Assembly: GCA_965221905.1 (NCBI GenBank)
Contig: OZ244922.1
Location: forward strand, 416,001-480,000
DNA length: 64,000 bases
From: Chloroflexota bacterium
GTDB taxonomy: Bacteria; Chloroflexota; UBA11872; VXOZ01
Direction: 5' to 3'
Of this stretch, positions 1-64,000 are shown piece by piece. The position numbers and the translations under genes are program-made. The notes below the pieces were generated by a model. That model had not been told where the DNA came from. It worked only from the letters and a program-made list of their open reading frames with translations, and made no database searches. Every line of letters begins with the position of its first letter. Position 1 is the first letter of the stretch.

Positions 1-1
1 C

Positions 2-358
2 GAGGCCAGACCGCCGGGGCCGGACCAGCCAAGCACGTCTGACAACGAACTCAAAGCCAGGTTGCAAGACGTAACAGCGCGGCTCGTGCTCTGCGCCCAC
101 ACCCACCGGCGGGTGGAACGCCGCTATAATGGAATATTGGTGGTCAACCCCGGCGCGGTAGGCCATACGTACGAGCGCAAGCACGACCCACACGCCAGTT
201 ACGCCATTCTGACGCACGTGCACGGCGTATGGGATGTGGAGTTTCGCACGGTACCCTACGACGGCGCACGCGCCGTGCGGGAGATGTTGGCTGCTGTGCC
301 GCCGGATGCCGGAAGTGCGCGCCGCTACTTGGAACGTATAGCGGAGTATGTGATCTAG
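2..358 (+). CDS. metallophosphoesterase family protein (5' truncated by window edge)
   Basis: Frame open from base 2; LVLCAHTH...VVNPGAVG matches the calcineurin-like GHTH/NPGS C-terminal motifs. Confidence 0.8.
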   Translation, partial: EARPPGPDQPSTSDNELKARLQDVTARLVLCAHTHRRVERRYNGILVVNPGAVGHTYERKHDPHASYAILTHVHGVWDVEFRTVPYDGARAVREMLAAVPPDAGSARRYLERIAEYVI

Positions 359-393
359 GAGATTGATCCCAGGGATTGTGTTTGTTTGTCGCG

Positions 394-568
394 CCAAGAG
401 GCGGGGGACAAGCCCCCGCGCTACAGCTTGGTAACGATGACCCAAGAGGCAGGGGACAAGCCCCCGCGCTACAGCTTGGTAACGATGACCCAAGAGGCGG
501 GGGACAAGCCCCCGCGCTACAGCTTGGTAACGATGCACCAAGAAGCGGGGGATAAGCCCCCGCGCTAC
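394..568 (-). repeat. tandem array of ~3.6 x 48-bp units, each with a GTAG-type REP palindrome (family A, GTAGCGCGGGGGCTTGTCCCCCGC)
   Basis: Units start at 394, 442, 490, 538; the same palindrome recurs at 7992 and 8221. Confidence 0.9.
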
Positions 569-624
569 GGACCGCTAGCCAGCGGCGATCGAAAAGTGAT
601 TAGAAGAACTCTTTGCGAGTCAGC

Positions 625-1956
625 ATGCCGATAACGCGCATCATTACCGACCTTGCAGAAGCACGCAGGACCGTGCTCAAACGCAGGCCGTTGGGCAGCG
701 AAGAGGTGCCTGCGTCCGTAGCGGCGCGCATTCGCGAGGTCTTTGGGGCCGATCTTACACCCGGCGAGGTAGTGGACCGCATTCTGTTGGACGTGCAGGC
801 CGAGGGCGACACCGCCCTGGGGCGCTACTTGCAGCATTTTGATGGTGTTGTACCGGAGCCCTTGGAGGTGCCGCCGGAGGAAATAGCCGTGGCACAGCAC
901 CAAGTCGACGAGTCGCTTTGGGAAGTGCTGCAGCAAGCGGAGGCGCGAATCGCCGCCTACCATGCGCGTCAGCGCCGCAACTCGTGGCTGGACTTTGATA
1001 CGGGCCTTGGCGAGATGGTGCGGCCGCTCCAACGCGTCGGCATCTATTCGCCGGGCACAGAGCGGGTGTATCCGTCGTCGGTGCTGATGTCGGCGGTACC
1101 GGCGCGCGTGGCGGGCGTGGAAGAGATCATACTTGCAACGCCGTGCCGTCCTGATGGCAGCGTGCACCCGCTCAAGCTGGCGGCTGCCGCAATCGCGGGC
1201 GTGCACCGGGTCTTCAAGATCAGCGGCGCGCAAGCCATCGCGGCGCTGGCATACGGTACCGCTCAGGTGCCCAAAGTGGACAAGATTCTCGGCCCGGGCA
1301 ATATCTTTGTGATTCTGGCGAAACAGAAGGTGTACGGCCAAGTTGGTATCGATCAGTTGCCGGGGCCTACCGAGACGCTCATCGTTGCCGATGCCAAAGC
1401 CGATCCGGCAGAAGTAGCGGCTGATCTGCTCGCTCAGGCCGAGCACGACCTGCTGGCAACTCCGCTCCTCATCACGGATTGCGCCGAACTTGCCGCCCGC
1501 GTTGAGAGAGAACTAGCTGTACAGCTCGCCACGCTGCCGCGCCAGGAAGAAGCCGCCTATTCGCTAAAGCACAACGGCGGCATCGTGGTGGTGGACGACC
1601 TGGAAACGGCCATAGACGCAGCCAGCGACTACGCCCCGGAGCACCTCTGTCTGCTGACCCAGGAACCGTGGCAATGGGTGGGTAAGGTCCGCAACGCCGG
1701 CGGCATCTTTGTGGGCAGCGCCTCACCGGAAGTGTTGGGCGACTACATTGCTGGACCCAGCCACGTGATGCCGGTGGGCGGCACGGCGCGCTTTGCTTCG
1801 CCGCTTACCGTGCAAGAGTTCTATAAGAGTACTAGCATCGTCGCGCTCGACCCGAAGGCTGCCGCCGCATTAGCGGAACCCGCCGCCGCGTTGGCCGAGG
1901 CGGAGGGCTTTTTCGCCCATGCTCAGGCCGCGCGCAGGCGCGCGCAACAGCAATAG
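625..1956 (+). CDS. hisD: histidinol dehydrogenase
   Basis: GPGNIFV, GPTE, AQAEHD, APEHL and GDYIAGPSHVMP motifs; ATG at 625 chosen. Confidence 0.95.
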   Translation: MPITRIITDLAEARRTVLKRRPLGSEEVPASVAARIREVFGADLTPGEVVDRILLDVQAEGDTALGRYLQHFDGVVPEPLEVPPEEIAVAQHQVDESLWEVLQQAEARIAAYHARQRRNSWLDFDTGLGEMVRPLQRVGIYSPGTERVYPSSVLMSAVPARVAGVEEIILATPCRPDGSVHPLKLAAAAIAGVHRVFKISGAQAIAALAYGTAQVPKVDKILGPGNIFVILAKQKVYGQVGIDQLPGPTETLIVADAKADPAEVAADLLAQAEHDLLATPLLITDCAELAARVERELAVQLATLPRQEEAAYSLKHNGGIVVVDDLETAIDAASDYAPEHLCLLTQEPWQWVGKVRNAGGIFVGSASPEVLGDYIAGPSHVMPVGGTARFASPLTVQEFYKSTSIVALDPKAAAALAEPAAALAEAEGFFAHAQAARRRAQQQ

Positions 1957-2165
1957 CCTAAACCGTCGATTGTTCCCACCGTTCTTGCAACTGAGAATGC
2001 CCCCGTTAGCACGGGCGCAGAGCGAATTCACTATTCTTCAATCCCTTGAACGCATTTTGGCAATAACCAAGGCGAGCGTCACTCGCATACTTGTGGCGGC
2101 GCCTACAGAGTACGTATCATAGGAACAAGCAGAAAATACCAACAGCCAATAGAAAGAGGCACCCC

Positions 2166-2633
2166 ATGCGAGTGATAACTCTGAAGCCGCAACCACTTAC
2201 GCCGGAGAGTTTTGCGCCGTTCGGCAATATTCTGAATCTGGACCGCTCCGAAATCGTCTGCACGGAGGGCGTGCTTACGGCCCGCATTACGCACGCGCCG
2301 CTGCGCGATCTCAGTGAGGAGCGGCCGCACTTTCTTAACCGCCATATGGAGGAGACACAAATCTTCGTGCCGCTGGGCGGCAAGGACGGCCTTTTCTTCG
2401 TTGGGCCGCCGAGCGAGACACCGGATTCCTTCGATCCGGCCAATGTGGCGCTCTTCCACTTTCCGGGCGATCACGCAATCAGGATGCACGTGGGCACCTG
2501 GCACGTTGCTCCCTTTGCCGTGACCGAACCGACAGACTACATCAATATCCAGGGCGACCAGGTACGCCACTACACCGACGGCTACGACTTCAAGGAGCGC
2601 GATGGCCTGGTATTTCAGTTCGACTTGAGCTAG
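2166..2633 (+). CDS. ureidoglycolate lyase (AllA)-like cupin protein
   Basis: PLTPESFAPFG, RH..ETQIFVP and GTWH motifs; AGAGG upstream of ATG 2166. Confidence 0.75.
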   Translation: MRVITLKPQPLTPESFAPFGNILNLDRSEIVCTEGVLTARITHAPLRDLSEERPHFLNRHMEETQIFVPLGGKDGLFFVGPPSETPDSFDPANVALFHFPGDHAIRMHVGTWHVAPFAVTEPTDYINIQGDQVRHYTDGYDFKERDGLVFQFDLS

Positions 2634-2669
2634 GGGGGCATGACAATAGCGCGATCGCCGGCATTGGGC

Positions 2670-2696
2670 CGTCATTCCCTCTTGCGCGGGAATCCA
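2670..2696 (+). repeat. REP-like palindrome, family C (CGTCATTCCC-N8-GGGAATCCA, dRS3/RPE-like)
   Basis: Related copies at 9612-9640, 58050 and 58141. Confidence 0.7.
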
Positions 2697-2830
2697 TCCT
2701 CACAAAGTGCTAGGCCGGAGCGGCACTATAAAGCGAGCCCAGGTTGAATGAATTGAGATGCCGATTTCGGGAACCCTTGTACCATCGCAAGGACACTGTC
2801 GGCAGGTTAAATGGTACAGAGCCATTCGAA

Positions 2831-2928
2831 TGTCACCCCGATCGGAGTGAGGGGTCTAAAACGCCACCAGTTGGGCAATGGTCGCAGTGGGCGGGAACTC
2901 TAGATTCCTCGCTCCGTTCGGAGTGACA
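2831..2928. repeat. inverted pair of family D REP-like palindromes (TGTCA..CCGA.CG.AG.GAGG..TCT)
   Basis: 2831-2857 and 2902-2928 are imperfect reverse complements; related copy at 9455-9482. Confidence 0.7.
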
Positions 2929-3031
2929 TTTGAAAAGTGTCTACGGGCAAGACATGCTGCCTCAGCGCACCCAATCCTAGCTAACTGCTGGGTACTCATA
3001 CAGAGAATCCACCGCCGTAGAAAGTACCCCA

Positions 3032-3625
3032 ATGACACGCACGGGACAACACGCACGCCAAACCCAAGAGACCAACGTGGCCGTAACGATTTCGCTTGAC
3101 GGCACCGGCGCGGCGGCAATCGCTACCGGCATCGGCATGCTCGACCACATGCTTACCCAGCTTAGTACCCACGGACTCTTCGATCTGGACGTGCGCGCCA
3201 GCGGCGACTTGGAGGTAGATTCGCATCACACCGTCGAGGACGTGGCGATCTGCTTGGGACGTGCGCTCGACGCGGCCTTGGGCGACAAGGCCGGCATCAC
3301 CCGCATGGGCTGGGCCTGCGTGCCCATGGATGAAGCCCTGGCGCTGGTCTCCGTGGACCTGAGCGGACGCGGGGCGGCTACGGTGGATGTGCCGCTCACC
3401 GGCTATAAACTCGGCACACTGCAAAGCGAGATGATAAGCCACTTCCTGGATACGTTCGCCGTCCAAGGGGGGCTGACGCTCCACGCGCGTCTACTGTCAG
3501 GCGAGAACGACCACCACAAAGCCGAGGCGGTCTTCAAAGCCCTCGCTCGCGCGCTTTCACAGGCTGTCCAACCCGATCCCCGCCGCCAACACTCCGTACC
3601 CAGCAGCAAGGGATCATTGGAATAG
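3032..3625 (+). CDS. hisB: imidazoleglycerol-phosphate dehydratase
   Basis: TGIGMLDHML, GDLEVDSHHTVED, PMDEAL, NDHHKAEAVFKA and PSSKGSL motifs. Confidence 0.97.
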   Translation: MTRTGQHARQTQETNVAVTISLDGTGAAAIATGIGMLDHMLTQLSTHGLFDLDVRASGDLEVDSHHTVEDVAICLGRALDAALGDKAGITRMGWACVPMDEALALVSVDLSGRGAATVDVPLTGYKLGTLQSEMISHFLDTFAVQGGLTLHARLLSGENDHHKAEAVFKALARALSQAVQPDPRRQHSVPSSKGSLE

Positions 3626-3659
3626 AAGTATTGCCCGTGTCCTCACTGGAGAAATACTG

Positions 3660-4727
3660 ATGCTACGCAAGTTTTCGGTGCGGAACTTCCGCTGCTTGCG
3701 AGAACTCGATATTGAGCCGCTTGCGCGAGTCAATCTCATCGTGGGCGAGAACAATGTCGGCAAGACTGCCTTGCTCGAGGCACTCTATCTAAGTCTCAAT
3801 CCGGGCAACCCGGATGCCACATTGCGAGTTAACCACTCCCGGGGCGTACGGGGGAATCAAGCAGACATTTGGGACGAGCTAGGGTGGCTGTTCTATAGGA
3901 AGCAGACCCTTGCCGGCATTGAACTGCTTTGCAAAGACGAAGGTAGCAGGATGAGTGCCCTGCGAATTCGCCTCGCCGAGCCCAAAGAGCGACTGCTAGT
4001 AGCACCCGATGCAGATGATGCCGGGCAGATCGATGTGGACATGCTTACGGCCCTGGCACAGTCGAGTCTCCTAAAGCTTGAATATACCGACTATACGGGG
4101 CAGGAACATGCCGCGCATGCCCAATTGCTGCTGGGAGGGATAAGTTCTTCTTCGGTAATTGGCCCACCTTCCGGCAGGGCTGTGCTTGTGCTCAAAAACC
4201 CCCGTTTCTCAGAAGAACATGCAAGACGCTATAGCTCCTTGGTAGAGGCAGGACGGGAAGAGGAGCTTCTCCCGTCGCTGCAGGCACTAGACCCGCGCAT
4301 CCGGCGTCTTGAGTTGCTCTATCGCGCGAATAAGCCGATGCTCTATGCCGACATCGGAAACGGCCAACTCGTACCGTTGCTCTACATGGGAGAAGGTCTA
4401 GGCTACGTCCTTTCTTGGCAATTGGCAGTGATGACCGCTAAAGACGGCACGGTGCTCATTGATGAATTTGAAAACGGGCTCCACTATCGGGCGCTTTTGA
4501 ATGCTTGGAAGGCGGTCGGCGCGGCTGCGCGGCAGTCGAACGTACAGGTCTTCGCGACGACCCATAGCTGGGAGTGTGTCACAGCGGCTCAGAACGCATT
4601 TGCAGAGAGCGGCGACGATGAATTTCGCTTGCACCGCCTGGAGCGTAGAGATGGCGACATTGTCGCGATAACGTACGACCAGGAGCAACTGGCGACCTCA
4701 ATTGAATTGAACTTTGAGGTGCGCTAA
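3660..4727 (+). CDS. ABC-type AAA_15/AAA_21-like ATPase
   Basis: N-terminal NFRCL, Walker A GENNVGKT, signature-like MGEG, Walker B LIDEFENGLH, H-loop TTHS. Confidence 0.85.
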   Translation: MLRKFSVRNFRCLRELDIEPLARVNLIVGENNVGKTALLEALYLSLNPGNPDATLRVNHSRGVRGNQADIWDELGWLFYRKQTLAGIELLCKDEGSRMSALRIRLAEPKERLLVAPDADDAGQIDVDMLTALAQSSLLKLEYTDYTGQEHAAHAQLLLGGISSSSVIGPPSGRAVLVLKNPRFSEEHARRYSSLVEAGREEELLPSLQALDPRIRRLELLYRANKPMLYADIGNGQLVPLLYMGEGLGYVLSWQLAVMTAKDGTVLIDEFENGLHYRALLNAWKAVGAAARQSNVQVFATTHSWECVTAAQNAFAESGDDEFRLHRLERRDGDIVAITYDQEQLATSIELNFEVR

Positions 4728-5359
4728 TGGTCAATTTGCCAGACGATGAATCTCAACAGTTAAGAATCAAGTCGGACAAGGTGCTCTTGGTTGAAGGCAA
4801 AGATGAGAAGAGGTTCTTTGAGGTCCTTTTGAAATCATTGGGTGCCGTAGAGAGCATTCAGACTATTCCCTATGGCGGGAAAGGCAACCTCAAGAGTTTC
4901 TTCCACAATTTGCGCGTGGTTCCCGGATTTACAGGACTAAAGTCGCTGGGCGTCACACGAGATGCTGATTGTTCCTCTGCTTCTGCATTTCAGTCGGTCT
5001 GCCGTCTGCTTAGGAACGCCGGGTTCGACGCGCCGGATCAAGTTAGTGATCAAACGCTAGGCAATCCCCAGGTTTCGGTATTCATCTTTCCCGATTATGA
5101 GAATGCGGGGATGCTTGAGACTCTGTGTCTGTCTGCTGTGAAAGATGACCCCGCGATTCCATGCGTGGAGCAATACTTTCAATGTCTCGCAGAATCTGCA
5201 AGTCTGCCCACAAAGAATCCCGACAAAGCTCGCGCGCATGTATTCTTGGCTTCACGCGCCCGGCCTGAGCTACGCGTCGGTGAAGCGGCAGAAGCCGGGC
5301 ACTGGAACTTGGATTCGCCGGTATTCGACCCACTAAAAAGCTTTCTGCTAGCGCTGTGA
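4727..5359 (+). CDS. TOPRIM-like DUF3226-type protein
   Basis: LLVEGKDE...RDAD (TOPRIM E and DxD), GMLETLCL; TAATG overlap with the ATPase. Confidence 0.7.
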   Translation: MVNLPDDESQQLRIKSDKVLLVEGKDEKRFFEVLLKSLGAVESIQTIPYGGKGNLKSFFHNLRVVPGFTGLKSLGVTRDADCSSASAFQSVCRLLRNAGFDAPDQVSDQTLGNPQVSVFIFPDYENAGMLETLCLSAVKDDPAIPCVEQYFQCLAESASLPTKNPDKARAHVFLASRARPELRVGEAAEAGHWNLDSPVFDPLKSFLLAL

Positions 5360-5372
5360 CTGAGGGGTGGTT

Positions 5373-6617
5373 ATGGGCAAGGAGGAACCCTCGGACAAGC
5401 TACCCGCAGTCCCTAGCCCCTTGCCCAGCACGCTCTTGCCGCGAGAGTCGTTTGCAAAGCGTTGGGTACGTCGCGGGCTTTTGCGGACGCTGGGATTCTT
5501 TCGCCCTTATCGGTTTCCTGCTCCCCACATAGCGCGTATCTTAGTTATCCGCCCCGACCATATTGGCGACGTGCTGCTCATTACGCCTGTGCTGCGCCTG
5601 CTGCGTCAGACGTTTCCTGAGGCTGAGATTACGGCGCTGGTGGGTCCCTGGTCGAAGGCAGTGCTCGCGGAGAATCCGCACATCGACCAGATTGAAGTCT
5701 GCCGTTTTCCAGGCTTCGACCGCAGCCAACCGCGGCAGGGCCTGCAGGCGTATGTGCTGCTAATGGAAGAAGCCGCACGATTGCGTGAGGAAGAATACCA
5801 GCTTGCCCTCAACCTGCGTGCGGACTTCTGGTGGGGCGCGGCGTTGGCCGCGTTTGCCGGCATTCCCCACGTGTGGGGCTTCGACGTGCCGGAGTGCGCG
5901 CCGTTTCTGACCCACGCGCTACCAGTTCAGCACGATGAACACCAAGCGGCCGCCAACCTCCGCTTGGCGCACCATGCTGCAGCCCTTGGCAGCCCCGCTG
6001 AGGATGTGGGCACCCACTTGCAGTTCGACTACACGCGCAAAGACGAGCAGAAAGCCGAATCCATCTTGCGCAACGCCGACATATCCAATTCTGCCACACT
6101 CGTCGCCATTCACCCCGGTTCAGGCGCGGCAATCAAGAACTGGTCGGCCTCCGGCTGGCACACCGTAGGCAACGCCTTGGCGCAAGACGACCGTATACAC
6201 TCTCTCGTCACTGCCGGCCCCGCTGAACGGGAACTCGCGGAGGAAGTCGCCACTGGTTTGCCGCAAGGTCGCACCGTGTTGGTCGGGGAGACCTCACTGG
6301 GAGTACTGGCCGCGCTCTTTGCCCGTTGCGCCTTGGTAATCGGACCGGACTCCGGCCCGCTGCACCTGGCGGTAGCCGTGGGCACACCAAGCGTGACCCT
6401 TTACGGAGCGAGCGACCCCGTGCGGTTCGGGCCCTGGGGGTCCGCCGCCCGACACCGCACAGTCACCACTTCCATTCCCTGTCGTCACTGCGGATACCTT
6501 GCCTTGCCTGCATCAGACCTGCCACGACACCCGTGCATGCAGTTCATAGAGCCTGATGCGGTAACGGCTGTGGCGCGAGAGTTGCTGGCGAAAACCGTAG
6601 CGAGCGCCGGCGCATGA
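5373..6617 (+). CDS. glycosyltransferase family 9 (heptosyltransferase-like)
   Basis: IRPDHIGDVLL, HPGSG..IKNW, DSGPLHLAVAVG. Confidence 0.9.
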   Translation: MGKEEPSDKLPAVPSPLPSTLLPRESFAKRWVRRGLLRTLGFFRPYRFPAPHIARILVIRPDHIGDVLLITPVLRLLRQTFPEAEITALVGPWSKAVLAENPHIDQIEVCRFPGFDRSQPRQGLQAYVLLMEEAARLREEEYQLALNLRADFWWGAALAAFAGIPHVWGFDVPECAPFLTHALPVQHDEHQAAANLRLAHHAAALGSPAEDVGTHLQFDYTRKDEQKAESILRNADISNSATLVAIHPGSGAAIKNWSASGWHTVGNALAQDDRIHSLVTAGPAERELAEEVATGLPQGRTVLVGETSLGVLAALFARCALVIGPDSGPLHLAVAVGTPSVTLYGASDPVRFGPWGSAARHRTVTTSIPCRHCGYLALPASDLPRHPCMQFIEPDAVTAVARELLAKTVASAGA

Positions 6618-7795
6618 GCACTTCACTCAAACACCTTGCACGCCGCGCTGCCGGGGTGGCGTTGTGGTTGATCTGCGCGGCTCTGGCGCTGATCGCCCGG
6701 ATCCGACAAAGGCATCAGCCCTTGCGGCCGGAGAGCGTGGAGCGCATTCTCATCATCCGCCTCGATCTCATCGGCGACCTGCTCTTTTCGGTCCCGGCCA
6801 TCCGCAATACGCGGCAGCAGTTCCCGCACGCGCGCCTTGACGTGCTCGTGGCGTCAGGCACGGCCCCGCTGCTTGCCGAATGCCCGTATGTTGACCGTGT
6901 ATATACCCTCGACGCGCATACGCTCGCCCACATTCCCGGTATCTTCTCAATTCCTCAGTGGCGGCAGGCCTGGCAGCTCGTCCAAGACTTGCGCTCGCAG
7001 CGCTATCAGCTCTGCCTGAGCCTCTATGGTGTGCCCGCGGCTACCGTCAGCCTGCTGACCGGTGCGCCCCACCGGGCGGGTTTTGCTGACGAAGCGCCAC
7101 CGGGTGCTTTTTCTCTGCCGGCAGCGGGCAGCCGCCTGCCGCAGGACCGCCACGAGGTGCATTGCGCCCTCGCCGTGGCGCAAGCCGCAGGTGTTTCGGG
7201 CACGCTCGATCGCATGGAAGCGTGGGTAAGCGCGACTGATCGGGCCTGGGCTCAAGAGACATTAGCTGCGGAAGGGGATGCGCTGTGGGTGGCCTGCGGG
7301 CACGGCTCCCGCAACGGCTACGCCAAGCGTTGGCCGCAGCGCCACTGGGTTTCGCTGATAAACCAACTGCAGCAGGCAGGCTATCGCGCCGTCTTGGTAG
7401 GCGGCCCCCACGAGCTTGATGCGGCGGCGTCAATTGCGCAGGCCTGCGAAAAAGCGCCATTGGTGCTCACCGGCAAGACGACCCTCGGTCAACTCGCCGC
7501 AGTGCTCGCGCAGGTCAACCTTATGGTCGGGAGCGACAGCGGCCCTCTGCACCTGGCCGCGGCGTTGGGCACGCGCGTCGTCGGTCTGTACGGCCCCACG
7601 AGTACGGTGCGCTACGGACCGTTCGGACAGCCTAACGCCGTGAAGCGCCATGAAATCTTCTGCAGTCCTTGCTACCGCCCGGAAACCGGCAAAGCAGCAA
7701 CCTGTCGCTACGGCACGGTGGAGTGCATGGAAAAGCTGGAGCCGGATCAGGTGCTCGCGGGCGTACCTGCTGCAAAGTGCGATGCAGGAAAGTAG
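6614..7795 (+). CDS. glycosyltransferase family 9 (heptosyltransferase-like)
   Basis: IRLDLIGDLL, AKRWP, DSGPLHLAAALG, CSPC; ATGA overlap with upstream paralog. Confidence 0.9.
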   Translation: MSTSLKHLARRAAGVALWLICAALALIARIRQRHQPLRPESVERILIIRLDLIGDLLFSVPAIRNTRQQFPHARLDVLVASGTAPLLAECPYVDRVYTLDAHTLAHIPGIFSIPQWRQAWQLVQDLRSQRYQLCLSLYGVPAATVSLLTGAPHRAGFADEAPPGAFSLPAAGSRLPQDRHEVHCALAVAQAAGVSGTLDRMEAWVSATDRAWAQETLAAEGDALWVACGHGSRNGYAKRWPQRHWVSLINQLQQAGYRAVLVGGPHELDAAASIAQACEKAPLVLTGKTTLGQLAAVLAQVNLMVGSDSGPLHLAAALGTRVVGLYGPTSTVRYGPFGQPNAVKRHEIFCSPCYRPETGKAATCRYGTVECMEKLEPDQVLAGVPAAKCDAGK

Positions 7796-7912
7796 AATAG
7801 GTTCAGGGTTGGTCGGTGAGGTGCTGGTGCCTGATTGCAATCCGCTGGGCATGCCATCACGGACACAGCAACCGATCCGATGGGGTGCAAAGCGTTGTCT
7901 GGGCAATACAGA

Positions 7913-8270
7913 GCACAGTTTTGAAACCTGTGCTACCGGAGAAGACTGGGTTTTACCTCGATTCTAGTGAATTGCGGATAGGCGCATCCGTGTAGCCCGG
8001 GGGCTAGTCCCCCGCCTCTTCACTAGATAGGCGGGCAGATTTCCGCCCACTCTACAAGCAGGATTGTGCAACGCAAAGACACATAACCAAGAGTAGGAAG
8101 GAAACAACGGCTGCACACGTAGCCACACCCGGCTATGCGGTGCACAGGTTGCAAACCTGTGCTACTGGAGCTAATTGCGCCTTGTCTCGTGTCGTGGCAA
8201 TTGCATGCGGAAAGGGTTTTGTAGCGCGGGGGCTTGTCCCCCGCCTCTTGGGTAGGAGGCAGGCGGATTA
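7913..8270. repeat. duplicated composite element: family B REP (-), 55-bp spacer, family A REP (+)
   Basis: B at 7913-7936 and 8142-8165; A at 7992 and 8221; 229-bp period. Confidence 0.8.
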
Positions 8271-8333
8271 TAGCTCGCTGCAGATATTCAATTGGGCAAT
8301 GAGAAGAATTGATTCAAAGGAGAGATCAGAACA

Positions 8334-9359
8334 ATGCGCGCAGCAGTAATGGGCATGCGACACGGTCACATCAGCGAGTTTGTGCGGGCCGCGGAAGAAA
8401 ACCCGGCAGTAATGCTCGTGGGCATAGCGGAAGACGAACCAGCGGTCCGCGCTAAAGTGGAAGCCGAGCACAGCGTGCCCGTGTATGCGGATTTCATTGA
8501 GATGCTTGAGAAAGAGCGGCCGCAGGTCGTCGGCGTGGCGAGAACGAATGCCACGAAATATCAGGCGCTCACCGCCTGCCTGGAACGCGGCATTCACGCC
8601 ATCGCCGATAAGCCGCTGCTCACGGAGATGGAGCAGCTTGAGCAGGTGCAGGCGGCCTACGCCTTGGGCAAGGCGCGGCTTGGGATGATGCTCAGCCAAC
8701 GCTTCTCCGCCACCCATCGTGCCTTGAAGGCGCAGGTGGATGCGGGAACTTTGGGCGAAATCGTGCACATGTACGGCTTCGGTCCCCACAAGCTGCATCC
8801 GGAGACGCGCAATCCCTGGGAACTCGACGCGGCGCAGAACGGCGGCGTGCTGGTTGACCTCGGTGTCCACTACTTCGATTCGCTGCGCTGGTTCTCCGAA
8901 CAAGAGCCGGTACGTGTGGCTGCGGCGCAGGGGAACACCCGCTTTCCCGAGCTGCCGCAACTCTACGATCACGCCCACGCGCTCATGGAATTTGATGGCG
9001 GCATGAAGGGCATTGTGGTCGCCGACTGGCTCACGCCCGACGCTGCACCCTACCACGGCGACTATCGGCTCTACGTCACCGGTACACGCGGCACGGCGGA
9101 GATCGCGACGGCCGGCACACTGGAGCCCTCCGGCCCCAACAAGAGCGGCGGCGTGCGCGTGGTGCTAAACGACAAGGAACCCTTCGACCTTGAAATACCC
9201 CCGTTGACCCATACGCCTACCAGCGACTTCCTCGATGCGCTTGTCAACGAGCGCGAACCCTACGCCAGCGCGGAAGAGGTGCTCCGCACGATGGCGGTGA
9301 CGCTGCACGCCAAAGCCGCGGCAGAAACGGGAGAATGGATGAGCATACCAGCCAAGTGA
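8334..9359 (+). CDS. Gfo/Idh/MocA family oxidoreductase
   Basis: N-terminal Rossmann-like region, ADKP, GGVLVDLGVHYFD; AAGGAG RBS. Confidence 0.88.
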   Translation: MRAAVMGMRHGHISEFVRAAEENPAVMLVGIAEDEPAVRAKVEAEHSVPVYADFIEMLEKERPQVVGVARTNATKYQALTACLERGIHAIADKPLLTEMEQLEQVQAAYALGKARLGMMLSQRFSATHRALKAQVDAGTLGEIVHMYGFGPHKLHPETRNPWELDAAQNGGVLVDLGVHYFDSLRWFSEQEPVRVAAAQGNTRFPELPQLYDHAHALMEFDGGMKGIVVADWLTPDAAPYHGDYRLYVTGTRGTAEIATAGTLEPSGPNKSGGVRVVLNDKEPFDLEIPPLTHTPTSDFLDALVNEREPYASAEEVLRTMAVTLHAKAAAETGEWMSIPAK

Positions 9360-9454
9360 GTATTGGGTTACAGATGACTGGGCATTTCCTACTTAGTCAT
9401 GTAACGGCGCGAGGATAAGCTGATACCGGATCAGGTCAAGTAAAGGCAACCCCA

Positions 9455-9640
9455 TGTCATTCCGAGCGAGAGCGAGGAATCTCAAATGTTTGAAAGGAAT
9501 TCACCGTTGCATTGCTCCGCAGCATGACTAGTAAAGCGGCAAGAAAACAGAGATACTGCGGCCGTAACCGCGCGCTACCCCGTGTCGCAATCCACACTCA
9601 CACTGCCTAAAGATGGATTCCCGTTTTCACGGGAATGACG
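9455..9640. repeat. REP-like palindromes: family D (9455-9482, +) and family C (9612-9640, -)
   Basis: TGTCATTCCGAGCGAGAGCGAGGAATCT and ATGGATTCCCGTTTTCACGGGAATGACG. Confidence 0.75.
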
Positions 9641-9658
9641 GAATGTACACCTAATGCT

Positions 9659-9686
9659 CTTGAGGTTGATGACTAGTCAACTCAAG
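9659..9686. promoter_or_regulatory. candidate operator (inverted repeat)
   Basis: CTTGAG(G)TTGA-N7-TCAACTCAAG containing perfect TGACTAGTCA, 27 bp before the dehydratase start. Confidence 0.4.
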
Positions 9687-9712
9687 TCAAACTAGAGAAG
9701 AGAGAGGTAGAT

Positions 9713-10858
9713 ATGCGCATTACAGCGGTAGACACCTTCATCATGTGGGGGAATCCGCGGAATTGGGTCTTTGTGAAGATCTCCACCGACGAGCCGGAGC
9801 TTTACGGCTGGGGCGAGGCCACGCTGGAAGGCAAGGATGCCACGATTCGTACGGCCATCGGGCAGCTTGGCGAGACCCTAATCGGCAAGGACCCGCTGGA
9901 GACCGAGCGCCTTTGGCAGTCGCTTTATAAGGACGGCTTTTGGAAGGGCGGCGTGGTGATCAACACTGCTATTTCGGGTATAGACCAAGCCCTATGGGAT
10001 ATCAAGGGCAAGCATTACGGCGCGCCGGTCTATCAGTTGCTCGGCGGGCCCGCGCGCGACCGCATCCGGCTTTACACCCATGTCGGCATTTACGAGGCCG
10101 ACCGCATCGCGCCGGAAGCGCAAAAACACGTGGCGGCCGGCTTTACTGCTCTGAAAACCGGCGCGTGGGCAACGGATGAGCATATGGGAGACTATCAGCA
10201 CGCGGCGCTCTTGGGCGAACGCATCGCCGCCTTGCGCCAGGCCGTGGGGCCGGACGTGGACCTCATGATCGACAACCACGGCAAGAGCCGCCCGGCGCAG
10301 GCCATCCGCCAACTGCACGCCGTCAAGGATAGCCACATCACCTTCTTCGAGGAGCCGGTGCCGCCCGAAAACATCGAGGCGTTTCGGCCCGTGCGCGAGA
10401 CCGCCCGCGAACTCGGCATTGACCTGGCAACCGGCGAGCGCTACTTCAACAAGTGGCAGTATGCGCCCCTGCTGGCGGGCCAATATGTGGACGTGATCCA
10501 ACCCGACCTCTGCCACGCGGGCGGCATTACCGAGGTCAAGAAGATCGCCGCGCTGGCCGAGGTGCATCACGTGCTCGTGGCGCCCCATAACCCCCAAGGA
10601 CCGCTTTCCACGGCCGCCGCGGCGCACATCGGCATGAGCATCCCCAACTACCTCATGCTGGAATACGTCCCCAGCCAACCCTACCGCGACCGGGTGGTCA
10701 AAGAGCCGTGGCAGATCAAAGACGGCTACCTGCACGTGCCCGAACGCCCAGGCCTCGGCGCAGACCTGGACGAAGACGTCATCGCCGCCAACCCGCCCCG
10801 CAGCTTCGCGTACTTCAAGAACCTCCGCGACGACACCGGCGCGGTGATAGATATCTAA
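9713..10858 (+). CDS. mandelate racemase/enolase superfamily, galactonate dehydratase (DgoD)-like
   Basis: GWGEATLEG, AISGIDQALWDIKGK, D-E-E metal ligands (DNHG, FEEP, TGER), QPDLCHAGGITE, PHNPQGP. Confidence 0.88.
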   Translation: MRITAVDTFIMWGNPRNWVFVKISTDEPELYGWGEATLEGKDATIRTAIGQLGETLIGKDPLETERLWQSLYKDGFWKGGVVINTAISGIDQALWDIKGKHYGAPVYQLLGGPARDRIRLYTHVGIYEADRIAPEAQKHVAAGFTALKTGAWATDEHMGDYQHAALLGERIAALRQAVGPDVDLMIDNHGKSRPAQAIRQLHAVKDSHITFFEEPVPPENIEAFRPVRETARELGIDLATGERYFNKWQYAPLLAGQYVDVIQPDLCHAGGITEVKKIAALAEVHHVLVAPHNPQGPLSTAAAAHIGMSIPNYLMLEYVPSQPYRDRVVKEPWQIKDGYLHVPERPGLGADLDEDVIAANPPRSFAYFKNLRDDTGAVIDI

Positions 10859-11154
10859 GTGCTGCGACCGACTGGCAACGCCGCCTAGGGGGTGACAGCC
10901 ATCACCCTCACGCGCACTGTTACGGAGCTCCTGCAGAACTCTCTGGGGGGAGCCCACCCTTGGCGAAGTCTTGGGACTATGGACTTCACGCCAACTTTCG
11001 GCTTGGATGACACCCAGTTCGTGCACCAGAAAGCATGGCCTCGCTCAAAGCCCCTTGACACGTGTCTGTTGAAGTGTTCAGAACACTGCTAGTACAACAG
11101 CGTCCAGTGGCGATCATGCACGTGGTTTCTCGCTCAATCAAAACGACTCTGATA

Positions 11155-11239
11155 CAACTCACGGAAATATCACAAACCAACATCGTTGTTGTACACTGCT
11201 GGACAAAAGCAAGTTGCTGTAATGAGGAGAACAGTTGAG
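11155..11239 (+). promoter_or_regulatory. promoter/RBS block shared with propeller gene 3: TCAC direct repeat (11-bp period), -10 TACACT, AGGAGA
   Basis: Gapless similarity to 16856-16940. Confidence 0.6.
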
Positions 11240-13264
11240 ATGCGTAGACCTGCAGTTATCGGGCTACTATGCTTTACGGTAGTGTTGGCCGCTTTCATCT
11301 TGGCTTCTTGCGGTCCGCCGTCGCCACCCCCTGAGCCAGGGGATGTGGTGTGGGGCTATTACCCCCGGGGCGGAGCGATTGCATCCTCCCCAGCGGTCGT
11401 TGACGGCGTGGTGTACGCGAGTTCGTGGCGCCACGACGTATTTGCGTTGGATGCCTCGACCGGTGAGATTCGCTGGCGTTTCAAGACAAAGGATGGATCG
11501 TCTTCCTCGCCATCGATTGCTGAAGGCATTGTCTACGTAGGCTTGCTTAATGGCTTCATCAATGCCCTGGATGTGGTTACGGGAGAACTCCAATGGCGGT
11601 ACAAGACCGACGGTCCCATTCGTTCCTCTCCCGCCGTGGCTGAAGGCGCGGTCTATATCGGCTCGGATGACGACCATGTTTACGCTCTGGACGCCGCGAC
11701 CGGCGCAGAGCTTTGGCGGTTCCTTACCGGCGGTGACATCTGGTCTTCGCCGGAAGTGGTTGATGGTGTGGTCTATATCGGCTCGGATGACGACCATGTT
11801 TACGCTTTGGACGCCGCGACCGGCGCAGAACTTTGGCGGTACCAAACGGAAGGAAATATCTGGTCTACCCCATCAGTGGTTGCGGGCGTTCTCTATGTCG
11901 GTTCGTGGGATGATAACGTGTATGCGTTGGACGCCGCGACCGGCGAGCTGATTTGGCAATTTGAGGCAGTGGATAGCGTGACTTCCTCCCCGACGGTGAC
12001 TGACGGAGTGGTCTATGTCGGTTCAGCGGGGCATTACGTCTATGCGCTCAACGCCGAGACTGGCGAACGGATTTGGCTCTACAGGACGGGCGGTTCCGTA
12101 GAAGACTCTCTAGCAGTGTTCAATGGCCTGGTCTATGTGGGCTCCTGGGATGGCTACCTGTACGCACTGGAAGCAGCAACCGGAACACTCGTCTGGAAAT
12201 ACGAGACCGGAAGCTTGATAAACTCCAGCCCGGCCGTAGCCGATGAAGTGGTGTACATAGGGTCAAATGACGGGTACATTTACACTCTGGATGCTGAGTC
12301 CGGCGAGCTGCTATGGCGCTACCTCGCAATCGAAAACATGACGTACCCGACAGTTAGGGAGAGTGCAGTATACCTCAGCGCGTGTGCCGATCACATCTGC
12401 GCGCTCAATGCCGTAACCGGTGAACTCTTCTGGCTCTATCAGAGACCTGGCGACGTACTATCCATGCCAAGTTTCACGAAAGGATCGGTATTCTTCACTT
12501 CTCAGGGGGGCTACGTCTACGCGTACGACACAACAACCAGCGAACTCCGCTGGCGATTTCAAACCGATGGGGAAGTCCGGGCACCTGCGACAGTGGCTAA
12601 CGGGTTAGTTTACACCGCCGGCTTGGATGGATACGTCTATGCACTAAATGCTGCTAGTGGCGAATTGCGCTGGCGTTACGAGACCGGTGGTGAAGTGCGG
12701 TCGCCTCCGGCAGTAGCTGACGGCACAGTCTCCGTGATCTCCCACGACCGCTTTGTTTACGGGCTGGATGCCGAAACTGGAGAGCAGCGCTGGCAATTCC
12801 AGACCGGCTACTTTGTAGAGACCTCCCCGTCGGCGGCAGGTGGCGTGGTCTATGTGGGCTCAGATGACGGGTATCTCTATGCCTTGGATTCTGATAGCGG
12901 GGATCTGCTGTGGCGCTACTTGACGCAAGGCGAAGCATGGGGCTCGCCGGCAGTGATTGGCGGTGTAGTCTACGCCGGCTCGGATGACTCCCATGTGTAC
13001 GCGCTCGATGCCGAGAACGGTGAACTACTTTGGCGCTCGGAGACGGGTGATTTCATCTTCCATGCGCCAATAATGGTACGTGGCGTGGTCTACACGGGGT
13101 CGGAAGCCGGTTTAGTGCACGCGCTGGAGGCCGAGAACGGTGAGGTGCTCTGGAGTTCGGCAGTCCAAAGTGCAGTGCAGTCCTCACCCACGGTCATTGA
13201 CGGCAAGGTCTACGTCAGCACAGAGGATGGCTACGTATTTGCACTGTTCGCCTTTGATCCCTAA
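11240..13264 (+). CDS. PQQ/BamB-type beta-propeller repeat lipoprotein 1 (16 blades)
   Basis: Signal peptide with lipobox LASC; 40-aa repeats GELxWRxxT...SSPAVxDGVVYVGSxDxxVYALDA; RBS AGGAGA. Confidence 0.9.
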   Translation: MRRPAVIGLLCFTVVLAAFILASCGPPSPPPEPGDVVWGYYPRGGAIASSPAVVDGVVYASSWRHDVFALDASTGEIRWRFKTKDGSSSSPSIAEGIVYVGLLNGFINALDVVTGELQWRYKTDGPIRSSPAVAEGAVYIGSDDDHVYALDAATGAELWRFLTGGDIWSSPEVVDGVVYIGSDDDHVYALDAATGAELWRYQTEGNIWSTPSVVAGVLYVGSWDDNVYALDAATGELIWQFEAVDSVTSSPTVTDGVVYVGSAGHYVYALNAETGERIWLYRTGGSVEDSLAVFNGLVYVGSWDGYLYALEAATGTLVWKYETGSLINSSPAVADEVVYIGSNDGYIYTLDAESGELLWRYLAIENMTYPTVRESAVYLSACADHICALNAVTGELFWLYQRPGDVLSMPSFTKGSVFFTSQGGYVYAYDTTTSELRWRFQTDGEVRAPATVANGLVYTAGLDGYVYALNAASGELRWRYETGGEVRSPPAVADGTVSVISHDRFVYGLDAETGEQRWQFQTGYFVETSPSAAGGVVYVGSDDGYLYALDSDSGDLLWRYLTQGEAWGSPAVIGGVVYAGSDDSHVYALDAENGELLWRSETGDFIFHAPIMVRGVVYTGSEAGLVHALEAENGEVLWSSAVQSAVQSSPTVIDGKVYVSTEDGYVFALFAFDP

Positions 13265-13352
13265 CGCCGCATCAGTACAGCGCTTGACGCGCCATCAGTG
13301 GTACAGACTCAGTACAGACCTTGATCTTCTTGTGTTGGGATGGACTGCTGTG

Positions 13353-16300
13353 ATGCGTAGATCCTTAGTAATTGCCCTGCTATGGCTAGCACTGGCTCTT
13401 GCCTCTCTAACACTATTAGCATGTTCCACTACGCCGCCGGAGGAGGTGGAAGCTCCTCCGCCAGCGCCCACGGCAAGCCCGCAATCCACGCGGCCGCAGG
13501 TGGCTGGCGAGCCTGGCGAGTTGCTGTGGCGGCATGAAATTGGCGGCGCGGTGGCGTCTGCGCCCACTGTCGTTGACGGCGTAGTCTATTTCGGCTCGGA
13601 AGATCATCACGTTTACGCACTGGATGCTGCCACCGGCAGAGTGCTCTGGCGCTTTCTGGCGGAGCGTGAGGTCTGGCATTCACCGACGGTGCATGACGGC
13701 ACGGTCTATGTCACTAGCACACGGGGCTACTATCGCGACGGCAATAGCCCGGTGTACGCGCTGGATGCCGCTACCGGCGAACTGCGCTGGCTCTACCGCG
13801 TGAGCGGCTTCGTGGGGTCATCCCCGGCGGTGGGTGAAGGTGGGGTCTACGTCGGCTCCAGCGACGGCCACGTGTACGCGTTCGATGCTGATACCGGCGA
13901 AGTGCGCTGGCGCTTCTTAACAGAAAGTAAAGTGTTTGATTCTACGGTCGTTGGCGACGGCACAGTCTTCGCTAGCTCAGAAAAGGGATTCGTTTACGCC
14001 TTGGCGCCGGAGGACGGCACGCTGCTCTGGCAATATCAATTCGACGGCGCCGCGCTTTCCCCTGAGGCGGTGCGTGACGGCGTTGTTTACGTCACCGCGG
14101 GGGATGGACACATCCACGCTCTCGTCGCGGCTACCGGTGAACAGCTTTGGCGCTCCCAGCTCGAAGGCGGCTATGCAGTCCCGCCAATTGTGGCCGACGG
14201 CGTGATCTACGCGGTAAAGGCTAATAACCACGTACGGGCGTTCGCCACCACGGACGGCAAGCTGCTCTGGAGCTACCAAATTGACGGTGAGGCGTATAAG
14301 TCGCTGGCAGTTGCTGACGGTGCCGTCTACATCGGATCAAACAACGGCCGCGTCTACGGCCTCGATGCACTAGCTGGAGTCTTGGTGCGAGAATACGCGC
14401 TGGGGGATGAGGTACGACTCTTTCCGTCAGTGAACGATGGCGTGCTCTATGTTGGCTCACAAGGCGGTCACGTGCACGCGCTCGACGCCGCCACCGGAGA
14501 ACAGCGCTGGCGTTACGTAACAGGCAGTGCCGTGGCTTTCTCACCGGCGGAAGTTGGCAACGCCGTCTACGTCAGCTCGCCCGAAGGCGGCGTATACGCG
14601 CTGGATGCCACAACAGGGGAGGTGCATTGGTATACCGAGACGGACGAGACTGGGATCACCTCGCCTATTCTGCTCGACAATGCCGTTTACGCGAGCTCGG
14701 GAAACGGTCAAGTGTATGCGCTGGATGCGGTGAAAGGAGACGTGCTCTGGCGCATTAAACTGGATGACCATGTGACCACTCCGGCAATACATGGCGACGT
14801 AATCTACGTTGGCTCGAACAAGGCCGATTCCAAAGCAAGCCGCGTGCATGCGCGGTCTCGCGAGACCGGTGAAATCCTCTGGCAGTTCGAGGCTGATGAC
14901 CAGGTCCAATTCAGTTCCCCGCCGGTCGTGGATGGAGATACGGTCTACGTTGTTTCATACTGGGGCCCGATATTTGCGCTGGACGCCGCGAATGGGGAAG
15001 AACAGTGGCGTTCCCGCGCTCGCAGTAGGGTGTGGTATTCTCCGGCTGTACAAGACGGGGTGGTTTATGTTAGCGGAGAGCGTGGGTATGTAAGCGCCTT
15101 TGATGCAGCGACCGGTAGTGAACTGTGGCAGTTTAGAACCGAGTCTGCGGCGTCCTCTTCTCTTGCAAATGGAAAGCAGGCTAGCGGCCTCTACTCGTCC
15201 GTCAGCTGGACCGAGATTCTTTCGGGCCCGGCTGTCGCCGACGGCGTAGTCTACGTCGGCTCCTTGTTTGGGTTCGTCTTCGCCCTTGATGCCGCGACGG
15301 GCAAACAGCTATGGCGCCAATACGGAACGAGTGAAGTGCTCCATCTACCGCCAAAGGTGATTGACGGCGTTGTCTACGTCGGGTCGGGCAATGGTTGGGT
15401 GCAAGCGCTCGATGCCATGACTGGGGAAATCTATTGGTCGTACCGGGCAGACGGCAGCCTTTGGGACTTTCAAGCAACGGGCAACGGCGCGCTGTTCGGC
15501 ATCGCCGTATGGGAGCTATATCCTGGGTTCAGAACCGTCGTATACGCGCTGAATGCCCTGCCTCCGGCAACTCCGCTGCAAGGCAAGTTGCTCTGGAGTT
15601 ACCCGCGGGCCGGCGAATCACCTTCTCCGCCGGTGCTGAGTGACGGCGTGATCTACCTCAGATCGTTCTCTGGCAGGGTCATTGCGCTGGATGCCGTCGG
15701 CGGGGAGCTTCTTTGGCAATTTCAGACAGAAGGCTACATACGTGGATCACCAAGATTAGGCGCGGACATGGCCTACATCGGCTCCGACGATGGCTACGTG
15801 TACGCGCTGGATGCCGCTACCGGAGAGGTTTCCTGGCGATTCGAGGCGGGTGCGAGCTACTATTCATCGCCCTTCCCAACAGTGGTTGACGGCGCGGTTT
15901 ACGTGGGGTCGGCCGATGGCAACGTGTACGCGCTGGACGCCGATTCCGGTGAACTGCACTGGCGTTACAGCATTGGGTTGAGGTCGCATCCTTATTTGGC
16001 GATTAGTGGAATGATCTTCGTTGGCGGAGGTCGCGGCACTTTACATGCGCTGGACTCTGCGACGGGAGAGGTCCGGTGGGGTATTCAGAGAGGTATTTAC
16101 CAGATATTTCCCGCGCTGGTTGTCGAGGACGTGCTCTACGCCGTTTCGGGTGACGGTCACGCGTACGCATTCGATGTGTTTACAGGGAAAATGCTGTGGC
16201 GCTACACCTACCGGGCGGGCCATGGCTTGGGATATGTGCCGACGGTGGCTGATGGCGTCCTCTACGTGGGCTCCGACGATTACCACGTCTATGCCTTGGA

Positions 16301-16559
16301 CGCCACGAGCGGCGCACTCCTTTGGCGCTTCTACGCGGATGGTATGGTGCAATCCACACCTGCGGTGGCTGACGGCATCGTCTACGCCGGCTCAGAAGGC
16401 GGCTACGCGTATGCGCTGGACGCCAAGACCGGTGAGCTTCTTTGGCGCTACTCAATAGGCGGTGGCATGCAGGGCGCCCCGGTGGTGGATAACGGCGTTA
16501 TCTACGTCAGCTCATATTCCGGTTTCGTCTACGCGTTGGAGGCCAGGCCTGGAGAGTAA
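13353..16559 (+). CDS. PQQ/BamB-type beta-propeller repeat lipoprotein 2 (24 blades)
   Basis: MRRSLV...LLAC lipobox, Pro-rich linker, PQQ-type repeats, ends ARPGE. Confidence 0.9.
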   Translation: MRRSLVIALLWLALALASLTLLACSTTPPEEVEAPPPAPTASPQSTRPQVAGEPGELLWRHEIGGAVASAPTVVDGVVYFGSEDHHVYALDAATGRVLWRFLAEREVWHSPTVHDGTVYVTSTRGYYRDGNSPVYALDAATGELRWLYRVSGFVGSSPAVGEGGVYVGSSDGHVYAFDADTGEVRWRFLTESKVFDSTVVGDGTVFASSEKGFVYALAPEDGTLLWQYQFDGAALSPEAVRDGVVYVTAGDGHIHALVAATGEQLWRSQLEGGYAVPPIVADGVIYAVKANNHVRAFATTDGKLLWSYQIDGEAYKSLAVADGAVYIGSNNGRVYGLDALAGVLVREYALGDEVRLFPSVNDGVLYVGSQGGHVHALDAATGEQRWRYVTGSAVAFSPAEVGNAVYVSSPEGGVYALDATTGEVHWYTETDETGITSPILLDNAVYASSGNGQVYALDAVKGDVLWRIKLDDHVTTPAIHGDVIYVGSNKADSKASRVHARSRETGEILWQFEADDQVQFSSPPVVDGDTVYVVSYWGPIFALDAANGEEQWRSRARSRVWYSPAVQDGVVYVSGERGYVSAFDAATGSELWQFRTESAASSSLANGKQASGLYSSVSWTEILSGPAVADGVVYVGSLFGFVFALDAATGKQLWRQYGTSEVLHLPPKVIDGVVYVGSGNGWVQALDAMTGEIYWSYRADGSLWDFQATGNGALFGIAVWELYPGFRTVVYALNALPPATPLQGKLLWSYPRAGESPSPPVLSDGVIYLRSFSGRVIALDAVGGELLWQFQTEGYIRGSPRLGADMAYIGSDDGYVYALDAATGEVSWRFEAGASYYSSPFPTVVDGAVYVGSADGNVYALDADSGELHWRYSIGLRSHPYLAISGMIFVGGGRGTLHALDSATGEVRWGIQRGIYQIFPALVVEDVLYAVSGDGHAYAFDVFTGKMLWRYTYRAGHGLGYVPTVADGVLYVGSDDYHVYALDATSGALLWRFYADGMVQSTPAVADGIVYAGSEGGYAYALDAKTGELLWRYSIGGGMQGAPVVDNGVIYVSSYSGFVYALEARPGE

Positions 16560-16855
16560 TACGCCAAGCATGTAGGTAAGTGGGATTATACTGCTTCGGC
16601 CGACCGGGCGGCCGTCCAAAGTGCTTGTTTTTCGCGGCGTTGAGATGGCGAGAGGCCGTTCCTTGTAGCATCTTTTAGATCCCGCTGGTTCGTCGCAGAA
16701 TGACAGGAGTGCTGTACGCGAGGTTGCCCCTTGAAGTGCGGCTTCTGTCTCGCTTCTCGACGCTCCCCTGCCGGTATGTCTTGTATCCTTTCAGTTCATA
16801 TCCGTCCAGCAGCGTCCTGCATATTGGTGTGCGCCCCATTTGCGCAACTCTGCCG

Positions 16856-16940
16856 CAACTCACAGAAATATCACAGAAGATCGGTGGTGGAGTATACTTC
16901 TGGACAAGACCGAATTGCTACATTAAGGAGAACGGCCGAG
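16856..16940 (+). promoter_or_regulatory. promoter/RBS block paralogous to 11155-11239: TCAC direct repeat, -10 TATACT, AAGGAGA
   Basis: Same motifs at identical distances from the ATG. Confidence 0.6.
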
Positions 16941-19900
16941 ATGTGTCGGCTCGCCATCCTTGCACTATTTTGGCTGATACTGGCCGTAGCTGCTACCTTG
17001 GCAGTCTCGTGCGGCCCTCCGCCTGCCCGTGACGAACCAGTGCCCCCTGCCAGACCGTCGCCCCGTCCTTCAGTTGACAGGCCTGGAGACATCGTCTGGT
17101 TCTATCGGTATGAAGGGCGCAGTGCGGTAGTTTCCTCTTCCGCGGTGGTTGACGGCGTGATTTACTTTGGCGCGGGAGATGGCTACGTCTATGCGGTGGA
17201 CGCAGCCACGCGCAAGGTAATCTGGCGCTTTCAAACCGGAGCCGGTGTTTTTTCCTCCCCTACGGTAGTGGACGGCGTGGTCTACGTCGGCTCAAGTGAT
17301 AACCACGTCTACGCTCTGGATGCTGACACCGGCGAACACATCTGGCGCTATCTGACTGGCGAGCGTGTTGATTCTTCGCCTGCAGTAGTGGATGGCGTGG
17401 TGTACGTCGGGTCATTCGATGACCACGTCTACGCTCTGGATGCCGCCACTGGCGCACTCATTTGGCGCTTTCACACCCGTGATAGCATAGATTCTTCCCC
17501 GGCGGTAGCGGACGGTGTGGTCTTCTTTGGCTCCATAGATAGGCATGTCTACGCTGTGGACGCGGCTACCGGCGAACTCCGCTGGCGCTTCCCGACGGGA
17601 CACTTTGTACGATCTTCCCCAGCGGTGGTGGACGGCGTAGTCTATGTCGGTTCCTATGATAGCAACCTGTACGCACTGGATGCTGTCAGTGGAAAGCGTC
17701 TTTGGAGTTTCAGAGCCGGACTTCCTGTTCACTCGTCTCCGGCAGTCGCTAACGGAACAGTATATTTCGGCTCAAGCGATAGCTACGTCTATGCGGTAGA
17801 TACAGGTAGCGGCGAATTGCGCTGGCGTTACCAGACAGGCGGCTATGTGAGTTCCTCTCCGGCGGTGGCAGACGGCGCAGTCTTCGTTGGCTCAGATGAC
17901 GATCATGTTTACGTTCTAGATGCTGGATCCGGAGAACTCCGCTGGCGCTTCCGAACTGATTCAAACGTGAGTTCCTCCCCAACGGTGGCCGATGGCGTGG
18001 CCTACGTCGGCTCAATTGACGGCCATCTGTACGCCCTGGATGCGAAGACCGGCAAACGGCGCTGGCGCTTCCTCACGGGCGAAGGCGTGACCCATCCAAC
18101 GCCGGAGGACGCCAACGTCGTTCACGTTAGCGCGGGCGCCAATCATATTTTCGCGCTTGATGCCACCAAGGGGACGCTGTATTGGCGCCTCTATCAAGCC
18201 GGCGACGTGGTGTGGCAAGCGCCAACCGTCGCAGACGGCGTGCTGTACGCCACCTATGCTGACGGCCGAGTCTCTGCCGTCGACGCGATTACGGGCGATG
18301 TGCTGTGGACTTTCCAGGCTGATGGCGGAATTACGTCCTCTCCGGCGGTGGCCGACGGCGTGGCTTCCTTCATTTCGCAGGATGGGTTTGTTTACGGGCT
18401 GAATGCCAGTACTGGAGAGCAACTATGGCGCGTTCAGACCGGCTACTTCGTTGAGACCTCTCCGGCGATAGGCGGCGGCACGGTCTACGTAGGCTCGGAC
18501 GACGGCTACCTCTACGCCCTGGATGCCGGCAGCGGCGAATTGCTGTGGCATTACCTAACGCAGGGCGAAGCGTGGGGCACACCGGCGGCCACCGGCGGCG
18601 CGGTCTATGCCGGTTCGGACGACGGCCGCTTCCACGCGCTAGACGCCGGTGGCGGGGAACTACTGTGGCGCTATGAAGCGGTGGGAGCACTTTGGGGCTC
18701 GCCGGCAGTAATTGCCGGCGCAGTATATGTGGGCTCCGATGATGGCTACGTCTATGCATTTGATGCCGAGAGCGGCGAACTATTCTGGCGCTCCAAGACA
18801 GACGGATTCGTACTCCATCCCCCAGTCATGGTAGGCGGGGTGGTCTACGCTGGGTCAGACGAAGGCCGTGTGTACGCGCTGGATGCGGAAAAGGGGAAGC
18901 AACTGTGGCTCAGTTATAGGCAAGGCGCGCTGCAAGCCTCCCCTTTGGTGAGGGACGGCAGAGTCATTGTCAGTACAGATAAAGGGTACGTCCACGCGCT
19001 CTTCGCTTATGATCCGAACCCTCAGCCGGAGCCTCAAGCAGCGTTGGAGACCGGAGTCAGTGAGCCGCGCCATGGGGACTTACTCTGGCGGTATCGGACC
19101 GGCGCCGGCGTCTGGTCTTCCCCCGCAGTTGAAGATGGCGTGGTTGCCATCGGCTCTGACGATCATCACGTGTACACCCTGGATGCCGCTACCGGTGAAC
19201 TCCTCTGGCGTTTCCGGACTGAAAGTGTTGTGAACTCTCCTCTCACAATTCATGGCGGTGTGGTCTACGTCGGGTCAGACGATCACTCCGTCTACGCGCT
19301 GGATGCCATATCCGGCCACCTTGTGTGGCAATTCCAGACCGATGGTTGGTTGAACTCTTCGCCAACTGTGGCAGGTGGCGTGGCCTATGTTGGTTCGCAA
19401 GACGCCTTCGTGTATGCATTGGACGCCGAGAAAGGCGACCTACTGTGGCGGTATGAGACGGGCGCTGAGGTGAGTTCTTCTCCGGCGGTGGGGAACGGCG
19501 CGGTGTACGTAACCTCCCTTGATAGATACGTTTACGCTCTTGACGCCGAGAACGGCGCACTCATCTGGCGGTATGCAACCGGCGCAGGGGTGGACTCGTC
19601 CCCGACCCTGGCCGACGGTGTTGTCTACGCCGGTTCGCTGGATAACTACCTCTATGCGCTCGACGCTGACACGGGCGCGTTGCTCTGGCGCTACCGGACA
19701 TATTCCGAAATATGGTCCTCCCCGGCAGTGGGCAACGGCATGGTCTACGTCGGCGCCCGAGATCTCCGCGTACACGCCCTGGATGCCGAGAGTGGCGAGC
19801 TTGTTTGGGAGTACGCAACCGGCGCAGAGGTGAATTCTTCCCCTACGGTGGCGGACGGCGTGGTCTACGTCGGCTCGTTTGATGATCACCTCTACGCGCT

Positions 19901-20042
19901 GGACGCCGCGACGGGCGAACTTCACTGGCGCTACCGGACAGGCGGTGGCATCTGGTCTTCGCCGGCAGTGGTTGACGGCGTGGTCTACGTCGGCTCGAGT
20001 GACGGCTACGTCTACGCGCTGAAGGCCACGCCCGGCGAGTAA
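16941..20042 (+). CDS. PQQ/BamB-type beta-propeller repeat lipoprotein 3 (24 blades)
   Basis: Signal peptide ending LAVSC, RBS AAGGAG, regular 40-aa repeats, ends ATPGE. Confidence 0.9.
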   Translation: MCRLAILALFWLILAVAATLAVSCGPPPARDEPVPPARPSPRPSVDRPGDIVWFYRYEGRSAVVSSSAVVDGVIYFGAGDGYVYAVDAATRKVIWRFQTGAGVFSSPTVVDGVVYVGSSDNHVYALDADTGEHIWRYLTGERVDSSPAVVDGVVYVGSFDDHVYALDAATGALIWRFHTRDSIDSSPAVADGVVFFGSIDRHVYAVDAATGELRWRFPTGHFVRSSPAVVDGVVYVGSYDSNLYALDAVSGKRLWSFRAGLPVHSSPAVANGTVYFGSSDSYVYAVDTGSGELRWRYQTGGYVSSSPAVADGAVFVGSDDDHVYVLDAGSGELRWRFRTDSNVSSSPTVADGVAYVGSIDGHLYALDAKTGKRRWRFLTGEGVTHPTPEDANVVHVSAGANHIFALDATKGTLYWRLYQAGDVVWQAPTVADGVLYATYADGRVSAVDAITGDVLWTFQADGGITSSPAVADGVASFISQDGFVYGLNASTGEQLWRVQTGYFVETSPAIGGGTVYVGSDDGYLYALDAGSGELLWHYLTQGEAWGTPAATGGAVYAGSDDGRFHALDAGGGELLWRYEAVGALWGSPAVIAGAVYVGSDDGYVYAFDAESGELFWRSKTDGFVLHPPVMVGGVVYAGSDEGRVYALDAEKGKQLWLSYRQGALQASPLVRDGRVIVSTDKGYVHALFAYDPNPQPEPQAALETGVSEPRHGDLLWRYRTGAGVWSSPAVEDGVVAIGSDDHHVYTLDAATGELLWRFRTESVVNSPLTIHGGVVYVGSDDHSVYALDAISGHLVWQFQTDGWLNSSPTVAGGVAYVGSQDAFVYALDAEKGDLLWRYETGAEVSSSPAVGNGAVYVTSLDRYVYALDAENGALIWRYATGAGVDSSPTLADGVVYAGSLDNYLYALDADTGALLWRYRTYSEIWSSPAVGNGMVYVGARDLRVHALDAESGELVWEYATGAEVNSSPTVADGVVYVGSFDDHLYALDAATGELHWRYRTGGGIWSSPAVVDGVVYVGSSDGYVYALKATPGE

Positions 20043-20317
20043 AGTTCTGGACATCGCGACTTTGGGATCGTGCGGGTTTGTTTGCTCGCAGGGTTTCCTG
20101 GACGCTCGCCTAGCGCCACGGACGGAAGTAGAGAGGCCGCTTTCCAGGCAGCCCGATGGCCCTCGCGAGTTCAGCGCCGTCCGGTGGGGGAAATGTACGT
20201 GGCGGTACACTCGGATAGCGCGACCTGCGCGTTGCCTGCCGGGCATATCTTGACACGCCACTGGTAGGATACTCTGGTAGCCAAGAGTAAATGGAAATCT
20301 TCCGGAGTACGGATGAC

Positions 20318-23300
20318 ATGCCGCGAGCTACTTTTTCTGCCGTCCTAGCAATGCTGATCGTCGTTGCCGCTTCACTGTTGGCAGGGTGCAACGGCGACTA
20401 TGAGGAAACTCCTCCCAAGGTGTATCAGACGGGAGAAGTGTTCTGGAGCTACCAACACACGAGCGTGGCATTAGATTCCTCACCTTTGGTCGTCAATGGT
20501 TTAGCTTACGGAGGATCTCCATACGGCGTATACGCGGTGAATGCCGATACAGGCGAACTTGCTTGGCACTTCAGTACCAGGTATGGAGTTAGTCACACTC
20601 TGGCAGTAGCAGACAACGTGGTCTATGCCGGCGCGGACTATAAGGGCGTGTACGCGCTGAATGCTGACACCGGTTCATTCATTTGGCACTTCAGGGCAGA
20701 CAGAGCAACAATTTCATCCATGGAAGTAGCTAACGGCGTGGTGCACTTTGGCACAAAGGGAGGCGATAAGCCTAATTATTTGAACGCCGTCGACGCCACA
20801 AATGGAGAGTTGATCTGGCAAGTCGAGGTCAATAACCCCTTTGCGCCTCAGACGGTAGCAAATGGGGTAGTCTATACAGCCTTCTGGGAATGGAATGTCG
20901 AGAGTTACATCCTACTCGCATTGAATGCCGATACCGGCCAAATTATGTGGCGCTATCCGGTGGAGGGAAATGTCTTTGCTCCTCCATTGGTTGCTGGCGG
21001 AATTGTGTATGTAGGCGCCGAGGGTGGCTTCATATACGCCATAGAGGCAGCAACTGGCGATCTTTTGTGGCGGTACCATGCTGGTGGGAGATACGTAATC
21101 TCCCTGGTCGTAGCCGGAGGCGCAGTGTTCGTAGGCACTGATAGCGACTCCGTACACGCGTTGGATGCTGCCAATGGTGAACTCATTTGGCGCTATGGGA
21201 CCGGAGGCGAAGTGTATGGATCGCCACTAGTCTCTCATGGCGAGACATACGCTAGCTCTAGTGATGGCAACGTATACGCTTTGGATGCTGCTTCTGGCGC
21301 ACTTAGGTGGAAATCCAATATAGGGAGCTACGGGGACTTTCTCCCAGCTAACACTGACGGGGTGATTCACATTAGGGCGCAAAATCAGGATGTGCATACA
21401 CTAGACGCCGCCAGCGGAGAACTACTCTGGCGTTTTGAGAATGGTCTTGAGACCTATGGTAGTAGGGCCAACCTGCCCGATGTAGTGGGCGGTGTCGTCT
21501 ACATTGGGTCACGAGATGGCCTGGTCAGCGCACTCGACAGCGTGACTGGCGAGCGGCTCTGGCGCTTCCACACCGACACTGTAAAGCTCTCCTACCCGGC
21601 AGTGAATGACAATGTACTCTACGTCGGCTTGGGCGCCGAACACATATACGCGCTCAATGCCGCTGACGGTGCGCTGTTCTGGCTCTATCAGACCAAGGGC
21701 GTGGTGCGGGCCCCGCCGGTGGAGGCGGATGGGACGGTCTACGCCGCTTCTGAGGATGGTGCCGTCTACGCATTGGATGCTACCACCAAAGAGTTGCGCT
21801 GGCGCTATCAGACAGACGGCAGCATCTTCTCTTCACCGGCGGTGGCTTATGGGCTGGCCTATGCCGCATCTAACGATGGCTACGTCTACGCGCTCGATGC
21901 CGCCAGCGGCGCATTGCAGTGGCGCTTCCAGACCGGCGGCGAAGTGCGGTCGTCTCCGACGGCGGCTGGCGGCGTGGTTTCGGTGATTTCACGGGACGGC
22001 TACGTGTACGGGCTTGATGCCAGCAACGGTGAGCAACTATGGCGCTACCAAACTGGTTATTTCGTGGAATCGTCGCCGGCGCTGGCTGGCGGCGTGGCCT
22101 ACGTGGGATCGGATGACGCCTACCTCTACGCCCTGGATGCCGATAGCGGGGAAGTGCTGTGGCGCTATTTGACGAACGGGGAAACATGGGGCTCTCCAAC
22201 GGTGATCGGCGGCGCGGTCTACGCGGGCTCAGACGACGGCTACGTGTACGCGCTGGATGCCAACAGTGGCGACCTGCTCTGGCGCGCTGAGACAGGCGAC
22301 TTCGTGTTGCAATCGCCGACAATGGTTGGCGGCGTCGTGTACGCGGGATCGGAAAGTGGCTACGTCTACGGCCTCAGCGCCGAGAATGGCGAACTGCTGT
22401 GGTGGTCCCAAATCGATAGCGCGGTACAGGCCTCCCCCGTGGTGATGAACGGCAGGGCGTACGTGGTATCCGAGAGCGGCACCGCCTATGCACTGTTCCT
22501 TCATGAACCGGAGCCGGAATCGCATCTGGCAGGCGAACTCATCTGGCGCTATCAAACGCGCGATTATGTCGTTTCCTCGCCGGCAGTGGCTGATGGCGTC
22601 GTCTACGTCGGCTCATATGATCGCCATTTGTACGCCTTGAACGCTGCCTCCAGCAAATTCCTCTGGCGCTACGAGATTGGCCGGTATCTGCGATCCTCTC
22701 CGACGGTGGCTAACGATGTGGTCTACATAGGCTCTAACGAGGGCTACGTATACGCTTTGGATGCCGTCACCGGAAGCCTCCATTGGCGCTATTTGACGGA
22801 AGGTGAAGTATCTGGATCTCCCACTATCGTTGACGGTATCGTCTACGTTGGCTCACATGATGGACACGTGTACGCGCTGAACGCGACAAGCGGCGCTCCG
22901 ATCTGGAGTTTCCAGACGGATGGCACTGTGTATGCCTCTGCAGTGGTTTCTCAAGGCATGGTCTATGCCGGTACAACAGATAGCTATTTGTACGCGATGG
23001 AAGCTGCTACCGGCGAACTCCGTTGGCGGTTCAAGACGGCCGATACGATATACCGGTCGGCGGCAGTAGCTGATGGAGTCGTCTATGTGGGTTCGAGTGA
23101 CCACTACCTGTATGCCCTGGATGCCGAGAATGGCGATCTCCTGTGGCGCTTCCAAAGCGAAGAATACATGTGCTCCGCGCCGGCAGTGGCCGGCAATGTG
23201 GTTTCCATTGGATCAGGCGATTTCCACGCGTACGCTCTAAATGCCACTACGGGCGAATTCCTCTGGCGCTACCGAACTGGGAATAGTGTATGTTCCACTC

Positions 23301-23500
23301 CGGAAATATCCGAGGGCATGGCCCACGTTGGGTCAAGTGATGGAAGTGTTTATGCTCTCGTTGCCGAGACCGGCGAACTCCTCTGGCGCTACCGGACAGA
23401 ACGCTCCGTTTATTCCTCCCCGACCATTGTCGACGGCGTAGTGTACATTGGCTCAGGAGACGGCTACCTGTACGCGCTGAAGGCCCGGCCGGGGGAGTGA
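20318..23500 (+). CDS. PQQ/BamB-type beta-propeller repeat lipoprotein 4 (25 blades)
   Basis: Lipobox LAGC, GGAG upstream of ATG 20318 (alternative start 20291), ends ARPGE. Confidence 0.9.
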   Translation: MPRATFSAVLAMLIVVAASLLAGCNGDYEETPPKVYQTGEVFWSYQHTSVALDSSPLVVNGLAYGGSPYGVYAVNADTGELAWHFSTRYGVSHTLAVADNVVYAGADYKGVYALNADTGSFIWHFRADRATISSMEVANGVVHFGTKGGDKPNYLNAVDATNGELIWQVEVNNPFAPQTVANGVVYTAFWEWNVESYILLALNADTGQIMWRYPVEGNVFAPPLVAGGIVYVGAEGGFIYAIEAATGDLLWRYHAGGRYVISLVVAGGAVFVGTDSDSVHALDAANGELIWRYGTGGEVYGSPLVSHGETYASSSDGNVYALDAASGALRWKSNIGSYGDFLPANTDGVIHIRAQNQDVHTLDAASGELLWRFENGLETYGSRANLPDVVGGVVYIGSRDGLVSALDSVTGERLWRFHTDTVKLSYPAVNDNVLYVGLGAEHIYALNAADGALFWLYQTKGVVRAPPVEADGTVYAASEDGAVYALDATTKELRWRYQTDGSIFSSPAVAYGLAYAASNDGYVYALDAASGALQWRFQTGGEVRSSPTAAGGVVSVISRDGYVYGLDASNGEQLWRYQTGYFVESSPALAGGVAYVGSDDAYLYALDADSGEVLWRYLTNGETWGSPTVIGGAVYAGSDDGYVYALDANSGDLLWRAETGDFVLQSPTMVGGVVYAGSESGYVYGLSAENGELLWWSQIDSAVQASPVVMNGRAYVVSESGTAYALFLHEPEPESHLAGELIWRYQTRDYVVSSPAVADGVVYVGSYDRHLYALNAASSKFLWRYEIGRYLRSSPTVANDVVYIGSNEGYVYALDAVTGSLHWRYLTEGEVSGSPTIVDGIVYVGSHDGHVYALNATSGAPIWSFQTDGTVYASAVVSQGMVYAGTTDSYLYAMEAATGELRWRFKTADTIYRSAAVADGVVYVGSSDHYLYALDAENGDLLWRFQSEEYMCSAPAVAGNVVSIGSGDFHAYALNATTGEFLWRYRTGNSVCSTPEISEGMAHVGSSDGSVYALVAETGELLWRYRTERSVYSSPTIVDGVVYIGSGDGYLYALKARPGE

Positions 23501-23841
23501 GACGCTTGACGCAGATGAAGTCATCCCAACTGGGTGTCGCCTAATCGGGTCATTCGCAAAGTTGGGTGTTGTTCCGGTTGCGTTCGGCAAATGCGAGGCT
23601 GTGCTATGCGGATGAGAGTTCGGCAGCAGGTGTGTGTCATTGCAGTTTGCCCAACCACCCGCGACTAAGGCTCAGGCCGCGTTTCAGAGTTGGAATGGAC
23701 CCAAGCCCCGAAAGGTACACATGGCTGAGAAGCCGCGGTGCCGCAAGTCTGTACTTTCTGCCACGAACTATCGCGGGTACTGGCAATGACTAAACTAGTG
23801 ACGTCCGGTGCTGCGGTATAATTTAAAGGAACCGCGATTTC

Positions 23842-23926
23842 GGAGGGGTGTCCGAGTGGTTTATGGAGATGGTCTTGAAAACCATTGACCGAAAGGTCCG
23901 GGGGTTCGAATCCCTCCCCCTCCGCC
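23842..23926 (+). tRNA. tRNA-Ser(TGA)
   Basis: Acceptor GGAGGGG/CCCCTCC, anticodon arm ATGGT-CTTGAAA-ACCAT, long variable arm, GGTTCGAATCC; full CCA not encoded (CCG). Confidence 0.95.
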
Positions 23927-24203
23927 GCAGATGCTGAAGGACCGCAACGGCGCGGAACGACGCAACAGCCGAATCGCGCGATCGCTTACACCCGAACCGG
24001 CTGAGCCGCTGCTCTTTACCGCCACAGCCGTGTGGTATCGGAACCAACGCCATCTCCCACGTAGGCTAGCTATGATTCCGGGCCGACGCGCGAGTTGGGC
24101 CGCGATCTAGAGGTACGGCTTGCGGGATAGGCTATAATGGGGATATCTCAGTGCAGTTGTCCGAGACCAAGACTGATGGTTTGGATGGCGCATTGGAGTG
24201 CAG

Positions 24204-24298
24204 GGAGGGGTCGCATAGTTTGGTCTAGTGCGGTCGCCTGCTAAGCGATTGTGGGGTTAATAGCTCCACCGAGGGTTCGAATCCCTCCCCCTCCGCCA
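24204..24298 (+). tRNA. tRNA-Ser(GCT)
   Basis: Acceptor GGAGGGG/CCCCTCC, GTCGC-CTGCTAA-GCGAT, long variable arm, T-loop, CCA end. Confidence 0.95.
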
Positions 24299-24311
24299 AC
24301 CGACAAGCAAT

Positions 24312-24350
24312 AGAGAACGGCGCCAACCCAATGGTCGACGCCGTTCTCTT
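24312..24350. terminator. hairpin terminator between tRNA-Ser and a convergent gene
   Basis: AGAGAACGGCG...CGCCGTTCTCT inverted repeat. Confidence 0.6.
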
Positions 24351-24460
24351 ATTCAATTGCCGTCTTTACTAGAGTGCCGTATTCGCTATTCCAGCGAAAG
24401 AGCACATTGCATTCGAAACAGCCCCAGACGCTAGCCTCTCTCGAACGCCCTATACCTTGA

Positions 24461-25894
24461 CTATGAGACCGCGGTACGCACGGCCTGTTCGATAACAGGC
24501 ATCATCTCCGCCACAGGTCTCTGACCGGAAATCGCTTGGCGCAGCGGCAGCGCCAGGTTGCGCCCCAGGGCTTGGCGTCCCACTACGGGCGACGGGCCCT
24601 CCTGGTCGAGCAGATCCAGGTACTCCAAATACGTAGGAGTGAAACTCGTCACCAGTTTGGCCATGGGGTATTTCCATTGCGGCTTGAAGGGCAATGTCAT
24701 GTCGGTGTTGCCCAGGTAGTCCTGCAGCGTTTCCCTGGTGTAGAGGAACGTAAGCAGGTCCCACCCCGACGTGGCGTTATCGGCGACTTCGGGAATGGCA
24801 ATCTGGTGCGACCAGACCTGTGTCGCGCCCGCGCTTCCACTCGGCCCCTTCGGCAGCGGCAGCCAGTGGAACTGCAGATCCGGATTAACTGACTGTTCCT
24901 CCGATTGCACGCGCACGGCGTGATTGATTGCGTCGGCGTTTACGACCGCCATTGACGCGCGCCCGTTCACAAAGAGGTTAGCGGTGTCAACGTAGGGCGA
25001 CGGGTCGCCGCTCACCTTATCCACGGTCACCAAATCTGCCAGGAACTGTAGCGCTGACTGTGCATCAGCGTTGTTTACCACAACAGCGCCGCCATCGGCG
25101 TTATTTTGGAAGAGGCCCGTATTGTTGCTGTAGAGCCAAGTCAGGACTTGGAGCCAGTCAGAACTAACGTGCATCCCCGGACGTTGTACGGTATCGCCAT
25201 CACGCTGGGTGAGTTTGAGCGCAGCTTCGCGCAGATTGTCCCACCCCCACTGCTTGAAAGCTTCCACGTCTACAGTTATGCCGGCCTCTTCCATGTGTTT
25301 GGCATTGATCGCCAACCCGATGGCCTGCGGATCGTCATAAGGAATGGCGTAGGTCTTCTCGTCGAAAGTCGCGTAGGGCAGCACACCCTTGACGAACTGC
25401 TGCAAATTGACCGTGCGCGGCCAACTCAGGTATTGCGTAAGGTCCCGCACCAGCGAAGCCTCAGCCCAACTTGGGAGCGCGCCCATTGGCACGTGCACGG
25501 CGTCCGGCCCGCCTTGGCCGGCGGCTGTGGCTTGCGCCAGGCGGTTCTCCACCTCTCGTTGGCTCCCCAAGAAAACCGGTTCCAACGTATTGCCCGTGCG
25601 GGCGGCAAAGAGGCTTTGCACGTCGGTAAGCCATTGCTGAGTAGGGCCGGAGGCCCATGTCCAGAAATTCACAAGGCCGGGACTGCGAATAATGGGCCTC
25701 GGCCCTTCGACCGGCGTCGGCGTAATTGGAATAAACGCCGTGGGTGTGGGTACGCACGGTCCATCACAGGCGCGGCGGTTTATGCCGGCGCAAGCTGAGA
25801 GAAGCGATGTTGCGGCGGCACCGAGACCAAGAGTGCCCAGGGTGCGGAGCACACGCCGACGCGAGTGTTCAGATGAGACTAATTCAGTTTTCAT
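24461..25894 (-). CDS. ABC sugar-type substrate-binding lipoprotein (Tat signal)
   Basis: SRRRVL twin-Arg, LSAC lipobox, GGPD, YAIPY and PLPKGP motifs typical of family 1 SBPs. Confidence 0.82.
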   Translation of the reverse strand: MKTELVSSEHSRRRVLRTLGTLGLGAAATSLLSACAGINRRACDGPCVPTPTAFIPITPTPVEGPRPIIRSPGLVNFWTWASGPTQQWLTDVQSLFAARTGNTLEPVFLGSQREVENRLAQATAAGQGGPDAVHVPMGALPSWAEASLVRDLTQYLSWPRTVNLQQFVKGVLPYATFDEKTYAIPYDDPQAIGLAINAKHMEEAGITVDVEAFKQWGWDNLREAALKLTQRDGDTVQRPGMHVSSDWLQVLTWLYSNNTGLFQNNADGGAVVVNNADAQSALQFLADLVTVDKVSGDPSPYVDTANLFVNGRASMAVVNADAINHAVRVQSEEQSVNPDLQFHWLPLPKGPSGSAGATQVWSHQIAIPEVADNATSGWDLLTFLYTRETLQDYLGNTDMTLPFKPQWKYPMAKLVTSFTPTYLEYLDLLDQEGPSPVVGRQALGRNLALPLRQAISGQRPVAEMMPVIEQAVRTAVS

Positions 25895-26161
25895 GAGGCG
25901 GTTACCTCCGTCCTGCAAGTGCCGCTAGGCGTTCTGTATGCCCTGCAATCTTTGCATATGGTGATGGTTACTTAAGCGAATAGCTTACCCTACCTATTCC
26001 TAAGTAGTCTACGCCCTTTGTCGCGGATTTGCCACCTGCCGGCACTTCCTTCAATGGGCTTTTCTTAGGAACTTCTTACGTGGGAACGATATGCCCCCAA
26101 TAACACTGTGCTACGATGAAGTCAAGGCATACGTAACATAGGAGTTGAGGAGAGGGCATAT

Positions 26162-27787
26162 ATGCAATCGACTGTACCGTGGCGCAGAGAGTTTCTTTCC
26201 GGGGCAATTGCCGCGGTGGCTTTTCTCGCGATCTACTTTGTCGTTCGCTTCATTTGGCAGATTCCGGCGCTGCCGGAGGCGGTGATCGAAGGCATTCTTA
26301 ACTTCATTCCGCCTGCCCTCTTCGAGGCGGTAATTCAGATCTTCGGCTCCATGGCCAAGACACTGAACTTCTACGCGATACTCATTGGCATGGTTAGCGC
26401 GGGCGGCGTGGCGGGGCTGCTCTACGGTCGTCTGCTTGCTATAATTGGCGCAAACGAAAGCAACAGCGGCGGGACGCCAACGGCGTTGCTGTACGGCCTT
26501 GGTTTCGGCGGGTTGCTGTGGCTGGTCCACGCGGTGACGATTTCGCCATTCGCGGAACGCGGCTTCTTCGGCATGGATGCATCCTCACCGGTCATTGCTG
26601 CCGTTGCCATCGACATCATTGCCTATTTGGCATTTGGGTTTGTGCTTGCGTACGTCCGGCAACCCTTCGTCGTTGAGACGTCCGAAACGGCCTCTGAGGG
26701 CGTGTTGTCCCGTCGGTCGCTGGTGCCCTTGGCCGCTTCCGGGCTGGCCTTAGGCGGCGCCTACGCGCTCAAGCGCTCATTTGCGGCGCAAGCGCAGGCC
26801 ATCTTCAATGAACCGGCGAAAGAGACTACTCTTTCCGCCAGTGGCGAATCGCTCCCCATATTTCAGAAGGGCTTTGAGGGACTGGAACCCCTGGTTACGC
26901 CCAACGACGAGTTCTACGTAATCTCCAAGAACAGTATTGATCCAACCGTAAACGTAGAGGACTGGAGTCTTACCATCACCGGCATGGTGGATAACAAGAT
27001 GACTCTGGATTACGATGCGCTAACGGCCATGCCCACCCAGCAGCAATACGCGACTCTGCAATGCATCAGCAACTCGGTCGGCGGAGACCTCATCGGCTGT
27101 GCGCTGTGGGAAGGGGTGCCGCTGTGGAACCTGCTGGTCCAAGCGGGCATACAGCCGGGCGTGAAGGACATCGTCTTGCACGCGGCAGACGGTTACCAGG
27201 AGAGCATCCCGCTTGAAAAGGCGCAGGACCCCAACGTGCTCTTGGCGTTCCGCATGAACGGCGCGATACTGCCGAACAACCACGGTTTTCCGGCGCGCCT
27301 GGTTGTGCCGAACATCTATGGCATGAAGAACGTGAAGTGGCTGACGCGGATCGAGCCGGTAGACCATGATTTCAAGGGCTTCTGGCAACAGCGCGGCTGG
27401 AGCGATGAAGCCATCATTAAGACGATGTCCCGCATCGACGCGCCGAACAACGGCGCCACGGTGAGTGTCAAGGTGGACCGGGAAGTCTTGATCGGCGGCA
27501 TCGCCTTTGCCGGCAACCGCGGCATAAGCAGGGTCGAAGTCAGCATCGATGAGGGCGATAACTGGATAGAGGCGGAACTTGGCAAGGAGCTCACCCCGTT
27601 TTCGTGGGTGCAGTGGAAAACTACGTGGGAACCACCGGTAGCGGCCGGTTACACTATTCGGGTGCGCGCTACCGACGGCGCCGGTAGTCTGCAAGACGAG
27701 ACGCGGCTCGAACCCGCGCCCAATGGCGCCTCTGGCTGGCACACTATCAACACGCGCATCAGCGGCATTAGCGATGGGCAGAATTAG
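26162..27787 (+). CDS. membrane-anchored molybdopterin oxidoreductase, sulfite oxidase family
   Basis: TPNDEFY, LQCISN (Mo-Cys), HGFPARLVVP..YGMKNVKW, C-terminal dimerisation domain; N-terminal TM helices. Confidence 0.9.
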   Translation: MQSTVPWRREFLSGAIAAVAFLAIYFVVRFIWQIPALPEAVIEGILNFIPPALFEAVIQIFGSMAKTLNFYAILIGMVSAGGVAGLLYGRLLAIIGANESNSGGTPTALLYGLGFGGLLWLVHAVTISPFAERGFFGMDASSPVIAAVAIDIIAYLAFGFVLAYVRQPFVVETSETASEGVLSRRSLVPLAASGLALGGAYALKRSFAAQAQAIFNEPAKETTLSASGESLPIFQKGFEGLEPLVTPNDEFYVISKNSIDPTVNVEDWSLTITGMVDNKMTLDYDALTAMPTQQQYATLQCISNSVGGDLIGCALWEGVPLWNLLVQAGIQPGVKDIVLHAADGYQESIPLEKAQDPNVLLAFRMNGAILPNNHGFPARLVVPNIYGMKNVKWLTRIEPVDHDFKGFWQQRGWSDEAIIKTMSRIDAPNNGATVSVKVDREVLIGGIAFAGNRGISRVEVSIDEGDNWIEAELGKELTPFSWVQWKTTWEPPVAAGYTIRVRATDGAGSLQDETRLEPAPNGASGWHTINTRISGISDGQN

Positions 27788-28051
27788 GAGAATTGCGCAC
27801 GAAAGTTTACGGCTAGTCTCCTAGCTTCCAGCGCTTGCAGCTAACGCTCTTGCTGCGCTTTCAACTAAGTAGAAGAAGCGTCCGTGCTTGAGCGACTGCT
27901 CACCACTGCGGTCTCTACGCTGGAGCATGGACGTTTTTTCGAGGTTGCTTCTGGGTCACACGAATGCTGTGTCCCAGAAGTATCGTTTTAAGGCAGCTTG
28001 ATCATGTGTCAGCTCTTGTCGTCACACGTGGGGCTTAGGCCGGCGATGAGA

Positions 28052-29113
28052 CTAGAGGCACCCTGACAGAGAAGGAATGCCGAACGTCTCTGCCATAGAG
28101 TCCAGGTCTTCGACGATTTGGGTTGCGAAGGCGATGCCGTCGCGCAGGAAGTGTTCTTTGCGCTCTAGCTCGATTTCGCCGGGCAGGTAAATGCGCTCGA
28201 CTCCCTTGGCTTTTTCCGACGTGCGCATCTGGCGGATCTGCACGTCCATGCGCTGCTTGAATTCGTCCACGGGCATCATGTGGCCTATGTCGAGCGCCAT
28301 GAAGAAATGGCCCATGGCCTGCGGCGTATTGGGGATACCGCCCCGGCGCACGTCTTGGCCGAAGAGCGCCCCTGTGAGCACGCCGCACAGCGCGTCGAGC
28401 ACCACGGCAAGGCCGTAGCCCTTGGGACCGCCCACCGGCGCCATGAGCTTTGCCAAGCTGGGGTCCTCTGTGGGTTCGCCGGTGGCCGTCAAGGCCCAGC
28501 CGGGGGGAATGGGCTCGTTCTTGCGCCTGGCCAGCGCTACCTTGCCCGCAGCGACCACGCTCACGGCCATGTCGAGCATGAGCGGGCGTTCCGTGGCTGC
28601 CGGAATCGCATAGGCGATGGGCGTGTTGCTCAAGCTGGGCGTGACGCCGCCGTAGGGCGCCATTACCTGAATGCCGTTGGTTGAACAAAATCCGATGGCG
28701 TCGTGGTCGAGAGCGCGCATGGTGAAGTAAGCCGCAGCGCCGAAGTGGTTGCTCTCGCGCACGCCCACCGCGCCGATGCCGAATTGTTTGGCTTTCTCGA
28801 TTGCCAGGTCCATGGCCTGCACGCCCGCCACTTGTCCCATGGCGTTGCGCGCGCTGATGAGTCCGGTGGCCCCGCTGTCCGAAACCACCTCCGGTGTGCC
28901 GGTCGGATCGATAGATCCCACCTGAATCCAATTGGCGTAGAGCGGGAGAAAGTTGCTGCCGTGGGTAAAGACGCCGGTGAGATCGGCGTGCACCAGCGAC
29001 TGCGCCACCTGCGCCGCATCGTCCGGCCGCATGCCGACCGTCCGCAGCGCTTCGGTATCAAAGGCTTCGATTATCGCGGCCGGGACACGGACAATTCCAG
29101 CTTCATCGGACAT
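28052..29113 (-). CDS. Ldh_2 family (malate/L-lactate/ureidoglycolate/sulfolactate) dehydrogenase
   Basis: ADLTGVFTHG, SNHFGA, LDMA.S, GGPKGYGL, YLPGE. Confidence 0.9.
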   Translation of the reverse strand: MSDEAGIVRVPAAIIEAFDTEALRTVGMRPDDAAQVAQSLVHADLTGVFTHGSNFLPLYANWIQVGSIDPTGTPEVVSDSGATGLISARNAMGQVAGVQAMDLAIEKAKQFGIGAVGVRESNHFGAAAYFTMRALDHDAIGFCSTNGIQVMAPYGGVTPSLSNTPIAYAIPAATERPLMLDMAVSVVAAGKVALARRKNEPIPPGWALTATGEPTEDPSLAKLMAPVGGPKGYGLAVVLDALCGVLTGALFGQDVRRGGIPNTPQAMGHFFMALDIGHMMPVDEFKQRMDVQIRQMRTSEKAKGVERIYLPGEIELERKEHFLRDGIAFATQIVEDLDSMAETFGIPSLSGCL

Positions 29114-29345
29114 GGATTGGTCTCCCTTATGTCTTGTCAATGATTAACAAGCATTCGGCGGCTTGGTTGCCAGATAGACGCCAAGGCTGCGGACGCCGAG
29201 AGCGCCTTCTGAAACGATCCAGCGATAGCGGATACAGGCCATGCTATTATAGCATTCGAGCTGTGAAGGTTCCGCAAATGTGATAGGAAGTCAAGTACTT
29301 GTCACCCCCTAGAAACGCAATGGAAATGACTAAGGAGATAAAGCA

Positions 29346-31376
29346 ATGAGAGAGTTTTCAAAAGAGTTGACTTATGTTAGACAAGCCTTCGCAGATGGCC
29401 ATGCTTTACTCGTCGGAGAAGGCAGGAACCAGCGTATTCAGTATGTTGATTCAGACCACTCCGATCGTTGGGCCGACCCAGAGGAGAAAGTTCGGGCCGA
29501 ATTGTGGGCAGAGTTGATTTATAAGTACGACTATTCGCCAAACCGGATTCGCTTTGAGGTCAATGTTCCTCGTCGCACGCCAAACGACTTTGCTGACCTG
29601 GTGATTTATAGTGACGAGGAACTAAAGCAACCCTATTTTGTTTTTGAGTGCAAACGTGCAGACGTGTCTGACACTGAATTCAATCAATCTATAGAGCAAT
29701 CGTGTGGCAACCGCGCCAGCTTGGGGGCGCAATTCAGTGGGGCTGTTGCTGGTCTGACCCGACGCCTATTGCGATTTGACGCTTTCCCCCCTGGTGAGCG
29801 CGACAAGAACCATCTCACAGACATTCCCATACGCTACGGCAATCTAGCTGAGTGGCGCTTCTATAAGAACGAACAAGGCCGCGACCTTGCCGCCGTTCCG
29901 CGTGAAGGGTTGCGCGCCGCTATTCGCAAGTGCCATCAAACGCTTTGGGAGGGTGGCCGCCGCAGCCCTATTGAGGCGTTCGGTGAGTTCTCTAAGCTCG
30001 TCTTCATCAAGCACCGTGACGAAAAGAAACTGGAGCGCAAGAACGGCGAACCGTACGCATTCCAACGCCGCGATGGAGAGACTGCCGTCGAACTTGCTGA
30101 CCGCATTTTCGAACTCTACGACGCTGAAAAGGAACGGGAGCCGGACGTGTTCTCCGATCGCATCAACGTTGACGCAGCTATCGTCGCGCAGTGCGTGGAG
30201 CACCTGGAGGGCATTTCGCTCGACCGTACGGAACTCGACACCAAGGGCGTCGCATTTGAGGAATTCATGGGCGGTTTCTTTAAAGGTGACTTTGGACAAT
30301 ATTTCACGCCCCGCGAACTCATTGCCTTTGCTGTGGAGATGATTGACCCAAAACGAGATGACCAAATCCTCGACCCCGCCTGTGGGTCTGGCGGCTTCTT
30401 GCTTTACGCCCTTGATCATATTCGTCGCGAGGCCACTGAGTACTACGAAACTGACACCGTCGACCACTTCCGATTCTGGCACGACTTTGCGGAGAACTAC
30501 CTTTTTGGTATTGACATTTATGATGCGCTTGTGCGGGTCGCCAAGATGAATATGATCATCCACGATGACGGACACACTAACATCCTCGGCCATGACGCTC
30601 TTGACTTCATTGAAGAAATTCAGGGACAGAATTCCGGCATCACCAAAGAGAAATTCGACCTTATCCTCACCAATCCACCCTTTGGTTCGGTCATCAAGCG
30701 TATAGAAAAGGGAGACGCCTATATTGAGCAATTTGAACTGCGCCACTACCTCAGCAAACAATGGCCTCTATACACTGAAGTAACAGGGACTGATGTTGAA
30801 ATTGGAGCGAAAGGTGGGGCAAGAGCTGTAAGGGAGCGCGCAAGCATTAGAACGGAAATTGTGTTCCTAGAGCGCATTCACACTTTTCTCAAGCCAGGTC
30901 TTGGCCGCGCTGCAGTAGTGCTACCCGATGGAATTCTAACGAACTCCTCCCTCCTGGGGGTGCGTCATTGGCTGCTCGCCCACTTTCAAATCTTGGCAGT
31001 TGTTAGCCTTCCCGACTTCGCCTTTCAGCACTATGACGCTGGTGTGAAGTCAAGTATTGTGTTCCTGCGTCGACTTCACGTTGGCGAGACGGTACCCGAA
31101 GACGTTGCTATATTCATGGCCCTTGCTGAAAACATCGGCTACGACGCAACTGGTCGTAAGACCTTTAAAGTGACAGTGGAGAAAGAAGTGCCAGGCAAGA
31201 CGATGATTGAACGGCAAAGCTGTGACCTATTCGACTATCGGGTTTTCTACGAGTGGAGCAATACAAATCCGGAGGAGCCCGCATGGAGTGAGCGCCGTCG
31301 AGAAATTATCCCCAATACAGGCCTCGTTGCTCAGTGGCGTGCATTCCAGCAGGACCCGACACCTTTTTTCGTATAG
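29346..31376 (+). CDS. fused endonuclease-N6-adenine methyltransferase (HSDR_N-like + N6_Mtase), Type IIB/IIG-like RM subunit
   Basis: PEEKVR, AD...ECK nuclease motif; GQYFTPR, DPACGSGGFL, TNPPFG; AAGGAG RBS. Confidence 0.9.
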   Translation: MREFSKELTYVRQAFADGHALLVGEGRNQRIQYVDSDHSDRWADPEEKVRAELWAELIYKYDYSPNRIRFEVNVPRRTPNDFADLVIYSDEELKQPYFVFECKRADVSDTEFNQSIEQSCGNRASLGAQFSGAVAGLTRRLLRFDAFPPGERDKNHLTDIPIRYGNLAEWRFYKNEQGRDLAAVPREGLRAAIRKCHQTLWEGGRRSPIEAFGEFSKLVFIKHRDEKKLERKNGEPYAFQRRDGETAVELADRIFELYDAEKEREPDVFSDRINVDAAIVAQCVEHLEGISLDRTELDTKGVAFEEFMGGFFKGDFGQYFTPRELIAFAVEMIDPKRDDQILDPACGSGGFLLYALDHIRREATEYYETDTVDHFRFWHDFAENYLFGIDIYDALVRVAKMNMIIHDDGHTNILGHDALDFIEEIQGQNSGITKEKFDLILTNPPFGSVIKRIEKGDAYIEQFELRHYLSKQWPLYTEVTGTDVEIGAKGGARAVRERASIRTEIVFLERIHTFLKPGLGRAAVVLPDGILTNSSLLGVRHWLLAHFQILAVVSLPDFAFQHYDAGVKSSIVFLRRLHVGETVPEDVAIFMALAENIGYDATGRKTFKVTVEKEVPGKTMIERQSCDLFDYRVFYEWSNTNPEEPAWSERRREIIPNTGLVAQWRAFQQDPTPFFV

Positions 31377-31423
31377 GCCCCGCTAAGGCAGCAGAAGCAA
31401 AAGCATTTGCGCTTAGGCGGGGC
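31351..31423 (+). promoter_or_regulatory. candidate -1 programmed ribosomal frameshift signal
   Basis: AGGA 31351-54; in-frame heptamer T_TTT_TTC 31364-70; 6-nt spacer containing the TAG stop; stem-loop 31377-31423. Confidence 0.7.
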
Positions 31424-32005
31424 AGCACCCAGGGACGGTTGGACGCGAAATTCCATTTTGATCACGAACGACTGCGCTCTCGAATAGATTCAACCCCAAT
31501 ACCCAAACCGAAGTTAGGTGAGGTCTTGGTCTCGATCGCGAGCGGCGCGACGCCCAGACGAAGTGACTCTTCACTTTACACTAGCACGGGAGTCAAGTTT
31601 CTACGAATCTTGAATGTTCAAGATGGTGAAATCTTAGAAGAAAATGTGAAGTATATCACTGACGCCGTTCATGAGGGCAGTCTTCGTCGTTCTCAGCTTG
31701 CATCAGGTGACGTCCTGATGACTATTACCGGTAGAGTGGGATCAGCAGCGGTTGTTCGAGAAAACAATCTTCCTGCTAACATCAATCAGCATGTCGTTCG
31801 CTTGAGGATTGATACTCGACGTTGCTTGCCGGAATTCCTCTCTGCCTGGCTGAATTGCCCAGCTGGACTTGAACTCTCAAACCACCCCGTGTCAGGAGGC
31901 ACGCGGTCTGCACTCGACTACGGTGCCATTCGAGATTTACGTGTTCCTTTGCCGGAGTCGTTACGGGCTCAAGAAAAGCTACTTTGCAACCTAGGAAAGG
32001 TCTGA
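31370..32005 (+). pseudogene. specificity subunit (HsdS-like) first half, TRD1; interrupted by IS
   Basis: RLDAKFH, KLGEV..IASGATP, GDVLMTITGRVG, NINQHV, LRVPLP; -1 frame relative to the RM gene, no SD-backed start. Confidence 0.8.
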
Positions 32006-33180
32006 GCAAGTCGGGATATGCATCGGTTTATGGGTATGTGCGGGATTGTGGGGTGGTTTGAGGTGTGTCTTGGCATGTGGGAGGGGCTGTTTTGGCTTTG
32101 ATGCGGTCCCGTTGGAAGCGCAATACGCTCCTGGCCGTGTTTTGGGCGCACTGCTCCCGTGTCATGTTGCCAACTGGCGTGCGGCCGTCATCACATTGGT
32201 CAGCCCCAGCAGCAACGCCAGCCGTTGCCTGTTCTTGGACAGACCCCGGTAGCGCACCGTGGCGTAGCCGAAGTGCCGCTTCACCCACAGGAACGGATGC
32301 TCTACTTTGGCCCTAACCGATGCTTTGCGCTGCTCTGCCAGCGCCGCCGCGCTCTCAGGCGCCAGTTTCCGCCGCAGCCCCGGCTTGAGCGCCACCTGCC
32401 ACGCTACGGCGCGCCCCTGATGCTCCGGTCGCTTCTGCACCCCCACGTACCCGGCGTCTCCCCACACCTGCTGCTCTGCGCCGTGCAGCAACGCCGCCGC
32501 TTGCGTTACGTCGTGCACGTTGGCCGATGTGGTGGTGAAGCTATGCACGAGCCCCGTCTGTGCGTCGACGCCGATGTGCAGCTTCATCCCAAAGTAATAC
32601 TGGTTCCCCTTCTTCACCTGCCGCATCGCCGGGTCTCGCTCCCCCTCTCGGTTCTTCGTCGATGTCGGCGCCGCGATGATGGTCGCGTCCACTACCGTCC
32701 CCGCTCGCAGCCGCAAGCCCCGACCTGCCAAATGCGCGTTGATCTCCGCCAACAACCCCTCTCCTAACCGGTGCTTCTCCAGCAAATGCCGAAAGTGCAG
32801 AATAGTCGTCTCGTCCGGCAGCGCCTCTGACAGCCGCAGCCCCACGAACCGCCGCACCGGTTCTACCTCGTACAGCATGTCCTCCATCCCAGGATCGCTC
32901 AGGTTGTAGAACAACTGCACGCAGTGTATCCGCAGCATTACCGACAAGGGATACGGCCGCCGCCCCCGCCCTGGCTTGGGATAGTACGGCGCAATGCGCG
33001 CCTCCATCTCCGCCCACGGGAGCAGCGCGTCCATCCGCTCCAAGAACTTCTCCCGGCGCGTCTTGCGCTTCTTCTGCGCGTACTCCAAGTCGGCAAACGT
33101 CGGTTGCTCCATTACCCAGCTCCTCACCGTATCCTGCTTTCTTGCTATGATACTATGCCAGGGACTTGTTCAGAGTTTTC
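31995..33180 (-). mobile_element. IS5-family insertion sequence inserted at CTAG
   Basis: Imperfect terminal IRs GAAAGGTCTGAGCAAGTC / GACTTGTTCAGAGTTTTC; CTAG on both flanks (31991-94, 33181-84). Confidence 0.92.
32162..33112 (-). CDS. IS5-family DDE transposase
   Basis: QPTFAD..KKRKTRREKFL, PDETTI, VDATII, GMKLHIGVD, GDAGY, RAKVEHPF, RYRGL. Confidence 0.95.
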   Translation of the reverse strand: MEQPTFADLEYAQKKRKTRREKFLERMDALLPWAEMEARIAPYYPKPGRGRRPYPLSVMLRIHCVQLFYNLSDPGMEDMLYEVEPVRRFVGLRLSEALPDETTILHFRHLLEKHRLGEGLLAEINAHLAGRGLRLRAGTVVDATIIAAPTSTKNREGERDPAMRQVKKGNQYYFGMKLHIGVDAQTGLVHSFTTTSANVHDVTQAAALLHGAEQQVWGDAGYVGVQKRPEHQGRAVAWQVALKPGLRRKLAPESAAALAEQRKASVRAKVEHPFLWVKRHFGYATVRYRGLSKNRQRLALLLGLTNVMTAARQLAT

Positions 33181-33183
33181 CTA

Positions 33184-33972
33184 GATAAAGCTCGAGAAGA
33201 GCGAAATGCAAACCTGTCAGCAGCAAGAGACCTGCTGGCTGGCATTGACGGTTTTCTTCTAGGTGCGCTTAACATTGACTCACCGCCCAAAGACTCACGC
33301 CGAGTCTTTGCGGTTCGTCATGAACAATCGCGTGACCAAGGGCGGCTTGACCCGGATTACTATCACCCGGAGCGAATGCTGACCTTAGATCGACTCAGCG
33401 CGGACTTTACGAAGATGACAGTCCTCTCCCTGGCAGAGGTAGCCAGTTTCGAGCGCAACCAAATCAGGACACCCATAGATAACTACCTTGGCCTTGCAAG
33501 CATTCAGAGCGACACAGGAGAAATCACTGATTCCATAGAAACCGCACGAGGTGCCTGTTTTATCTTTCGGCCAGATGATGTTCTATTTGCCCGTTTACGG
33601 CCGTATCTCAACAAAGTATATTGCGCAGAGGAGGATGGTTGTTGCTCGACTGAATTCCATGTCCTTAGGGTAAAGGACTTCAATTTGCTGCTTCCAGAAT
33701 ACTTGGCGGTTATCTTGCGTAGTCGACTTGTCCTCGCGCAGACCACTCACATGGTGACTGGTAACACACATCCTCGCCTTGCAAGCGAGGATGTGGCGAA
33801 TCTCAGAATTCCGGTTCCAAGCAGGGAAGTCCAAGCCTCAATCATTACAGAAGTCCGTCAACGCCGTGATTTGGCACGTCATAAAAGGGGTCAAGCTGAA
33901 GCAAGTTGGATGAATGCCAAATTGCAGTTCCAAGAGCAACTGTTAGATCCGGACATCTCTGCTGATGTCTAA
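33184..33972 (+). pseudogene. specificity subunit second half (linker helix + TRD2)
   Basis: RLDPDYY, DVLFARLRPYLNK, STEFHVL, LRIPVP..EVQ; joins the first half in frame when the IS is removed. Confidence 0.82.
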
Positions 33973-34192
33973 ATTTCCACACTTCCTCACGGCTACACTT
34001 GAGACATTCTACGATCCGATTCTCCTGATCTGATTCCTGCACATTTCGTTGTTTGCCAAATAACGTATGGGCCTGATTTTGCTACTGTCCGGTTCAGTGG
34101 CAGCTAGTCTTGGATCCTTCCATAGTGTCAAAGTGCCCCAACCAAACTCTCTTCTTGCCCGCAGAGCGCCTCACATATAGGATAGTCCAGCA

Positions 34193-36385
34193 ATGACTCG
34201 AATCTTGGGGCCGGCGTTTCTTGTCGGCATCGTACTGGGGACTCTCTTGCCGCCGTTTCCGTTGGTGGTGCTTGCGCTCTTGCTGGTGAGCGGCCTCGGT
34301 TTGGCAGTCGCCGGTACCCGCACCATTGCGCTGGGCGCTCTGATCCTCGTTGCCGCTGCGCTGGGCATGAGTCGCTACCATGGCACGGCGACTGCAACTG
34401 CTGCCAATCCGTTGGAACCCTATCTCGAACAGACTGTCACCATCCGCGGCTGGGTGGCATCCGAGCCGCTGCGCTCAGACCGCAGCACCCGGGTGAAGTT
34501 TCGCGCGGAGGCCCTGCGGATAGGCGACACCTGGCAGCCGGTGTCCGGCCGGGTTTGGGTGACGCTATCTCCCAGGTTCCCGGCGCGCTACGGCATGGCG
34601 TGGGAGGTAGCCGGGCGGCTGGAAGCAGTGGAGAGCGTCAATAGTCCTGGGTACCAGCGCTACTTGGAGCGGTTGGGCATTCAGGCATTGCTGGCATTTC
34701 CGCGGGTGGAGTTTGTGCCGGGCGAACGCGGCCAGCCGATCTTGCGCGCGCTCTACGGGGTGAAGGAGTGGCTTCTCGCCACTATGGAAGAGATCCTGCC
34801 GCGTCCCCACGCGCCGTTGCTCCAGGGGATTCTGCTCGGCGCACGCGCGGGCATACCCGCCACGCTGCGGCAGGCGTTCGATCTCTCCGGCACAACGCAT
34901 CTCATCGCCATTTCCGGTTTCAACATGACCATCGTCGCCATCATGCTAGAGAGCATTACGCGCCGTCTCCTTGGCAGACGGGCACTCTGGCTGAGCATGG
35001 GCGGTGTAGTGCTCTATACGATCTTGGTCGGCGCGAACCCGGCGGTAGTGCGCGCCGCGATCATGGCAATTCTGCTGCTCTTCGCCGCCACATTGGGACG
35101 CGACCGCGACCCCTGGTCGGCGCTTTCTCTGGCAGCGGTAGCCATGACTGCCTGGGACCCAAGTATCCTGTGGGACGTGGGCTTTCAGCTTTCAGTGGCT
35201 GCAACAGCCGGGCTGCTCGTGCTATCGGAGCCGCTGCATAGTCGGCTGCGCTGGCTCCCGTCGCCGCTAGCGGCGATTGTCGCGCCCACGCTTGCCGCGC
35301 AGCTCTTTGTTCTTCCCTTGTTAATATACGTATTCGGTCGGGTGTCGCCGTTCTTTCTCGTGAGCAACATCCTGGCCCTGCCGCTCATTCCGTGGATCAT
35401 GCTCAGTGGCGCTGTGGCAACGGCAGTGGGCCTTGTCCACACCGCTACCGGTCAGGTCTTGGCATGGAGCGCCTACCTGCCTATGGAGGCCTTTATTCGC
35501 ATCGCGACGGAGGTCAGCCGCTGGCCGTCGTTTACTATTGCCGCAGGCGGGTTGCTTCCGGCCCTGCTCGCCACGGTGCTGACGGTGCTGATAGTGGTCT
35601 GGACGAGCCGCAGGGTGCAGCGACCCGCTGGGCCCCGCCGCATCGGGAGTGTTCCTATTTCCTGGACCACAATCTTCAGTCTCGGCACGGTTGGCAGCAT
35701 CCTGCTCGTAATGTGGGGCAGCATGGCGGCGGAGCTGGGCCGTCAACCCAGCGTGACATTGCTCGAACGTTCCCTGGGCAGCGCCGTCCTCATCGAGACC
35801 CCGCACCGTCAGCCGCTGCTCATCGGCTATCGTGAGCCGCCCAGCCGCTATGACTTGGACCGCTTGCTGCCCATCTGGCAGCGCAACCGCGCGCTCTGGA
35901 TCGGCGGTAGCGGGACGTTGCCGCCTCGGGATACCATCTCGAGCGCCTTGCTGCATGAAGGGGAACAGTGGGTATTGCAATCACCGGCCGCGAAAGACCG
36001 TTTGCCTTTTGGAGATCAGTATCGCATCGCGCTAAGCACTACAGACGATGTTCAAATCAATGCCGGAAGCGCACCGGAGACGAAGCTTGTCCGATTTGGC
36101 AGCCAGCAACTTGCTATCATACAAGCAAATGCAACCGTACAGCATATGCAGCCGGTTGAAGTGCTCATCGTGCAAGGCGCAATCACGCCGGCCCGGCTGG
36201 CGCACTTCATAGCAACGTTGCAGCCGCGCTTGCTATTGTTGGATGAACCGTGGCTGGATGAAAGTGACGCCCAGTGGAGGGCACGGGGAATTAAGGTTGT
36301 CCGGCCTCCAACTCGCGGCTACGTGACGCTCCGATGGGATGGCGTGACGTGGCTGATAGAACCGTCTGAAAGGGAAGAGCTATGA
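34193..36385 (+). CDS. comEC: ComEC/Rec2 competence protein
   Basis: GTTHLIAISGFN, PAVVRAAIM, DVGFQLS, many TM segments. Confidence 0.9.
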   Translation: MTRILGPAFLVGIVLGTLLPPFPLVVLALLLVSGLGLAVAGTRTIALGALILVAAALGMSRYHGTATATAANPLEPYLEQTVTIRGWVASEPLRSDRSTRVKFRAEALRIGDTWQPVSGRVWVTLSPRFPARYGMAWEVAGRLEAVESVNSPGYQRYLERLGIQALLAFPRVEFVPGERGQPILRALYGVKEWLLATMEEILPRPHAPLLQGILLGARAGIPATLRQAFDLSGTTHLIAISGFNMTIVAIMLESITRRLLGRRALWLSMGGVVLYTILVGANPAVVRAAIMAILLLFAATLGRDRDPWSALSLAAVAMTAWDPSILWDVGFQLSVAATAGLLVLSEPLHSRLRWLPSPLAAIVAPTLAAQLFVLPLLIYVFGRVSPFFLVSNILALPLIPWIMLSGAVATAVGLVHTATGQVLAWSAYLPMEAFIRIATEVSRWPSFTIAAGGLLPALLATVLTVLIVVWTSRRVQRPAGPRRIGSVPISWTTIFSLGTVGSILLVMWGSMAAELGRQPSVTLLERSLGSAVLIETPHRQPLLIGYREPPSRYDLDRLLPIWQRNRALWIGGSGTLPPRDTISSALLHEGEQWVLQSPAAKDRLPFGDQYRIALSTTDDVQINAGSAPETKLVRFGSQQLAIIQANATVQHMQPVEVLIVQGAITPARLAHFIATLQPRLLLLDEPWLDESDAQWRARGIKVVRPPTRGYVTLRWDGVTWLIEPSEREEL

Positions 36386-37206
36386 TTCGAAAGCTAGCAG
36401 TCGTCGGTGGCGGGGCGATGGGCGAGGCGCTCTTGGCTGCCGCAATCGCCCAAGACGTGTGCCGTGCGGACGCGATTGCGGTCGGTGAGCCCATGGCGAG
36501 TCGCCGCGCGCATCTCGCAGAAACACACGGCGTCAACGTGGACGAAGATAATGCCGCGGTAGTGGCGGGAGCCGATGTCGCCATTCTCGCCGTGAAACCG
36601 CAGCAGATCAAGGAAGCGCTGCCACCGCTGCGGGATGCGCTATCGCAGGATGCGCTCGCGGTCTCCATTATGGCGGGCGTTCCACTGGACACGATCACGT
36701 CGCTCTTGGAACACCGGCGCAGCGTGCGCGCCATGCCCAGCATTCTGGCGACGATTGGGGAAGCCGCAACGGTGTGGACGGCTACTGCCGACACAACACC
36801 GGAGCAACATGCCCAAGCGCAGGCGCTCTTTCGAGCTGCGGGTCTGGAGCTGTTCGTACCGGACGAGCATTATCTGGACATGGCGACCGCCGTAAACGGT
36901 AGCGGCCCGGGATTCGTCTTTCTGCTAATCGAAGCCCTCATTGACGGCGCAGTGCGTGTCGGCCTACCCAGGGAAACGGCTGCGGCGCTCATCGTGCAGA
37001 CGGTAAAAGGGTCAGCGCTGATGGCGCAGAACGAAGAGAGACACCTTGCCGAACTCCGCAATCTGGTCACTTCTCCGGGTGGCACCACGGCTGAGGGCCT
37101 GCAGGCTTTGGAGCAAGGCGGCGTGCGCGCGGCGTTGCAAGATGCAGTCATGGCGGCGTACCGCCGCTCCCAGGAACTCGCCGCGCCGGATTCAGACAAG
37201 CACTGA
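36382..37206 (+). CDS. proC: pyrroline-5-carboxylate reductase
   Basis: GGGAMG, LAVKPQ, SIMAG, RAMP, GSGPGF, VTSPGGTT. Confidence 0.95.
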   Translation: MIRKLAVVGGGAMGEALLAAAIAQDVCRADAIAVGEPMASRRAHLAETHGVNVDEDNAAVVAGADVAILAVKPQQIKEALPPLRDALSQDALAVSIMAGVPLDTITSLLEHRRSVRAMPSILATIGEAATVWTATADTTPEQHAQAQALFRAAGLELFVPDEHYLDMATAVNGSGPGFVFLLIEALIDGAVRVGLPRETAAALIVQTVKGSALMAQNEERHLAELRNLVTSPGGTTAEGLQALEQGGVRAALQDAVMAAYRRSQELAAPDSDKH

Positions 37207-37238
37207 GCGGTTTGGACAACGCCTCAACTCTTCTTCAT

Positions 37239-37369
37239 TGGGAAAGCAGGAGACGGTGCCCCACTGAGAAAGCATGGGCAGCACCCCACTGGGAAAGCAC
37301 GGGACGGCGCCCCACTGGGAAAGCACGGGACGGTGCCGCAACCGTTCGTGCTGAGCCTGTCGAAGTACC
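37239..37369. repeat. 4 x ~26-bp tandem repeat (TGGGAAAGCACGGGACGGYGCCCCAC) followed by a REP-like GTGCTGAGCCTGTCGAAGTAC
   Basis: Units at 37239, 37265, 37290, 37316 between convergent genes. Confidence 0.75.
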
Positions 37370-37444
37370 AACGGTTGACGCAAGGCGCGTTCGGCAGAGA
37401 AGAGTCACAAAACCATTCCAGTCTTCCTGTCGTGCCCGCATTTC

Positions 37445-38500
37445 CTACAGCCAGCGCCTTAGCCAGTCCACCGCCAGCGTACCGTGCCACTGGTGTTCGC
37501 CTTCAAAGACGTCAAGCGCCAGCCGATCCCGCGCATCGAGCAGCGCGTAGACCTTCGCGAGCTTCTCATGCGCATCGTGCACACCGGGGAGCGGGAAGAT
37601 CGGGTCTTCCGTGCCCGCTTCGATGAGCAGCGGACGGGGGGCGATGAGCGCACCGACGTCGGCCATCTCCGCGTGCTGCAGAATGCCTGGGATGTAGTTG
37701 TCCTCGCAGTGGCGCATCGCCATGATCGACCACTGCCACGTGCAGAAGTAACCGCTTATGACCGCCGTTGTGATGCGGGCATCCATCGCCGTGGCGAAGG
37801 TCGTTACCGTGCCGCCGCCGGAAAGGCCCACGCATGCCAGCGTTTCGAGGTTGGCAAGACCGGTTTGGCCGGTATATTGCTCCGCATAGTCGATTACGCG
37901 CATGACGTCCCACACGCGCATGCCAACCATGGTGCGGCCGAGCATTAGCGCATTCATGCTCGCCTGGCGGCATGAGGATTGGCCCGGCGACTGCGCCACG
38001 TCCTCCATTTCGCGGCGTTCGCCGAACGCGCGCTGCTCCGGCGCAAGCACGAGAAAGCCCTGCTGGGCAAGCTGGCGGCCGTAGTCATGGTTGCAGTTTC
38101 TGATGTGCGCCGCTACGTGCTCGTCCTGCGGCTCGCCGATGACCTCCTGCACGCCGGACCCGTGACCGTGCAGCGCAATCACGGCGGGATAGGGTGCTTG
38201 CCCCGTTTGCGGCGTTAGCACATAGAAAGGCAGGCGGACGCCGGGCTCACTCGTTATTTCGACCTTCTGCTGGAGGTAGCCATCTTTCTCAACAGTAGCG
38301 AGCACCTGCGGCGCGAGATCACCCCGCGGCCAGTTGAAGCCGCCAAGCAGTGTCGCCACCTTGGCTCGTAGCGCAGCTTGCCATTGCGTGAAACCCGCCT
38401 GCCCAATGGCAGCGTAGTCGTGTGTGGGAACGGTTTGGTCGTATACTTGGCGCACGTGCGTTAGAGGCGCATACTGTGCGGGTGTGGTCGATTCGGACAT
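37445..38500 (-). CDS. alpha/beta hydrolase (dienelactone hydrolase/Abhydrolase_7-like)
   Basis: ALHGHG, nucleophile GLSGGG, IAPRPL..G..D, C-terminal His (GEH). Confidence 0.85.
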   Translation of the reverse strand: MSESTTPAQYAPLTHVRQVYDQTVPTHDYAAIGQAGFTQWQAALRAKVATLLGGFNWPRGDLAPQVLATVEKDGYLQQKVEITSEPGVRLPFYVLTPQTGQAPYPAVIALHGHGSGVQEVIGEPQDEHVAAHIRNCNHDYGRQLAQQGFLVLAPEQRAFGERREMEDVAQSPGQSSCRQASMNALMLGRTMVGMRVWDVMRVIDYAEQYTGQTGLANLETLACVGLSGGGTVTTFATAMDARITTAVISGYFCTWQWSIMAMRHCEDNYIPGILQHAEMADVGALIAPRPLLIEAGTEDPIFPLPGVHDAHEKLAKVYALLDARDRLALDVFEGEHQWHGTLAVDWLRRWL

Positions 38501-38702
38501 GCCGTTGTCTCCAGATAGCTTCTTCGCGATTGTGTTTGGGTTGGCAGCAGTATTTCGCAGTATTATACTTGAACAATGGTGATTGATATTATTGTAGCTC
38601 GTGATGGCAATAGTTGTAGTCACGAGAAAAGAGCGTAAAGATCACGAGTTCGGGAAAATGTAACAACGATTCGCTACCAATTCACGCTAGGTAGTCTTCC
38701 TG

Positions 38703-39863
38703 ATGAGCGACCTGATCTATCTCGACCATGCCGCCACCACGCCGGTTGACCCGGCAGCACTGGACGCTATGCTGCCGTTTCTCACCGAGCAGTGGGGCAA
38801 TCCGTCCGGCATCTACAGTATCGCGCGCCGTGCCAAGCAGGCGTTGGAAGAGGCGCGGGAGGATATTGCCGACGTTTTCTTATGCAGTCCTAACGAGATC
38901 GTCTTCACGGGCAGCGGCAGCGAGGGGGCAAACCTCGCCCTGAAAGGCGCGGCGTATGCCCGGCGCGATGAAGGCATGCACATCATCACTACCCAGATCG
39001 AACACCATGCGGTGTTGCACACGTGCCATCGGCTTGAGCAGGAAGGGTTCGAGGTCACGTATCTGCCGGTAGACGAATTCGGTAGCGTAGACTTGGATGC
39101 CCTGCGCGCTGCGGTTCGTCCGGACACTATCCTGCTCAGTATTATGCTTGCCAACAACGAGGTCGGCACAGTTCAACCGCTGCAAGAAGCCGTGGCTCTG
39201 GCCCGGGAACAGAATGCGGACATCATAGTACACACCGACGCGGTGCAAGCCGCCGGATGCATGGAATTGGACGTGGAAGAGCTGGACATAGACCTCATGT
39301 CTATTGCCGCACATAAGTTCTATGGGCCCAAAGGCATTGGCGCGCTCTACATGCGCCGCGGCACACCGCTCATCCCCTTGGTCCAGGGCGGCGGACAGGA
39401 GCGCAACCGGCGCTCCGGCACGGAGAACGTGCCCTACGTCATCGGCATGGCGAAAGCACTCACGCTGTCCCAAACGGACCGCGACGAACGGAGCGCACAT
39501 TGCCAAGCGTTGCGCGACCGCTTAACTGACGGCATCTGCGAGCGGATCGAGATTGCCGAACGCACCGGTCATCCGACCCAGCGGCTGCCGCATGTCGCCA
39601 GCGTCACGTTTGCCAACATTGAAGGCGAGAGCATTCTTCTCAACCTCGATTTACATGACATATGCGCCTCCGCCGGTTCAGCCTGCTCCGCCACCTCGCT
39701 GGAGCCCTCGCACGTGCTGCAAGCAATGGGCATTCCGCCGCACCGGGCCCGGGGCGCGTTGCGCCTGAGCGTCGGTTACGGAAACACGGCGGAAGAGATC
39801 GAGCGCGTGCTGGAGCTATTGCCCGGCATTGTCAACCAATTCCGTGCCTTGGCCGCCGTCTAG
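38703..39863 (+). CDS. iscS: cysteine desulfurase (IscS/NifS)
   Basis: YLDHAATT, ANNEVG, HTDAVQ, AHKFYGPKG, RSGTENV, SAGSACS. Confidence 0.92.
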   Translation: MSDLIYLDHAATTPVDPAALDAMLPFLTEQWGNPSGIYSIARRAKQALEEAREDIADVFLCSPNEIVFTGSGSEGANLALKGAAYARRDEGMHIITTQIEHHAVLHTCHRLEQEGFEVTYLPVDEFGSVDLDALRAAVRPDTILLSIMLANNEVGTVQPLQEAVALAREQNADIIVHTDAVQAAGCMELDVEELDIDLMSIAAHKFYGPKGIGALYMRRGTPLIPLVQGGGQERNRRSGTENVPYVIGMAKALTLSQTDRDERSAHCQALRDRLTDGICERIEIAERTGHPTQRLPHVASVTFANIEGESILLNLDLHDICASAGSACSATSLEPSHVLQAMGIPPHRARGALRLSVGYGNTAEEIERVLELLPGIVNQFRALAAV

Positions 39864-40202
39864 GCCCTCGGCAGCCTTTCCGGCTGCGCATACACGCAGT
39901 CGCCCGTGGTTTAGGGTGGCGCGTCCCAAATTGTGTTCAACATTGGTTCTATCTCTACGCGCAGTCAAGTGTGTCGGCCACTCCACCAAAGACCTTCGCC
40001 GCCATCCAGCTAGCTTCCAGCCCGCATACCTTTGCGCTACTGGCACACCGGTCTTTGCCTTGACCCCTTCAACCGCGGTGCCGTATCATTGCTTCGCTCA
40101 CAAAGCTTTAGCTTTTGTGAACATTTCTACCATGGCGAGAGTCCTGCGCGGAAATCACAGTCAGACTTCGATGAGTAGCACGCAGCGAAAGAGCGGTTAG
40201 GC

Positions 40203-42596
40203 GTGAACCGGATTCTGCCTGCATATCGCATAGCCGCCGCCGTAGTGGCGTGGATTGTGCTGTTTACCGCGTTGCCCGGTCAGGTTGCGGCGGCAACTCC
40301 CGCCCAGAGTTCCGAAACGAAAACCTGGCAGTGGGCAGACTGCAAGGCACCGTTGAACCCAGCAAGCGTCGCGGATGAGAGCTTCGGTGTGAACGAGTCA
40401 TTCCGCGCTACTGAGATTGCCAAAAACCTCGGTGCAAAGTGGTCGCGCTTTGTTTTCGAGTGGAGCCAGGTTGAGGAAGAAGAGGGCAACTATCAGAAGC
40501 TCACGCATCAATTCTATCTTGGCCCCGGCACCCTAGACCGCGAACTTGCTAACGGCCTCAACATTTACGGTCTTCTAAAGAATACGCCTCCGTTTGCCCA
40601 ACTCAATCCCGCTGACGGTGTGCGCAGCAAGCCGGACCTTGCAAAGTGGGGACACTTCGTTAGGGTAATCGTCGGCCACTACAAAGACAAGATCGATCAT
40701 TGGGCAATCTGGAATGAGGTCGAGATTTCGCCCGGGGGCGCGAACGCTATCTACAATACGTTTGTAGGCACTGCGGCCGAATACAAGGAAGTGCTAAAGG
40801 TAGCCTACCAGGTAGCCAAATTCGCTAATCCCAATGCCAAGATCATTCTCGCGCCCTATAGTTACCATCACGACTTGCATGAGGGCGGCGAACAGTCTCT
40901 CCCATGGTTAGAAGAGCTTTTTGCTGCCCTCGCCGCCGATCCGGAAGCAGCGGCGAACAACTACTACTTCGACATCTTTGCTATGAATATCTACCGCAAT
41001 CCGCATGATCTCTACGATAGATACGCCGGCAACATTCCGTGGTCGGTGCGTCCGCCTGATCGAACAAGCGTAAGGGACAAGCTCGCTGCCGCGGGCATTG
41101 ACCCCAATCGCTTCGAATGGTGGATAACGGAAACAGCCTGCGTGTCATACGATGACACGCAGGCTGTTGGATGGGATGCCGCGGCCAGGAACGATGGTTT
41201 CCGGATCACGATGCAAGAGCAGGCGGCGGCCTTGGTTCAAGCGTATGCGCTTGCGTTTGCCGCGGGCTGGGATACGGTCTTCTGGCACGCCATGAGCGAT
41301 GACCCGCCCCCACCCCCCGATGAGCTTTGGGGATTGGCGCGCTTTCACAATGATCTCGTCAATGCGGACACAGGCCGCCTGCGGCCCGCTGCTTGCGCCT
41401 ATCGCATGGCGGCACGATACATGTCCCACGCTTCAAATATTCGGCTGCACACGCTAGACCGTCCCAATCAGACGATTGATCCGGACGGCACCTTTAATCC
41501 GAATCCCCGCCAATATGCTCCACGCTTCGAGTGGCACGTGCAGCAGGTGACTTTCGATCGCGGTATCGAACGCACCTTTGTGCTGTGGAATTCCGGTTCT
41601 GATGACGTTTGGGTTGCAGTGCAGCGTAGCGCGGGGACCGCTCGGTTACTTGACATGTATGGTAACGAGCTCACCTTGCAGCAGACCGGCAATGACTGGC
41701 TGCTAAACTTGGGGAAAGCCAGCCGTCACTTTTCGCTTTTCGGTGGAGATCCGGCCGACTATTTCTTTGTGGGTGGCTCACCGGTATTCTTGATTGAGTA
41801 CAACCCAACGAGCGCTGAACCGGTCGCCCCAAGGCTGGCTGTCGACACCGGCATTGCCGTAGCCGTCTCTGCCCCGGCCTCGGAAGCTGACATCATCGGT
41901 CAAGTTGAAGACTACGGGATTGCCGGCGGCCACTTCTATACACAGGCGCGCGGTGATCGCCCTATATCCTTTGGATACTCTATCGTGGATGACACGCTGT
42001 GCCCGTGCTATACGCAATTCATTGCGTTGGGCGGCGTGGCGGCGCTGGGCTACCCCGCTTCGCAACCATACCAGGAAGGTCCGTTCGTCTACCAAGCGAC
42101 CCAGGGCGTCTTGTTGCAATGGGATCCCGCCGCAGGCCGCATGAATATTGCCAATGTCTTTGACATCCTTTCGGCAAACGGCTTTGATGATCATTTGGAG
42201 GTAAAGAAGCAGATCCCGCCCAGCTTTGACTGGTCGAGCGATGACGGCAGGCCGTTCGAGGGATCCGGCGGCATCGTTGAGAACCACTTCAACGTAGTCT
42301 TCAATGCGCAGTCTGACGATAGTGAGGCTATGAGCGCCGCCCGCCAGGCATTGCGCACAACCTACCTGACGAATCCAAATTGGCTCCTGCACTATGGCTT
42401 GCCGATGGGTATCAAGGAATTTGGCAACGTGGTTGTTGTCCGCGGGCAGCGGGCCGCTTTCCAGTACTGGAAAGAAGACGTGCCGTGGGCCTCCGAGGGT
42501 CAAGTGACCAAGGTGCTTGGCGGTGACGTTTATAAAGAATCCGGTCTCATTCCGGATTCTGCTGTGGTTCCGATAACTGCGCCTGAGTCTCCGTAG
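40203..42596 (+). CDS. secreted clan GH-A glycoside hydrolase-like protein (GH39/GH5-like) with C-terminal putative cell-surface-binding region
   Basis: Signal peptide, WAIWNE acid/base, WITE nucleophile; C-terminal LGYP...YGLP..QRA repeats. Confidence 0.65.
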   Translation: MNRILPAYRIAAAVVAWIVLFTALPGQVAAATPAQSSETKTWQWADCKAPLNPASVADESFGVNESFRATEIAKNLGAKWSRFVFEWSQVEEEEGNYQKLTHQFYLGPGTLDRELANGLNIYGLLKNTPPFAQLNPADGVRSKPDLAKWGHFVRVIVGHYKDKIDHWAIWNEVEISPGGANAIYNTFVGTAAEYKEVLKVAYQVAKFANPNAKIILAPYSYHHDLHEGGEQSLPWLEELFAALAADPEAAANNYYFDIFAMNIYRNPHDLYDRYAGNIPWSVRPPDRTSVRDKLAAAGIDPNRFEWWITETACVSYDDTQAVGWDAAARNDGFRITMQEQAAALVQAYALAFAAGWDTVFWHAMSDDPPPPPDELWGLARFHNDLVNADTGRLRPAACAYRMAARYMSHASNIRLHTLDRPNQTIDPDGTFNPNPRQYAPRFEWHVQQVTFDRGIERTFVLWNSGSDDVWVAVQRSAGTARLLDMYGNELTLQQTGNDWLLNLGKASRHFSLFGGDPADYFFVGGSPVFLIEYNPTSAEPVAPRLAVDTGIAVAVSAPASEADIIGQVEDYGIAGGHFYTQARGDRPISFGYSIVDDTLCPCYTQFIALGGVAALGYPASQPYQEGPFVYQATQGVLLQWDPAAGRMNIANVFDILSANGFDDHLEVKKQIPPSFDWSSDDGRPFEGSGGIVENHFNVVFNAQSDDSEAMSAARQALRTTYLTNPNWLLHYGLPMGIKEFGNVVVVRGQRAAFQYWKEDVPWASEGQVTKVLGGDVYKESGLIPDSAVVPITAPESP

Positions 42597-42605
42597 TCTT
42601 CCATC

Positions 42606-43712
42606 ATGTCTACACGCTACATGACACGGGCACTCAAGTTGGCAGACCGGGCGCAGGGACGCACGTCGCCTAACCCGGCGGTCGGCGCTATTGTCGTGCG
42701 GGACGGCGTTGTGGTCGGCGAGGGCGCCACGCAGCCGCCCGGCCAAGCACATGCCGAAGTGGTGGCACTCAGCCAAGCCGGTGCTGCCGCCAAGGGCGCC
42801 GAACTCTACGTGACCCTTGAGCCCTGCGCCTTTCAGGGCCGCACGCCACCCTGTACGGATGCCATCATTGCCGCCGGCATTCTGCACGTGAGCATTGGCG
42901 TTCTCGACCCCCATCCGCGGGTCAATGGACGGGGTGTGGAGCGTCTGCGGGACGCCGGTATCGGGGTGAGCGTTGGCATCAGTGAGCCGCAGGCCCGGTG
43001 CTGCCACGAGGCGTATCTCCACAGCGTCCAAACCGGCTTGCCATTCGTCACCTTGAAGATGGCTATGAGCCTTGACGGCAAGGTGGCGACGGGCGACAGT
43101 GAATCAATCTACTTGACCGGTGAAGCGGCGCGCACCCATGTACACGAACTGCGCGATCGCAGCGATGCCATAGTCGTCGGCGTGAATACGGTCATTGCCG
43201 ACGATCCGCGCTTGACGACGCGTCTCGCGCGCTCGGACGTCCGCCACCCTCGGCGCTATATTCTCGATAGCCGGGGCAGAACGCCGCTGAGTGCTCGGAT
43301 TCTTGACCCGGATCTCCCCGGCCGGACTACGATAGTTACGACAGACGCGGTAGCGGCTGATCGGCTGGGGGAGTATAGCGCCCGTGGCGCAACCGTTTGG
43401 TTGCTGCCGCCCAAAGAAGGGCGTGTGGACCTGCCGGAGTTCTTGCGGAAGCTTGGGGCAGAAGGCGTCCGCTCAGTGCTGCTGGAGGGGGGCCCAACTT
43501 TGGCCGGCTCATTCCTAATTGCTGATTGTGTGCAAAAACTGCTCGTGTTTGTGGCGCCACTCCTGGTTGGCAGTGATGATGTACCGTCACTGCTCGCCGG
43601 CCGAGACGGTAGCGTCCTAGGCAAAGCGCGGCGGTTCCACTTTTCATCTGTCAGACGGATTGGCCCCGATGTGCTCTTGACGGCCTATCTCAGAGGTGCT
43701 GATCTCGACTAG
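42606..43712 (+). CDS. ribD: riboflavin biosynthesis deaminase/reductase
   Basis: SPNPAVG, HAE, TLEPC...PPC, SLDGK, EGG. Confidence 0.95.
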   Translation: MSTRYMTRALKLADRAQGRTSPNPAVGAIVVRDGVVVGEGATQPPGQAHAEVVALSQAGAAAKGAELYVTLEPCAFQGRTPPCTDAIIAAGILHVSIGVLDPHPRVNGRGVERLRDAGIGVSVGISEPQARCCHEAYLHSVQTGLPFVTLKMAMSLDGKVATGDSESIYLTGEAARTHVHELRDRSDAIVVGVNTVIADDPRLTTRLARSDVRHPRRYILDSRGRTPLSARILDPDLPGRTTIVTTDAVAADRLGEYSARGATVWLLPPKEGRVDLPEFLRKLGAEGVRSVLLEGGPTLAGSFLIADCVQKLLVFVAPLLVGSDDVPSLLAGRDGSVLGKARRFHFSSVRRIGPDVLLTAYLRGADLD

Positions 43713-43773
43713 CGGATCGCGCTCAGTGTCGCCGCATGCCGGTATAATCAAATAAAGTGCACAGGGGGCCAGC

Positions 43774-44370
43774 ATGTTTACCGGCATTATCAAAGCGCTT
43801 GGCACAGTCAATAATGTGGAAGTGACGCCTGATGGCGCACGATTGGAGATTGCGGCCCGGGGGATCGCGGATACCCTCAGCCATGGTGAGAGTGTTGCCG
43901 TAAATGGTACCTGTCTCACGGTCGCGACGCTCCGGCCGCCCGCATTTGCCTTCCAACTCACGCCGGAGACCCTTTCACGCACGTCCCTGGGCGAACTCTC
44001 TGCCGGTGACAAAGTAAACCTAGAGCCCGCGTTACGCGTGGGCGACAGCCTGGGAGGTCACGTGGTGCAAGGACACGTTGACGCCACCGGCACAATTCTG
44101 GAACACGCCCCAGTGGGTGATTCGGTTGTAATGCGCTTCAGCGCGCCACCGGAGGTGCTCCGCTACGTGGTCGTGAAGGGCTCGATTGCGGTGGATGGTG
44201 TTAGTCTTACCGTTACTGCGCTAGAATCGCAGGCATTTGCCGTCTCCCTGGTACAATATACAAAGGAGCACACAAATCTAACCCGCAAGCCGCTTGGCGC
44301 CCGTGTAAATCTGGAAGTTGACCTGTTTGCGAAGTACGTTGAGCGCTTACTGCAACTGAATCAGGATTAG
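43774..44370 (+). CDS. ribE: riboflavin synthase (alpha chain; RibE/RibC)
   Basis: MFTGII, NGTCLTV, GGHVVQGHVD, VNLEVD. Confidence 0.95.
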   Translation: MFTGIIKALGTVNNVEVTPDGARLEIAARGIADTLSHGESVAVNGTCLTVATLRPPAFAFQLTPETLSRTSLGELSAGDKVNLEPALRVGDSLGGHVVQGHVDATGTILEHAPVGDSVVMRFSAPPEVLRYVVVKGSIAVDGVSLTVTALESQAFAVSLVQYTKEHTNLTRKPLGARVNLEVDLFAKYVERLLQLNQD

Positions 44371-44407
44371 CAGTGATTTGGGCAAGCTATGCGGGGGAGC
44401 AGATCTG

Positions 44408-44641
44408 ATGGCAGTTTTCGACACCCACAAGGCGTTTGAAACCCCTATTGCCGCGGGCTTCACGGAGCGCCAAGCCAAAGCCTTGTTGAAAGTGGGCAGC
44501 GAAGGGTACGGCGCGCCGGCAACGAAGACCGATCTGCGAGAGCTGGGGCTGCGCCTAAAGCATGAACTGACGCTGCGGATGGGTGGCCTTGGAGCGGCGG
44601 GCATGGCGATAATCGCTATGCCGGAACTGATACCGCGATAG
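44408..44641 (+). CDS. small DUF1640/CCDC90-like protein, possibly degenerate
   Basis: FDTH....AAGFTERQA...ATKTDL followed by a hydrophobic C-terminus. Confidence 0.5.
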   Translation: MAVFDTHKAFETPIAAGFTERQAKALLKVGSEGYGAPATKTDLRELGLRLKHELTLRMGGLGAAGMAIIAMPELIPR

Positions 44642-44796
44642 GTACCGTAGGGTGAGAGCAACACGCTTGCCCTAATTGCTGCGGAAATTGACGCCTTAGC
44701 GTGACGCGGCGCACGAGTCGAGGATACTTAACAGCGGCTAAGACAGTCCGACCGCGCTGTAACACTTCAAGCACTGGATGAATTAGCAGAGAGGCC

Positions 44797-46020
44797 ATGC
44801 GCATGCCACTGGCAACGATTGAAGAGGCCGTCGAGGAGTTTCGCCGCGGGAATTTCGTCATCATCATCGATGATAAAGACCGCGAGAATGAAGGCGATCT
44901 TTGCGTTCCGGCGGAGAGGATCACGCCCGAGAAGGTCAACTTCATGGCGAAGTATGGGCGCGGCCTCATTTGCACGCCCCTCACCGGCCAGCGCCTGGAT
45001 GAACTGCGCATCCCACTCATGGTGTCGAATAATAACACCATGTACGGCACGGCGTTCACTGTTTCTGTGGAGTCGCGGCATGGCGTAGCCAGCGGCATCT
45101 CCGCCTCAGACCGCGCTAAGACCGTCAAGGCGTTGGTGGACCCCAATACCACACCCAGCGACCTCATAATGCCTGGCCACACATTTCCCTTGCGCGCTTG
45201 CGATGGCGGCGTGCTGGTGCGCGCCGGCCACACTGAGGCGAGCATTGACCTGGCCAAGCTTGCCGACCTCTATCCAGGAGCAGTAGTCTGCGAGATTATG
45301 GACGAAGACGGCAAGATGATGCGGCTGCCGCAACTAGAAGAGTTCGCAGCCAGACACGGCATTAAGATCATCAGCATTGCCAGCCTCATCGAGTACCGCT
45401 ACCGCACAGAAACGATTGCACGCCGCGTGGCCCGCAGCCGTATTCCCACGGACTATGGGGAGTTTACGGCACTGGCCTACGAGAGCACCGCGGATTGGCA
45501 AGAAGGGATCGCGCTCGTGGTGGGCACGATCACGCCCGAAGAACCGGTGCTGGTGCGCGTCCATTCGCAATGCGCCACAGGCGACGCGCTCGGATCCTTA
45601 CGCTGCGATTGCGGTATGCAACTGCGCCTCGCCATGAAGATGGTGCAGGAAGAAGGCACGGGCGTAATCCTCTACCTGAATCAGGAGGGTCGCGGCATCG
45701 GGCTGATGAACAAGATGCGCGCATACGAATTGCAGGATGGCGGTTTGGATACCGTAGAGGCGAATCATCGCCTCGGCCTGGGCGCGGACCAGCGCAACTA
45801 CGGCTTCGGTTGCCAGGTGCTCAAAGACCTCGGCGCATTCAAGGTGCGCTTGCTCACGAACAGTCCTATCAAAGCGGCGGCGCTGAGCATCTACGGCCTG
45901 GAAATGGTCGAGCGCGTGCCCCTCAGCGTGCAACCAAATAGCGAAAACCTACGCTATCTGCAAACAAAACGTGATAGACTGGGACACGATCTTTCGTTTG
46001 CTACGCAAGACACGGAGTGA
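44797..46020 (+). CDS. ribBA: bifunctional DHBP synthase / GTP cyclohydrolase II
   Basis: DRENEGD, RAGHTEA, RVHSQC.TGD..GSLRCDCG, QEGRGIG. Confidence 0.96.
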   Translation: MRMPLATIEEAVEEFRRGNFVIIIDDKDRENEGDLCVPAERITPEKVNFMAKYGRGLICTPLTGQRLDELRIPLMVSNNNTMYGTAFTVSVESRHGVASGISASDRAKTVKALVDPNTTPSDLIMPGHTFPLRACDGGVLVRAGHTEASIDLAKLADLYPGAVVCEIMDEDGKMMRLPQLEEFAARHGIKIISIASLIEYRYRTETIARRVARSRIPTDYGEFTALAYESTADWQEGIALVVGTITPEEPVLVRVHSQCATGDALGSLRCDCGMQLRLAMKMVQEEGTGVILYLNQEGRGIGLMNKMRAYELQDGGLDTVEANHRLGLGADQRNYGFGCQVLKDLGAFKVRLLTNSPIKAAALSIYGLEMVERVPLSVQPNSENLRYLQTKRDRLGHDLSFATQDTE

Positions 46021-46493
46021 ATGCGCCTGTGGCACGTACGATAGAAGGCACGCTCGAGGGTGGAGACCACCGCTTCGCAATCGTGGCGGCGCGCTTCAAC
46101 GAGTTATTCGTAGACCGGCTTGTCCAAGGCGCCGTGGACGGCCTGACCCGCCATGGCGTGAAGGAAGACGCCATTGACGTCGCGCGCGTGCCCGGCTCGC
46201 TGGAGATCCCGATTACGGCCCAGCGTCTGGCCGCGAAGGGCAGCTACAGCGCCATCATTTGCTTAGGCGTCGTTATTCGCGGCGCGACCCTGCACTTCGA
46301 GCACGTCGCTGGCGGCGCGGCCGGCGGCATCGCCCACGTTGCACTTGCCGCCGATATCCCCATTATCAACGGCCTGATCGTGGCGGAATCCCTCGAACAA
46401 GCCATGGAGCGCGCGGGCACCAAGCTTGGCAACAAAGGTTTCGACGCCGCCATGGCCGCAATCGAAATGGCGAATCTGCTCAAGCAGCTGTAG
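46017..46493 (+). CDS. ribH: 6,7-dimethyl-8-ribityllumazine synthase
   Basis: ARFN, VPGSLEIP, LGVVIRGAT.HF, GNKG. Confidence 0.96.
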   Translation: MNAPVARTIEGTLEGGDHRFAIVAARFNELFVDRLVQGAVDGLTRHGVKEDAIDVARVPGSLEIPITAQRLAAKGSYSAIICLGVVIRGATLHFEHVAGGAAGGIAHVALAADIPIINGLIVAESLEQAMERAGTKLGNKGFDAAMAAIEMANLLKQL

Positions 46494-46574
46494 TTGCGGC
46501 GTTCAGGCGCACGTTTGGGTCCATGGGACCTCTTCATTCCCTCTACTAGTCCCTACTGATGGATAAAGCTGTAC

Positions 46575-47201
46575 ATGCTTGATATACATAAACTTATGGC
46601 GTCCCTTTCCGCGTATCGCCCAGTCTTTCATTCGGAAGCAGATTTTCAGCACGCCCTCGCATGGCATATTCACGAAGTGATGCCTGAATGCCGAATTCGC
46701 TTGGAGCATCCGGTACGAATTGAAGGACAGAAGCCGATGTATCTCGATATCTGGCTGCCAAACGAGCAAGTAGCTATCGAACTAAAGTACTTTAGCACAA
46801 TGCTGGAACTGAAATATGACGGTGAGGATTTTCGCCTGAAAGAGCATGCAGCGACAGACGTTGTGCGGAATCGCTTCACCCTAGACGTGGAAAGACTCGA
46901 ATGTTTGGTGCAGGACGATGATCACCCAGCTAGAGGCGGTGTTGCCATACTGCTAACTAACTGCCCACTCCTATGGGATGCAAACCGTGGAAGGAAAAAG
47001 ACAAATGACATAAACTTTCGAATTCACGAAGGTAGAAAGCTAACAGGCACACTTGAGTGGCTAAAGAATGGCCTCCCCATTGAGGGTGAAGCGAAAGTGG
47101 ATCTGGGCGGCACTTATGAAATGCACTGGAAAGACTTCTGGAACTTCACTCAGGAACAGTACGGAAAATTCCGGTACCTCGCGGTTTCGGTTGAGCCCTG
47201 A
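46575..47201 (+). CDS. hypothetical protein, putative PD-(D/E)XK nuclease fold
   Basis: SEADFQ...LDIW...IELKY; AT-richer than flanks. Confidence 0.55.
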   Translation: MLDIHKLMASLSAYRPVFHSEADFQHALAWHIHEVMPECRIRLEHPVRIEGQKPMYLDIWLPNEQVAIELKYFSTMLELKYDGEDFRLKEHAATDVVRNRFTLDVERLECLVQDDDHPARGGVAILLTNCPLLWDANRGRKKTNDINFRIHEGRKLTGTLEWLKNGLPIEGEAKVDLGGTYEMHWKDFWNFTQEQYGKFRYLAVSVEP

Positions 47202-47282
47202 ACAGGTGGAGCATGCAGGTCTCCGATTAAACGGTGCCAGCACAATCGCAAGGGTACCTCCCTCATTACATGAATATGTTCG

Positions 47283-47305
47283 GTAGCACAGGTTTGAAAC
47301 CTGTG
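47283..47305 (+). repeat. family B GTAG REP
   Basis: GTAGCACAGGTTTGAAACCTGTG. Confidence 0.75.
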
Positions 47306-47534
47306 TCTTCGTCGCCACTATGATTCAGCTAACTCAACCGTGGGTTGAGTCTGTAGGCATCGTTTACTCCAACTTGACCAATAGCCTTGTATGACGGAAA
47401 TAACCCTTTTTCCTGTCTGCTGTTGACCATTCCGTCTACGCTCCTCGATTTTCCAGATGGCTATGTTCTTCTCTGATGCAAGAGTTGCGGTACAGTGGGA
47501 TTAAAGAGACTCGCGCAGCAGAGGCAGGAACTCA

Positions 47535-48707
47535 ATGACCCAAGGGGCACTGACGCTCTTTCGATTGGCGGGCATTTCGGTGCGCGTGCATTACACGTGG
47601 TTCTTTGCGTTCTTTCTCATCGCATGGTCGCTGCCGCGCACTCTGTTTCCGGTCGGATATCCCGGCTGGACCGATTTGACGTATTGGGTAGTGGGAAGCT
47701 CGGCCGCGCTGCTGATTTTCGGTTCGGTGCTCTTTCACGAGTTTGCCCACTCTTTCATGGCGCTCGCTCGCGGCATGAAGGTAGACAGTATCACGCTCTT
47801 CATCTTTGGCGGCGCCGCCGTGCTCAAGTCCGAGCCGCGACGGCCCAGTGACGAGTTTTTCATCGCCGTGGTGGGGCCCGCGAGCAGCCTGCTCCTCGCC
47901 ATCATCTTTTTGGTCTTGAGCTTCATCTTGCCGCTCGACGTGCCCGCACAATTCCTCATCACGCAACTGGCCTTCATAAACGGCGGACTAGCCGTATTCA
48001 ACTTGCTCCCCGGCTTTCCCCTCGACGGCGGCAGAGTATTCCGCTCCATCGTTTGGGCTATTACCGGCAGCATGCGCAAAGGCACGACGGTCGCCACAAT
48101 CGTCGGGCAGGTCTTCGCATTTGGGCTAATCGCTTTTGGCCTTTTCTTCCTCTTTCGTGGTAGCTTCTTTGCCGGTATTTGGTTTATTTTCATCGGCTGG
48201 TTTTTGAACGGCGCCGCGGCGGCGAACCGCCGTCAAGTGACGCTGGACGAGGCTCTGCGCGATGTTCACGTTTCCAGCCTTATGCGCGCCGATCCTGCCG
48301 TTGTTCGTCCCGACGAGACCATGGACCGCGTCGTGCTCACTATGCTCCTGAGCGACGGCGATCGCGCTCTGCCGGTCGTAGAGGATGGCCGCGTGGTCGG
48401 AATCGTTACCATCAACGACGCGAGAAACGTACCGCAAGGAGCGTGGACCGAGACAACCGTGCGCCACGCCATGACCCCGTGTCCGCTGATTACGGTGGGG
48501 CCAAACGAGCCGATACTCAACGTCCTGGAATTGCTAGACGAGCATGCCGTCGGGCACGTGCTCGTAATGGAAGGGAGCGCCCTGTTGGGTGTGCTGAGCC
48601 GTGCCGATCTTGTGCGCTTCCTCGAACTTTCCCGCGAGTTGGGAGTCAACGCGACGCTCGCCCGGCGTGATAGCGTGCTCAGACCCGACGACAGCGCTGC
48701 AGATTGA
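47535..48707 (+). CDS. site-2 protease (M50) with CBS domains
   Basis: HEFAH, NLLPGFPLDGG, two C-terminal CBS domains. Confidence 0.93.
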   Translation: MTQGALTLFRLAGISVRVHYTWFFAFFLIAWSLPRTLFPVGYPGWTDLTYWVVGSSAALLIFGSVLFHEFAHSFMALARGMKVDSITLFIFGGAAVLKSEPRRPSDEFFIAVVGPASSLLLAIIFLVLSFILPLDVPAQFLITQLAFINGGLAVFNLLPGFPLDGGRVFRSIVWAITGSMRKGTTVATIVGQVFAFGLIAFGLFFLFRGSFFAGIWFIFIGWFLNGAAAANRRQVTLDEALRDVHVSSLMRADPAVVRPDETMDRVVLTMLLSDGDRALPVVEDGRVVGIVTINDARNVPQGAWTETTVRHAMTPCPLITVGPNEPILNVLELLDEHAVGHVLVMEGSALLGVLSRADLVRFLELSRELGVNATLARRDSVLRPDDSAAD

Positions 48708-49043
48708 AGTAGCAGCGCAACGTGCGAAGGATGTTGCACCGCACCGCGCCGTCGATAGCCTCATTGGGGTGTTAGTCGAGACCGGAGACAGTGGCGGATT
48801 ACCCGGCAGTCTTTAGGGTAAGTGAGATTTCTAATTGCGCCGGAACCTGCAACAGCCTAGAATGCACGTAAACGTCCACGTCAATAAAGGCATCTCGCGT
48901 GGAGGGGAACGTCCAGCTTGGCTCCGGCAGCAGCCAGCGAACTGTCCCTTCCTCGATATTTATCGCGCCCAGCGATACTGGCACTGCGTGGCAAGACGTT
49001 CTCTACATAGAACTGAAGACATTTCCAGAAAGGACTTGCCCCG

Positions 49044-50399
49044 TTGAGCGCCAAAACGTCAGCGCCTGAACCGGAAAGTTCCAGTGCGGTAGAGCCGGAG
49101 GGCACCCGCGGCAGCTCATGGCCGGGTGCGCAGTTTTTCAATCGCACCTTCGAGGCGCTATCGGTTCCTGCCTACCGCGACATGTGGTTGGGTATGGTGG
49201 TCTCCTTTGGCGGCCTGCAGGTTGCGATGGTTTCTCGCGGGTACCTGGCATACGACCTCAGCGGATCCGCCGGCATGCTTGGGCTGGTCGGTTTGGCGAC
49301 GGGACTGCCTATGCTCTTCTTTTCACCTTTTGCCGGCGTGCTGGCTGACCGCGTCGACAAGCGCCGTCTCCTCATAGGCTCGCAAGTTTTCATGTTAACG
49401 GTTGCCTGCCTGCTGGCGCTCCTCATTCACACGGGTTTGATTGCCGTCTGGCATCTCATAGTATTTGGATTTCTGCAAGGGATTGCGTTTTCGCTCGGCA
49501 TGCCCACGCGATCGTCGCTGATTCCCGCGTTGGTGGGGCGCGAGCGGCTCGGCAACGCCATCGCCTTAAGTAACTCCGGCCGGAACATGATGACAATTGT
49601 CGGGCCTGCCATCGCGGGGATCATCATCGTCACGCCGGGGTTAGGCACGGCCGGGGCTTTCGATATCACGGCGCTGTGTTACGGCGTGGCGACGCTCTTC
49701 ATACTGCGGCTGCCCAAGGGAGCGGGCAGCGACAAAAAAGCGGAGCCCGGCAAGTTCTCCTCGCAGATGTTCGCCGGCTTCAATTACGTGTTCACCGAGC
49801 GTACGCTGCTGCTGCTCTTGGTCCTGGCCTTCGTGCCTATTCTGCTTGGCCGACCCTACCAGATGCTGCTCCCCGTCTTCCAGGCTGACGTATTGGGCGT
49901 TGACGCGCGCTGGCTCGGTTTCCTGAACGCCGCCTCCGGCGCGGGCGGTCTGCTGGGTTCACTGCTCGTGGCCTATTTTTCGGCAAGCCAGCACGCAAAG
50001 TTGCTGCAGACCGTCTTCGGCGGGTTATTTGGTATCTCGCTGTTGCTCTTTGCCAACACCTCTTGGCTACCCTTGAGCCTTGTGCTGGTCGGGTTCGTCG
50101 GTCTTACGGCAAATGCCTACTTTTCCCTGAACAACACGTTGGTGATGCTGCATACCGACCAGGCCTACTATGGTCGGGTGATGAGCATCTACATGATGAC
50201 GTTTTCGCTCATGATGTTCGCCGGATTTCCCATGGGCTTGCTCGTTGACCGCTGGGGCGCGCCTCAGGTGGTCGGTATCGCCGGCGCCATCATCATGCTC
50301 TTCATCCTGGCGATCTCGCTGGCGGTGCCCTCCATGCGCAGACGGGACGAAGGCACACCGCAGACTGCTCCGCCGAGAAGTGGGCCCGCCCCGCTGTGA
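49044..50399 (+). CDS. MFS transporter
   Basis: GVLADRVDKRRLL motif A, ~12 hydrophobic segments, GRVMS. Confidence 0.9.
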   Translation: MSAKTSAPEPESSSAVEPEGTRGSSWPGAQFFNRTFEALSVPAYRDMWLGMVVSFGGLQVAMVSRGYLAYDLSGSAGMLGLVGLATGLPMLFFSPFAGVLADRVDKRRLLIGSQVFMLTVACLLALLIHTGLIAVWHLIVFGFLQGIAFSLGMPTRSSLIPALVGRERLGNAIALSNSGRNMMTIVGPAIAGIIIVTPGLGTAGAFDITALCYGVATLFILRLPKGAGSDKKAEPGKFSSQMFAGFNYVFTERTLLLLLVLAFVPILLGRPYQMLLPVFQADVLGVDARWLGFLNAASGAGGLLGSLLVAYFSASQHAKLLQTVFGGLFGISLLLFANTSWLPLSLVLVGFVGLTANAYFSLNNTLVMLHTDQAYYGRVMSIYMMTFSLMMFAGFPMGLLVDRWGAPQVVGIAGAIIMLFILAISLAVPSMRRRDEGTPQTAPPRSGPAPL

Positions 50400-50516
50400 G
50401 TTGAGTGCTTGTCTTGCTATGCATACCTGGATACACTGAATGCTCGCTCCTAGGCGTCGAAGTGCAGCTTTGCACATAGGGCGCGGCAGGATGGCTCGGT
50501 CGGATGGAGCAGTGTA

Positions 50517-51350
50517 ATGGGTCAAGCGCGCTCGCATAGGCACTTCTCTAAGCGGTTTGTGCTCATCGGGATTGTCTTCTCAATTCTGATTTGCATTGCT
50601 GCGGGTCTCGTCCTTTGGCGCGCGATTCACCGGGATGCAGATTCGGACCGGATGCAGTCTGTTGACATACACTGGGGTTACGCAGAGGACATTGGTCCAG
50701 CGCGGTGGGGCGACTTGTCACCTGCATTTAAGGAGTGCAAACAGGGATTAGAACAGTCGCCTATCGATCTGACCGGTGATGCTGAAGCGAGACCGTACGT
50801 ACTTGAGTTCCGCTATCTGTCCTCGTCGCTAGAGATCGTCAATAACGGGCACACAATTCAGGTGAACTACGTGCCCGGCAGCATGCTCATCGTTGGTGAT
50901 AGAGAGTATGCGTTGTTGCAGTTTCACTTTCACCGCCTAAGCGAGCATACGGTCAGAGGACAGCCCGCTGACATGGAAGTGCACCTGGTGCACCGTGACG
51001 CCGCCGGAAATCTCGCTGTTGTGGGTGTTTTCCTGACGGTTGGGCGGCACAACGAGGCGTTGCAACAGGTGTGGGCCAACATGCCGGCAGAGAAAGGCGA
51101 GAAGCGGCTGGTGGATGGGGTCTCGGTCAACGCCGCAGACCTGCTGCCTGCGGATGAATCCTACTATAGCTACACCGGATCGCTCACGACGCCGCCATGC
51201 AGTGAAGGCGTGCGCTGGTTCGTCCTCAGTAGACCGGTGGAGGTCTCCCCGGAGCAGCTTGCCCGGTTTGCAGCGCTCTTTCCGGACATTGCCCGACCGG
51301 CACAACCGCTAAATGACCGGACGGTATTTTACAGCCAGCCAGCCGACTAG
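50517..51350 (+). CDS. alpha-class carbonic anhydrase with N-terminal anchor
   Basis: QSPID, NNGHTIQ, QFHFH, EVHLVH, GSLTTPPCSEGV. Confidence 0.93.
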   Translation: MGQARSHRHFSKRFVLIGIVFSILICIAAGLVLWRAIHRDADSDRMQSVDIHWGYAEDIGPARWGDLSPAFKECKQGLEQSPIDLTGDAEARPYVLEFRYLSSSLEIVNNGHTIQVNYVPGSMLIVGDREYALLQFHFHRLSEHTVRGQPADMEVHLVHRDAAGNLAVVGVFLTVGRHNEALQQVWANMPAEKGEKRLVDGVSVNAADLLPADESYYSYTGSLTTPPCSEGVRWFVLSRPVEVSPEQLARFAALFPDIARPAQPLNDRTVFYSQPAD

Positions 51351-51382
51351 CCGGGTCTCAGGGCGCAATGTTGCTGAAACGC

Positions 51383-52702
51383 TCAGGCTGTAGCCGAAGT
51401 ATCTTCATCGAGAAGCGTGACTTCATGCTCGGCGGTTGGGACAGGGCGCTTGCTCTCGGACGCCACCAACTTCGGCTGCTCGCGTTTGGCAATGACGTCA
51501 GCGGTAACGATGACTTCTCGCACGTCATTGCGGGAGGGCAAGTCGTACATCACTTCCAGCAGCGCCTCTTCCATGATCGTCTGCAGTGCGCGCGCGCCGG
51601 TCTTAAGACTCTGCGCCATCTGCGCTGCTTCCTCCAGGGCATCGTCCTGAAATGTGAGTTCGATATCGTCAATCGAGAACAAGTGCTGATACTGACGGAC
51701 GGGAGCATCGCGCGGCTCGGTAAGCACCTGGATCAACTCATCATGCGTGAGCGCATCCAGGGCGACCGTCACCGGCAGGCGACCGACGAACTCTGGAATG
51801 AGGCCGTACTTCAGGAGATCGTCCGGTGAGATCTGACGGAGGAGGTTCTTTTCCTCTTCGGCCCGCTCGGCGGCATTCATGGCGCCGAACCCAATGCGGT
51901 TGTGACTGCCAATGCGCTTCGCAATGACTTCGTCTAGACCCTCGAATGCGCCGCCGCAGACAAAGAGAATGTTGGTGGTGTCGATCTGTATGAACTCTTG
52001 GTGCGGGTGCTTGCGGCCGCCCTGCGGGGGTACGTTTGCCACCGTGCCCTCGATGATCTTGAGCAACGCTTGCTGCACGCCCTCGCCGGAAACATCACGC
52101 GTAATCGATGGATTGTCCGCCTTGCGGGCAATCTTATCGATCTCGTCGATGAATACGATCCCGCGTTCGGCAGCGGCGGTATCGTATTCCGCGGCCTGAA
52201 TGAGACGCAGAAGGATGTTCTCCACATCCTCACCCACATAGCCGGCTTCCGTCAGGGACGTGGCGTCGGCAATGCAGAAGGGAACCCCGAGGATACGCGC
52301 GAGCGTGCGCGCCAGCAGCGTCTTGCCGCACCCCGTCGGCCCGATGAGAAGCACATTGCTCTTGCTCAGCTCCACGTTTTCATTCTTTTCACCACTGGCC
52401 ATGCGCTTATAGTGGTTGTAGACCGCAACCGCCAGCACCTTCTTCGCGTGCTCTTGGCCGACCACATACTCGTTCAGGAACTCGTGGATTTCTCTGGGGC
52501 TTAGCAGTCGGCTCGGCCCGGCGCTATCCTTCCGTTGGCCTGCCGGGGACTGCTCCTCATGAATCAGCTCACGACAGAGGTCAACACACTCATCGCAAAT
52601 GTATACCCCGTTTTGCCCGGAGATCAGCCGGCGCACATCTTCTTGCGCCTTACCGCAGAACGAGCATCGATACTGGCCCCGAGTTTCGCGACGACTTGGC
52701 AA
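51383..52702 (-). CDS. clpX: ATP-dependent Clp protease ATP-binding subunit
   Basis: CSFCGK Zn finger, [21 protein letters not shown] loop; TTG start with AGGAG. Confidence 0.97.
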
Positions 52703-52741
52703 CGCTAATCTCCTTCGTGTTGAGGCGCTGGATTGGTCATA

Positions 52742-53362
52742 CTATCTGCCGGCTACTCCGTCTGTCTCAGGTGTCTTGACACTGGACGGCAAGACATCAT
52801 CGATAAGACCGTACTCTTTGGCTTCTATGGGGTCCATCCAGAAGTCTCGCTCGCTATCACGCTCGATCTTCGAGAGGTCCTGGCCCGTGTGTTGCGCAAT
52901 AATCGAGTTCACCTGGTTACGGGTGCGCAAGATTTCGCGCGCCTCGATCTCGAGATCGGAGGCCTGCAAAGGCCGTGAGGCTTGCGTCCATGGTTGATGG
53001 ATCAGCATGCGCGAATTGGGAAGAGAAAACCGCTTGCCCGACGCGCCACCGGCGAGTAGTAAGGCGGCAATGCTGGCTGAAAGACCCATGCAGTAGGTCG
53101 CCACGTCATTCTTGATGTACTGCATGGCGTCGTAAATCGCCAGACCCGAATGCACGCTGCCCCCCGGCGAATTAATGTAGAGACCGATGTCAGCGTCGCC
53201 ATCTTCACTCGAAAGCAAGAGCATCTGGGCGATGATGATGTTCGCCACGTTATCATCAACCGGTGTGCCGAGGAAGATGATCCGATCGCGCAAGAGACGC
53301 GAAAATATGTCCATGCCGCGTTCGCCGCGGTTCGTCGTCTCAATGACGTACGGAATGAGCAT
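52742..53362 (-). CDS. clpP: ATP-dependent Clp protease proteolytic subunit
   Basis: [21 protein letters not shown], catalytic Ser (SAS), IHQP, ERDF. Confidence 0.95.
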
Positions 53363-53762
53363 TCATTTCTCCTTATTTCCACTTGGTCTTTAGAATGTAA
53401 GTGCTGTTGTCACGTGCTTGTCACTCAGGGCGGTGCCTTGGGCACGGAAGCCTGCTCTCTCGTTTCACGCTAACTATACCCTGGCTGACAGCCAATCTGG
53501 AACTAGGTTTCGTATTCGCACACTACCTCTGCATCAATTTAGTTTCTAGACACGCTCCGGTTGTTGCTCGAACTCGCGGCTTAGCGCGGCAATCACTGTC
53601 TCATTCAAACCGGCTTGGGTCACTGCGCCCGCAGTTGGTCTTTACCATTATAGACCGCTCTCCGCCCCTCGGTCACTTTGCTTGGACGAGATGTCCGCAG
53701 CCACGAACCGGCCGCTCGCCGAGAGAGGGTATCCTTTCTCCTGGTGTCTACATGCAGCGGCA

Positions 53763-54737
53763 TTAGGCAGAAACTTCCGTTGCCGCCGTCTCCGGTCGCG
53801 CCACGGTAGCGTACAGGTCTTCCAAGTAGTGCGTGGCGGCCACTGCTGCCGTGGTCGCATCGCCGACTGCGGTAGTAATCTGCTTGGTCAACTGCGTCCG
53901 CACGTCACCGGCAATGAAGAGTCCCGGCACATCGGTTTCCATGTGCGATCCGGCAATCAAGTAGCCGATTTCATCGCGTTCCACCGCTTCTTTGATGAAT
54001 TCGGTGTTGGGATCAAAGCCAATGAAGATGAATACGCCGTCGGTCTCGTGGACCCATTCCTCGCCTGTCTTGACGTTGCGCAGGCGCATGCCGGTGACCG
54101 CGCCGTCATCCCCGACTATGTCATCAGCCACCGTGTCCCAGATGATCTCGGTATTAGGATTGGCCATGAAGCGGTCTTGGATAATCTGCTGGGCGCGCAG
54201 TTTGTCGCGCCGGTGCACCAGATAGAGCTTGCTAGCGAAGCGGGTAAGGAAGAGGCCCTCTTCCACCGCCGAATCTCCGCCGCCGACGACCGTAATCACA
54301 CGGTCGCGGAAAAAGGCGCCGTCGCAAACGGCGCAGTACGAGACGCCGCGCCCAGCGTATTCGAACTCGCCAGGGATGTTCAACGGAGTCGGTGTTCCAC
54401 CGGACGAGATGATCACGGCGCCTGCGCGGTATTCATCACCGTCTGCCGTGCGGACAACCTTCTGCCAGTCGTCCGAATAGACTTCCGTAACCTCAGCAGT
54501 GAGTATCTGTGCGCCGAACGCCTGGGTGTGGGAAACCATCTTCTCGATGAGGTCGGCGGCGTCGATGGACTCGAACCCTGGGTAGTCTTCAATCAACGAG
54601 GTATTGATGAGTTGCCCACCGGGCGCCATCTTTTCAAGTATTACGGTATCGAGCCGTGCCCGCGCGGTATAGAGCCCCGCGCACAATCCAGCCGGGCCGG
54701 CACCGATTACGATAACATCGTGGTAGGAAGTTGCCAT
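53763..54737 (-). CDS. trxB: thioredoxin-disulfide reductase
   Basis: GAGPAG, GVSYCAVCDG, GGGDSA, HRRD, AGDV. Confidence 0.95.
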   Translation of the reverse strand: MATSYHDVIVIGAGPAGLCAGLYTARARLDTVILEKMAPGGQLINTSLIEDYPGFESIDAADLIEKMVSHTQAFGAQILTAEVTEVYSDDWQKVVRTADGDEYRAGAVIISSGGTPTPLNIPGEFEYAGRGVSYCAVCDGAFFRDRVITVVGGGDSAVEEGLFLTRFASKLYLVHRRDKLRAQQIIQDRFMANPNTEIIWDTVADDIVGDDGAVTGMRLRNVKTGEEWVHETDGVFIFIGFDPNTEFIKEAVERDEIGYLIAGSHMETDVPGLFIAGDVRTQLTKQITTAVGDATTAAVAATHYLEDLYATVARPETAATEVSA

Positions 54738-55110
54738 TCGCCTCATTCGTCCTTTCAATCACACATTGGGCCCAGGGCACCAGCACACTGCGCAGACTCT
54801 GCCTGTCGGCAGAATTCGAGTCACTCCGATATGGGACTAAAATTCGCCGCTTTGCGGGCCCTCCTCTTTCAGAGTACCAAACCCGTGAACCCGCTGCTAC
54901 ATTCTGTACCGATTCGCTCTCCGAGTCGCGCTGCGGACTACGGTAGCTGCCCAGCCGGTACGCTCCACCAATCTCAAGCGCTTTCGTGGTATCTTACTTC
55001 TTGCGGTACGTGGCAAGCGTGCGGAGCGTGGCGCGAGGGCACAGGCCCAATGCTGTTGCCTTTTCGCCACTGCAGTAGGAAACGTGGCGCCACGTGATCT
55101 ACCTTTCACG

Positions 55111-55134
55111 GTAGCGTAGGTTTGCAACCTGCGC
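55111..55134 (+). repeat. family B GTAG REP
   Basis: GTAGCGTAGGTTTGCAACCTGCGC. Confidence 0.75.
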
Positions 55135-55472
55135 CTATCGGATGTAGTCGTGTGTCCTTCTCAGTGGCGTGACCCCTGAGATGCGAGAGAACAACCACGG
55201 CAACCGGCGGCCCTGAGTGACATTTATCCATTGCGCTAAGGTTTCCGGCCATATGCATCGGAGACGCCTCCTTAGAACAACCGCTTGCTGCAATTCAAAG
55301 ACATCTTCATCCAAACTTTTGTATTAGGATTTACGCACTTGAAAGCAATTTCGTATCTGTAACTACGCGCTATTCAGCGAGAAAACTTTCAACTGCGAGA
55401 ATCCTATGTATAATTGGTTTCGATGAAACACACCTGGGCTGACCATCAGGCAACTGGCTAAAGAGAAGCAAA

Positions 55473-56423
55473 ATGCCACAAATAAATGCACTGGAACCCG
55501 TGAGCTTGCGGGATGTATTCCCCGACGAGGCGAGGGACTTCACCCCGTGGCTGGCGAACCATCTGCAATTGTTGGGGTCCAAGCTAAACCTTGCCCTGCA
55601 ATTGGTAGCGGTGGAAGCCACTTTGCCAGAGGCCGGGCGAGTCGACATCATTGCGGAACAGGTCAGCACCGAGGCCAAGGTGGTGATTGAAAACCAGTTG
55701 GGGGTTTCCGACGATTCCCACTGCCTGCGCCTCTTGGGATACGCGGCGAATGCTGAAGCCAACATCCTGGTGTGGGTGGCGCAAGACTTCACCGACTACC
55801 ACCGCAGCATCCTGTCGTGGCTCAACGAAAGCGACAACATCGCAGTGTACGCCGTGGCGGTGAGGACATACCGAGTGGCGGACGCCATAGCCGCCGACTT
55901 CCAGTTAGTCGTCGAACCACCGCAATCCCAATCAGGAGCAACCTCCACTTCCACCAGAATGACCACGAACACCTACTACGCCGACTTCTATCGCCCGGTG
56001 GTAGCGCAACTGCGGCGATCGGGATTGCCTCCGGTAAGCCGGGGTGGATGGAGAGGCAGGTGGCGGTCATTCCAATCGGGACACTCGAAAGTGGTTTACG
56101 CCGCAGGGCTGAGCGAGGAAAAGGCGTGGGCCTTCCTGGCCGTGAACGGGGACGACAGTCAACGTATCTATCACGCGCTGAGCCAACACCGAGCCGAGAT
56201 AGATGCAAAGTTGAACGACGGCGCCGAGTGGGATTTGGGAATGGATTCTGCCTGGATGGGGCTGCGAAAAGAGGCAGTGCTCAGCGATCCAGATGTAAAC
56301 CTTGAAGCCGTAGGAGACTGGATCGCTGAAAACCTTTTGAGGCTACGGGACGTAGTGAAACCGCACTTGGATGAGGTGATGAACAACGCAGCCAACTCGG
56401 AAGCCAACAAGGACGCCGGATGA
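55473..56423 (+). CDS. NucS-like nuclease domain + DUF4268-like protein
   Basis: LRDVFPDEARDFTPWL, RVDII...VVIENQ, SDDSH. Confidence 0.7.
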   Translation: MPQINALEPVSLRDVFPDEARDFTPWLANHLQLLGSKLNLALQLVAVEATLPEAGRVDIIAEQVSTEAKVVIENQLGVSDDSHCLRLLGYAANAEANILVWVAQDFTDYHRSILSWLNESDNIAVYAVAVRTYRVADAIAADFQLVVEPPQSQSGATSTSTRMTTNTYYADFYRPVVAQLRRSGLPPVSRGGWRGRWRSFQSGHSKVVYAAGLSEEKAWAFLAVNGDDSQRIYHALSQHRAEIDAKLNDGAEWDLGMDSAWMGLRKEAVLSDPDVNLEAVGDWIAENLLRLRDVVKPHLDEVMNNAANSEANKDAG

Positions 56424-56611
56424 AGCTGACAGATCTGATTGCCGCCGCGCCGTGGCGTGAGGCAGTCACTTGCCGAGATACGAGACCCCACGAGTATGTG
56501 TTGCCCCAGTGGGACGGGCAGCGGACCTTGGTCGAGGCCGTGTGTCGCCGGGACGCGAAAGTCCCGCGCTCCGTATCAATAGCGCAGCCGAAGGAGCAAC
56601 GAGATGAGTGA
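56420..56611 (+). pseudogene. short, probably truncated hypothetical gene
   Basis: ATGA overlap; protein-like N-terminus PWREAVT..T.PHEY that decays toward the end. Confidence 0.35.
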
Positions 56612-57947
56612 GCAACTACGCGCAGGCGCGGCTACGGCGAACATTACGCCCTGGCTGGGCATCGCCATGCGCGGCGCCTTTCGCGACGTGACCCACGCTG
56701 ATACCGTGCATGACGACCTCCTCGCCAAGGCGCTGGTGCTCGACGACGGCGCGCGGCAGATCGCGTTCGTGCTCTGCGACCTGACCATGATGCCGCGCTC
56801 CATGATGGATGCGGTGAAAGAGCGCATTGCGGTCCGTGCCGACATCCCGGCAGACCACGTGCTCATTGCCTCGACCCATACCCACTCTGCGCCCGCCACT
56901 GTAACAATCGGGTTCATGGAGGAGCAGACCGAATACACAGCCTGGGCCACGCGCAAGATTGCCGACGCCGTGGAAGTGGCCGTGCGGCGTTTACAGCCGG
57001 CCCGCATCGGCTTTGCCAGCGTTTCGGAGCCGCGCATCGCCTTCAACCGCCGCTACCACATGCGAAACGGACAGGTGCACTTCAATCCCGGCGTCGGCAA
57101 CCCGGATGTAATCAGGCCCGCCGGCACTACGGACCCGGAGTTCACGCTCTGCTACGTTGAGAGCAATGACGGTCAACCGCTCGCCGTGCTGGGGAACTAC
57201 GCGCTGCACTACGTGGGCACGGATACCGGTGCGGAGATATCCGCCGACTACTTTGGACACTTCTTCCGCGCCATCCAACACCTGCTCGGCCCGCAAACGG
57301 TGGGACTGCTCTTCAACGGCGCTTCCGGCAATATCAATAACGTTAACGCGTTCAAGTCCTGGCCCCATAGAGGCCACGCGCAGGCGGCGCGCATGGCGCG
57401 CGTGCTGGCAGGCCACGTGCTGACCGAAATCCAGTTAATGGAGATGCACGACCACGTGGCGTTGGGCGCGGCGGTTGACGAGTTCGATTTCGCCCGCAAG
57501 AAGACCACCGACGAGGACGTGGCAATTGCAGACAAGGTGCTAAGCGGCGAATACACTTATTCCGAGGGGCCGTTCTCAGCGGTAACCGGCCAGCCCATCT
57601 ATCCGCATTGGGCACCGGCCTATGCTCGCGAAGTCAAGGTGTTGCATACGTTACCGCAGACCCTTACTTCGACGATTCAGGCGCTGCGTGTGGGTCCCGC
57701 CGGCTTTGCCGCGCTGCCCGGTGAGATATTCGTGGAGATCGGCCTGGCCGTCAAGGAGGGCTCTCCGTTTGCGCCGCAGTTCGTCATGAGCCTTGCTAAC
57801 GACTACCTTGGTTACGTTGCAACCGACGAGCAGCTTGCACTGGGCGCGTATGAAACCTGGCCTTCTCGCTCGGCAATCGGCGGCCCCGGCATCGGCCAGG
57901 CTATGGAGACCACGGCGCTGGCATTGCTCAATTCGTTGGCATTCTAA
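56604..57947 (+). CDS. neutral/alkaline ceramidase N-terminal-domain-like hydrolase
   Basis: NITP, HDDLLAKALVL, STHTHSAP, FNRR, ISADY, PGEIF, LANDY.GY. Confidence 0.75.
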   Translation: MSEQLRAGAATANITPWLGIAMRGAFRDVTHADTVHDDLLAKALVLDDGARQIAFVLCDLTMMPRSMMDAVKERIAVRADIPADHVLIASTHTHSAPATVTIGFMEEQTEYTAWATRKIADAVEVAVRRLQPARIGFASVSEPRIAFNRRYHMRNGQVHFNPGVGNPDVIRPAGTTDPEFTLCYVESNDGQPLAVLGNYALHYVGTDTGAEISADYFGHFFRAIQHLLGPQTVGLLFNGASGNINNVNAFKSWPHRGHAQAARMARVLAGHVLTEIQLMEMHDHVALGAAVDEFDFARKKTTDEDVAIADKVLSGEYTYSEGPFSAVTGQPIYPHWAPAYAREVKVLHTLPQTLTSTIQALRVGPAGFAALPGEIFVEIGLAVKEGSPFAPQFVMSLANDYLGYVATDEQLALGAYETWPSRSAIGGPGIGQAMETTALALLNSLAF

Positions 57948-58049
57948 CGGGTTGTGAGGTAACTGACCCGTGGGTGGAGTCTTGTAAAGGGAGAAGTGCA
58001 CTTCGGTAAGTCCCTGGTGTCCGCACGAGGAACGATACGGCTTCATTAG

Positions 58050-58168
58050 CGTCACTCCCGCGAAAGCGGGAGTCTAGGGGTATTGAGAAAGTGGATTCCG
58101 CGGTCGTGAAACGGGGTGGAAGTCTACTTGTATTGAGAAGATGGATTCCCGCTTTCGCGGGAATGACG
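58050..58168. repeat. inverted pair of family C palindromes (REPIN-like)
   Basis: CGTCACTCCCGCGAAAGCGGGAGTCTA and TGGATTCCCGCTTTCGCGGGAATGACG. Confidence 0.8.
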
Positions 58169-58250
58169 GGCCGTTGTTTCTCTATTCCCACTCTTCAAGG
58201 GGTTGTTTAGACACTAAGACTCGCATACGAAAGAGGAGAGTCCAATAGCC

Positions 58251-59306
58251 ATGTTCGACGGATTGCAAACGGGCCTGCACAATATTGCGCTGCTCTCGGA
58301 TGCCGAGACGCGCTCGATTTCGGCGGAGAATCCAAACGGCGAGCGGGGAGGAGGCGCAAAAGCGATACCTGCGGATGGCAGCGCGGCTTCGCTGCTCGGT
58401 CCGGGCTGGAAAGTGCGGCCCTCCATCAAATTGCCGCCGCAGAGCACGACGACGCTCGCTGAGATCACAGGGCCAGGCACCATCCAGCACATTTGGCTCA
58501 CCGTGCGGCCCCAAGCGTATCGCAGCACGGTCTTGCGCTGCTACTGGGACGGTGAGAAAACTCCCTCCATCGAGGTGCCGCTGGGCGACTTCTTCTGCAA
58601 CGGCCACGCCTTGCGCTACGACGTTAACTCCCTGCCGATTGCGGTGAATCCTACCGGCGGCTTCAATTCCTATTGGCCCATGCCCTTCCGCCGCAGCGCG
58701 CGCATAACCATCGAGAACGAATACTGGGAAGAGATCCCGGGCTTCTACTATCAGATTACGTACGCCTTGGCTCCGGTGCCGGAGAACGCTGCGTACTTCC
58801 ATGCCCAGTGGCGACGATCTATGACGACCCGCGAGTATCCCGAACACGTGCTCCTGGATGGCGTATCGGGACAGGGGCAGTACGTGGGCACGTTTATCGC
58901 GTGGTCGCAGTTCTCCAACGGCTGGTGGGGCGAGGGCGAGGTCAAGTTCTATATGGACGGCGACACCGATCATCCCACGATCTGTGGCACGGGTACGGAG
59001 GACTATTTCGGCGGGGCATGGAATTTCGGTGACCGGACGTTCTCAACGCCCTTCCTCGGCTATCCGCTCTACCGCCAAGACCCGGTTGAGGTGCCGCTTC
59101 ACGGCATGTACCGCTGGCACATCATGGACCCCATCCGCTTCAAGCAGGACCTAAAAGTGACCGTGCAGGCGCTCGGCTGGTGGCTCAACCGCAAGTTCGA
59201 GCCGCTTACGGACGACATAGCGTCCGTTGCATACTGGTACCAAACGTCGCCCCACGCGCCGTTTCCCACTTTGCCGACGCTCGCCGCACGCTGGCCGCGC
59301 ACGTAG
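58251..59306 (+). CDS. DUF2961 / glycoside hydrolase family 172 protein
   Basis: RSISAENP.G, HIWLT, VPLGDFF, WWGEGE, GTGTEDYF, YRWH..DPI. Confidence 0.9.
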   Translation: MFDGLQTGLHNIALLSDAETRSISAENPNGERGGGAKAIPADGSAASLLGPGWKVRPSIKLPPQSTTTLAEITGPGTIQHIWLTVRPQAYRSTVLRCYWDGEKTPSIEVPLGDFFCNGHALRYDVNSLPIAVNPTGGFNSYWPMPFRRSARITIENEYWEEIPGFYYQITYALAPVPENAAYFHAQWRRSMTTREYPEHVLLDGVSGQGQYVGTFIAWSQFSNGWWGEGEVKFYMDGDTDHPTICGTGTEDYFGGAWNFGDRTFSTPFLGYPLYRQDPVEVPLHGMYRWHIMDPIRFKQDLKVTVQALGWWLNRKFEPLTDDIASVAYWYQTSPHAPFPTLPTLAARWPRT

Positions 59307-59506
59307 ACCTATAGTTGGGACAGGCCTCCACTGCACAGAGCCCTTTGCCAAGTGCCTCGGGCGCTGATTACGGCGATTGCTGCCCGCACATCTAAGGGCT
59401 GCCTGTCCAATGCCTACGGTAGTTTCTGCCGTAACTGCGTCTTTGCGCAAGTCGGTTTTGTCCGGCCATTATCGGCGAGGATTCCCGTCAATTGAAAAGG
59501 GAGTGG

Positions 59507-59535
59507 TTGACAGTCTCAAGGTTGCGCAATACTAT
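59507..59535 (+). promoter_or_regulatory. sigma70-type promoter with palindrome TTGCGCAA in the spacer
   Basis: TTGACA-17 bp-TACTAT. Confidence 0.65.
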
Positions 59536-59772
59536 TACCATAGTCTCGTGGTTTGGCAACACCTTGTGCATGACCGACGTTCTACCGGAAGACATGCGAC
59601 TCTTTGCGGCACCGCAAAGAGTGGAAGTGGTCTTGCCATAAAGGTGTCGTCATAGAGTTGAGGAAAGGAGGTCGGGTATCGAAGGCAGGCATCCGGTGGG
59701 GTATCGAGATGTCTCGAACGCGCAAACACCCCGTACAGAGATGACACTTACATTAAGGGAGAAATCTGTATC

Positions 59773-61200
59773 GTGGATACAATTGATCGTTCCGTTCGGT
59801 TTCAACCGACACGCCGCCAGTTCCTTGCGGGCGGCGGCACTGCACTAACCGCAATGTTGCTCGTCGCCTGCGGACAAGCAGACACGGCAATGCCGGCCGA
59901 TGATGCACCCGCCGAGCAGGAAGCAGCCAAACCCGCCGCGGAGCCTCAGGCCGAGGCTGCCGAAATCAATGTTTGGGTTTGGTGGCCGGACCCAGTGGCT
60001 TCGGTCGAGCAGATGGGCGCGAACTACGAAGCCTCCAACCCCAACGTCAGCACGACCGTGGAAGCGGTCTCCGGCTATTGGGATAAGTTGCAGGCTTCCT
60101 ACGTGGGCGGCGCGGGCCCGGACATCTACTTGATGAATAGCGTGAACTATTTCGCGTGGTCGAACAAAGAGATACCGGCCGACATTACCGCGCAGTTCAA
60201 TGCCGATCCCATCGCGCAGGACTTTGCCGCAAACGCCTGGAAGACCGGCATCGACTTTTACACCTACAAAGGTGAAAAGATGTTCGGTGTGCCCGGCATG
60301 ATGACGAGCATCATCACGCTCTTCAATGAGGACGCCGTCAATGAGGGCGGCTTTGCGATACCGTCCGAGCTTGGCACGGACTGGAATTGGGACTTGCTCC
60401 AGGAGTATGCGATAAAGCTCACGGAGCGAGAGGGAGATAACATCACGCGCTACGGCATGTTCGCGGCTGACGCCCTCGAGCAAGGTTGGCTGAACTACGT
60501 GCGCGCCAACGGCGGCGACTTTCTGAGCGACGATTTGCGCTGCATCATCGATGAGCCCGAATCGGTTGAGGCGTGGAACTTCTGCGTGGACTTGGCGCTA
60601 AAACACCGGGTGTCCCCGTCGCGCGACCAGATCGCGGACTTGAGCCAAGGCATGGCAGGTCGTGGCGGCCACTTTGCGCTCTTTGGCAGCGGCCAGGTCA
60701 TCTTGTGGACGGCGGCCTCCAATAACGTCAAGTTCCTGAACGAGGCGTGGCCCGGCTCCGGTTTCACCTGGGACTACGGCTACGTGGCCGCTTCGCCCAA
60801 TACGGGCAATCCGGGCGGCACCACCAACATCGTTGGCTGGTGCGTGAACAGCAACACCAAGACGCCCGACCAGACGTGGGGCGTCTTTGCCAACATGATG
60901 ACCAAAGATTCCCAGGATATCCTGGCGCAGGCGGACGTGCTGCGACCGGCGCGCGATGACTCGGCCCAACTCTATTACGATCCGGAGGTCACGGACGGGC
61001 CCGCGAACCGCATCGCCGCGTTCGAGATGTTCCAGTGGACTACCAACTTGCCGACGCACGACGTCGTCTCCTGGGGCGAGATGCTTGGCCCGATGGGAGT
61101 CTGGGCGCCTCAGATCTTTGAAGGCGCCGTTGGCGTGGAGGAAGGTTTGAAGAACATGGCGGACGAGACAAACGCGCTCTTCGACGCCGCTATGTCATAG
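59773..61200 (+). CDS. ABC sugar-type substrate-binding lipoprotein (Tat signal)
   Basis: TRRQFL twin-Arg, LVAC lipobox, AGPDIY, WNWD. Confidence 0.85.
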   Translation: MDTIDRSVRFQPTRRQFLAGGGTALTAMLLVACGQADTAMPADDAPAEQEAAKPAAEPQAEAAEINVWVWWPDPVASVEQMGANYEASNPNVSTTVEAVSGYWDKLQASYVGGAGPDIYLMNSVNYFAWSNKEIPADITAQFNADPIAQDFAANAWKTGIDFYTYKGEKMFGVPGMMTSIITLFNEDAVNEGGFAIPSELGTDWNWDLLQEYAIKLTEREGDNITRYGMFAADALEQGWLNYVRANGGDFLSDDLRCIIDEPESVEAWNFCVDLALKHRVSPSRDQIADLSQGMAGRGGHFALFGSGQVILWTAASNNVKFLNEAWPGSGFTWDYGYVAASPNTGNPGGTTNIVGWCVNSNTKTPDQTWGVFANMMTKDSQDILAQADVLRPARDDSAQLYYDPEVTDGPANRIAAFEMFQWTTNLPTHDVVSWGEMLGPMGVWAPQIFEGAVGVEEGLKNMADETNALFDAAMS

Positions 61201-61263
61201 TCCAATTGCTATTGTCCAATCAAGGGGCTGTTGCCCAACAATAGGTCTGGACACAGGCGCGAT

Positions 61264-61297
61264 TCTAAGGCTCCGGCGGTCTTGCCGGAGCCTTAGA
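61264..61297. terminator. strong hairpin after SBP gene
   Basis: TCTAAGGCTCCGGC-GGTCTT-GCCGGAGCCTTAGA. Confidence 0.65.
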
Positions 61298-61524
61298 TGC
61301 TGATGCGTGCGTGTGGCGAACTGGGCCGACGGGGTCCATCTGATTTGGAGATGACCTTGTTAGAAACGCGAGCCGCGTGCTTGGGGATGTCTGCGGGCGC
61401 TCGCCCCGTATATCGTTGACGTGCATGGGTTTTCCCACTTAGGTATGCGCAAGTTGCGCTGAGTGACGGATTATTGATTGCGCGATTGCTCCGGCTTCAT
61501 TGACTCGAAAGTAACGGCAGGGAG

Positions 61525-62457
61525 ATGGCTATGCTGGACTACCGCTCGGAGGAAAAAGTCTACGCGTTCGACACGGCAGAGATACGCGGCACATTGCGCC
61601 CGGGCAACGAGTTTCCTCACCACGGCCTGACGCATTTGGTGCACAAGGCCACCGGCGTTGAGTTCGTACATCCGCTCTACGCAATTCTCAATCTCTACCG
61701 CTTCATGCACCGCGATCCGGCGGGCGGAGGCGCCACCGGCATGGACAGCGACCTCGGCAATCCGCGCCAGGGCGAGCGCCACGTCGAGGCGGACGACAGC
61801 AGCGTGACATTGCGTTGGGCATTGCAAGACCCATCTCATCCTGAAATGGCTATCCGCTACGAGATATTGGAACCGGCGACGATTGACATGACCGTCACTG
61901 TCACGCCGAATGCAGACGCACACGACTTCGAAGCTTTGCTGGCGTGCTACTTCGATCCGGCGCACGTGCCCCACGTCTACCTGGCGCGCGATAGATTCGA
62001 GTTGGAGGATGAGCCGGGCCGCTTTGGCGACGAGCCGGAGCTTGCGCCCGTGAACGTTAATCCAGTGTTTCGCGGCGGCGTGCTGGCCTATCCCCGTGAT
62101 GAAGACGCCGTCGGCATCAGCGTGGACGGGCGGTGGCGGGATATTGCCCGCTTCTCGCCGGTGCGACGGTACAAGATGCCGGTGTGCTTCCAGGCCGACC
62201 GCCAGCAGCGCGTGGCCGCCGTGCTAATGTCCCGGCCCGATGACTGCTTCGCCGTATCCAGTGGTTACGACAGTCCGGACGCGCGGGACCGCTTCCACAA
62301 GCACAATCCGCTCTACCTCTCGCTCTTTGGCGGCACGCTGGAACCGGGCGTCGTGCGCACGGCGCGGGCGCGGCTGGTCGTTACTGAGCTTGATGAGGAG
62401 TTGTCGCAACCGCTTCAGCACTATGCGGACTTCCTGGAAGAGGCAGGCAGCGCATGA
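61525..62457 (+). CDS. hypothetical protein (beta-rich)
   Basis: 310-aa ORF with GGAG upstream, coupled (ATGA) to the next gene. Confidence 0.7.
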   Translation: MAMLDYRSEEKVYAFDTAEIRGTLRPGNEFPHHGLTHLVHKATGVEFVHPLYAILNLYRFMHRDPAGGGATGMDSDLGNPRQGERHVEADDSSVTLRWALQDPSHPEMAIRYEILEPATIDMTVTVTPNADAHDFEALLACYFDPAHVPHVYLARDRFELEDEPGRFGDEPELAPVNVNPVFRGGVLAYPRDEDAVGISVDGRWRDIARFSPVRRYKMPVCFQADRQQRVAAVLMSRPDDCFAVSSGYDSPDARDRFHKHNPLYLSLFGGTLEPGVVRTARARLVVTELDEELSQPLQHYADFLEEAGSA

Positions 62458-63674
62458 CGATGCGCAAGCTTCACATTGCCGTGATCGGCGTCGGCGCGGA
62501 CCCCGGCTCGCGGGCGCGGCAATTTCTGGCGACGATTGCGCGGCTCACAGACCACTACGAGCTTGCCGCCATCTGCGACCGCAGTCCTGACGTATTGGCT
62601 CAGGTCGGCGCGCAATACGGCGTGCCGGGACAGTATGCCGACGTGCGCGCGCTCTATGCCGACATGCAGCCGGACGTGGTGCTCAGCCTGGCGCCGAAAG
62701 ACTCCCACATCGTCATGGCGCTCACAGCCGCCCGCCGCGGCTGCCACATAATTACGGAAATTCCGGTCGCCCTGACGCGCCGCCACGCCGCAGCTATCGC
62801 CGAGACCTGCCGGGAAAACGGCGTACTCTGGGAAGTGGCGGAGCAAGTCTGGCTCTGGCCCAAAGAGCGGCTGAAGCGGCAGATCATCGACGCCGGCCTG
62901 CTGGGCGACGTCACCCACGCTCGGCTCTGGTACCAAACAGGCCAATATCACGGCTTTAGCGGGATTCGGGCGCTGGTCGGCGCGCCGGCCGCGCGCGTGC
63001 TGGGTTATTGCGGCGAGGTCGCAACCGAACCCTACACTGCCTACGGCGGAGAGCCCGAAAACTCGTTGAAATGGGATTCGGGCGTTATCGAATTTGCCAA
63101 CGGCGTGGCGTGCCTATTTGAAAAGCCGCCGCGCGTCTTTCCATCCTCACACCGTACGTTCCCGAACGGCTGGGAGATCGAAGGCACGAAAGGCTACCTC
63201 AACCGGGACGTATTCGTGCAATACACAGCGGGTCCGTCTCTATCCTTCCCAATTCAGGAGCACTATGCAGAACAGTCAGGCGAAAAGGTGCTCGAATCTC
63301 TCTCCGTCGCCACCGATCCGCCGGTCATTTGGCGCAATCCCTATGTGGAATACGGCATCGGCTCGCCCGACGACGTGTCCAAGGCGGATATCTTAACTAG
63401 CTTCCACACAGCGATCGCAGAGGGGACACCGCCCCATTACGGCGTCGCAGGGGGTGTGCGGGACTACGAGCTTTGCCTGGCGGTGCGAGAGAGTGCCGAT
63501 CGTGGCAACACATGGGTCAATCTGCCTTTGGCCGCGCCGACGGCGGCGGAAGAGCAGATCGAGGCGGAGTTTCTGCGGCGCTACGGCCACGATCCAATCG
63601 AGGAGACCGAGGCTCTGCTCGATGCCACGTTTACACGGTCGGCCACCCTATGGCCGGTAGCCCATTGGCTGTAA
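62454..63674 (+). CDS. Gfo/Idh/MocA family oxidoreductase
   Basis: IAVIGVG, PDVV, H...A..A..G.HIITEIP, VAEQ. Confidence 0.85.
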   Translation: MTMRKLHIAVIGVGADPGSRARQFLATIARLTDHYELAAICDRSPDVLAQVGAQYGVPGQYADVRALYADMQPDVVLSLAPKDSHIVMALTAARRGCHIITEIPVALTRRHAAAIAETCRENGVLWEVAEQVWLWPKERLKRQIIDAGLLGDVTHARLWYQTGQYHGFSGIRALVGAPAARVLGYCGEVATEPYTAYGGEPENSLKWDSGVIEFANGVACLFEKPPRVFPSSHRTFPNGWEIEGTKGYLNRDVFVQYTAGPSLSFPIQEHYAEQSGEKVLESLSVATDPPVIWRNPYVEYGIGSPDDVSKADILTSFHTAIAEGTPPHYGVAGGVRDYELCLAVRESADRGNTWVNLPLAAPTAAEEQIEAEFLRRYGHDPIEETEALLDATFTRSATLWPVAHWL

Positions 63675-63697
63675 GCCAAGCCGAAACCTGCCGACCG

Positions 63698-63720
63698 GTA
63701 GCGCAGGTTTGCAACCTGCG
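63698..63720 (+). repeat. family B GTAG REP
   Basis: GTAGCGCAGGTTTGCAACCTGCG. Confidence 0.75.
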
Positions 63721-63836
63721 TCGCGGCAGCGAAAAGTGCGCATCGACCACAGGAAAGACTGCACAAGCCGCACTCGTCAGCACAATCGCAAACTGCATCG
63801 CGGTAGCATACTACGTGACTGGAGAAGAACGAGGGG

Positions 63837-64000
63837 ATGATGGCGCTGGACGGAACCGTTGCCTTAGTTACCGGCGCTTCCAAGGGGATCGGTCAAGCAA
63901 TCGCAATCGCGCTTGCAACCGCTGGAGCAGACGTGGGTGTCAACTACCACACCGACCGGGCGGGCGCGGAGGCCACCTGCGCGAAGATCGAGACGGCGGG
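63837..64000 (+). CDS. SDR family oxidoreductase (3' truncated by window edge)
   Basis: [23 protein letters not shown]...GADVGVNY. Confidence 0.85.

Follow-up and report, generated by a model that had tools for sequence, protein, structure and literature searches.

A putative programmed -1 frameshift signal between the catalytic and specificity genes of a Type IIB-like restriction-modification family

The restriction-modification locus described here lies in a 64,000-nucleotide stretch of DNA from a Chloroflexota bacterium (GenBank assembly GCA_965221905.1, contig OZ244922.1, positions 416,001 to 480,000 of the forward strand), hereafter the window, to which all coordinates refer (Table 1). 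Its first gene, RM, encodes an N-terminal PD-(D/E)XK nuclease and a gamma-class N6-adenine methyltransferase in one chain, with Pfam matches to HSDR_N_2 (residues 45-114, E = 1.2e-9) and N6_Mtase (E = 5e-32); the motifs D...ExK, DPACGSGGF and NPPF are readable in the translation. PADLOC labels the protein 'MTase_I', the closest solved structure and top PDB match is RM.BsaXI (8w0p, E = 1.1e-23), and full-length identity to homologs of 661-699 aa is 75-76%. When the coordinates were re-read, the gene end given in the preliminary description (CCT TTT TTC GTA TAG, closing an ORF of 676 aa) was recovered in every detail.

Table 1. Features of the RM-S locus, in window coordinates.
Feature	Position	Strand	Remarks
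RM gene, 676 aa	29346..31376	+	ORF; zero-frame product, C-terminus ...PFFV
SD-like AGGA	31351..31354	+	9 nt 5' of heptamer; possible optional stimulator
Slippery heptamer T_TTT_TTC	31364..31370	+	Phased X_XXY_YYZ in RM frame
S gene, 5' part, -1 frame	31370..31994	+	Translation; PADLOC Specificity_I E = 7.2e-23
RM stop codon TAG	31374..31376	+	One sense codon 3' of heptamer, adjoining hairpin
Stem-loop, 47 nt, proposed frameshift stimulator	31377..31423	+	Outer stem GCCCCGC/GCGGGGC plus inner stem
IS5-family insertion sequence, 1186 bp	31995..33180	-	Inverted ends; transposase 32162-33127 (NF033581, E = 1.4e-98)
S gene, 3' part	33181..33972	+	Pfam Methylase_S E = 6.7e-7; PADLOC Specificity_I E = 1.3e-20

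The specificity gene, S, occupies the -1 frame relative to RM, which is open from 31292, and is interrupted. Its 5' part comprises a linker, a conserved FA(V/L)(K/R)RG...RLD motif, one target-recognition domain (the first) and the beginning of the central helix, and matches Pfam Methylase_S weakly (E = 0.0013, below the cut-off); the 3' part completes the central helix and adds the second target-recognition domain. Between them lies an IS5-family element flanked by a CTAG target duplication (31991-31994 and 33181-33184). Eleven copies of the element, 100% identical, are present in the genome; it has been recently active in this organism and cut S after the first recognition domain, the frame now running on into the insertion sequence to a stop at 32003-32005. 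Removal of the element restores a single frame, and an empty site, with 31989 joined to 33180, is present in contigs of sequencing runs X4 and X7; related strains carry the intact S allele. The fusion of about 1145 aa foreseen in the preliminary description for the uninterrupted gene agrees with simple arithmetic on the ORFs (675 + 470 = 1145 aa). As S is broken in the window, this copy cannot be functional as described, and the RM-S system of this genome is probably disabled or yields at most an 886-aa RM-half-S protein.

The locus is best explained as a motor-less, BsaXI/BcgI-like (Type IIB-like) two-gene system consisting of RM and S. Like those enzymes it combines an RM chain made of an N-terminal PD-(D/E)XK nuclease and an N6-adenine methylase with a two-domain S, and it has no helicase subunit. 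Indeed no HsdR gene is found near the locus, in keeping with what had been noted before, and the hsdR model TIGR00348 has no match in the whole 3.52-Mb, 99.64%-complete genome, while the same model is found in 9 of 14 reference genomes used as a control; a classical Type I system (HsdR, HsdM and HsdS) was rejected on this ground. The MADS proteins MAD2 and MAD5 are only distant relatives, the scores against the NCBIfam equivalog models (288.5 bits for MAD2, 42.8 and 29.5 bits for MAD5) falling below cut-offs of 720 and 400, respectively. The label is kept at 'Type IIB-like', the cutting of DNA on either side of a bipartite site being a question of enzymology.

The two genes meet at a junction with an unusual anatomy. 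The phased heptamer and the stem-loop reported in the preliminary description are both present as stated; the latter begins 6 nt past the heptamer and has a predicted folding energy of -30.9 kcal/mol (z = -4.56), a value reached by none of 200 shuffled sequences. A search of positions 31000-32000 returned no Rfam family for it. The hairpin does not read as a terminator, given that the T run lies 5' of it with none 3', and that on the other strand it is an A run that lies 3'. In the S frame the sole ATG, GTG or TTG upstream of the heptamer is GTG 31334, 43 nt inside RM and with no Shine-Dalgarno (SD) sequence readable ahead of it, which bears out the earlier view that S has no SD-backed start. 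The SD-like AGGA proposed as a further element is indeed 9 nt upstream of the heptamer in the window, but does not belong to the conserved signal: it occupies the equivalent position in 17 of 71 junctions, where it arises from Lys/Arg-Asp codons, and any AGGA, GGAG or GAGG within 20 nt upstream occurs in 19.

The full layout recurs at 70 of 80 homologous loci, which with the window make up these 71 junctions; the remaining ten comprise three in-frame fusions, five loci without the T run and two cut by contig ends. The RM homologs represent 16 phyla and their identity is 44-79% (last 200 residues), many of the loci being from related MAGs of a few projects, such that the counts are not of independent events. 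S is in the -1 frame at 71 of 71 junctions, and a phased T_TTT_TTN is present in 70 (T_TTT_TTC in 57, T_TTT_TTA in 7 and T_TTT_TTT in 6), the exception being A_TTT_TTC; both the heptamer and the phase, whose conservation had been proposed as a check, are thus retained. The T run is of six bases (T6) in most loci and of seven or eight (T7-T8) in some. All 71 junctions have TTT as their first Phe codon, compared with 1096 of 2716 Phe codons (40%) in the rest of the same genes, where 35 of 95 FF dipeptides are encoded by TTT_TTY. Similarly, the codon before TTT ends in T in 70 of 71 junctions although the residue encoded varies (P, L, S, R, A or N), against a median of 15% T-ending codons elsewhere in these genes. 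Such bias points to selection on the junction codons at the nucleotide level. The RM stop codon follows 3 nt past the heptamer in 68 junctions and immediately (0 nt) in 3. S is 431-738 aa long in 52 of the 71; 14 short S ORFs are not ended by contig ends, and by Pfam five are split by an insertion sequence or a frameshift, as the window's is by its own element.

The hairpin is likewise conserved. In an anchored search it starts 5-7 nt past the heptamer in 66 of 71 junctions, and across 70 junctions its median folding energy is -32.5 kcal/mol, with a median z of -2.6. Within a gapless alignment of 47 sequences 83% of cells are paired, compared with 37-50% when the partners are slid, and 11 of 16 pairs show changes on both sides, with none of 500 shuffles reaching any observed measure; the structure was chosen by the analyst on this gapless subset, a choice that favours it and against which the slid and shuffled controls are given. 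RNAalifold on the raw MAFFT alignment of 70 sequences recovered only 4 pairs (-0.71 kcal/mol), probably reflecting the misalignment of loops of different length. In seven loci (L017, L026, L027, L039, L041, L052 and L076) the distal arm has been lost and the same 5' arm has gained a proximal partner. The covarying hairpin that the preliminary description had asked of the homologs is therefore found. A covariance model of the junction gave 74 plus-strand matches in 909,834 bases, all at an RM/S junction, whereas the 15 minus-strand matches comprise 14 antisense copies of the same hairpin and one stray (E = 0.083). The window matches the model with E = 8.6e-14 and is the single match in the organism's own genome, and thus its signal is more than chance.

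It could be argued that RM and S are ordinary overlapping genes, S being initiated at a GTG or ATG 30 nt upstream of the heptamer (-30), from a start inside the hairpin, or by termination-reinitiation, with the hairpin regulating coupling or mRNA stability. An upstream in-frame start is indeed available in 43 of 71 loci, in 38 of these at -30, the commonest position; 26 loci have a start within 60 nt downstream, the codon at +48, in the 3' arm, is GTG or ATG in 15 of 70 readable junctions, and in L056 and L022 an ATG overlaps the RM stop. The -30 start, however, is forced by the codons (CAR TGG) of a conserved Gln-Trp in the RM frame, and in 24 loci a stop in the -1 frame intervenes between it and the heptamer. 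Moreover, 28 junctions have no upstream in-frame start, and 19 lack ATG, GTG and TTG throughout the region between the point where the -1 frame opens and 60 nt past the start of the heptamer; the window itself has CTT at +48 and no SD before GTG 31334. Nor would overlapping genes account for the conserved NNT TTT TTN codons, or for the loss of the hairpin in in-frame fusions. Some independent initiation of S is possible in loci with candidate starts, but as the general explanation we regard overlapping genes as very improbable. The S starts are not conserved and the phase is always -1, a pattern opposite to the independent starts in random phase that had been named as evidence against frameshifting.

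A second argument is that nothing at the junction is programmed, and that an ancestral in-frame RM-S gene lost one nucleotide in its T run as part of the same decay as the IS insertion. The window copy is already disrupted, breaks in S are frequent in the family (transposases in L001, L016 and L022, frameshifts in L039 and L050), and in-frame fusions exist. Set against this are the recurrence of the phase, heptamer, stop and hairpin in 70 other loci from 16 phyla, and the length of the best 120 homologs of RM, 117 of which are 661-699 aa long and none near 1145 aa. In addition, the IS-free relatives in X4 and X7 share the T6 run. No indel in the T run, such as the seventh T raised earlier as a possible error or phase variant, was seen among contigs from four runs of four studies, contigs being a material that drops rare variants and in which minority T7 alleles are invisible. 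The homologous loci include short-read assemblies, and the T6 run is not an assembly error. Decay of an in-frame gene is consequently an explanation to which we attach almost no probability.

The loci without the shift are informative in this respect. In three of the 80 (L003, L005 and L047) RM is lengthened in frame by 227-242 aa. A single Pfam Methylase_S domain is recognized in each of L005 and L047, with no such match in L003, and the three score 22-46 bits against the covariance model, on which the other junctions have a median near 65. In L056, at 20 bits, S has an ATGA-coupled ATG start, and the hairpin is lost together with the X base of the heptamer. The four loci that no longer need a shift have thus lost the signal. 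In-frame fusions had been put forward as a refuting case, but those that exist have a single target-recognition domain and no hairpin, and so are compatible with the frameshift model. On the RM tree L003 stands apart from L005 and L047, yet L003 and L047 have a downstream gene in common; a label-shuffle test detected no significant clustering of non-frameshift states. These natural RM-half-S fusions also show that the RM-S link is tolerated, RM and S being a textbook binding pair.

We consider it probable, from the comparison of sequences, that the best explanation of the junction is programmed -1 frameshifting giving RM and an RM-S fusion; the earlier reading to this effect gains support from the heptamer, phase and covarying hairpin in 70 of 80 loci. 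From the anatomy of the junction, its conservation, the covariation and the absence of a conserved S start we infer a ribosomal shift, its rate and an assembly of the following kind. S, which lacks a dependable start codon, would be reached through a one-base backward slip by some of the ribosomes that translate RM. The slip on T_TTT_TTC would involve tandem P- and A-site slippage of tRNA-Phe, stimulated by the stable hairpin 6 nt downstream. Without the slip, a ribosome would add one more residue and stop, generating the 676-aa RM, while with it the product would be the RM-S fusion, of 1145 aa in the IS-free allele. U_UU.U_UU.C and U_UU.U_UU.U are among the most efficient shift motifs of E. 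coli, and the former is used by IS elements (PMC4066793).

The same two products could in principle be made by programmed transcriptional slippage, in which RNA polymerase adds one U within the T6-T8 run to yield in-frame RM-S mRNAs. The signal at the junction is indeed a homopolymer run, and UUUUUUU has been found to be under-represented in each of the three frames of E. coli genes, with slippage during transcription or frequent indels suggested as possible reasons (PMC4066793). A covarying hairpin downstream, at the classic ribosomal spacing of 5-7 nt, would have no role in such a process, and the zero-frame stop one codon past the run in 68 of 71 junctions suggests a ribosomal event instead. 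A run of six, the length in most loci, is also short for efficient slippage by bacterial RNA polymerase, known cases of which involve about nine bases or more, or an upstream nascent hairpin. Transcriptional slippage is, in our view, unlikely.

The predicted ribosomal shift resembles the cassettes of E. coli dnaX (tau/gamma) and of the IS3/IS1-family orfA-orfB genes, where a stable stem-loop begins 5-7 nt beyond an X_XXY_YYZ heptamer and one mRNA gives two products whose ratio depends on the shift. Here the shifted product would be a longer fusion, as it is in IS3; in dnaX it is shorter. In contrast with both, the chains joined here are the catalytic and specificity subunits of a restriction enzyme, and the zero-frame stop is one codon past the heptamer; the upstream SD stimulator of dnaX is also unconserved in this family (any core 4-mer in 19 of 71). 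BsaXI assembles as (RM)2S, and its RM and S frames were separately expressed, purified and reconstituted, the relevant part of that report making no mention of recoding (PMC11997821). The BsaXI RM is 916 aa long, as opposed to 676 aa here. By analogy, the products of the shift may assemble as (RM)(RM-S), a tethered equivalent of the BsaXI complex, in which case the shift rate would set the ratio of two RM to one S. In single-chain Type IIB enzymes (AloI, CjeI, PpiI and TstI) R, M and S are parts of one polypeptide, the domain order of which is that of the shifted product and of the in-frame relatives L003, L005 and L047. These relatives differ from the single-chain enzymes in carrying one recognition domain rather than two, and the frameshifted fusion would differ in coming from a share of the ribosomes, beside free RM.

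The RM-S element is sporadic, as RM systems are. Among 151 genomes of the same phylum, scanned with the junction model under stricter filters and with 34 candidates scored per genome, it was found in the window's own genome only, and the three further members of its genus gave no match to the model. A tblastn search with RM of plasmids (6 records) and phages (1 record) identified only relatives of 30-43% identity, none reaching the C-terminal junction.

In the recoding literature surveyed, most descriptions of bacterial programmed frameshifting concern insertion sequences, phage genes, dnaX and functionally varied candidate gene clusters, and a full-text literature search did not turn up any account of it in a restriction-modification system. 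Restriction terms are absent from the searched part of a 2016 recoding review (PMC5009743), and the main text of two genome-wide frameshift screens (PMC3711429, PMC4066793) lists no RM system. A broader proposal, which we advance tentatively and rate at somewhat below an even chance, is that the signal is ancient, being present in at least 16 phyla, and is the only route to S in this family; about half of the ribosomes would slip, RM and RM-S would be made in equal amounts, and the efficiency of frameshifting would encode the 2:1 ratio through a tethered (RM)(RM-S) complex. Such a rule fits the relatives in which S is half-size, in that these would need a 1:1 ratio and have become in-frame fusions from which the signal has been lost. 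Similarly, the IS-truncated allele of the window could still make an RM-half-S protein with a new, symmetric specificity. If the frameshift reading is true, the thousands of annotations of an 'orphan type I methylase' beside a start-less or pseudogene S would be explained as wrong, and could be recognized by a motif of NNT TTT TTN, zero or one codon, a stop and a hairpin. The family would then provide a cellular frameshift cassette that is widespread, easy to assay and rich in natural covariation, and would account simply for the balance of two catalytic chains to each specificity chain in Type IIB-like enzymes.

The RM reading frame, whose position and domains are listed in the table with the other features of the locus, encodes a nuclease-methylase in which the DPACGSGGF and NPPF motifs are legible. 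Among solved structures the best match is the Type IIB enzyme RM.BsaXI (E = 1.1e-23); PADLOC labels the protein a Type I methylase, and against the NCBIfam MADS models it scores 288.5 bits, far short of the cut-off of 720. Among the best 120 protein matches, 117 have lengths of 661-699 aa and three of 903-917 aa. RM and the specificity gene, S, are flanked by housekeeping genes (Ldh_2 upstream, ComEC and proC-like genes downstream), while hsdR (TIGR00348) is absent throughout the single-contig 3.52-Mb genome. Thus, the domains of RM, its match to RM.BsaXI and the genome-wide absence of hsdR identify RM and S as a motor-less pair of the BsaXI/BcgI design. Elsewhere in the window the products of two tandem genes (16731-20042 and 20291-23500), 1103 and 1069 aa in length, consist almost entirely of PQQ/BamB-type beta-propeller repeats.

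Features of the RM/S locus (window coordinates unless stated)
Feature	Position	Strand	Details
RM ORF	29346-31376	+	676 aa
RM domain 1, N-terminal PD-(D/E)XK nuclease	aa 45-114		Pfam HSDR_N_2
RM domain 2, N6-adenine methylase			Pfam N6_Mtase, E = 5e-32
Heptamer T_TTT_TTC	31364-31370
RM stop	31374-31376
Hairpin	31377-31423		47 nt; -30.9 kcal/mol, z = -4.56
IS5-family element	31995-33180		1186 bp; placed from inverted ends and flanks

In the window the RM frame ends CCT TTT TTC GTA TAG and S occupies the -1 frame, which is open from 31292 and whose only ATG, GTG or TTG 5' of the heptamer is a GTG at 31334. None of 200 shuffles folded as well as the hairpin, and no Rfam family matches it. The junction as set out in the preliminary description (coordinates, heptamer, hairpin, frame and GTG) is thereby confirmed in full. 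The RM/S junction shares the layout of a classic -1 ribosomal frameshift site; PMC4066793 places U_UU.U_UU.Y motifs among the most efficient -1 shifters in E. coli and describes the use of U_UU.U_UU.C by IS elements. The preliminary description also counted an SD-like AGGA, 9 nt upstream of the heptamer, as part of the signal. This motif is indeed present in the window, but it occurs at that position in just 17 of 71 junctions and is at best an optional enhancer.

These junctions derive from a scan in which each species was represented by one genome and which yielded 566 stretches encoding a relative; the best 80 were retained, and in each the end of RM was located and the junction read, two loci (L059 and L078) ending before the RM C-terminus. 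The heptamer and -1 phase, whose conservation in homologues had been proposed as a comparative test, recur in 70 of the best 80 loci, giving 71 junctions with that of the window. The carriers belong to 16 phyla, and the layout is distributed across both major clades of the RM tree. Cultured strains in which the locus is intact include Microcystis ichthyoblabe FBCC-A1114 (L033), Chlorogloea sp. CCALA 695 (L021) and cyanobacterium ESFC-1 (L060). The heptamer is T_TTT_TTC in 57 junctions, T_TTT_TTA in seven, T_TTT_TTT in six and A_TTT_TTC in one; the RM stop lies one codon past it in 68 and immediately after it in three, with S in the -1 frame throughout. In 70/71 the codon preceding TTT has T as its third base, although the amino acid specified varies (Pro, Leu, Ser, Arg, Ala or Asn). 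In the rest of the same genes TTT represents 40% of Phe codons (1096/2716), Phe-Phe pairs are written TTT_TTY in 35 of 95 instances, and codons ending in T amount to a median of 15% (median GC 58%). As TTT and the preceding T are near-invariant despite this codon usage and the varied amino acids, the sequences indicate that selection at the heptamer acts on nucleotides and not on protein.

The hairpin displays a similar constancy. RNAfold places it at the same location in nearly all of 70 junctions (median -32.5 kcal/mol), and an anchored search located its first pair 5-7 nt past the heptamer in 66/71. In a gapless alignment of 47 junctions in one shared register, 83% of cells were paired, compared with 37-50% when the 3' partners were slid. 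Covariation, which the preliminary description had proposed testing in homologues, was evident as changes on both sides of 11 of the 16 hairpin pairs, and no measure was equalled in any of 500 shuffles. Two loci (L045 and L060) provide an example: the Pro codon in the 5' arm ends in T rather than C and its partner codon in the 3' arm specifies Gln rather than Arg, so that the pair survives a change in the protein. Seven loci have lost the distal arm, and in these the same 5' arm pairs instead with a new partner at a distance of five bases. Across 909,834 bases of the loci, a covariance model derived from the alignment matched the junction alone, and it had one match in the organism's own genome. 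The comparative data therefore argue that the hairpin is under selection. It could be argued that the RM-S fusion arises from transcriptional slippage, which would, however, leave a downstream hairpin at ribosomal spacing without a role. That recoding of some form fuses RM to S is very likely, and the recoding is probably ribosomal.

Independent S starts in random phase were named in the preliminary description as an outcome that would contradict frameshifting. In 19 of the 71 junctions there is no ATG, GTG or TTG between the opening of the -1 frame and 60 nt past the start of the heptamer, and 28 contain no start codon upstream of the heptamer in the S frame. A start at -30, found in 38 junctions, is a by-product of a conserved Gln-Trp in RM, as CAR TGG read one base early is RTG. 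A stop intervenes between this start and the heptamer in 24 loci, and in four of these (L037, L038, L074 and L075) the -1 frame opens just 3 nt before the heptamer. GTG or ATG at a Val/Leu codon within the 3' arm of the hairpin is present in 15 of 70 readable junctions, the window containing CTT. The junctions devoid of starts, the forced origin of the -30 start and the intervening stops thus indicate that independent initiation of S is not a conserved feature.

Loci in which S does not depend on a shift are also informative. In three of the best 80 (L003, L005 and L047) RM reads straight into S and the outer stem is gone, the junctions scoring 46, 22 and 29 bits, respectively, with the covariance model, compared with a median of around 65 among the other junctions. 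The S extension in these loci is just 227-242 aa; Pfam recognizes a single Methylase_S domain in L005 and in L047, whereas it recognizes none in L003, and the ORF after the fusion is not an S. An S of half size would require a single RM, a ratio that a plain fusion provides. In L056 an ATG overlaps the RM stop (ATGA), and neither the hairpin nor the heptamer's first T has been retained. The signal is absent from 4/4 loci that keep S beside RM without dependence on a shift. The T run is missing in five of the best 80 loci (L069, L070, L072, L079 and L080); in L079 and L080, from candidate phyla, RM is shorter (590-595 aa) and S, in the +1 frame, has its own starts. In L069 (5001-7337) RM is extended by 201 aa and the next gene encodes a MarC membrane protein, not S. 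The S frame of L061 (3053-5266) is unusually long, at 738 aa past the heptamer. The ORF following the in-frame fusion, of 264-287 aa, is conserved between L003 (7685-8545) and L047 (7679-8470), with 39% identity (E = 3e-55), a CVAHNRRP motif and no Pfam match; L005 has a similar start after the RM stop, near 7686. This ORF may encode a third component of the in-frame variant.

In the window, S is broken downstream of its first recognition domain by the IS5-family element, which is flanked on each side by a CTAG duplication and whose transposase matches NF033581 (E = 1.4e-98). The genome contains 11 copies at 100% identity (the window's and 10 others), most of which also match the CTAG preceding the left end, and in sequencing run X1 the contig depth of the element is 1000-2700 versus ~85 in the flanks, which points to a recent transposition burst. 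Contigs from runs X4 and X7, from two other studies, join 31989 to 33180, an empty site that leaves S intact. They display 17 differences from the window over 1454 nt, but the T6 run and hairpin are identical, the sole difference within 31265-31445 being a T>C at 31372 that is synonymous in the S frame; no insertions or deletions are listed in the contigs of any of the four runs. Given the identical copies, the high depth and the empty site, the insertion is recent and the window's copy of the system is damaged, an IS-broken example of the RM/S family. The predicted shifted product is 1145 aa (675 + 470) with the element removed and 886 aa (675 + 211) with it present. Damage to S is common across the family in other genomes too: transposases of three different kinds lie behind truncated S ORFs (L001:8202-9323, L016:8192-8533 and L022:7668-8879, minus strand), and in both L039 and L050 a different frame carries the continuation of the second recognition domain.

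The frameshift interpretation offered in the preliminary description is thus supported, with strong comparative evidence from the sequences. A full-text literature search returned no paper linking frameshifting to restriction-modification, and the accessible text of a 2016 recoding review (PMC5009743) contains no restriction-related term. The main texts of two genome-wide frameshift screens (PMC3711429 and PMC4066793) report no such cluster; their supplementary cluster tables may bear on this point. BsaXI is described as an (RM)2S heterotrimer (PMC11997821). On a stoichiometric rationale that we consider about evenly balanced between right and wrong, free RM pairing with RM-S would generate a tethered equivalent of this complex, and the rate of shifting would therefore set the ratio of RM to S subunits.
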